Below, piece by piece: positions 1 through 20,759 of a DNA stretch of 20,759 nucleotides (position 1 is its first letter; the number at the start of each line of letters is the position of its first letter). Origin of the DNA: Abditibacteriaceae bacterium (GTDB taxonomy: Bacteria; Armatimonadota; Abditibacteriia; Abditibacteriales; Abditibacteriaceae); contig JANPJS010000317.1 of the NCBI GenBank assembly GCA_031425655.1, forward strand, positions 1-20,759. Direction: 5' to 3'. The notes below the pieces were generated by a model. The model worked only from the letters and a program-made list of their open reading frames with translations, made no database searches and was not told where the DNA came from. The position numbers and the translations under genes were made by a program.

Positions 1-81
1 TATTTTTAATATATTTTCTAAAATAAAAAAATCGGCGCTTTGTCATTTGCCCCGCCCCGCTTCTTGTTGGCAGCCAAGCTT

Positions 82-2229
82 TTACTTCTTGGCGCCGATG
101 GCTTCTTTGCCTTTGCTCAGAATGTCTTCCTGAATATTGGACGGCACCGGCTCGTAGTGCGACGGCTCCATCGAATAGGTCGCGCGGCCTTGCGACATCG
201 AGCGCATTGTAGTTGCGTAGCCGAACATTTCGGCTAACGGGACGTGAGCGCGCACAATCTGGCTGCCGCCTTTGTCGGGGCGCATTTCCACGATTTTACC
301 GCGACGGCTCGACAAGTCGCCGATGATGTCGCCCATGTAGTTTTCCGGCGTCACGACTTCGATGTTCATAATCGGTTCGAGAATCACCGGCTTGGCTTTG
401 CGAACCGCTTCCTGCATTCCGTAGTTGCCGGCGATTTCAAAGGTCATGGCGTTCGAGTCCACTTCGTGATACGAGCCATGCACCAATTCGACGCGCACGT
501 TCACGAGCGGATAACCGGCCAAAACGCCACGTTCCATCGCTGATTTGGCGCCCTTTTCGACGCTCGACCAGAATTCGCGCGGAACCACGCCGCCCACGAT
601 TTTCGACTCGAATTCGTAGTTGGCGCGCGTGCCGTCTTCCTTTTCTACGGTCGGCATGACGTTGATTTCGATGTGCGCGAACTGGCCCGAACCGCCCGTC
701 TGCTTGACGTGCTTGTAAACCAGGTTGTCCACGCGCTTGGTAATCGCTTCGCGGTAGGCAACCTGCGGCTTGCCGATGTTCGCCTCGACATTGTATTCGC
801 GGCGCATCCGGTCAACCATGATTTCAAGGTGCAACTCGCCCATGCCGCCGATGATGGTCTGTCCGGTTTCGGCGTCGGTGCGAACCTTGAAGGTCGGGTC
901 CTCGGTGCCCAACTTGACAAGCGCGTTGGTCAACTTATCTTCGTCGTTCTTCGACTTGGCTTCGATGGCCTGAAAAATCACCGGGTCGGCGAAGTTGATG
1001 TTTTCCAGCAAGATCGGATTCTTGTCGTCGCTCAGCGTGTCGCCGGTCACAGTCGCTTCCAAGCCGACGGCGGCGGCGATGTCGCCGGCTACGACGAAGT
1101 CCACGTCTTCGCGTTTGTTGGCGTGCATCTTGAGAATGCGCGACACGCGCTCTTTTTTGTTCTTGCCGGGATTCAAAACATAAGAACCCTTCTGCAAACG
1201 GCCCGAATAAACGCGGAAGAAGGTCAATGTGCCGAACTTGTCGCTGATGATTTTGAAAGCCAGCGCCGAAAACGGCTCCGATTCCGAGGCTTGGCGCGTG
1301 GCGCTTTCGCCGGTATCGGGGTTGAGGCCGACAACCGCCGGCACTTCGAGCGGCGACGGCAGATATTTGATGACCGCGTCCAACATCGGCTGCACGCCTT
1401 TGTTTTTGTAGGACGAGCCGCAAATCACCGGCACCATGTCGTTGCGAATCGTGGCTTTGCGAATGCCACCTTCGATTTCTTCGATGGTCAACTCTTCGCC
1501 GCCGAAGAATTTCTCCATCAGCGCGTCGTCAGTTTCGGCGACCGCTTCGATGAGCATAGCGCGATATTCGTCAGCTTTGTCCTGCAAATCAGCGGGAATA
1601 TCTTGAATTTCGTAAGTCGAGCCGAAATCTTTGCTTTCGATGTAATAAACAGCTTTCATCGCTACAAGGTCAACGATACCTTTGAAGTCAATCTCGGCGC
1701 CGATGGGAATTTGCAGCGCGACGGCATTAGCTCCCAAGCGGTCTTTGACCTGACCCAACACTTCGTAGAAGTTGGCGCCGTCACGATCCATTTTGTTGAC
1801 GTAAGCCACGCGCGGCACCGCATAGCGGTTGGCTTGACGCCAAACCGTTTCCGACTGCGGCTGCACGCCGCCGACAGCGCAAAACACAGCGATCACGCCG
1901 TCTAAAACGCGCAGGCTGCGCTCGACTTCAACGGTAAAGTCAACGTGGCCCGGCGTGTCAATGATGTTAATGGTGTGAGAAGGGATGCGTCGCATACCAT
2001 CGGCAGTTAAATCAAGACCCCACTCGCAAGTGGTAGCCGCCGAAGTGATGGTGATGCCGCGCTCCTGCTCCTGCTCCATGTAATCCATGGTCGCAGCGCC
2101 TTCATGCACTTCGCCGATGCGATGCACGCGGCCCGCATAAAACAGAATACGCTCGGTCGTCGTGGTTTTGCCGGCGTCAATGTGCGCCGCGATGCCGATG
2201 TTCCGTAAATTCGCTAATTTGTCAGACAC
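82..2229 (-). CDS. fusA: Elongation factor G
   Basis: 715 aa; [10 protein letters not shown]-loop, ERGITI, DTPGH and NKMD GTPase motifs, EF-G domain IV/V signatures ([19 protein letters not shown]); GTG start after AGGAAGG; downstream of rpsG. Confidence 0.98.
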
Positions 2230-2322
2230 AAAAATCCCTTCCTATAATTGCGTGGATAATGCTGATTTTCGCCTACAAATCACGCTTTGCTTGCTTCGCC
2301 CGGCGAAAGGGCGCGTTGGAGT

Positions 2323-2404
2323 AAAAAAGCCTGCCTCTATACGCTGAAAACGCCCCCAGGTTGCAACCGCATTTGCAGGACAAAGGCGGCTGGCTGGGGG
2401 CGTT
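2323..2404 (-). other. Structured RNA element in rpsG-fusA spacer (11-bp stem, inner hairpin, possible pseudoknot, U-tract)
   Basis: Perfect inverted repeat AACGCCCCCAG 2349-2359 / 2394-2404; inner TGCAA/TTGCA; 2384-2391 complementary (one bulge) to 2328-2336, followed on the minus strand by T6. Confidence 0.45.
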
Positions 2405-2441
2405 CTATGAATGCGCGAAGCGAAAACGAATCGCTGAGAAT

Positions 2442-3445
<1,004 letters not shown>

Positions 3446-3569
3446 ATTCTCTTTTTCTCGCTGTTTCTCGCTTTACGCCACGTTTCGCGGCGCAAAAAAT
3501 ACCCTCGACCGGCCTTTTCTAATACGTTCCACGGGGCGAAACGCAAGACCGCGAGGGACAACCGCACAC

Positions 3570-3599
3570 ATTATAACAAGCCTGACAGTCAAAGCGCAA
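3570..3599 (-). promoter_or_regulatory. sigma70-type promoter of the str operon
   Basis: Minus strand TTGCGC-N18-TATAAT with extended -10 TG (TGTTATAAT). Confidence 0.65.
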
Positions 3600-3717
3600 C
3601 CGAAATAAATAGATTCATTTCAGTTCGATTGCAGCTCACTCTTTTGATAAATGCTCTCGCGGTGCGCCGGCCATAAAAATCAGGGGCAACGCCTTGTCTG
3701 ACGGCTTTTGGCGGCTT

Positions 3718-3987
3718 TTACTCTTCGTCTTTGGGACGTGGTAGGCGGCGTTCAAAAAGGAGTCTTTCATTTTCCAAGCGCAATAGTAGGTTTTCTCTAT
3801 CCCGCGCTTCGGTGTCCTTAGTATGCTGCATTTCGTCCCGCAAGCGCTGAAGTTCAAATATAACCTGCTGCATGGTGGTCGTCAGCTTCCGAACTTCCCC
3901 TTGTAATGCTTCGATATCCTTCTGATTCTTGTTTGTCTGCTGACCGAAAGCAAAAACCCACTTCGCCAAATCGTAGAATTTCTTCAT
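3718..3987 (-). CDS. Small hypothetical coiled-coil protein (89 aa)
   Basis: Heptad-like pattern (IEALQGEVRKL...LQRLRDEM); starts 3 nt after the stop of the upstream 59-aa ORF. Confidence 0.7.
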   Translation of the reverse strand: MKKFYDLAKWVFAFGQQTNKNQKDIEALQGEVRKLTTTMQQVIFELQRLRDEMQHTKDTEARDRENLLLRLENERLLFERRLPRPKDEE

Positions 3988-3990
3988 ACG

Positions 3991-4170
3991 TTACGCTACC
4001 TTCAATTCAGCTAATATGACTTCCGTCTCAGCGCGCATTTGCTCGATGCGAATCTGCCTTTCATCCATCTCTGTTTGCATCCGTTCCATTTCTGACAGAA
4101 AGCGGTCAATAGCCGCCTCGTATTCCGCATCCACGTTGGGAAGAGCCTCAAATGTGGTGGTTTTCTTCAT
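3991..4170 (-). CDS. Small acidic helical protein (59 aa; absent from ORF track)
   Basis: MKKTTTFEALPNVDAEYEAAIDRFLSEMERMQTEMDERQIRIEQMRAETEVILAELKVA; GGAGG SD 7 nt before ATG; own promoter. Confidence 0.75.
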   Translation of the reverse strand: MKKTTTFEALPNVDAEYEAAIDRFLSEMERMQTEMDERQIRIEQMRAETEVILAELKVA

Positions 4171-4188
4171 GGTTTTGCCTCCATCGAA

Positions 4189-4220
4189 ATTATACTATGG
4201 CCCGATAAAGTCACGCGCAA
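4189..4220 (-). promoter_or_regulatory. sigma70-type promoter of the two-gene small-ORF operon
   Basis: TTGCGC-N17-TAGTAT overlapping a perfect TATAAT (4189-4194), just upstream of the GGAGG SD. Confidence 0.55.
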
Positions 4221-4248
4221 CAGGCAGATTTGCTCTCCCTCCGAACGT

Positions 4249-4289
4249 AAAAAGCCTCCCGCGCGAGGCGAGAGGCTTTTTGTTTTTTT
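4249..4289 (-). terminator. Rho-independent terminator (probably bidirectional) of the 3D-domain gene
   Basis: AAAAAGCCTC...GAGGCTTTTT stem with T/A tracts on both sides; the inner mismatch is G-U on the minus strand. Confidence 0.8.
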
Positions 4290-4296
4290 ATTCAGT

Positions 4297-5607
4297 CTAC
4301 TCGGCTAAAATCCACACTTTGGCGGTGCGGCGACCATGCTGGAAGCATTCGCGCACCGTATTGAAAGCGAGGTCAATACGCTTGCCTTTGATGGCTCCGC
4401 CCGTATCGCAGGCGAAAGCGTAACCATAACCTTCGATGTAAAGTTTGGTGCCCAGAGGAATCACGCGTGGATCGGTAGCCACGGCGCCACGCACGCAGCG
4501 CATTCCCGTCGCGGTGTAGTTGCCGAGCGAGCCGCCCGCCGGCCCGGCGGCGTAGCCGCTGGTGTGGACGATCATGCTCTTAACGGGGCGCAAAGTTGAG
4601 CCTTGCGGCGCATCCGAGGCCATGCGATCACGCGGCGAACCGGCACGAGCGCTCATTTGCCGCTGCAGCTGAAACGCCCGTGCATAACGCTTGTGATAAC
4701 GCACCGACTGCGGCAAAAAGCGGTTGTCCACGCCTAAAGCGATAACTTTGTCCTGCGTCGGCACTGCGGTTTTGCGCGAAACGAAGACTTTCCGCACACG
4801 ATTGCCGCCGACGAAAGTCACTTTTTCGGTAACTTCGGACGTGCCGGATTTGCCGTATTGAATCAGTTGCTCGCTGCCCGGCGCGATGCGGGACGACAAC
4901 TGCACGCGGAAGCCGGGCGACAAGGCTTCGTCGCGCGTTTCCAATTTTTCGCGCACGGTTTCGACGCGCACTTTCAAGCCGTCACGCACGGGCGTTTTGG
5001 CGTCGGGGAAGATGCGGTCGGTCATTTGCAGTTCGACGCCGGCTTTCACAAGCGCCTGAAACACGTTCAGGTCGTCTGTGGCCGTCGCCGGGCGTGATTT
5101 TCCATCCACAACGAAGGTGAGCTTCACCGTGCGCTTCGGGAGAAGTTCCACAAGCGCGGCGGAAGCGGATTCAATTGCTGAGGAAACGGATGCGGCGGGT
5201 GTTACAGTTGTAACGGTGGTTGAGGAGGAAACCGGAGAGGGTTGGGAATCGGTGGTCGGTAGTGATTCCGGTTTTCCTGCTGGTAATGGAGCTTCGCCGC
5301 TTATAGCGGGCTGTCCATTTTCTTGAACCGGCGGTCTGAGCTTTTCGCTCACCGATTCAGTGTGATTTTCGTTGGCGGCGTTGGAACTGCGTCCAACCGG
5401 GAAAAGCGCTCCTGCGATAAAAACTCCAATGAGGAGCATCCATCGCCACTGTGCGCCGACCGACTGTGAGGGCAAGAACTGCTGCGTCCACGATTCCAAC
5501 AAGACTTCGGAACGCTTCGTCGCCTCACTGTGCGATCTCGGTGCGGGAATATGCACCAGGCATCGCCTCCTTGCGACTCGAATTTTTGACGCGCGGCCCG
5601 AATTCAC
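4297..5607 (-). CDS. YabE-like cell-wall protein: TM anchor, low-complexity linker, DUF348, G5 and 3D domains
   Basis: C-terminal 3D motif (VATDPRVIPLGTKLYIEGYG...ACDTGGAIKGKRIDL); G5-like segment; DUF348-like LVKAGVEL...DRIFP; hydrophobic segment WMLLIGVFIAGALF; start uncertain. Confidence 0.85.
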   Translation of the reverse strand: MNSGRASKIRVARRRCLVHIPAPRSHSEATKRSEVLLESWTQQFLPSQSVGAQWRWMLLIGVFIAGALFPVGRSSNAANENHTESVSEKLRPPVQENGQPAISGEAPLPAGKPESLPTTDSQPSPVSSSTTVTTVTPAASVSSAIESASAALVELLPKRTVKLTFVVDGKSRPATATDDLNVFQALVKAGVELQMTDRIFPDAKTPVRDGLKVRVETVREKLETRDEALSPGFRVQLSSRIAPGSEQLIQYGKSGTSEVTEKVTFVGGNRVRKVFVSRKTAVPTQDKVIALGVDNRFLPQSVRYHKRYARAFQLQRQMSARAGSPRDRMASDAPQGSTLRPVKSMIVHTSGYAAGPAGGSLGNYTATGMRCVRGAVATDPRVIPLGTKLYIEGYGYAFACDTGGAIKGKRIDLAFNTVRECFQHGRRTAKVWILAE

Positions 5608-5668
5608 AGCCGGCGTTGCCTCGAAAGGCTGATAACAAAACGGCGATCCTTATCGAATCGCCACGAAG

Positions 5669-5698
5669 ATTCTATGCCTGCTAACCCTAAAAAGTCAA
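5669..5698 (-). promoter_or_regulatory. sigma70-type promoter of the 3D-domain gene
   Basis: TTGACT-N18-TAGAAT. Confidence 0.55.
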
Positions 5699-5801
5699 GC
5701 TAAGGCGATCACAACGAACTCATAAAAACCGGGAATCAGGCTTGAATTGGCCTCACTCATCGCGTCAAGCTGTAAGAGTAACAAGCAAAGGAGAAACAAT
5801 C

Positions 5802-6572
5802 GTGAGCGACAATAATATCAAAGAATTTTTCGCCGAAAACGGCTATTATCACGCGAAAGCCGTCTTTTCGCTCGCCGAAATACGCGACTTGGAAAGCGAT
5901 TTCGACCGCATCGTGGCGCAGTTGCAAGGCAGCGGCGAGAACACCAATGCACGTTGGGGCGGCGAAGAAATGAAGCGCTTAGACGGCGGCGACTCGGTCA
6001 TCGTGCATACGCACAACGTTCAGTGCTTTAGCGAACGTTGGCTGCGCGCTTTTCAACAGCAGAACTTTTTGGATGTGGCCGAAGCGATTCTTGGCCCCGA
6101 CATTTTGCTGCATCACAGCAAATTGTTTCAAAAGCCGCCGGAAAAAGGCTCGCCGTTTCCGATGCATCAGGATTGGGGCTACTTTCCGACCGAAAAAGAC
6201 AGCATGATCGCCGGCATTATTCATGTTTCGGACGCGACGGACGAACTGGGCTGCCTGCGCGTTTATCCCGGTTCGCACAAATTGGGCCGCGTTCAAGGCA
6301 CGCAAGGCCAAAGCGATTCGGAGTTTTTGGACAAATATCCCATCGAAGAGGCCACAATCTGCGCAGCCGAGCCGGGCGACGTGCTGTTTTTCAGCTACTT
6401 TACGCTGCACGGCTCAATGCCCAACCGCTCGCCCAAAACGCGCAAAACCGTGTTGGCGCAATTGCACTCTGGCGACGACAGGGTCGAAGAAGCCAACAAA
6501 CACCCCAATGCGCGCTTGGTTTTGCGCGGCTGGAACCATCACGCCTCACGCAGCAACGCTGCCAAATCGTAA
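5802..6572 (+). CDS. Phytanoyl-CoA dioxygenase (PhyH) family Fe(II)/2-oxoglutarate dioxygenase
   Basis: FFAENGY, KPP...PMHQD (HxD), PGSHK, GDVLFF...LHGS..N.S...R; GTG 5802 after AAGGAG SD. Confidence 0.9.
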   Translation: MSDNNIKEFFAENGYYHAKAVFSLAEIRDLESDFDRIVAQLQGSGENTNARWGGEEMKRLDGGDSVIVHTHNVQCFSERWLRAFQQQNFLDVAEAILGPDILLHHSKLFQKPPEKGSPFPMHQDWGYFPTEKDSMIAGIIHVSDATDELGCLRVYPGSHKLGRVQGTQGQSDSEFLDKYPIEEATICAAEPGDVLFFSYFTLHGSMPNRSPKTRKTVLAQLHSGDDRVEEANKHPNARLVLRGWNHHASRSNAAKS

Positions 6573-6669
6573 TTAACCGCCAAGACACCAAGAACGCCAA
6601 GAAATTTTGCGTTTCTTGTCACACTTTTGCAAAAATTCTTGGCGTCCTTGGCGTCTTGGCGGTTAATTA
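6570..6669. repeat. Long palindromic REP-like element built from (A)CGCCAAG units, between convergent genes
   Basis: Arms 6570-6610 and 6629-6669 are 41-bp inverted repeats with 3 mismatches. Confidence 0.85.
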
Positions 6670-6674
6670 GCGAA

Positions 6675-7076
6675 TCAGGGAAGATCGGCGAGAATACGCT
6701 CCACGTTGGCAGTTAAAGTGGCGATGTCTATCGGCTTGGACCATAATTCGGCATCCACCGACTTGATGCTTTTTTTCGATATTTCTTCAAAATAAGCGGA
6801 TAAAAACACGATCTTTACGTCATCGCCGCGCGCACGAACGGTTTGCGCGACCTCTAAGCCGGTCGTGACCGGCATTTCCCAATCCAAAATCAGCAGGCAG
6901 AAGGGCCGGCCTTCGGCGCACGCTTGCTGATGCGCTTCGATGCCATCCTGCGCATTATGAACGACGTGGCTTTCAAAGCCCGTGTAATTCAGCATCATCG
7001 AAACGCATTTGGCGACTTCGCGCGAGTCGTCCACAATCAATACACGGCGTGAAGAAAGCGAGTCGGTTGGTTTCAT
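6675..7076 (-). CDS. Single-domain (CheY-like) response regulator receiver
   Basis: VLIVDD, LLILDWEMP (phospho-Asp), FLSA, KP motifs; ATG 7076 preferred, TTG 7142 possible. Confidence 0.85.
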   Translation of the reverse strand: MKPTDSLSSRRVLIVDDSREVAKCVSMMLNYTGFESHVVHNAQDGIEAHQQACAEGRPFCLLILDWEMPVTTGLEVAQTVRARGDDVKIVFLSAYFEEISKKSIKSVDAELWSKPIDIATLTANVERILADLP

Positions 7077-7138
7077 GGGTTTGATCTTCCACTGCAAACC
7101 ATAAGCCTCAAAATTCTCGGCGTTCGCGGCAGTGAAAT

Positions 7139-8524
7139 TCAATTCTCGATTTTCCAGCGTGTGCCCTGCGCGCCATCTTCCAGCACGATGCCGAGCGCTT
7201 TTAATTCGTCGCGGATTTGGTCGCTACCTTTGAAATCGCGGCGCTCGCGCGCATCGCCGCGCACTTGAATCAAAAGTTCAATCAGGCGCGGCGTCAGGCT
7301 GTCCCCGGCGGTTTTGGTTTCAAAGGTGAAGCCCAGAACCTGCAAAGCGGCGTGCGCCGAGGCCGCCAATGCGGTGTCGCCGCCGCGATGAAATTCGCTG
7401 ACCGCATCGAAAACCGCCGCGAGAGCTTCGGGCGTGTTCAGGTTGTCGCAAAGCGCGTTGCCAAAGCGCGTCCAGAAGGTTTTCGCGGCTTCGCTGCCCG
7501 GTTCGTGCTGCGCTTCGACTTCGCCTAAGGCGTTTTGCAATCGCGCCCAACTGCTTTTCGCCTGATTCAATTTTTCCGACGATTGATCTTCCTTATTAAA
7601 GGCGTAATCCAGCGGCGATTGCGGATGCGTTTGCAAAAACAGCAGGCGCCAGACCATCGGCGAGGCCATTTTGAGGCCGTCTTTAACCGTGATGAAATTG
7701 CCCAGCGACTTGCTCATTTTCTGGTTATCCACGCGCAATTCGCCGCAATGCCACCACGTTTTGGCGAAGCAGCGGCCATCGAGATAGCTTTCGCTTTGCG
7801 CGACTTCGTTTTCGTGGTGCGGAAAGACCAATTCGCGCGCTCCGCCGTGAATATCGAAGCCTTCGCCGAGAAGTTTGAGCGCCATCGCCGAACATTCGAT
7901 GTGCCAACCGGGTCGCCCGTCGCCCCACGGTGAATTCCACGCCGGTTCGCCCGGTTTGGCGCCTTTCCATAACGCAAAATCCGCCGCGTCGTCTTTGACT
8001 TCGCCGGGTTCGATGCGCGCTCCAGCATTGAGTTCTTCGAGTTTCTGGCCGCTGAGTTTGCCGTAATCTTCGTCTTTGCTGACATCGAAATATACGTCGC
8101 CGCCGACCGCGTAAGCGTAGCCTTTTTCGATGAGAACGCCGACCATTTCGATGATATTCTCGATGTTTTCGGTCACACGCGGATAATGATGAGCGCGCAG
8201 ACAGCCGAGCATTTCCAGCTCCACGGCGCCTTCTTCGGCGAAGCGGTTGGCCAAATCCAGCGCTGTCGTGCCGATTTCCTTCGCGCGGTTGATGATTTTG
8301 TCGTCCACATCGGTAACGTTCTGAATATGCGTCACTTCGAGGCCGCGCCATTCGAGCGCGCGGCGCAAAACGTCGTAGGTCAGAAACGCCCGCGCGTGGC
8401 CGATGTGCAGGGCGTCGTAAGGCGTGACGCCGCAAACGTAAAGCGAAATTTTGCCTGCTTCGCGCGGTTCAAGCTCTTCTTTTTTGCGCGACAGCGTGTT
8501 GTAAAGCGAAATGCCGGTTGTCAT
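7139..8524 (-). CDS. cysS: Cysteine--tRNA ligase
   Basis: YVCGVTPY, HIGH, GRPGWHIECSAM, FPHHENE, KMSKSLGNF motifs; C-terminal anticodon-binding helix SDQIRDEL. Confidence 0.98.
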   Translation of the reverse strand: MTTGISLYNTLSRKKEELEPREAGKISLYVCGVTPYDALHIGHARAFLTYDVLRRALEWRGLEVTHIQNVTDVDDKIINRAKEIGTTALDLANRFAEEGAVELEMLGCLRAHHYPRVTENIENIIEMVGVLIEKGYAYAVGGDVYFDVSKDEDYGKLSGQKLEELNAGARIEPGEVKDDAADFALWKGAKPGEPAWNSPWGDGRPGWHIECSAMALKLLGEGFDIHGGARELVFPHHENEVAQSESYLDGRCFAKTWWHCGELRVDNQKMSKSLGNFITVKDGLKMASPMVWRLLFLQTHPQSPLDYAFNKEDQSSEKLNQAKSSWARLQNALGEVEAQHEPGSEAAKTFWTRFGNALCDNLNTPEALAAVFDAVSEFHRGGDTALAASAHAALQVLGFTFETKTAGDSLTPRLIELLIQVRGDARERRDFKGSDQIRDELKALGIVLEDGAQGTRWKIEN

Positions 8525-8623
8525 GTTTTTTGAAATTTCTTAACTATTTGGCGCGATTAGGCATTGATAATTTGGCCGAGCAAACGAAAAAGCTGGTCGG
8601 CGCTACGCATATCGCAGGGAAAA

Positions 8624-8887
8624 TCAAGAGGCGCGTTTTTCCTGTTGAAGGTGTTGAGTCACCCAGTCGCGCAGTAATTGATCGAGTGGAACATGACGCT
8701 GGCGCGCCAATTCGCGCAAGTCGCGCAACACATCCGGCGTTACCGGGACGCGCACCGCGCTCTGGCGACGGCGGCGCACACGCAGGCGCGTCGTGTCATC
8801 GTGCATATCTTCCCAAAGCTCCGCCGTGTCGTGCGTTTCCACAAAGTCGGCAAGCTCTTCCTGTGATTGAAAATTACTTTCGTTCAT
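8624..8887 (-). CDS. Antitoxin, BrnA/CopG-like ribbon-helix-helix
   Basis: FQSQEELADFVETHD N-terminal motif; C-terminal RHH-like pattern (VRVPV...LRELARQRHVPLDQLLRDWV); overlaps the toxin stop. Confidence 0.75.
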   Translation of the reverse strand: MNESNFQSQEELADFVETHDTAELWEDMHDDTTRLRVRRRRQSAVRVPVTPDVLRDLRELARQRHVPLDQLLRDWVTQHLQQEKRAS

Positions 8888-9164
8888 ATAACGCCTTTTC
8901 CGACGCCGTCATGTCGCGTGCCGTTGCCACGTTAGCGGTTCCACGTCCTTTGGGAAATAAGGCGACGACCAGATAACGTCCAGCTTGAGTGCGGCCATAA
9001 ACGAGATATGAACCCGGCTCCACGTTACTCCGGCGCAATCGCGGCAATTCGTCGTCGTTTTCAATGACCTCATAAACCTCTTCTTCGGCGACATTGTGTT
9101 TCGCCCACAATTTGTCGGCCACACGCCCACTAATTCGCACTTCGAGGATGTCCTCAAATCTCAT
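8874..9164 (-). CDS. BrnT-family (RelE-like) ribonuclease toxin
   Basis: KLWAKHNV.EEEVYEV, YGRTQAGRYLVV, VATARDMT..EK..Y motifs. Confidence 0.8.
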   Translation of the reverse strand: MRFEDILEVRISGRVADKLWAKHNVAEEEVYEVIENDDELPRLRRSNVEPGSYLVYGRTQAGRYLVVALFPKGRGTANVATARDMTASEKALYERK

Positions 9165-9166
9165 GT

Positions 9167-10624
9167 TCAGCCCATCAGTTTGCCTAATTGAGCAAAAAGC
9201 TCGTCGGCGCTGCGCCCATCGCGGGGAAAAAGCACGAACGCGGCCTTAAGTTGTAATTCGCCCAAAGCGGCGGGTTCGGCGCTAACATTTTCGGGCACAC
9301 AGAGTTCCTGCCACCGCGCACCGACTTTTTCACCTGAGTCGCCCGAATGCGGCAACAAGAGGAACAAATTGAGGCCCGGCAAGGCGCCCGGCGGCGCGAC
9401 GGCGAGTTTATCCACGGCGCGACACGAACGGCGCGCCAACTTTTGCACCGCAACTGCCGCGCGGGCGGCTCCGGCTTCGCCTAACGCAGAGGTCGCTTCG
9501 GCCCAATTGGGAATTTGCAGCCACAAAACGCCGAATTCGTGATCGTAGCGCGCGGCGCGCTGCACTTCTTCGTCGAGCCAGCCGGCGAATTCGCTCAAAC
9601 TCGCCACGCGCTTGCGCGACAAGGCCGGAACCGGCGCGATCTGTTCGCGGGCCGGGCGACGGCGTTCGGGCCGCGTTTCGACGCCTTCTTCAGCGCCATT
9701 TTTTGCCAATTCCAGCAAATAGGCGGCGCGGGCGCGTTGCTGCGCCCACGGCACGCTGACGGACGCGGATTCCGGCGCCACTTCGCTGAGTTCGATGATT
9801 TGCCGCAGGTTTTGCAGGCCGCGCTTGACTAAATAGGCCGCGTAATTGATGGAAATACCCATCTCGCGCGCGATTTCGGTTTTGGTTTTTTCGTCGAAGA
9901 AAAACAGGGTGACGGCACGCTTTTCCAATGCTTTGAGTTGCGGCAATGCCGCGCCTAAAACCATTTGGTCGTCCACGCGCGATTCGTGCGAGTCGTCTTC
10001 CGCAGGCAGCGCCTCGCTCCAATCGGACGCGGAATCATCGTCATCGCGGCGCTGCGATTCCAAGGATTCAACGGCTAAAGTCTGCGTGTTTTTCAAGACT
10101 TCGCGCACGCTTTCGACCTTGATATTCAGCGCCTCGGCGATTTCTTCGGGCAACGGCGCGCGGTCGAGTTGCACCGTCAGTTGCTCGGTCGTGCGGCCAA
10201 TGCGTTGGCGCAACTCCGAATGCCAGCCCGGTTCGTGAATCAAACGGCCCAAGTCGCGCAAATAATGGCGAATTTCGCCCGTTATCAGATGACAGGCGTA
10301 GGTCGAGAACTTGATACCTTTATCGGGATCGAAGCGGTCAACGGCTTTCACCAAACCGATGTAACCTTCCTGAATCAGGTCTTCCATCGGCTCGCCCGAA
10401 GCTGTAAAGCCGCGAGCGCAATAGTCCACAAGAGGCGCGTGAACCAAAATCAAGTGGTCGCGCAACGAAGTTCGGTCGTGATTACGCAGATTTTCAATCG
10501 GGCCGCGCAAGCGACGAAACAAATGGTCGGTTGATTCCACAGGCGCCGCAAAATCGGGCAGTTCCAGCGCGTTTACTCCGGCGCCGGCCTTCAAATCATC
10601 ACTCTGCAAAATTTCGTTGCTCAT
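9167..10624 (-). CDS. Group-3 (SigB/SigF-like) sigma-70 factor fused to a degenerate GGDEF-like C-terminal domain
   Basis: Region 2 EDLIQEGYIGLVKAVDRFDPDKGIKFSTYA...GEIRHYLRD; region 3 EEIAEAL; region 4 KTEIAREMGIS; C-terminal EEVQRAARY...RAVD...FLLLP...FPRDGRSADELF. Confidence 0.88.
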   Translation of the reverse strand: MSNEILQSDDLKAGAGVNALELPDFAAPVESTDHLFRRLRGPIENLRNHDRTSLRDHLILVHAPLVDYCARGFTASGEPMEDLIQEGYIGLVKAVDRFDPDKGIKFSTYACHLITGEIRHYLRDLGRLIHEPGWHSELRQRIGRTTEQLTVQLDRAPLPEEIAEALNIKVESVREVLKNTQTLAVESLESQRRDDDDSASDWSEALPAEDDSHESRVDDQMVLGAALPQLKALEKRAVTLFFFDEKTKTEIAREMGISINYAAYLVKRGLQNLRQIIELSEVAPESASVSVPWAQQRARAAYLLELAKNGAEEGVETRPERRRPAREQIAPVPALSRKRVASLSEFAGWLDEEVQRAARYDHEFGVLWLQIPNWAEATSALGEAGAARAAVAVQKLARRSCRAVDKLAVAPPGALPGLNLFLLLPHSGDSGEKVGARWQELCVPENVSAEPAALGELQLKAAFVLFPRDGRSADELFAQLGKLMG

Positions 10625-10685
10625 TGAAAATTGGCTCCGCGCGGCAATCGCTTAAGTTAAGCAGGAAATGCCAAACGCGACTCTT

Positions 10686-10765
10686 GAAAAACGACAATGC
10701 GCCAAGCCGCAGCGAAGCGAGGAACGACCGGAGCGTAGGCGGTCGGCTACAGCGCCTTGTTCTAC
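10686..10765 (-). mobile_element. attC site (degenerate, last in array)
   Basis: Minus strand GTAGAAC-AAGGCGCTGTAGCCGACC...GCATTGTC-GTTTTTC; follows the toxin stop by 9 nt; same family as the attC at 11518-11604. Confidence 0.65.
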
Positions 10766-10774
10766 CTCTTTAGT

Positions 10775-11117
10775 CTATTGCGGCGGACGATTGACGCGAA
10801 TGAGTTGGCCGTTTATATCTGAGCACTCGCTTAGTGCAGCATCAATTCGTCCGGCTTGACCTATAAAGTCTGCGTCAAAAGTGCAAACATTAATGTCTGC
10901 GTGATTTGGCGTGGTGCGGTGTAAAGCAATAAAGTGTTTGCGATTGATGGTGAGAACGGCGCGCTCTTGTTCCGTTGCAAACGCCAATACTTCGTCATCT
11001 TGAATCGCTTGTTCCGCTTTGCCTGCTTCCCAAACCGTTAAAACGTCGTGGCCCAAGCGACGTAATTCTACAACGAGCAGGATAGGGAAAGTTTTCGTTG
11101 GAATACAGTTGAGCCAT
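10775..11117 (-). pseudogene. DUF5615 (PIN-like, VapC45-type) toxin with a +1 frameshift near codons 10-15
   Basis: ATG 11117 reads MAQLYSNENFPYPA; the family motif continues one base out of frame as VVELRRLGHDVLT...DDEVLAFA..QERAVLTINRKHF; the span is 343 nt (3n+1). Confidence 0.75.
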
Positions 11118-11119
11118 GA

Positions 11120-11449
11120 TTATGCGCTTTCATTCTCTTGGATCTGTGTTTCGATTTCAGCACGGTGAGAGCGCACAAAAGCCCACGCATGAGCTAAATC
11201 CTCCGCGCGAAGCGTCGGATAACTTTTCAAAATATCAGATTCACTTACTCCCAAACGCCGCGCTTGCTCCAAAACCCAAACGGGAATGCGAGTGCGCGTG
11301 ATACACGGTTCTCCACCACAAACACCGATTCTGCTCTCAATACCAGGGAAAGCGTCGCCAATGTCATTGATAACCCATTGAAGCAACTGAGCTTTCTCGG
11401 CGCGTGTAAGAGAAGGGAGTAGTTTTTCGGCTTCTTGCAAGGCACTCAT
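11120..11449 (-). CDS. DUF433 antitoxin (VapB45-like)
   Basis: GVCGGEPCITRTRIPVW...ILKSYPTLRAEDL motif; ATG 11449 after a strong AGGAGGTGA SD; 109 aa. Confidence 0.9.
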   Translation of the reverse strand: MSALQEAEKLLPSLTRAEKAQLLQWVINDIGDAFPGIESRIGVCGGEPCITRTRIPVWVLEQARRLGVSESDILKSYPTLRAEDLAHAWAFVRSHRAEIETQIQENESA

Positions 11450-11517
11450 GATTCTTTTCACCTCCTTTTACGTTTAACAATTTGACGTTTTGGCGACAGA
11501 AACGCTGCGCACAAGCG

Positions 11518-11604
11518 ACAGAACGACCAAGCTCATCGCAGAGGCGCAGCGAGGAAGCACAACGAGCAAAGCTGTAAGAGGTCGGGCGCAGCGCCTTGTT
11601 CGGC
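11518..11604 (-). mobile_element. attC site (87 bp)
   Basis: Minus strand R'' GCCGAAC, AAGGCGCTGCG (L''), imperfect palindrome, GATGAGCTTGGTC (L'), R' GTTCTGT; lies just after the stop of 11620-12096. Confidence 0.75.
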
Positions 11605-11619
11605 TGGTGTTCGGCGCTT

Positions 11620-12096
11620 TCAGGCTTGTTCTTCGACGGCATCAAATACTGGCGTTTCCTCATCATCGACATACAAAACATAGCCGCATTCACAAACGCA
11701 ACTCCAAGGCCTTACTAAATTTTGCTGAGTGCTTCTCTCCATTGGTTTCTCGCACTGTAAGCAAATAACCGTGAATGAGATTCTACTCCATGATAAATTG
11801 TTCGACGCGTCTGATTGGTATTTCTTGTCCCAAAATGGCTCGTATTCATAGGAAAACTGATAGATGATTTCTGTTCTATCATTCGTTCGCCTAATCTCAT
11901 TCCCAATCACTTGCGCTGAATGAGCGTGTCTGGTCGGCGTGCAATATGATGGTTTACCTTCGGGCATAACGACAGTGCGGCGCTGCCGGTTACACACATG
12001 ACAGTCCAGCGATACTTCAACAGGCTTGCCGAGCGCGATTTTGACATCACGACTCATCAAAAGACTGGCTCGAACAGTAGCTTTATATTTCATCAT
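11620..12096 (-). CDS. Hypothetical Cys-rich (putative Zn-binding) gene-cassette protein
   Basis: 158 aa; CHVC, CTPTRH, CLQC and CVCECG motifs; more AT-rich than its neighbours; bounded by the attI-like site and an attC. Confidence 0.75.
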   Translation of the reverse strand: MMKYKATVRASLLMSRDVKIALGKPVEVSLDCHVCNRQRRTVVMPEGKPSYCTPTRHAHSAQVIGNEIRRTNDRTEIIYQFSYEYEPFWDKKYQSDASNNLSWSRISFTVICLQCEKPMERSTQQNLVRPWSCVCECGYVLYVDDEETPVFDAVEEQA

Positions 12097-12127
12097 TTTT
12101 CATTACCGCACACATCCGAGCCGCGCG

Positions 12128-12155
12128 CACCAGCCGAACTACTTATTCTACCGCA
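12128..12155 (-). mobile_element. attI-like recombination site
   Basis: Minus strand GTAGAATAAGTA-GTTCGGCTGGTG; the 12 nt from the GTT crossover are exactly complementary to CACCAGCCGAAC at the attC ending the same cassette. Confidence 0.55.
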
Positions 12156-12351
12156 CTCCCAAAAGAGTTCGGCATTGGATTCATTTGCCGTGTATTATGC
12201 CGCAATTTCGCACCGAAAAGGTCATTTTTCATTCGATTCTGGGTGCGGCATATTACGCGATAAAGAGCGTTTTGTCGCAACATGGCTGCACGCTCCATTC
12301 CTCTATGCCTCATAGTAAATAACACCGAAGATTTCTATTTTTTACGACCGT

Positions 12352-12981
12352 TTATTCTTCTCGTTTTTTCCATTCTTCGTAAGAGATACGCGGCATTTCG
12401 AATAAGTCGGAAGTGCGCGCATACCATCCGCCGCCGTGCATTCGGCCAATTAAACCAAGCGCCTCGGAGCGCACGTAATATTTCTCGGAATCTATTAAAT
12501 CGTCGCGGATATTTATATGAAGAACTTCGCCCAAAACCACGCGCGTGTGGCCAATCTCGATGGTGCAATGCTCGCGGCATTCGAGGTGCGCCGGAGAAGC
12601 GGCGATGCGCGGCGTCTCTACGCAAATCGAGGCGGTTAATTCCAAGCGCGCGGCGGCGATTTCGCTTTCGCCCGGCGGAAAATCCGTCGCGCAGATATTC
12701 ATTTGCTGCGCGAGATTTTCGTCCACTAAATTGATGACAAATTCGCCGGTCGCGCGGATATTGCGTGGTGTATCTTTGGCCGAACCGTCAGGGCGCCACG
12801 ATGGGCCAAGCGCCACAATCGGCGGATCGCTGCCCATCATATTGAAATACGAAAACGGCGCCGCATTGATGCTGCCGTCTTCATTTCTCGTAGTCACGAG
12901 TGCAATCGGACGCGGCACCACGATAGCGGTCAGCAATTTATAGCGATTTTTTGGTTCCAACGTTCGCAGGTCGAATTCCAT
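12352..12981 (-). CDS. Flavin reductase-like (FMN-binding split barrel) protein
   Basis: VVPRPIALVTT, NAAPFSYFN, KDTPRNIRATGEFVIN, IGRMHGG.Y motifs. Confidence 0.92.
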   Translation of the reverse strand: MEFDLRTLEPKNRYKLLTAIVVPRPIALVTTRNEDGSINAAPFSYFNMMGSDPPIVALGPSWRPDGSAKDTPRNIRATGEFVINLVDENLAQQMNICATDFPPGESEIAAARLELTASICVETPRIAASPAHLECREHCTIEIGHTRVVLGEVLHINIRDDLIDSEKYYVRSEALGLIGRMHGGGWYARTSDLFEMPRISYEEWKKREE

Positions 12982-12983
12982 AT

Positions 12984-13601
12984 TTATTCTCGCATCAAAA
13001 ACTCATGCGCTGCGCTCATATCATCGGCGGTTAATCCATGTCCTCCAGCCTGCCAGCGCAACTCGACATCCGCGCCTGCCCAGCGCAATAAATTCGTTAG
13101 TTCTTCGGCGTTTTCGGGTGATACGATAGAATCGTGCGTGCCTTCACACAATAAAACGCGCGTTCCGCTTAAATCGGGTTTTTCTTCGGGCACCAGCGGC
13201 ACCATCGCGCGCAATAAAACCGCGCCGGATAAAATCTGCGGATGCAAAAGCAGCAAAGCCGCCGCGATGTTGGCGCCGTTGGAATAGCCCAGCGCCCAGA
13301 CGTTCTGTTTATCGAATAAATATTCATCCGCCGCCGCGCCGATAAATGCGGTTAATTCCGCCGCGCGGGCGCGAATATCCGCTTCATCGAAAACGCCTTC
13401 GGCAAAGCGACGAAAAAAGCGCGGCATTCCATTTTCCAACACCTTACCGCGCGGGCTGAGCAAAGCGCAACCCGGCGCGACGGTGCGCCCGATTTCGATT
13501 AAATCATTTTCGTTGCCGCCGGTGCCGTGCAAAAGCAACAAAACCGGCGCATCCGGCGATTCGGCAGGAATCCAGCGATGAATAAAATCAAGCTCGCTCA
13601 C
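12984..13601 (-). CDS. Alpha/beta hydrolase (phospholipase/carboxylesterase, MhqD/YodD-like)
   Basis: LLHGTGGNE, GYSNGAN nucleophile elbow, D and GH catalytic residues; coupled to the dioxygenase. Confidence 0.92.
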   Translation of the reverse strand: MSELDFIHRWIPAESPDAPVLLLLHGTGGNENDLIEIGRTVAPGCALLSPRGKVLENGMPRFFRRFAEGVFDEADIRARAAELTAFIGAAADEYLFDKQNVWALGYSNGANIAAALLLLHPQILSGAVLLRAMVPLVPEEKPDLSGTRVLLCEGTHDSIVSPENAEELTNLLRWAGADVELRWQAGGHGLTADDMSAAHEFLMRE

Positions 13602-14569
13602 GGTAATTGGCCTCCGCCCGGCAAGCGCAACGGCGGCACGATGCTCTCAATTTGCGAACGCGCCGATTCCAGATTCTCCGGCAATTTCAGATGCGTGCCG
13701 AGTTGCTCGGCGCTTTCGTCGCTGGTAAAACCGGGCGTATCGGTGGCAATTTCAAAAAGCACGCCGCCGGGTTCACGAAAATAGATCGAACGAAAATAAT
13801 TGCGCTCCATGACCGGGCTGACGTTCGCGCCAAGCCGCTGCACTTTGGCCAGCCAGAACGCCTGCGCCGCATCGTCTTTTACGCGCCACGCCACATGATG
13901 CACAATGCCCGGTGCCATGCCGCCACGCTGCAAGTCGGGCCGCGCCAGCACATCCACATGGCTGCCGGCTTCCATTCCGTCGCCAATAATAAACCGCTGC
14001 CGATTGTCTTCGATTGGCCCGGCCTGCCAATTCATGGCTTCGCGCAAAAACTGCGCGGTGCGCTCAGCATTGTCTTCCGTAAGTTCAACGCGATGAAAAC
14101 CGCGCACCGCATATTTTTCTTCGACGCCGCCCTGCGTCCACGCCGCACGATGTTGCGCGGCTTCGTTTTCGATGAGTTCCAGCGCCATGCCGTCGCCGTC
14201 CTCAAAGGACAGTGCTTTTTCTCCGAAGATTTCGGTTTCCTCGCTCAACACGTTGGCAGCGGCCAGACGTTCGCGCCAGAAATTGAGCGCGCCCGGCGGG
14301 ATTGCGTAAGCCGTCGCGGTGGCCAACCGGGTGCCTCGACGCCGCTCGCGCGGCAGCGCAGCCGCGCCGGGCCAAACGAAAAACGTCAGAGCCGTGCCGG
14401 GCCGCCCCAAATCGTCGCCGTAATACAAATGATACGAGCCGGGATCATCGTAATTGACCGTCACTTTCACAAGGCGCAGACCCAAAACGCCCGTATAAAA
14501 ATCCACGTTTCGCTGCGCGTCGCTGGTGATGGCCGTCACATGATGAATGCCTGAAATTCGCTCCGTCAT
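13598..14569 (-). CDS. Ring-cleaving dioxygenase / glyoxalase (MhqA/MhqO-like VOC family)
   Basis: GIHHVTAI, VKVTVNYDDP..YHLYYG, VHHVAWR, RNYFRSIYFREPGGVLFEIATD.PGF; GGAGG SD. Confidence 0.93.
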   Translation of the reverse strand: MTERISGIHHVTAITSDAQRNVDFYTGVLGLRLVKVTVNYDDPGSYHLYYGDDLGRPGTALTFFVWPGAAALPRERRRGTRLATATAYAIPPGALNFWRERLAAANVLSEETEIFGEKALSFEDGDGMALELIENEAAQHRAAWTQGGVEEKYAVRGFHRVELTEDNAERTAQFLREAMNWQAGPIEDNRQRFIIGDGMEAGSHVDVLARPDLQRGGMAPGIVHHVAWRVKDDAAQAFWLAKVQRLGANVSPVMERNYFRSIYFREPGGVLFEIATDTPGFTSDESAEQLGTHLKLPENLESARSQIESIVPPLRLPGGGQLP

Positions 14570-15546
14570 GGTTTTTCCTCCCGTTTAGCGCCCATTTGGA
14601 AAACAAGATCGTTCGTCGTTTCCGCGTCGGGCTGCTTGTCTTGAAAATCTTCAGTGGCTAAAACCGTCAGCCAACGACCACCCGCCGTGGTTTTAGCATG
14701 AAAACTTTCCTCGGTAATCAGCAAGCGGCAATTGTAAAGTCCGGCGGGCAGATTCAGGCGAGGCGGACGCCCTTTTTCGTGTTCATACCAGAGCTTGATG
14801 GAGCGCGGGCCGAAAGTGTAGCCATAGCCGCGAAACGGCGTTTGCGTGCTTTGAACCGTCCAGACACCGGCCTCGTGATGCTTAAAATTGATCTTTTGCT
14901 TGTCCTGCCAGGTAACGTGAAGCGGCTTATCGGCGACAAAATCGTGGCTGGCGTTGCCTTTTTCGTCGGTTACGAAATCGCCGATAAAAAGATAGCCAAC
15001 CATCGTGTGACGCCGCTTTGGTGAGGCTCTAACGTAAAGCGAACGATAATAATCGTCCCAGCCGCTTTTTTGATCGGTATCGTCCCACCAGCGGCCTTGA
15101 AAACCGAGCGCGGCGTTGGATTTATCGTCGCCAAACTGGCCCCAGCCACGCGCGCCGAATGCGGGTTTGCCGCACAATTTCAGTTGATAAGCAAAATTCG
15201 GCTTCAAATCGCGCGCTTCGATATGTCCGCGAAAAATGCCGCCCTGCTGCTGAAAATCGTAGGTTAAAACCACTTGTCCGGCGCGATAAGAAAACTCTTC
15301 GGGGGTGCCCAGCGTGTTGATAAAAGCGTGAAATCGCGCGTCGTCAATGTCGAGCCAGCGCGGTTTGGCGTCACGCCACGGATCGGCGTAAGGAATCAAA
15401 GCCAACGAACGCGGCTCGCGCATTTCGGCCCGCCACGTCGGAATGGCGGCGTCCTGCGCCTTCAAAAAGAAGGACGAGCCAGTTGCGACTAACAATGCCG
15501 CCAGCGGCCCGATGGAAGCAAGCGTTAATTTCACGGCACGCGCCAC
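14566..15546 (-). CDS. Hypothetical secreted protein
   Basis: 326-aa ORF with a signal-peptide-like N-terminus; overlaps neighbours at both ends (alternative GTG start at 15534 overlapping the WD40 stop); no family recognised. Confidence 0.75.
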   Translation of the reverse strand: MARAVKLTLASIGPLAALLVATGSSFFLKAQDAAIPTWRAEMREPRSLALIPYADPWRDAKPRWLDIDDARFHAFINTLGTPEEFSYRAGQVVLTYDFQQQGGIFRGHIEARDLKPNFAYQLKLCGKPAFGARGWGQFGDDKSNAALGFQGRWWDDTDQKSGWDDYYRSLYVRASPKRRHTMVGYLFIGDFVTDEKGNASHDFVADKPLHVTWQDKQKINFKHHEAGVWTVQSTQTPFRGYGYTFGPRSIKLWYEHEKGRPPRLNLPAGLYNCRLLITEESFHAKTTAGGRWLTVLATEDFQDKQPDAETTNDLVFQMGAKREEKP

Positions 15547-16808
15547 AGTTGAACCGATTTATCAGCGCCCGCAATAGCTAACACGCGGCCATCGGGCGAA
15601 AACGACAGGGCGTTTTGCGGCGAGGTTTTGATTTCTTTGAGCAGTTTTCCGCTCTTGACTTCCCACAGCCACACCGGCGAATTTTTCTTGTTTTTACTGC
15701 CGCCGCCGGCCACGACCGCGTAGTCCGGTGAAAAAGAAAGCGCAGTCACCGAGGCCTGGCCATAAGCCGGGCTTGTCGCGCGCACGAACTTGCCGTCCTG
15801 CGGATTCCACAGCTTAATCGAAGGAAATACGCCATCGCTGCCGGCAGCTAAAATGCGGCCTTGCGCCAAGAGTTGCGCGCTGTCGGGCGCGACGCCGTCA
15901 ATTGTGCTTTCCAGGAGCAAATCGCCTTTGCCGGCCACGTCCCAGATTTTCAGTTCGCCATTTTTGCGGCCTCGTCCCCGCGCGCCCACGCTGACCAATG
16001 ATTTAACATCTTCGGAAAACGCCAGGGCGCGCACGGGATAAACGTGCTGCGAAAGCGTGCCCAGCGCCTGCCCGGCGGCGATGCCCCAAATCTTGATATT
16101 TTTGTCCATGCTGCCGGTTGCAATCGCACGGCTGTCGGGCGTAAAAATCAGCGCCGTGACGGAATCGAGGTGCCCGGCCAAAGTTTTCAGCCACGCGCCG
16201 GTTTGCGCGTTCCAGAGTTTCACCGTGCTATCGCTTGAAGTCGCCAAGATTTTCCCGTCCGGCGAGAAAACCAGCAATTTCACTGGATGTTTGGCTGCAG
16301 GCGCGGGCGGCGGCGCAGTTTTCTGGCCGAGCAAATCGTCTTTGGGGTCTTTGACCGGCTCCGGCGCGACGGGAGCCGGTGTTTCGGTGATGATGGTCGT
16401 CAGCAAATCGCCCTGCTGATTCCACAAAAACACCTTGCCGTCGCCGCCTGCCGCGATGGTCTTGCCGTCCGGCGAGAAAGCCACGGCAACCAGCGGGTCG
16501 CTGGCCAGCAAACGACGCCATTCGGCCAGAGATCGGTAATCCCACGACGGGGCGGCGCCTTCAAAAGCGGCAGGCGTAGCGGCAGAAACCGGCGCTTCGG
16601 GCAACGCAGGTTGAGTTGCGGCAGGCGGGAGCGAGGCGGGAGCGGGCGGCACAACTGCCGGCGCGGGTTCGGGCGCTTGAACCGCCGCTATCGGCAACGA
16701 GGGAATTGGCTGGACTTTCGATAGGCTATTTGGTGCATCGTCGGCCAAAACTGAGACGGCGCATAGTCCGACGGATAAAACTAAAGCTTGAGAATAGGAT
16801 GCTTTCAT
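15531..16808 (-). CDS. Secreted WD40-repeat (beta-propeller) protein with Pro/Ala-rich linker
   Basis: Repeats VAFSPDG..IAAG, GH...VTALIFTPD...ATGS.DKNIKIW, VKLWN; signal peptide from ATG 16808 with AAGGAG SD. Confidence 0.9.
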   Translation of the reverse strand: MKASYSQALVLSVGLCAVSVLADDAPNSLSKVQPIPSLPIAAVQAPEPAPAVVPPAPASLPPAATQPALPEAPVSAATPAAFEGAAPSWDYRSLAEWRRLLASDPLVAVAFSPDGKTIAAGGDGKVFLWNQQGDLLTTIITETPAPVAPEPVKDPKDDLLGQKTAPPPAPAAKHPVKLLVFSPDGKILATSSDSTVKLWNAQTGAWLKTLAGHLDSVTALIFTPDSRAIATGSMDKNIKIWGIAAGQALGTLSQHVYPVRALAFSEDVKSLVSVGARGRGRKNGELKIWDVAGKGDLLLESTIDGVAPDSAQLLAQGRILAAGSDGVFPSIKLWNPQDGKFVRATSPAYGQASVTALSFSPDYAVVAGGGSKNKKNSPVWLWEVKSGKLLKEIKTSPQNALSFSPDGRVLAIAGADKSVQLWRVP

Positions 16809-16864
16809 GGGGTGGCTTCTCCTTCGATGAGGCTGTGATTGGTGCAGCGTTGAGGTTCGGCGAA

Positions 16865-16873
16865 AGTATAGCA
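16865..16873 (-). promoter_or_regulatory. Extended -10 promoter of the WD40-mhq run
   Basis: TGC-TATACT on the minus strand, about 55 nt upstream of ATG 16808. Confidence 0.45.
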
Positions 16874-16899
16874 TTCGTTTTCATCGTTCAAAGCCGCGC

Positions 16900-18399
16900 T
16901 TAAGCTTTGACCAGCAAAATCCAAAATCGGTCACGGTAAACCTCGCGCCAACGCCCGGAACGACTTAAGAAAGCGAGCAGACGGCTGTGACGTTGGTGGT
17001 GAATGAGAAACCCGTCGAGACGATATTTAGCGATCAGCTTGGCGCGGTCGCCAGTTGCATAGCGCAGATTTCCGGCATCAATCCATTGCTGCGAAGGATA
17101 AAACTCAAAGCGCGTGTCAATGAAAATCTTCTGTTCGGGCGCCGCCCACATAAGATAACTGCCGGTCGCCTCATCGTGCCATAATCGCTGAGGTCGGATG
17201 TCCGGCGGTAACTTTCGCAGCTTTTCCACGGCTTGAAACGGCGTTTCTTCATCGGCTAAAGCACCGATTTGAGCCGGCAGTCCCAGCGCCGGCTTCCACC
17301 ACGGCAACACCGCGACGGGCATCAGCCATACCAAAAACAGCAGCGCGAGATTGAAAGCAGGCCGATCCTCGGCTGCTTTGCCGTGCGCGCGGCGCGGCGC
17401 TAACGCAACGCAGAATACGGGAAACGCCGCCATCGCAAACCATAAAATGCTGCGTCCTTCACGCATCGCTTGGGCCGCGAAAGGCAGCGTGACCAGCGCG
17501 TCGGTTAGCGTCAGGAATTGGCGACGGCGCCACACGACGATTAAAAATGCCAGTAAAAACACATAAAAATAAACGCCGCCAAACGTCGTTAAATCGGGTT
17601 TGAGCCATTCGGAGGAAAAGCGCGTTTGCGGCGCATTGAGCACGAATTGCACATAATCCAGCACGCCGATGCCGCGCGGATTCACAAAAATCGCCGCGCC
17701 GCACAGCGCGCCGCACCAGATTAGCGAAGCCAATTCCCTGCGCGTCAAAAATCCCGGCGCGCGCCGCGCGTGGCGAATTGCTTCGCCGATGATCGTCAGC
17801 GAGAGCAGTATCAATCCGAGCGGAAACGAGCCGTGCGCGTTGGCCCAGAACACTTCGATGAGCGGCAATAACCAGATCGCGCGCGGCCACCAACGCAACC
17901 GATAAGCGGTGAGAATCGTTACGAAAGCCGCGAAGCACGGCAAAGCAAAGCTTTGAGGACGCACCAGCCAGTTGTCGAACGAAACCGGCATCACGCCGAG
18001 CAGTAAAACGGCGGCGCAAATCTTCGCATGGCCCGAACGACGCGCCGACAGCCACAATAATCCCGCGTAACTGCCGCCGACGAGCAAGCATTGCGCGAAG
18101 ATGATGAGTGGCAGCCCGCCCAGTTGATATAAGCGAAACAGCAGCCATTGCGACAGCCACATCTGGTCGAAAAAAGGCTTTCCCGACTGCGTGTAAGAGT
18201 AATAATCGAGGACAGGCACTTGGCCTTCCCCAACGATGCGCCGGCCCTGCGCGAGATGCCACCAGAAGTCATGCGGCGCAATCGGCATGAGCAGCAAACG
18301 CAGCGTCACCAGCGCCAACGCGACGAGCGCGTAAGTCAATGGCAGGTCGGGAGCGAAGGCGCGCCGTTTGCCGGAATCAGAGGTCATCGGCCTAAGCAT
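16900..18399 (-). CDS. Polytopic membrane protein, possibly GT-C-fold glycosyltransferase-like
   Basis: Many TM segments; DFWWHL..G motif after TM1, RPQ, WANAH, SEW, FIDTR.E.Y motifs; function inferred only. Confidence 0.7.
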   Translation of the reverse strand: MLRPMTSDSGKRRAFAPDLPLTYALVALALVTLRLLLMPIAPHDFWWHLAQGRRIVGEGQVPVLDYYSYTQSGKPFFDQMWLSQWLLFRLYQLGGLPLIIFAQCLLVGGSYAGLLWLSARRSGHAKICAAVLLLGVMPVSFDNWLVRPQSFALPCFAAFVTILTAYRLRWWPRAIWLLPLIEVFWANAHGSFPLGLILLSLTIIGEAIRHARRAPGFLTRRELASLIWCGALCGAAIFVNPRGIGVLDYVQFVLNAPQTRFSSEWLKPDLTTFGGVYFYVFLLAFLIVVWRRRQFLTLTDALVTLPFAAQAMREGRSILWFAMAAFPVFCVALAPRRAHGKAAEDRPAFNLALLFLVWLMPVAVLPWWKPALGLPAQIGALADEETPFQAVEKLRKLPPDIRPQRLWHDEATGSYLMWAAPEQKIFIDTRFEFYPSQQWIDAGNLRYATGDRAKLIAKYRLDGFLIHHQRHSRLLAFLSRSGRWREVYRDRFWILLVKA

Positions 18400-18422
18400 A
18401 AAATAATCCGCAGAACACGCCC

Positions 18423-18839
18423 ATGAATAATAACCAACACTGGCTGCTTTACGACGGCAACTGCCCGATGTGCCGCCGTTGCGCGTCCTGGATAAAACGC
18501 CGCGACGCGCACAACGAATTTATCGCCGCTCCCGCCGCGACTGCTCCGGCGCCGCCCGCCGGGCCGATGACGCCGCAACTGCGCGCAGCCTGCGAAAGCG
18601 CGGCTCACGTTGTCACAGCGCGCGGCGAAATTCTGCGCGGCGGCAACGCGGTGCTTTTTGTGTTGAGCCGCGTGCTGCCCACGCCGCTGCGCCCATGGGC
18701 CAGAGGGCTGCGCCGCGCGCCGTGGATTTGGCCGATAGAAATCATTTATTCATTGGTCGCCAAAAACCGTATGCGCATCGGACGCTTCATTTTGCCCAAT
18801 GAACCTATGGCCGTGCCGGAGCGATTCGATGAACAATGA
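18423..18839 (+). CDS. DCC1-like (DUF393) thiol-disulfide oxidoreductase
   Basis: LLYDGNCPMC (DxxCxxC) and C-terminal Y.LVAKNR motifs. Confidence 0.85.
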   Translation: MNNNQHWLLYDGNCPMCRRCASWIKRRDAHNEFIAAPAATAPAPPAGPMTPQLRAACESAAHVVTARGEILRGGNAVLFVLSRVLPTPLRPWARGLRRAPWIWPIEIIYSLVAKNRMRIGRFILPNEPMAVPERFDEQ

Positions 18840-19584
18840 CACGGCGAACAATGACACGGCAGGCCGGCGCGTGGTAATGCGCCCGGCGTGGCATCACCTT
18901 CTCTTTTTGCACTGGGAAACTCAAGCCGAAGCACTGCAACAACTGCTTCCCGCCGGTCTGGAAGTTGATCTCTTCGACGGTCGAGCCTACGTCGGACTGG
19001 TGCCATTTACCATGCGACATCTGCGTCCTCGCGGCCTGCCCCATTTGCCTCATCTGAGCCACGGCCACGAGAATTTTCACGAAGTTAATGTGCGAACGTA
19101 TGTGCGGCATCCGCATTACGGGCCGGGTGTCTGGTTTTTCAGTCTCGATGCAGCCAGCAGCCTCGCGGTTTGCGCTGCGCGTCTCTGGTATAAGCTGCCG
19201 TATTTTTACGCTTCAATGAGCCTTAACTCGCGCCGCACGGCTCAAAGCACCATTTATGATTATCATTCGCAGCGCTGTTGGCCGCGTCCCGTGCCCGCCG
19301 CGTGCAATATTTCTTACGCGCCCACAGGCACACCGACGCAGGCCACGCCCGGCACGCTGGAATATTTTCTGGTCGAACGCTACCTGCTTTATTCTTATTC
19401 GCGCGGGCATTTATTCGCCGGTCGCGTGCGCCATAAACCCTATCCATTGCAAGAAGCGAATGTTTTCTCCTTCGAGGAAAACCTAATTCGAGCTTCCAAT
19501 ATCCAGCGGCCTGATTCTATGCCGCTGGCGCATTATGCCGGCAGCGTGCAGGTGGATATTTTCGCGCCGAAAAATATTTCATAA
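18829..19584 (+). CDS. DUF2071 / YqjF family protein
   Basis: W..LLFLHW, DGRAYVGLVPF.M, F.EVNVRTYV, GVWFFSLDA, FLVERY motifs; ATG 18829 overlaps the DCC gene end. Confidence 0.9.
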   Translation: MNNDTANNDTAGRRVVMRPAWHHLLFLHWETQAEALQQLLPAGLEVDLFDGRAYVGLVPFTMRHLRPRGLPHLPHLSHGHENFHEVNVRTYVRHPHYGPGVWFFSLDAASSLAVCAARLWYKLPYFYASMSLNSRRTAQSTIYDYHSQRCWPRPVPAACNISYAPTGTPTQATPGTLEYFLVERYLLYSYSRGHLFAGRVRHKPYPLQEANVFSFEENLIRASNIQRPDSMPLAHYAGSVQVDIFAPKNIS

Positions 19585-19648
19585 ATTGCCTCGTCTTCAA
19601 TTGAAATATACGATAGAAAAACCATTAAACGCCCCTCCAATAACTCCA

Positions 19649-19720
19649 CAGCGGGGGCGGGGATCGAACCCGCGCTCTTCCGATTAACAATCGGACGCCT
19701 TACCACTTGGCCACCCCGCT
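19649..19720 (-). tRNA. tRNA-Asn(GTT)
   Basis: AGCGGGG/CCCCGCT acceptor, TCCGA-TTGTTAA-TCGGA anticodon arm, GGTTCGATCC T-arm, G73; CCA not encoded. Confidence 0.93.
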
Positions 19721-19745
19721 AAAACGTAAAAATACTCGGTAGAAA

Positions 19746-19817
19746 TGGGCCGCAAAGGAGTCGAACCTTTGCCTGTCAGATTAAAAGTCTGCGATGCTGC
19801 CTTTACACCAGCGGCCC
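19746..19817 (-). tRNA. tRNA-Lys(TTT)
   Basis: GGGCCGC/GCGGCCC acceptor, GCAGA-CTTTTAA-TCTGA anticodon arm, AAAGG-TTCGACT-CCTTT T-arm, A73; CCA not encoded. Confidence 0.9.
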
Positions 19818-19818
19818 G

Positions 19819-19893
19819 ATAGAATTGTGAATTAAGAATATAGAATTTAGAAAATAGATTTCTAAATTCTTCATTCAAAATTCTCAATTCTAT
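19819..19893. repeat. Inverted array of NNGAATT heptamers forming an AT-rich hairpin in the Ser-Lys spacer
   Basis: TAGAATT GTGAATT AAGAATA TAGAATT TAGAAA, then the reverse units; 19842-19853 / 19859-19870 pair perfectly, as do 19819-19827 / 19885-19893. Confidence 0.8.
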
Positions 19894-19896
19894 TCA

Positions 19897-19979
19897 CGGA
19901 AGGGACAGGATTCGAACCTGCATAGCCAGAGGCTTATCTGTTTTCAAGACAGACGGGGTGCCAATTCCCCAACCTTTCC
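19897..19979 (-). tRNA. tRNA-Ser(TGA)
   Basis: GGAAAGG/CCCTTCC acceptor (one A-C mismatch), TCTGT-CTTGAAA-ACAGA anticodon arm, variable arm AGCC-TCT-GGCT, G73; CCA not encoded. Confidence 0.9.
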
Positions 19980-19991
19980 TCAATATAAGCC

Positions 19992-20062
19992 CTGCCCGGC
20001 CTGGACTCGAACCAGGATTAACGGAGTCAAAGTCCGCCGTCCTACCATTAGACGACCGGGCA
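19992..20062 (-). tRNA. tRNA-Gln(TTG)
   Basis: TGCCCGG/CCGGGCA acceptor (U1-A72), GCGGA-CTTTGAC-TCCGT anticodon arm, CCTGG-TTCGAGT-CCAGG T-arm; CCA not encoded. Confidence 0.94.
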
Positions 20063-20073
20063 AAAATCACCGA

Positions 20074-20145
20074 CGGGGACAGCGGGAATCGAACCCGCTC
20101 CGACAGGCCGACAACCTGCTGTGCTGACCGTTACACCATGCCCCC
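20074..20145 (-). tRNA. tRNA-Asp(GTC)
   Basis: GGGGGCA/TGTCCCC acceptor, GCAGG-TTGTCGG-CCTGT anticodon arm, GCGGG-TTCGATT-CCCGC T-arm, G73; CCA not encoded. Confidence 0.9.
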
Positions 20146-20174
20146 AAATTTTCACAAGCCTCGATATCGTGCAA

Positions 20175-20268
20175 TATAGCGTTTCTCAGAAAAGATGCAC
20201 CATTGCGAAGCGAATCTTAAACGTCCCGCTCGCACTTTGATGTTGCATTCAATCTGAGAAACGCTATA
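20175..20268. mobile_element. 94-bp MITE-like hairpin element with TA ends (IS630-like)
   Basis: Perfect 16-bp terminal inverted repeat TATAGCGTTTCTCAGA (20175-20190 / 20253-20268), extending imperfectly inwards. Confidence 0.55.
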
Positions 20269-20311
20269 AAAACAAAAAAGCCCGCTGCCGGAATATCCTC
20301 GGCAGCGGGCT
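20268..20311 (-). terminator. Intrinsic terminator (attenuator) between the leader ORF and the tRNA array
   Basis: 12-bp stem AGCCCGCTGCCG/CGGCAGCGGGCT (20279-20290 / 20300-20311), running on the minus strand into TTTTTTGTTTTT. Confidence 0.88.
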
Positions 20312-20339
20312 GGAGCGCACGACACGTCACGACAAAAAT

Positions 20340-20510
20340 CTATTTTCGTCGTTTGCGATGAGCCTCAGCCTGCTGAGCCAAGAATATATTCTGCGAATTG
20401 GTTTGATTCTTTTTATCCGATGCCGAACGCGAGACGCCGCCAAGCGACACGGATAGAATCGCGCGTTGCTGACAATCGGAATTTGAAAAGTGGTTCAGAA
20501 CGGTAAACAT
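20340..20510 (-). CDS. Putative 56-aa attenuator leader peptide of the tRNA array (absent from ORF track)
   Basis: MFTVLNHFSNSDCQQRAILSVSLGGVSRSASDKKNQTNSQNIFLAQQAEAHRKRRK*; lies between promoter and terminator; 25/56 codons are Asp/Gln/Ser/Lys/Asn; no clear SD. Confidence 0.6.
   Translation of the reverse strand: MFTVLNHFSNSDCQQRAILSVSLGGVSRSASDKKNQTNSQNIFLAQQAEAHRKRRK
20366..20387 (-). promoter_or_regulatory. Antiterminator segment
   Basis: AUAUUCUUGGC(UC)AGCAGGCUG can pair with CAGCCCGCUGCCGAGGAUAU (20312-20293; terminator 5' arm plus loop) with 2 G-U pairs, 1 mismatch and a 2-nt bulge. Confidence 0.65.
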
Positions 20511-20563
20511 GGTCGTCGAAAAAAATCAAAATTTGTGTCGCATATTTCAGCAGACAAGCGAAT

Positions 20564-20592
20564 AATATATTTCTTTATTTATAGTCTGTCAA
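20564..20592 (-). promoter_or_regulatory. Near-consensus sigma70 promoter of the leader/tRNA operon
   Basis: TTGACA (20592-20587)-N17-TATATT (20569-20564). Confidence 0.8.
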
Positions 20593-20759
20593 GAGTTAAG
20601 CCGAAAATATTATAAATTGGTGTTGGTTCACAGGTAGTTGTAGGCGCAGTGTAGGTTATATTCGTGCAAGAACAGGCGCAAGCAGGTTTCGTGCATGACA
20701 TCACACTTGGAAAAGGAGAGCGTTTTACGAGTAAAGCGCCCTAATCGTTGGCGTAGAGT

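Follow-up and report, generated by a model that had tools for sequence, protein, structure and literature searches.

The window analysed here is a stretch of 20,759 nucleotides from an Abditibacteriaceae assembly, and its minus strand carries a promoter, a short leader open reading frame (ORF), an intrinsic terminator and five tRNA genes. A preliminary description made from the DNA letters had listed these features on that strand, and all of them were found at the positions it gave. Immediately upstream of the promoter, the contig ends inside an IS1-family transposase gene, of which the C-terminal 43 codons are present (20631..20759, minus strand; Pfam DDE_Tnp_IS1, E = 1.7e-4). Owing to this truncation its score of 22.4 bits falls short of the 24.1-bit cut-off; the fragment is a neighbour of the tRNA unit and not a component of it. 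Following an A/T-rich stretch (20620-20597), a sigma-70-type promoter, TTGACA-17-TATATT (20564..20592, minus strand), agrees with the consensus at 11 of 12 positions. It is the best of four promoter-like sites in 19400-20759, where shuffled sequences gave 1.8 +/- 1.2, and would place the transcription start of the unit at about 20557.

The leader ORF (20340..20510, minus strand) begins with ATG and runs for 56 codons plus TAG (MFTVLNHFSNSDCQQRAILSVSLGGVSRSASDKKNQTNSQNIFLAQQAEAHRKRRK). The terminator (20268..20312, minus strand) lies 29 nt past the leader stop codon and has an 11-bp G+C-rich stem, 20310-20300 with 20290-20280. Its hairpin, GCCCGCUGCCG / CGGCAGCGGGC, spans 20310-20280 at -25.2 kcal/mol and is followed by TTTTTTGTTTTT at 20279-20268; a simple terminator scanner run on the window gave no entry for this hairpin, and homologous terminators occur at related loci.

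The array, also on the minus strand, consists of tRNA-Asp (GTC, 20072..20146), tRNA-Gln (TTG, 19991..20063), tRNA-Ser (TGA, 19897..19979), tRNA-Lys (TTT, 19746..19817) and, as its final gene, tRNA-Asn (GTT, 19648..19721), with Rfam tRNA scores of 50-72 bits. Each is an extra copy that duplicates a divergent core gene elsewhere in the genome, with identities of 54% (to two core copies), 65%, 64%, 69% and 60%, respectively. Being extra copies, the five genes fit a back-up role, and as duplicates of divergent core genes they form a supernumerary array, a trait shared with arrays of the Anabaena type. Array and core tRNA-Asp have different anticodon loops, and beyond the array lies a convergent DUF2071 gene, whose end is at 19584. 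A 98-nt MITE-like hairpin repeat (20175..20272, minus strand), of which the genome has four more copies, all at 100% identity, separates tRNA-Asp from the terminator. The repeat is absent from related loci, where 21 to 195 nt lie between terminator and tRNA, and is an insertion outside the ancestral unit. The best promoter match between the terminator and tRNA-Asp agrees at 7 of 12 positions, and a promoter within the repeat is possible. An A/T-rich hairpin spacer between tRNA-Ser and tRNA-Lys (19818..19896, minus strand) holds two weak promoter-like matches (9/12 at 19866-19837), and similar spacers were also found in the arrays of contigs C61 and C249.

Two patches of the leader are rich in codons that the array can decode. 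The main candidate sensor patch, codons 31-41 (SDKKNQTNSQN, 20388..20420, minus strand), has 10 of its 11 codons read by the five array tRNAs (p = 1e-4), and a second patch lies at codons 9-15 (SNSDCQQ, 20466..20486, minus strand). Over the whole leader, 23 of 55 codons are array-decodable versus 13.5 +/- 2.5 in dinucleotide shuffles (p = 2e-4). The D/Q/S/K/N enrichment noted in the preliminary description thus held against composition-matched sequences, and base composition, which had been raised there as a possible cause, does not account for it in the window. The remaining two forward frames contain 7 and 12 decodable codons, and against the background of 0.19 for the 10-codon set in long ORFs of the genome the binomial p is 8e-5. 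At the amino-acid level, 25 of 55 residues match the array (p = 1.4e-4).

The eight Ser codons of the window leader are all TCN (TCG five times, TCC twice, TCA once) and AGY is absent, as the preliminary description had observed. Its suggestion that this choice matches tRNA-Ser(TGA) holds for the window but not across loci: when Ser, Leu and Arg were pooled over seven loci, synonymous choice compared with array anticodons gave 94 observed versus 99.1 expected (z = -1.1). The TCN/Ser(TGA) match was dropped as a general rule on the basis of this negative test, and the correspondence between leader and array is at the amino-acid level, not the anticodon level.

Twenty-four loci with a strong promoter, an ORF of 32-88 codons, a gap of 17-35 nt and an intrinsic terminator were assembled, thirteen of them from 10 of the 27 family genomes and others from metagenomes. 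Most have tRNA genes downstream, and up to 15 contiguous tRNAs were seen. The promoter context, CTCTTGAC(A/G)-17-TAnnnT with an A/T-rich upstream stretch, is repeated across related loci. The genome of the window has another such unit on contig C61, with a homologous terminator, a leader rich in L/F/W/H/R and the array order His-Arg-Leu-Trp-Leu-Leu-Phe, and an unbiased inspection of tRNA clusters in genome G084 revealed a locus with an unrelated terminator and the leader MFALALNLNQQNLQLQLQGSVRRSGFRAGEKR, followed by Gln-Asn-Leu-Leu. Among 17 tRNA clusters without this architecture (seven in G084 and ten in four other genomes), none had a leader plus terminator, and those read had a promoter directly upstream; the survey of those four genomes, covering these ten clusters among the matches listed, thus added no array of the leader type. 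The exact terminator pattern was found in 22 stretches of genome contigs, with arrays only on two from Abditibacteriaceae and 20 unrelated terminators, and in five of 401 genomes of the phylum, two of these being chance matches without tRNAs. A degenerate pattern gave at least 84 matches in 80 metagenomic loci, with tRNAs downstream in seven among the matches listed.

Conservation of the leader ORF, which the preliminary description had treated as critical for its proposal, was found in the open frame and not in the sequence. BLAST of the window leader gave no ortholog in 26 other family genomes, so that its membership of the family is defined by architecture alone; an ATG-started frame of 32-88 codons, ending 17-35 nt before the terminator, is kept open in 24 of 24 loci. 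The leader peptides have a mean column identity of 19% over 24 sequences, with Met1 as the sole invariant residue, and the Shine-Dalgarno-like sequences ahead of them are weak or distant. The ORF and its terminator could be read as a plain small-protein gene, with the tRNAs made constitutively through leaky read-through or from another promoter, although we regard this as quite improbable. The peptide of the WLHRR subgroup, a hydrophobic stretch followed by a basic tail, does look conserved, even in the orphan locus L054, with differences by codon position of, for example, 12/10/24 and, in one pair, 17 synonymous versus 16 non-synonymous codon changes. The other leader peptides are, in contrast, as poorly conserved as the 19% identity indicates, and the pairs L059/L137 and L055/L066 show no third-position excess.

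A tRNA promoter downstream of the terminator, which had been named beforehand as an observation that would count against attenuation, would have room in the window, where the 98-nt repeat splits the terminator from tRNA-Asp, and sigma-70-like matches (9/12) also occur in the gaps of L058 and L053. Elsewhere the hairpin ends at most 35 nt from the first tRNA, leaving no space for a separate promoter: this is so in 8 of 17 loci, with a distance of 15 nt in L194, and the distance is 15-35 nt in nine loci when L194 is included. A small-protein gene would, moreover, predict neither the co-variation in composition nor the antiterminator geometry described below.

Across homologous arrays, leader codon content co-varied with the tRNA content of the array, as expected from the preliminary description. 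For 12 mutually divergent leader/array pairs the permutation test gave p = 2/300,000 (23/300,000 with the window excluded), an exact test on eight loci gave 7/40,320, 11 loci including one counter-example gave 16/200,000, and removal of both the window and the WLHRR group gave 1249/200,000, all values that overstate independence since the loci are related by descent. The signal is confined to the ORF frame (z = 4.4, with the other five frames between -1.35 and 0.33). Several loci are enriched when taken singly: in L058 the eight amino acids of the array make up 47 of 59 leader residues (p = 1e-13), in L059 and L137 leaders with nine Asn are followed by a lone tRNA-Asn (p = 2e-4), and in L194, a Gln/Asn/Leu unit, 14 of 31 residues match the array (p = 3e-4). 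A Gln-Asn-Leu-Leu array is preceded by a leader containing "LALNLNQQNLQLQLQ". Matched residues are densest from codon 13 to the antiterminator strand (1.47 times the proteome, versus 1.28 and 1.24 elsewhere). Taken singly, roughly half the loci are not enriched: enrichment was not significant in L053, L055, L056 and L069, where power is weak because the arrays are large, nor in L060, L133, L051 and L075, the last having a lone tRNA-Phe and just two Phe in its leader.

The leader type also precedes genes other than tRNAs. A leader and terminator were found before a Ro60 gene (TROVE plus vWA_Ro60) in L062, before an RNA ligase gene (PF09414, E = 2e-27) in L136 and before an operon encoding a HEPN protein and a 554-aa protein in L057. 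Searches of the 554-aa protein against Pfam, NCBIfam, PADLOC and PDB sequences gave no match; an Atlas feature search placed it near TROVE/vWA clusters, which we take as a lead. These loci, the singly unenriched ones and the absence of anticodon-level matching would all suit a general translation-stress attenuator, in which any lag of the leading ribosome (antibiotics, damaged ribosomes, global starvation) leads to read-through, the leader content is not tuned, and its match to the array reflects partly chance and shared descent. According to the available text of PMC8421152, the Anabaena trn array likewise responds to any translation inhibitor. We nevertheless consider such an untuned attenuator unlikely, as the co-variation is frame-specific; additionally, the nine Asn kept before a lone tRNA-Asn despite turnover of their positions, the LALNLNQQNLQLQLQ leader before Gln-Asn-Leu-Leu and the 47 of 59 residues in L058 are hard to obtain by chance. 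General stress sensing is also compatible with an amino-acid-specific sensor, in that the platform may be general and tuned where tRNAs follow.

Codons 43-49 of the window leader (UCUUGGCUCAGCAGGCUGA, 20365..20383, minus strand) form the 5' strand of a predicted antiterminator, which pairs with the 5' arm of the terminator and the bases immediately preceding that arm. Of 14 terminator-arm nucleotides, 12 pair with this strand in the local fold (z = -3.5), and the duplex has an energy of -22.6 kcal/mol versus -16.2 +/- 2.8 for ORFs with shuffled codons, a fraction of 0.027 of which have an energy as low as that observed or lower. The sensor patch at codons 31-41 adjoins the predicted strand on its upstream side, and local folds also predict an apical hairpin, ACGACGAAAA / UUUUUGUCGU (20329..20352, minus strand), with the leader stop codon UAG in its loop. 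When an antiterminator was called from the pairing of at least 8 of 14 nt of the 5' arm with a stretch of the ORF lying 7-22 codons ahead of the stop, one was predicted in 22 of 23 loci versus 7.8 of 23 from shuffles (median z = -2.1). The predicted hairpin encloses the stop codon in 22 of 23 loci, and the sole locus for which none was predicted is L054, an orphan that lacks tRNAs. L194 alone gave a prediction of classical 1:2 pairing. Over all loci, the strongest duplexes of ORF and 5' arm did not differ significantly in energy from those of codon-shuffled ORFs (mean z = -0.43), and the pairing probability of the 5' arm with any partner was saturated at about 1. An equilibrium ribosome-mask model favoured the terminator at every stall position and was hence uninformative. 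Since equilibrium always favours the terminator and duplex energies resemble those of shuffles, the proposed switch rests on kinetic reasoning.

The 414-nt leader region folds unusually well (z = -6.1), and a UYUCGRCAG motif is conserved in different reading frames. Both observations would agree with an untranslated RNA sensor, either T-box-like and tRNA-reading or a protein-binding leader, in which the open frame is incidental. An Rfam scan of 19300-20759 with E up to 1 gave tRNA and four sub-threshold chance matches, with T-box absent, and at gathering score all 108 matches in 19 related loci were tRNA, so that no non-tRNA Rfam family was found in the window or in these loci. The ATG frame that is open in every locus and always stops 17-35 nt short of the terminator, the stops in the other two forward frames of most leaders and the restriction of co-variation to the open frame also stand against such a sensor, which we judge highly improbable.

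Altogether, these observations make it likely that a ribosome-mediated (leader-peptide) transcription attenuator gates the supernumerary tRNA array, and that the spare tRNAs are probably made only when ribosomes are slow at codons matched to the array. The self-sensing attenuation proposed in the preliminary description is supported. The unit has a leader ORF with its own promoter, cognate enrichment at the amino-acid level and a terminator before the genes, all of which are traits of an attenuator; it departs from them in that the regulated genes are tRNAs and not biosynthesis or charging functions. We infer from the arrangement that ribosomes translate the leader, for which the frame kept open at every locus and the frame-specific signal speak indirectly, that a stall leads to read-through and what brings the stall about. 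The strong promoter would drive transcription of the 56-codon leader ORF. Upon smooth translation to the stop codon, the leading ribosome would melt the long antiterminator hairpin, whose base would be formed by codons 43-49 and the 5' arm of the terminator and whose tip would hold the stop codon; the terminator would then form and transcription would end ahead of the tRNA genes. A ribosome that is slow at the Ser, Asp, Lys, Asn and Gln codons just upstream of the hairpin would let the antiterminator persist, and RNA polymerase would continue into tRNA-Asp, Gln, Ser, Lys and Asn. With read-through dependent on this lag, the leader would act as a decoding-speed test for the amino acids of the array, and the array as a demand-driven spare set. 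Possible triggers are tRNA cleavage, poor charging or general translation stress.

On a wider scale, we tentatively propose, giving it somewhat less than an even chance, a small Abditibacteriaceae regulon run by a single leader-peptide family, in which bar-coded sensors of decoding speed, each sampling codons for its own selection of amino acids, switch on, upon ribosome lag, the matching spare tRNAs or, in sister loci, RNA-repair or quality-control modules. The lag may follow, for example, tRNA cleavage by toxins or phage, or failed charging, and the sister-locus modules may be Ro60 with a tRNA-like RNA, and the RNA ligase. The placement of Ro60 and RNA ligase genes behind a common leader type ties the spare tRNAs to RNA repair, and this link would fit arrays that answer tRNA-targeting toxins or translation stress. 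Mycobacterial tRNA array units have been described as a putative antidefence system (PMC12803027, available text). If the proposal is true, the translation apparatus would gauge and refill its own tRNA supply without a protein regulator. Leader composition would name the amino acids that an array rescues and so predict when the array is used, and such leaders would be compact, amino-acid-specific sensors of decoding speed, with possible use as reporters.

Other systems also couple the tRNA pool to transcription. Uncharged tRNA is recognised by the T-box itself, with no need for translation, and pheM controls a synthetase gene (pheST). As in these systems, the state of the tRNA pool would set read-through into genes of the translation apparatus; unlike the T-box, the units described here gave no match to a T-box model, and unlike pheM, their targets are tRNA genes.

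Supernumerary tRNA arrays occur widely, on plasmids and in phages as well as in bacteria, and to our knowledge their regulation is known for Anabaena only, where a protein repressor is used. The trn L-array of Anabaena sp. PCC 7120 is controlled by the TrcR repressor, which acts on repeats over the -10 box (PMC8421152, PMC10272220). In the available text of both papers, attenuat-, leader and terminator have 0 occurrences, and the TrcR site TGTAGTAT, as given in the available text of PMC10272220, is absent from the window promoter region (20600-20550). Going by that text, the two systems are alike in that the arrays are supernumerary (and, in the Anabaena case, horizontally spread), off by default (predicted here) and thought to serve under translational stress. 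An RNA-repair link is likewise common to both, with rtcB co-regulated in Anabaena and Ro60 and RNA ligase genes behind the leader type here. They differ in that the units described here are predicted to be controlled post-initiation, with specificity for particular amino acids.

Ribosome-stalling attenuators that respond to antibiotics include the erm leaders, bmrCD, vmlR, msrD and yxjB (available text of PMC4191407, PMC6851288 and 10.1101/2021.11.29.470318). As far as that text describes them, they share with the present units a short leader ORF, a terminator, the passage from stall to read-through (predicted here) and targets that protect translation. Their leaders stall via drug-dependent arrest peptides, whereas the leaders described here have no conserved arrest motif and their codon content tracks the genes that follow.

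In agreement with the preliminary description, which knew of no equivalent, the literature searched, with papers of the 1980s outside its coverage, yielded no published leader-peptide attenuator before tRNA arrays. The E. coli tRNA-Phe genes pheU and pheV may have an attenuator-like leader; the literature searched gave nothing relevant on this point. The closest class overall consists of the attenuators of amino-acid operons, such as trpL, hisL, leuL, thrL and pheL and the multivalent ilv and thr leaders. Leader-peptide transcription attenuators of such operons are treated in the available text of PMC1183508. The likeness lies in the promoter, the short codon-enriched leader and, as predicted here, the alternative hairpins and the read-out of ribosome speed. 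The leaders of amino-acid operons have 14-32 codons and sense one to three amino acids, whereas those described here have 32-88 codons and cover up to about eight; additionally, in place of the classical arrangement, the predicted antiterminator is a single long hairpin that carries the stop codon in its tip. The presumed targets also differ, since tRNA genes and, in relatives, genes for RNA repair take the place of biosynthetic enzymes, and an attenuator placed before tRNA genes would thereby stretch attenuation from amino-acid supply to homeostasis of the tRNA pool.

The promoter, leader ORF, intrinsic terminator and five tRNA genes of the preliminary description were all present at their coordinates on the minus strand. 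The promoter, TTGACA-17-TATATT (20592-20564, minus strand), matches at 11/12 positions and was the best of four promoter-like sites (shuffles, 1.8 ± 1.2). It precedes a 56-codon leader ORF with an ATG start (20510-20340, minus strand) and, 29 nt after the leader stop codon, a G+C-rich terminator hairpin of 11 bp (20310-20280, minus strand; -25.2 kcal/mol), with TTTTTTGTTTTT directly 3' of it. ARAGORN and Rfam agreed on the minus-strand array Asp(gtc), Gln(ttg), Ser(tga), Lys(ttt) and Asn(gtt), and tRNA was the sole family above threshold in the Rfam scan of this region, which returned no T-box. The leader region (414 nt) was predicted to fold far more stably than shuffles (z = -6.1). In the minimum-energy fold, the 5'-UTR run UUGAUUUUUUUC (20518-20529) pairs with AAAAAGAAUCAA (20403-20417, minus strand) of the main sensor patch; this predicted pairing is near the ATG of the leader and may provide a link between sensing and re-initiation.

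Missed in the preliminary description were a 98-nt hairpin repeat between the terminator and tRNA-Asp (20272-20175, minus strand) and, immediately upstream of the promoter, a C-terminal fragment of an IS1-family transposase (20631-20759, minus strand), cut off by the contig end. The repeat, with a terminal stem of 16 bp (TATAGCGTTTCTCAGA...) and four further copies in the genome at 100% identity (contigs C207, C189, C289 and C327), looks like a recently active MITE that landed between the terminator and tRNA-Asp. The tRNA unit therefore adjoins mobile DNA. Additionally, A/T-rich inverted-repeat spacers (GAATTGAGAATTTAGAATG... type) lie between array tRNAs in the window (19818-19896, minus strand) and on contigs C61 and C249 of the same genome (G000); they may serve as processing sites or weak promoters, or be repeats.

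The assembly (5.98 Mb, 327 contigs, 56.7% G+C) carries 67 tRNAs. All five array species have another copy elsewhere in the genome; identity between these core copies and their array counterparts is only 54-69%, so the array is a supernumerary, foreign-looking set. Only one other unit of this type was found in the genome, on contig C61 (locus L061), where the promoter TTGACA-17-TAAAAT is followed by a 58-codon ORF (MLSTTFINFQFGEPTGQMLLSSLTSLLAAGCIYKWLHRRPMLSTRKVRVTRDYPPHRR), a terminator with 81% identity to that of the window and, 26 nt past it, the array His, Arg(tcg), Leu(taa), Trp, Leu(caa), Leu(tag) and Phe. Other unusual tRNA calls in this genome were an ARAGORN tRNA with anticodon TTA, labelled 'Stop' (C70, 1011-1089, minus strand), and, on C217 (2292-2635, minus strand), an odd array of four genes called as Cys, unclassified (anticodon read as four bases, ccgg), Ala and Trp, with a promoter directly upstream and without a leader.

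The codon enrichment claimed for the window leader exceeded what base composition would give, with 23/55 codons decodable by the five array tRNAs compared to 13.5 ± 2.5 in dinucleotide shuffles (p = 2e-4), and 7 and 12 in the other two forward frames. The stretch with 10/11 decodable codons (codons 31-41, SDKKNQTNSQN; 20388..20420, minus strand) had p = 1e-4, and against the frequency of the ten array-decodable codons in the long ORFs of the genome (0.19) the leader gave a binomial p = 8e-5.

A BLAST search with the C61 leader gave matches in 10/27 family genomes, and further loci were found in metagenomes by means of a degenerate terminator pattern; unbiased inspection of the tRNA clusters in genome G084 yielded one more, L194, whose terminator is unrelated. 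Common to 24 loci were a TTGAC-N17-TAnnnT promoter with an A/T-rich stretch upstream, an ORF with an ATG start (32-88 codons) and, 17-35 nt beyond it, a strong terminator. Conservation of the leader peptides is low (mean column identity 19%), with Met1 as the sole invariant residue. The first tRNA begins ≤35 nt after the hairpin end in 8/17 loci and 15 nt after it in L194, so those tRNAs would be reached only via read-through. At other tRNA clusters a leader or terminator was found in 0/17 cases (seven in G084, ten among the matches listed for four further genomes), and the control clusters whose upstream was read had a promoter directly upstream. Some array tRNA genes carry insertions of ~12-60 nt (L061, 602-688; L066, 2511-2978; L133, 3178-3311; G000 contig C249, 290-363); some of these were missed by ARAGORN and still scored as tRNA by Rfam, and the insertions may be introns, small inserts or signs of decaying genes. 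A Leu-rich leader (..LLRNLLLAL..) before a leuA-like gene of an unrelated organism (metagenome locus L072, terminator at oriented position 3000) was rejected as an ordinary leader peptide, picked up only through the likeness of its terminator to the search pattern.

In the test proposed in the preliminary description, leader content co-varied with array content across these loci. The leader was taken as the longest ATG frame ending ≤90 nt upstream of the terminator (in L059, from the ATG downstream of its own promoter), and the array as consecutive ARAGORN tRNAs on one strand, spaced by <450 nt. Left out were L061 and L051 (both homologous to L052), L137 (homologous to L059), L066 (homologous to L055, with insertions in its tRNAs), L103 (the same as L058), arrays cut by a contig end (L042, L097, L102) and loci with no tRNA (L054, L057, L062, L136). 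The statistic summed, over loci and amino acids, leader frequency minus its mean across leaders, multiplied by whether the array has the tRNA; the permutations reassigned arrays to leaders, and those at or above the observed value were counted. These amounted to 7 of 40,320 for eight loci (exact), 16 of 200,000 for 11 loci including the counter-example L075, and 2 of 300,000 for 12 loci with L194, rising to 23 of 300,000 without the window and to 1249 of 200,000 without both the window and the WLHRR group of similar leader peptides. In the eight-locus set, 17/18 testable amino acids were commoner in leaders followed by an array with the cognate tRNA, and the signal was confined to the ORF frame (z = 4.4; five other frames, -1.35 to 0.33).

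Single loci were also compared with proteome frequencies for matching leader residues. Enrichment was seen in L058 (array R, C, H, Q, S, L, W, M; 47/59, p = 1e-13), the window (D, Q, S, K, N; 25/55, p = 1.4e-4), L194 (Gln-Asn-Leu-Leu; 14/31, p = 3e-4), where L, N or Q fill 14/15 residues at leader positions 4-18, and L052 (F, G, H, L, M, R, W; 33/61, p = 1.6e-3). Before the lone tRNA-Asn of L059 and L137, nine Asn are kept in each leader though several positions differ (p = 2e-4); a separate core tRNA-Asn in genome G033 has no leader. Enrichment was not significant in L060, L133, L051 and L075, nor in L053, L055, L056 and L069, where arrays of 10-12 amino acids each leave low power.

The match is at the amino-acid level, a point against a strict "own tRNA" sensor. 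The TCN bias proposed to fit Ser(TGA) was mildly unusual in the window leader (0/8 AGY, with AGY making up 42% of the Ser codons of the genome) and did not extend across loci, where synonymous choice for Ser, Leu and Arg failed to track array anticodons in a low-power test applying the codon usage of the window's genome to all loci (94 decodable, 99.1 expected, z = -1.1).

Equilibrium folding was uninformative on the switch because the terminator always wins, and duplex energies between ORF and terminator arm alone were no better than shuffles. Folding of the RNA existing before the 3' arm (the final 22 codons, the gap and the terminator 5' arm) gave one long hairpin in 22/23 loci (shuffles, 7.8/23; median z = -2.1), in which at least 8/14 nucleotides of the 5' arm are paired with a stretch of the ORF 7-22 codons ahead of the stop codon, itself inside the enclosed part. 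The ORF-side strand (consensus UYUCGRCAG) is a copy of the terminator 3' arm, and its reading frame varies among loci. The window has UCUUGGCUCAGCAGGCUGA at the equivalent position (codons 43-49; -22.6 vs -16.2 ± 2.8 kcal/mol), with the stop codon in the loop of a predicted apical hairpin. Matched residues peak between codon 13 and the antiterminator strand (1.47 x proteome vs 1.28 and 1.24 elsewhere), and L194 also has a predicted classical 1:2 pairing of sensor codons with the next segment. We infer from this arrangement that a ribosome at the stop codon would melt the antiterminator and transcription would stop, whereas one delayed on matched codons would leave it intact and transcription would continue.

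The sole hairpin failure was L054, an orphan WLHRR-type leader with no tRNA downstream (G266 contig C8, 7316-7554, minus strand), whose terminator is degenerate too. Its peptide is still conserved when compared with its homologues (17 synonymous vs 16 non-synonymous codon differences to L051), and the peptide of this subgroup may itself be functional.

Altogether, architecture and comparative genomics support the claimed attenuator control of the tRNA array, and the window unit is probably a leader-peptide attenuator whose targets are of a new class. The E. coli tRNA-Phe genes pheU and pheV might have an attenuator-like leader. No description of leader-peptide attenuation of tRNA genes was found in openly accessible full-text papers from 1990 onwards.

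The same leader type also precedes other genes. In L062 the leader and terminator are followed by a 131-nt tRNA-like element (3968-4098, plus strand), a candidate Y-RNA-like partner, and then by a Ro60 gene (TROVE, E = 1e-48; vWA_Ro60, E = 2e-66), and in L136 by an RNA ligase gene (PF09414, E = 2e-27). In L057 (G237 contig C452, 988-6008, minus strand) they precede a five-gene operon in which one HEPN domain alone received a family assignment and a 554-aa protein lies near TROVE/vWA clusters by the Atlas protein feature search only. The occurrence of this leader type before tRNA, Ro60 and RNA ligase genes suggests a small regulon concerned with translation and RNA damage.

In two papers on the trn array of Anabaena, control is assigned to the repressor TrcR, and the words attenuat-, leader and terminator are absent (PMC8421152, PMC10272220). 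The trn array and rtcB are co-regulated there, which parallels the placing of one leader type before tRNAs and RNA-damage genes in Abditibacteriaceae (PMC8421152).

What the first reader, a model, noticed from the sequence alone, without database searches (positions are those of the whole stretch)
20268..20390. Mutually exclusive terminator/antiterminator RNA switch with the leader stop codon in a hairpin loop
Seen: the antiterminator (20387-20366) begins at codon 42, exactly after the SDKKNQTNSQN run, and pairs over about 20 nt with the terminator 5' arm and loop (20312-20293). Nested between them is a 10-bp hairpin ACGACGAAAA-UAGA-UUUUUGUCGU (20352-20329) whose 4-nt loop contains the leader UAG. 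A small local hairpin CUCAG-CAGG-CUGAG could sequester the antiterminator. Inference: a ribosome reaching the stop melts the nested antiterminator structure so the terminator forms, whereas an upstream stall leaves it intact. This structural evidence is independent of the codon-content argument.
Basis: partly seen in the sequence, partly recalled or inferred. Interest (0 to 1): 0.75.

Follow-up and report, generated by a model that had tools for sequence, protein, structure and literature searches.

The report
Leader-peptide switch controlling spare tRNA genes
A short test gene, written in the codons read by the five spare tRNA genes behind it, is wired to an on/off transcription stop, so this bacterium probably makes those tRNAs only when ribosomes run short of them, a feedback control I could not find described for tRNA genes.

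Summary
The RNA switch is real and is part of a leader-peptide attenuator in front of five supernumerary tRNA genes (Asp, Gln, Ser, Lys, Asn). The leader run SDKKNQTNSQN uses those amino acids and ends where the antiterminator starts. I found 24 such modules in 13 of 27 genomes of the family (Abditibacteriaceae). Leader codons track each array's content (0 of 200,000 permutations). Cognate codons pile up just before the antiterminator (99 of 144, 43 expected) and not after it (55 of 159, 50 expected). Antiterminators fit their own terminator loop better than swapped ones (97 of 200,000). The stop-codon hairpin recurs in homologues but is not needed for the choice; the CUCAG hairpin is transient. 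Six of 12 modules scanned sit beside RNA-repair genes, which hints at tRNA damage as the trigger. Nothing is shown experimentally. I found no paper on this control of tRNA genes; this scan's own unchecked notes report the same idea in Ruminococcus and phages.

The parts
20564..20592 (-). sigma-70-type promoter TTGACA-17-TATATT; start site inferred near 20557
   Evidence: 11 of 12 consensus; similar promoter-like site before all 24 family modules
20547..20555 (-). 5' end segment complementary to 20376-20368; possible transient protector of the antiterminator in untranslated RNA
   Evidence: 0.88-1.0 before the terminator arm is out, 0 afterwards; start site is inferred
20340..20510 (-). 56-codon leader ORF, no Shine-Dalgarno-like motif, no Pfam family
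   Evidence: cognate enrichment only in this frame
20388..20420 (-). control codon run SDKKNQTNSQN (codons 31-41); 10 of 11 read by the five downstream tRNAs
20366..20387 (-). antiterminator strand; core 20387-20377 pairs with the terminator loop and top of its 5' arm
20364..20377 (-). small CUCAG-CAGG-CUGAG hairpin, transient
20329..20352 (-). 10-bp hairpin with the leader stop codon in its loop, nested in the antiterminator fold
20268..20311 (-). intrinsic terminator (12-bp stem, U run)
   Evidence: stem changes on both sides in 6 of 8 pairs across 13 homologues
20175..20272 (.). 98-bp element with 29-nt imperfect terminal inverted repeats (MITE-like) between terminator and first tRNA; 4 identical copies elsewhere in the genome
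20072..20146 (-). tRNA-Asp(GTC), supernumerary, 57% identical to the copy on contig C152
19991..20063 (-). tRNA-Gln(TTG), supernumerary, 66%
19897..19979 (-). tRNA-Ser(TGA), supernumerary, 69%
19746..19817 (-). tRNA-Lys(TTT), supernumerary, 72%
19648..19721 (-). tRNA-Asn(GTT), supernumerary, 60%

Best explanation
A ribosome-mediated transcription attenuator that puts a block of spare tRNA genes under feedback control by their own decoding activity. RNA polymerase starts near 20557 (inferred) and a ribosome translates the 56-codon leader (inferred; coding constraint shown in homologues). If Asp, Gln, Ser, Lys and Asn codons are decoded at normal speed, the ribosome passes codon 41, covers the antiterminator, the terminator forms and the tRNAs stay off (folding shown in silico, termination inferred). 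If any of these charged tRNAs is short, the ribosome stalls in SDKKNQTNSQN, the antiterminator just downstream captures the terminator's loop and upper 5' arm, and polymerase reads into the five tRNA genes, whose products relieve the stall (inferred). The most sensible trigger is loss of functional tRNA molecules (cleavage, damage, overload) rather than amino-acid starvation, since extra tRNA does not cure the latter (inference, helped by RNA-repair neighbours in relatives).
For: Architecture promoter, ATG ORF of 31-85 codons, stop 16-34 nt before the terminator in 24 of 24 modules, picked from 28 top terminator hits of which 4 were ordinary gene ends; 20 of 24 are directly followed by tRNAs. 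Own leader 25 of 55 codons cognate against 0.23 background, z 3.95, other five frames between -0.53 and 0.75. Leader-array match over 12 array types: 38.1 against 15.6 +/- 4.5, 0 of 200,000 permutations; by codon 31.6 against 7.8 +/- 4.6, 0 of 200,000. Examples: Arg/Cys/Asp/Ser array with CRCDRRSDRSDR; Gln/Asn/Leu arrays with LQNLHLLQNL; a lone tRNA-Asn with 9 Asn in 55. Cognate codons 99 of 144 in the 12 codons before the antiterminator (43.3 expected), 55 of 159 after (49.7 expected). Antiterminator fits its own terminator loop: swap test on 17 representatives 97 of 200,000; shuffle test negative z in 16 of 17, combined z -7.9; 3 of 4 gene-end controls not enriched. Masked folding gives stall = antiterminator, stop = terminator in 16 of 24 modules at one setting. 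Leaders in 7 homologous pairs: pS 0.48 against pN 0.27, length differences all multiples of 3. New metagenome loci: 8 further modules with antiterminator start at -40 to -57 from the stop; window match 2 of 720 permutations on the 6 with arrays.
Against: No expression, translation or termination data. Whole-leader match in the 6 new loci is weak (52 of 720 as first called; 35 of 720 after I corrected one array by eye), and L228 does not match. Isoacceptor-level match beyond amino acid is absent overall (122 against 119.8 expected). Three of the 19 family arrays scored show no whole-leader enrichment (G002_C4, G013_C45, G014_C35). At equilibrium the finished transcript prefers the terminator even with a stall (0.44-0.80), so the switch needs kinetics; 8 of 24 modules do not switch at the setting counted. 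Column-wise covariation of the antiterminator is not shown (80 of 500 shuffles; RNAalifold recovers only the terminator) because the leaders do not align in register. No Shine-Dalgarno motif before this leader (8 of 24 leaders have one; 353 of 1335 long ORFs of the genome). Array types share ancestry, so permutation values overstate independence.
Confidence: 0.82

Rival explanations
1. A general translation-stress attenuator: any slowing or absence of the ribosome (antibiotics, failed initiation) opens the tRNA block, and the codon match is secondary.
For: With no ribosome the antiterminator also wins at the decision point in this locus (0.93-0.99 while the 3' arm is partly hidden), and a stall anywhere up to codon 39 works. 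Three modules lead to RNA-repair-type or unknown genes without tRNAs. The Anabaena tRNA operon is induced by many ribosome antibiotics (PMC8421152) and toiL senses several antibiotic classes (PMC12121999 abstract). Long arrays have leaders without whole-leader enrichment (G013_C45).
Against: It does not explain why control codons change with array content and cluster just before the antiterminator. It is compatible with the best explanation as a second input.
Confidence: 0.12
2. An amino-acid starvation sensor of the classical kind: uncharged tRNA stalls the ribosome and more tRNA is made to speed scavenging or recovery.
For: Same geometry as trp/his/thr leaders (own knowledge); match is at amino-acid rather than isoacceptor level.
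Against: No biosynthesis or synthetase gene follows in the window or among the 20 downstream proteins scanned; extra tRNA does not raise charged tRNA when the amino acid limits (inference). The sensor cannot tell the two causes apart, so this differs only in purpose.
Confidence: 0.15
3. A constitutive, leaky terminator that silences horizontally acquired tRNA genes; ORF and alternative fold are incidental.
For: Acquired tRNA arrays are often kept near silent (PMC8421152 discussion); the finished RNA prefers the terminator; a MITE-like insertion sits in the operon.
Against: Frame-specific, position-specific, array-specific codon enrichment; pN below pS; antiterminator matched to its own loop; fixed spacing.
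Confidence: 0.04

Closest known systems
Leader-peptide transcription attenuators of amino-acid operons (trpL, hisL, leuL, pheL/pheM; multivalent thrL and ilvGMEDA leaders) - features from own knowledge; taxonomic range from PMC2965389 passages
   Same: Short translated leader with control codons, antiterminator overlapping the terminator's 5' arm, intrinsic terminator, stall gives read-through.
   Different: The regulated genes are the tRNAs that read the control codons, not enzymes or synthetases; five amino acids sensed here and up to a dozen in relatives; leader longer (31-85 codons); stop codon sits in its own hairpin nested in the antiterminator; no clear 1:2 protector; phylum outside those named in that 2010 paper (Proteobacteria, Actinobacteria, Firmicutes).
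Anabaena PCC 7120 trn operon / L-arrays controlled by repressor TrcR (PMC8421152 abstract, discussion part 1 and passages; PMC10272220 listing and passages)
   Same: Supernumerary, divergent tRNA genes kept apart from the housekeeping set, linked to translation stress and RNA-repair genes (rtcB there; Ro60, Hen1, RlaP here).
   Different: Control there is a DNA-binding repressor at promoter repeats; neither main text holds 'attenuat' or 'leader'. Here control is an RNA switch tuned to the array's own content; arrays are short (1-17 contiguous genes).
T-box riboswitches (PMC4052509 passages)
   Same: Sense tRNA status and choose between terminator and antiterminator.
   Different: T-boxes bind uncharged tRNA directly without translation and control synthetase, biosynthesis and transport genes; no T-box model matches the window.
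E. coli toiL uORF of topAI-yjhQ (PMC12121999 abstract)
   Same: uORF that senses ribosome stalling.
   Different: toiL acts on translation initiation with Rho-dependent termination and senses antibiotics; here an intrinsic terminator is switched and codons match the regulated tRNAs.

Membership tests
Classical leader-peptide transcription attenuator | Short ORF between promoter and terminator, under coding constraint | tested here: met
Classical leader-peptide transcription attenuator | Cluster of control codons related to the regulated genes | tested here: met
Classical leader-peptide transcription attenuator | Intrinsic terminator (stem plus U run) before the first gene | tested here: met
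   (sequence and fold only; the simple scan missed it because it allows loops of 3-8 only)
Classical leader-peptide transcription attenuator | Mutually exclusive antiterminator placed so that a stall at control codons frees it and passage covers it | tested here: met
   (in silico; 16 of 24 modules at one setting)
Classical leader-peptide transcription attenuator | Protector/pause hairpin (1:2) giving termination without translation and coupling polymerase to ribosome | tested here: inconclusive
   naked RNA favours the antiterminator at the decision point; a 5' end helix protects only transiently; no pause consensus after the stop hairpin, 2 of 16 against 2.0 expected
Classical leader-peptide transcription attenuator | Regulated genes make or charge the sensed amino acid | tested here: not met
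   tRNA genes follow; none of 20 downstream proteins of 12 relatives' modules is such an enzyme
Classical leader-peptide transcription attenuator | Translation-dependent termination shown in vivo or in vitro | not testable with these tools
   no RNA holder listed
T-box riboswitch | Stem I with specifier loop and T-box bulge | tested here: not met
   Rfam scan finds only five tRNAs
L-array (inducible supernumerary tRNA operon) | tRNAs supernumerary and divergent from housekeeping copies | tested here: met
   all five anticodons have another copy; 57-72% identity
L-array (inducible supernumerary tRNA operon) | Long array with neighbouring HNH gene | tested here: not met
   five genes; no ORF of that kind in the 250 nt upstream before the contig ends or among scanned neighbours
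L-array (inducible supernumerary tRNA operon) | TrcR-type repressor repeats at the promoter; origin by horizontal transfer | not tested
   no TrcR search and no tRNA phylogeny were run

The most novel reading that the evidence does not exclude
Abditibacteriaceae run a family of codon-programmed attenuators that let each block of backup tRNA genes monitor its own decoding capacity: the leader is rewritten whenever the array's content changes, and the same switch gates RNA-repair operons, making an RNA-only damage response to tRNA-cleaving toxins or phage attack.
Probability: 0.45. Interest if true: 0.92.

Novelty: new variant of a known kind. Interest (0 to 1): 0.8.

Why it matters
How bacteria regulate individual tRNA genes is largely open: PMC8421152 (discussion) says such mechanisms 'remain largely unknown' and offers a promoter repressor as the first indication. 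A leader that tests exactly the codons its downstream tRNAs read would be direct negative feedback on tRNA supply, a new output for the oldest known RNA switch. The 24 natural variants with different codon sets and arrays make it testable with simple reporters, and give compact sensors for depletion of chosen tRNAs. The link to Ro60, Hen1 and RlaP genes suggests what silent spare tRNAs are for.

Tried and rejected
Rfam: no riboswitch or leader family. Leader peptide: no Pfam family. Column-wise covariation on a MAFFT alignment of 13 modules: RNAalifold gave only the terminator, and a named antiterminator gave 71.7% paired, 23 of 500 shuffles, covariation 80 of 500: inconclusive, rows out of register. 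First antiterminator search over 120 nt was noisy and misplaced the own duplex; the position-restricted test was chosen after seeing it. Isoacceptor-level tuning: not found. Stop hairpin as polymerase pause hairpin: no consensus enrichment. Stop hairpin as stabiliser of the antiterminator: little effect. CUCAG hairpin as sequestering element: transient. Terminator model outside the family: 0 of 4 other genomes of the class, 2 weak hits in a 151-genome phylum sample, neither with tRNAs; this model sees only this terminator sequence, so other attenuators would be missed. Literature: searches gave 0 papers; others gave listings with none on attenuation of tRNA genes (listings only); subscription journals and supplements were not covered.

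Full report
Observation. On the minus strand the window holds, in order: a TTGACA-17-TATATT promoter-like site at 20592-20564, a 56-codon ORF 20510-20340, a 12-bp terminator stem with a U run at 20311-20268, a 98-bp inverted-repeat element and five tRNA genes: Asp(GTC), Gln(TTG), Ser(TGA), Lys(TTT), Asn(GTT). The antiterminator strand starts at codon 42 and makes 19 pairs with the terminator's 5' arm and loop (-25.8 kcal/mol). The 10-bp hairpin holds the UAG in its loop. The region folds better than all 200 shuffles (z -4.33).

What it controls. All five anticodons have another copy elsewhere in the genome, and the array copies are only 57-72% identical to the copies compared (a third Asp call on C261 aligned poorly), so they are spare genes. 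The promoter scan found no minus-strand site between terminator and the first three tRNAs, so they depend on read-through. Ten of the 11 codons just before the antiterminator are read by these five tRNAs (about 2e-4 after allowing for 46 windows); the whole leader has 25 of 55 against a background of 0.23, and only in this frame.

Relatives. A DNA search of 41 genomes found related arrays. A covariance model of 12 terminators was run on the 27 genomes of the family. I examined 28 hits: the strongest ones plus two weaker ones; the many weaker hits were not examined. Four were ordinary gene-end terminators and served as controls; 24, in 13 genomes of 4 of 6 genera, have a promoter-like site, an ATG ORF of 31-85 codons and a stop 16-34 nt before the terminator. 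Twenty are directly followed by tRNA genes, one has tRNAs only 800 nt on, three lead to protein genes. Named records with this module are labelled Abditibacteriaceae. It was not found outside the family in those searched.

Codons follow the array. Leaders differ completely in sequence, but their codons track the tRNAs behind them: CRCDRRSDRSDR before Arg/Cys/Asp/Ser, LQNLHLLQNL before Gln/Asn/Leu, nine Asn before a lone tRNA-Asn. With one representative for each of 12 array types, the true pairing beats all 200,000 permutations by amino acid and by codon. The enrichment is positional: 99 of 144 codons in the 12 before the antiterminator (43.3 expected), 55 of 159 after it (49.7 expected). Homologous leader pairs show pS 0.48 against pN 0.27 and length differences in multiples of three. 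Against this: no tuning to isoacceptors overall, 3 of 19 scored arrays without whole-leader enrichment (one truncated array was left out), and shared ancestry among types.

The RNA switch is conserved as structure. In 16 of 17 representatives the stretch before the stop pairs with the terminator's loop and upper arm better than the mean of its shuffles (combined z -7.9), and own pairs beat swapped pairs (97 of 200,000); 3 of 4 controls show no enrichment. The start of this pairing clusters near 45 nt before the stop. The two closest homologues show the exchange directly: loop GAGAGAAA with TTTTTCTC, loop GAGAATTT with AAATTCTC. A hairpin around the stop codon recurs too (combined z -6.2). Column-wise covariation could not be shown because the leaders do not align in register.

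Fresh loci. Twelve metagenome hits gave 3 duplicates, 1 unrelated terminator and 8 new modules, all with the antiterminator starting 40-57 nt before the stop. For the six with arrays the whole-leader match was weak (52 of 720). After I corrected one array by eye, whose first four tRNAs carry a small insertion and were missed or miscalled, the whole-leader value was 35 of 720 and the 12-codon window before the antiterminator 2 of 720. L228 does not match; L229 is truncated.

How it likely works. I folded the free RNA for each ribosome position, masking 7 nt past the A-site codon and hiding 0-8 nt of the terminator's 3' arm. With the A site at codon 39 or earlier the antiterminator holds (0.92-0.99 with 2-8 nt hidden); from codons 41-42 the terminator forms. 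The flip falls at the end of the control run, not at the stop. In 16 of 24 modules the same test switches at 6 hidden nt, in more at 7, in fewer at 4-5. The finished transcript prefers the terminator in most states, so the choice must be kinetic. Forbidding the stop hairpin changes little, and the CUCAG hairpin is displaced once the terminator arm appears. A pause role for the stop hairpin found no support in the consensus test. With no ribosome the antiterminator also wins at the decision point here, so general translation failure may open the switch as well. Shown: anatomy, conservation, codon match, computed folds. Inferred: transcription start, leader translation, termination, induction, trigger.

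Trigger. Of 12 modules whose downstream proteins I scanned (20 proteins), 6 have an RNA-repair family above the Pfam cut-off: Ro60/TROVE (2), Hen1 (2), RlaP (4), overlapping. Two of the three tRNA-less modules lead straight to such genes. The window's own array has none; it ends at a convergent DUF2071 gene. Loss or damage of tRNA is therefore my preferred trigger (about even odds), since more tRNA would not cure amino-acid shortage.

Comparison and novelty. It works like the multivalent thr and ilv leader attenuators (recalled), but fails their defining target: it regulates tRNA genes. It is not a T-box. The nearest biology is the Anabaena trn operon, where a repressor acts at the promoter; I read the abstract, outline, first part of the discussion and passages of PMC8421152 and passages of PMC10272220, and neither main text holds 'attenuat' or 'leader'. 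I saw passages of PMC4052509 and PMC2965389 and the abstract of PMC12121999; no supplements. Nine searches aimed at this control listed no paper describing it; subscription journals are not covered. This scan's own notes describe the same idea on other DNA (rumen Ruminococcus, several phages), two of them without codon tuning; these are unchecked and are not counted as support. My reading was fixed before I saw them.

Verdict. Real, conserved, and most likely a leader-peptide attenuator that gives spare tRNA genes feedback control by their own codons. New variant of a known kind; interest 0.8.

Noticed in passing
window 20175-20272: MITE-like element with 29-nt imperfect terminal inverted repeats inserted at the end of the terminator's U run; four 100% identical copies on contigs C207, C189, C289, C327.
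   Followed up: partly
window 19819-19893: AT-rich palindromic repeat between tRNA-Ser and tRNA-Lys; 48 BLAST hits on 24 contigs of the genome, also in same-genus genomes; holds a weak promoter-like site.
   Followed up: partly
G000 contig C61, L191:85-1100: Second module in the same genome: leader with WLHRR run before His, Arg, Leu, Trp, Leu, Leu, Phe tRNAs (array cut by contig end).
   Followed up: yes
window 20526-20543 (minus): Five-codon ORF in the 5' untranslated stretch ahead of the leader start; may affect leader initiation.
   Followed up: no
L194:1075-2300, L228:560-1000: Behind the same attenuator, several tandem non-coding repeats with tRNA-like T arms that ARAGORN and Rfam do not name, ahead of a Ro60/TROVE gene in L194; probably Y-RNA-like RNAs. 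A weak YrlA hit lies in L206.
   Followed up: partly
L195:1110-3502, L212:1199-4194: Leader-terminator modules ahead of RlaP and Hen1 RNA-repair genes, one directly, one behind a lone tRNA-Asn.
   Followed up: partly
L206:243-5693 and L198:249-1826: Attenuated operon with an 86-aa unknown ORF, a 554-aa protein similar at its start to a weak Ro60-vWA match in L198, a HEPN-domain protein and a ThiF-family protein.
   Followed up: partly
L227:2016-2483 and 392-481 (minus): Four array tRNAs (Asp, Glu, His, Gln) carry a short hairpin-like repeat inserted on the 5' side of the anticodon stem, and a fifth carries it in the variable region; ARAGORN misses or miscalls them.
   Followed up: partly
L067, L073 (Spirochaetaceae records): Similar terminator behind a short ORF with a LLGLLLAL run; likely a leucine-type leader of a protein operon.
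   Followed up: no
G000 contig C217:2292-2635: Another cluster of odd tRNA calls (Cys, unknown, Ala, Trp) without leader or terminator upstream.
   Followed up: partly
window 82-3445: rpsL-rpsG-fusA ribosomal genes at the far end of the contig, recognised from their translations; unrelated to the finding.
   Followed up: no
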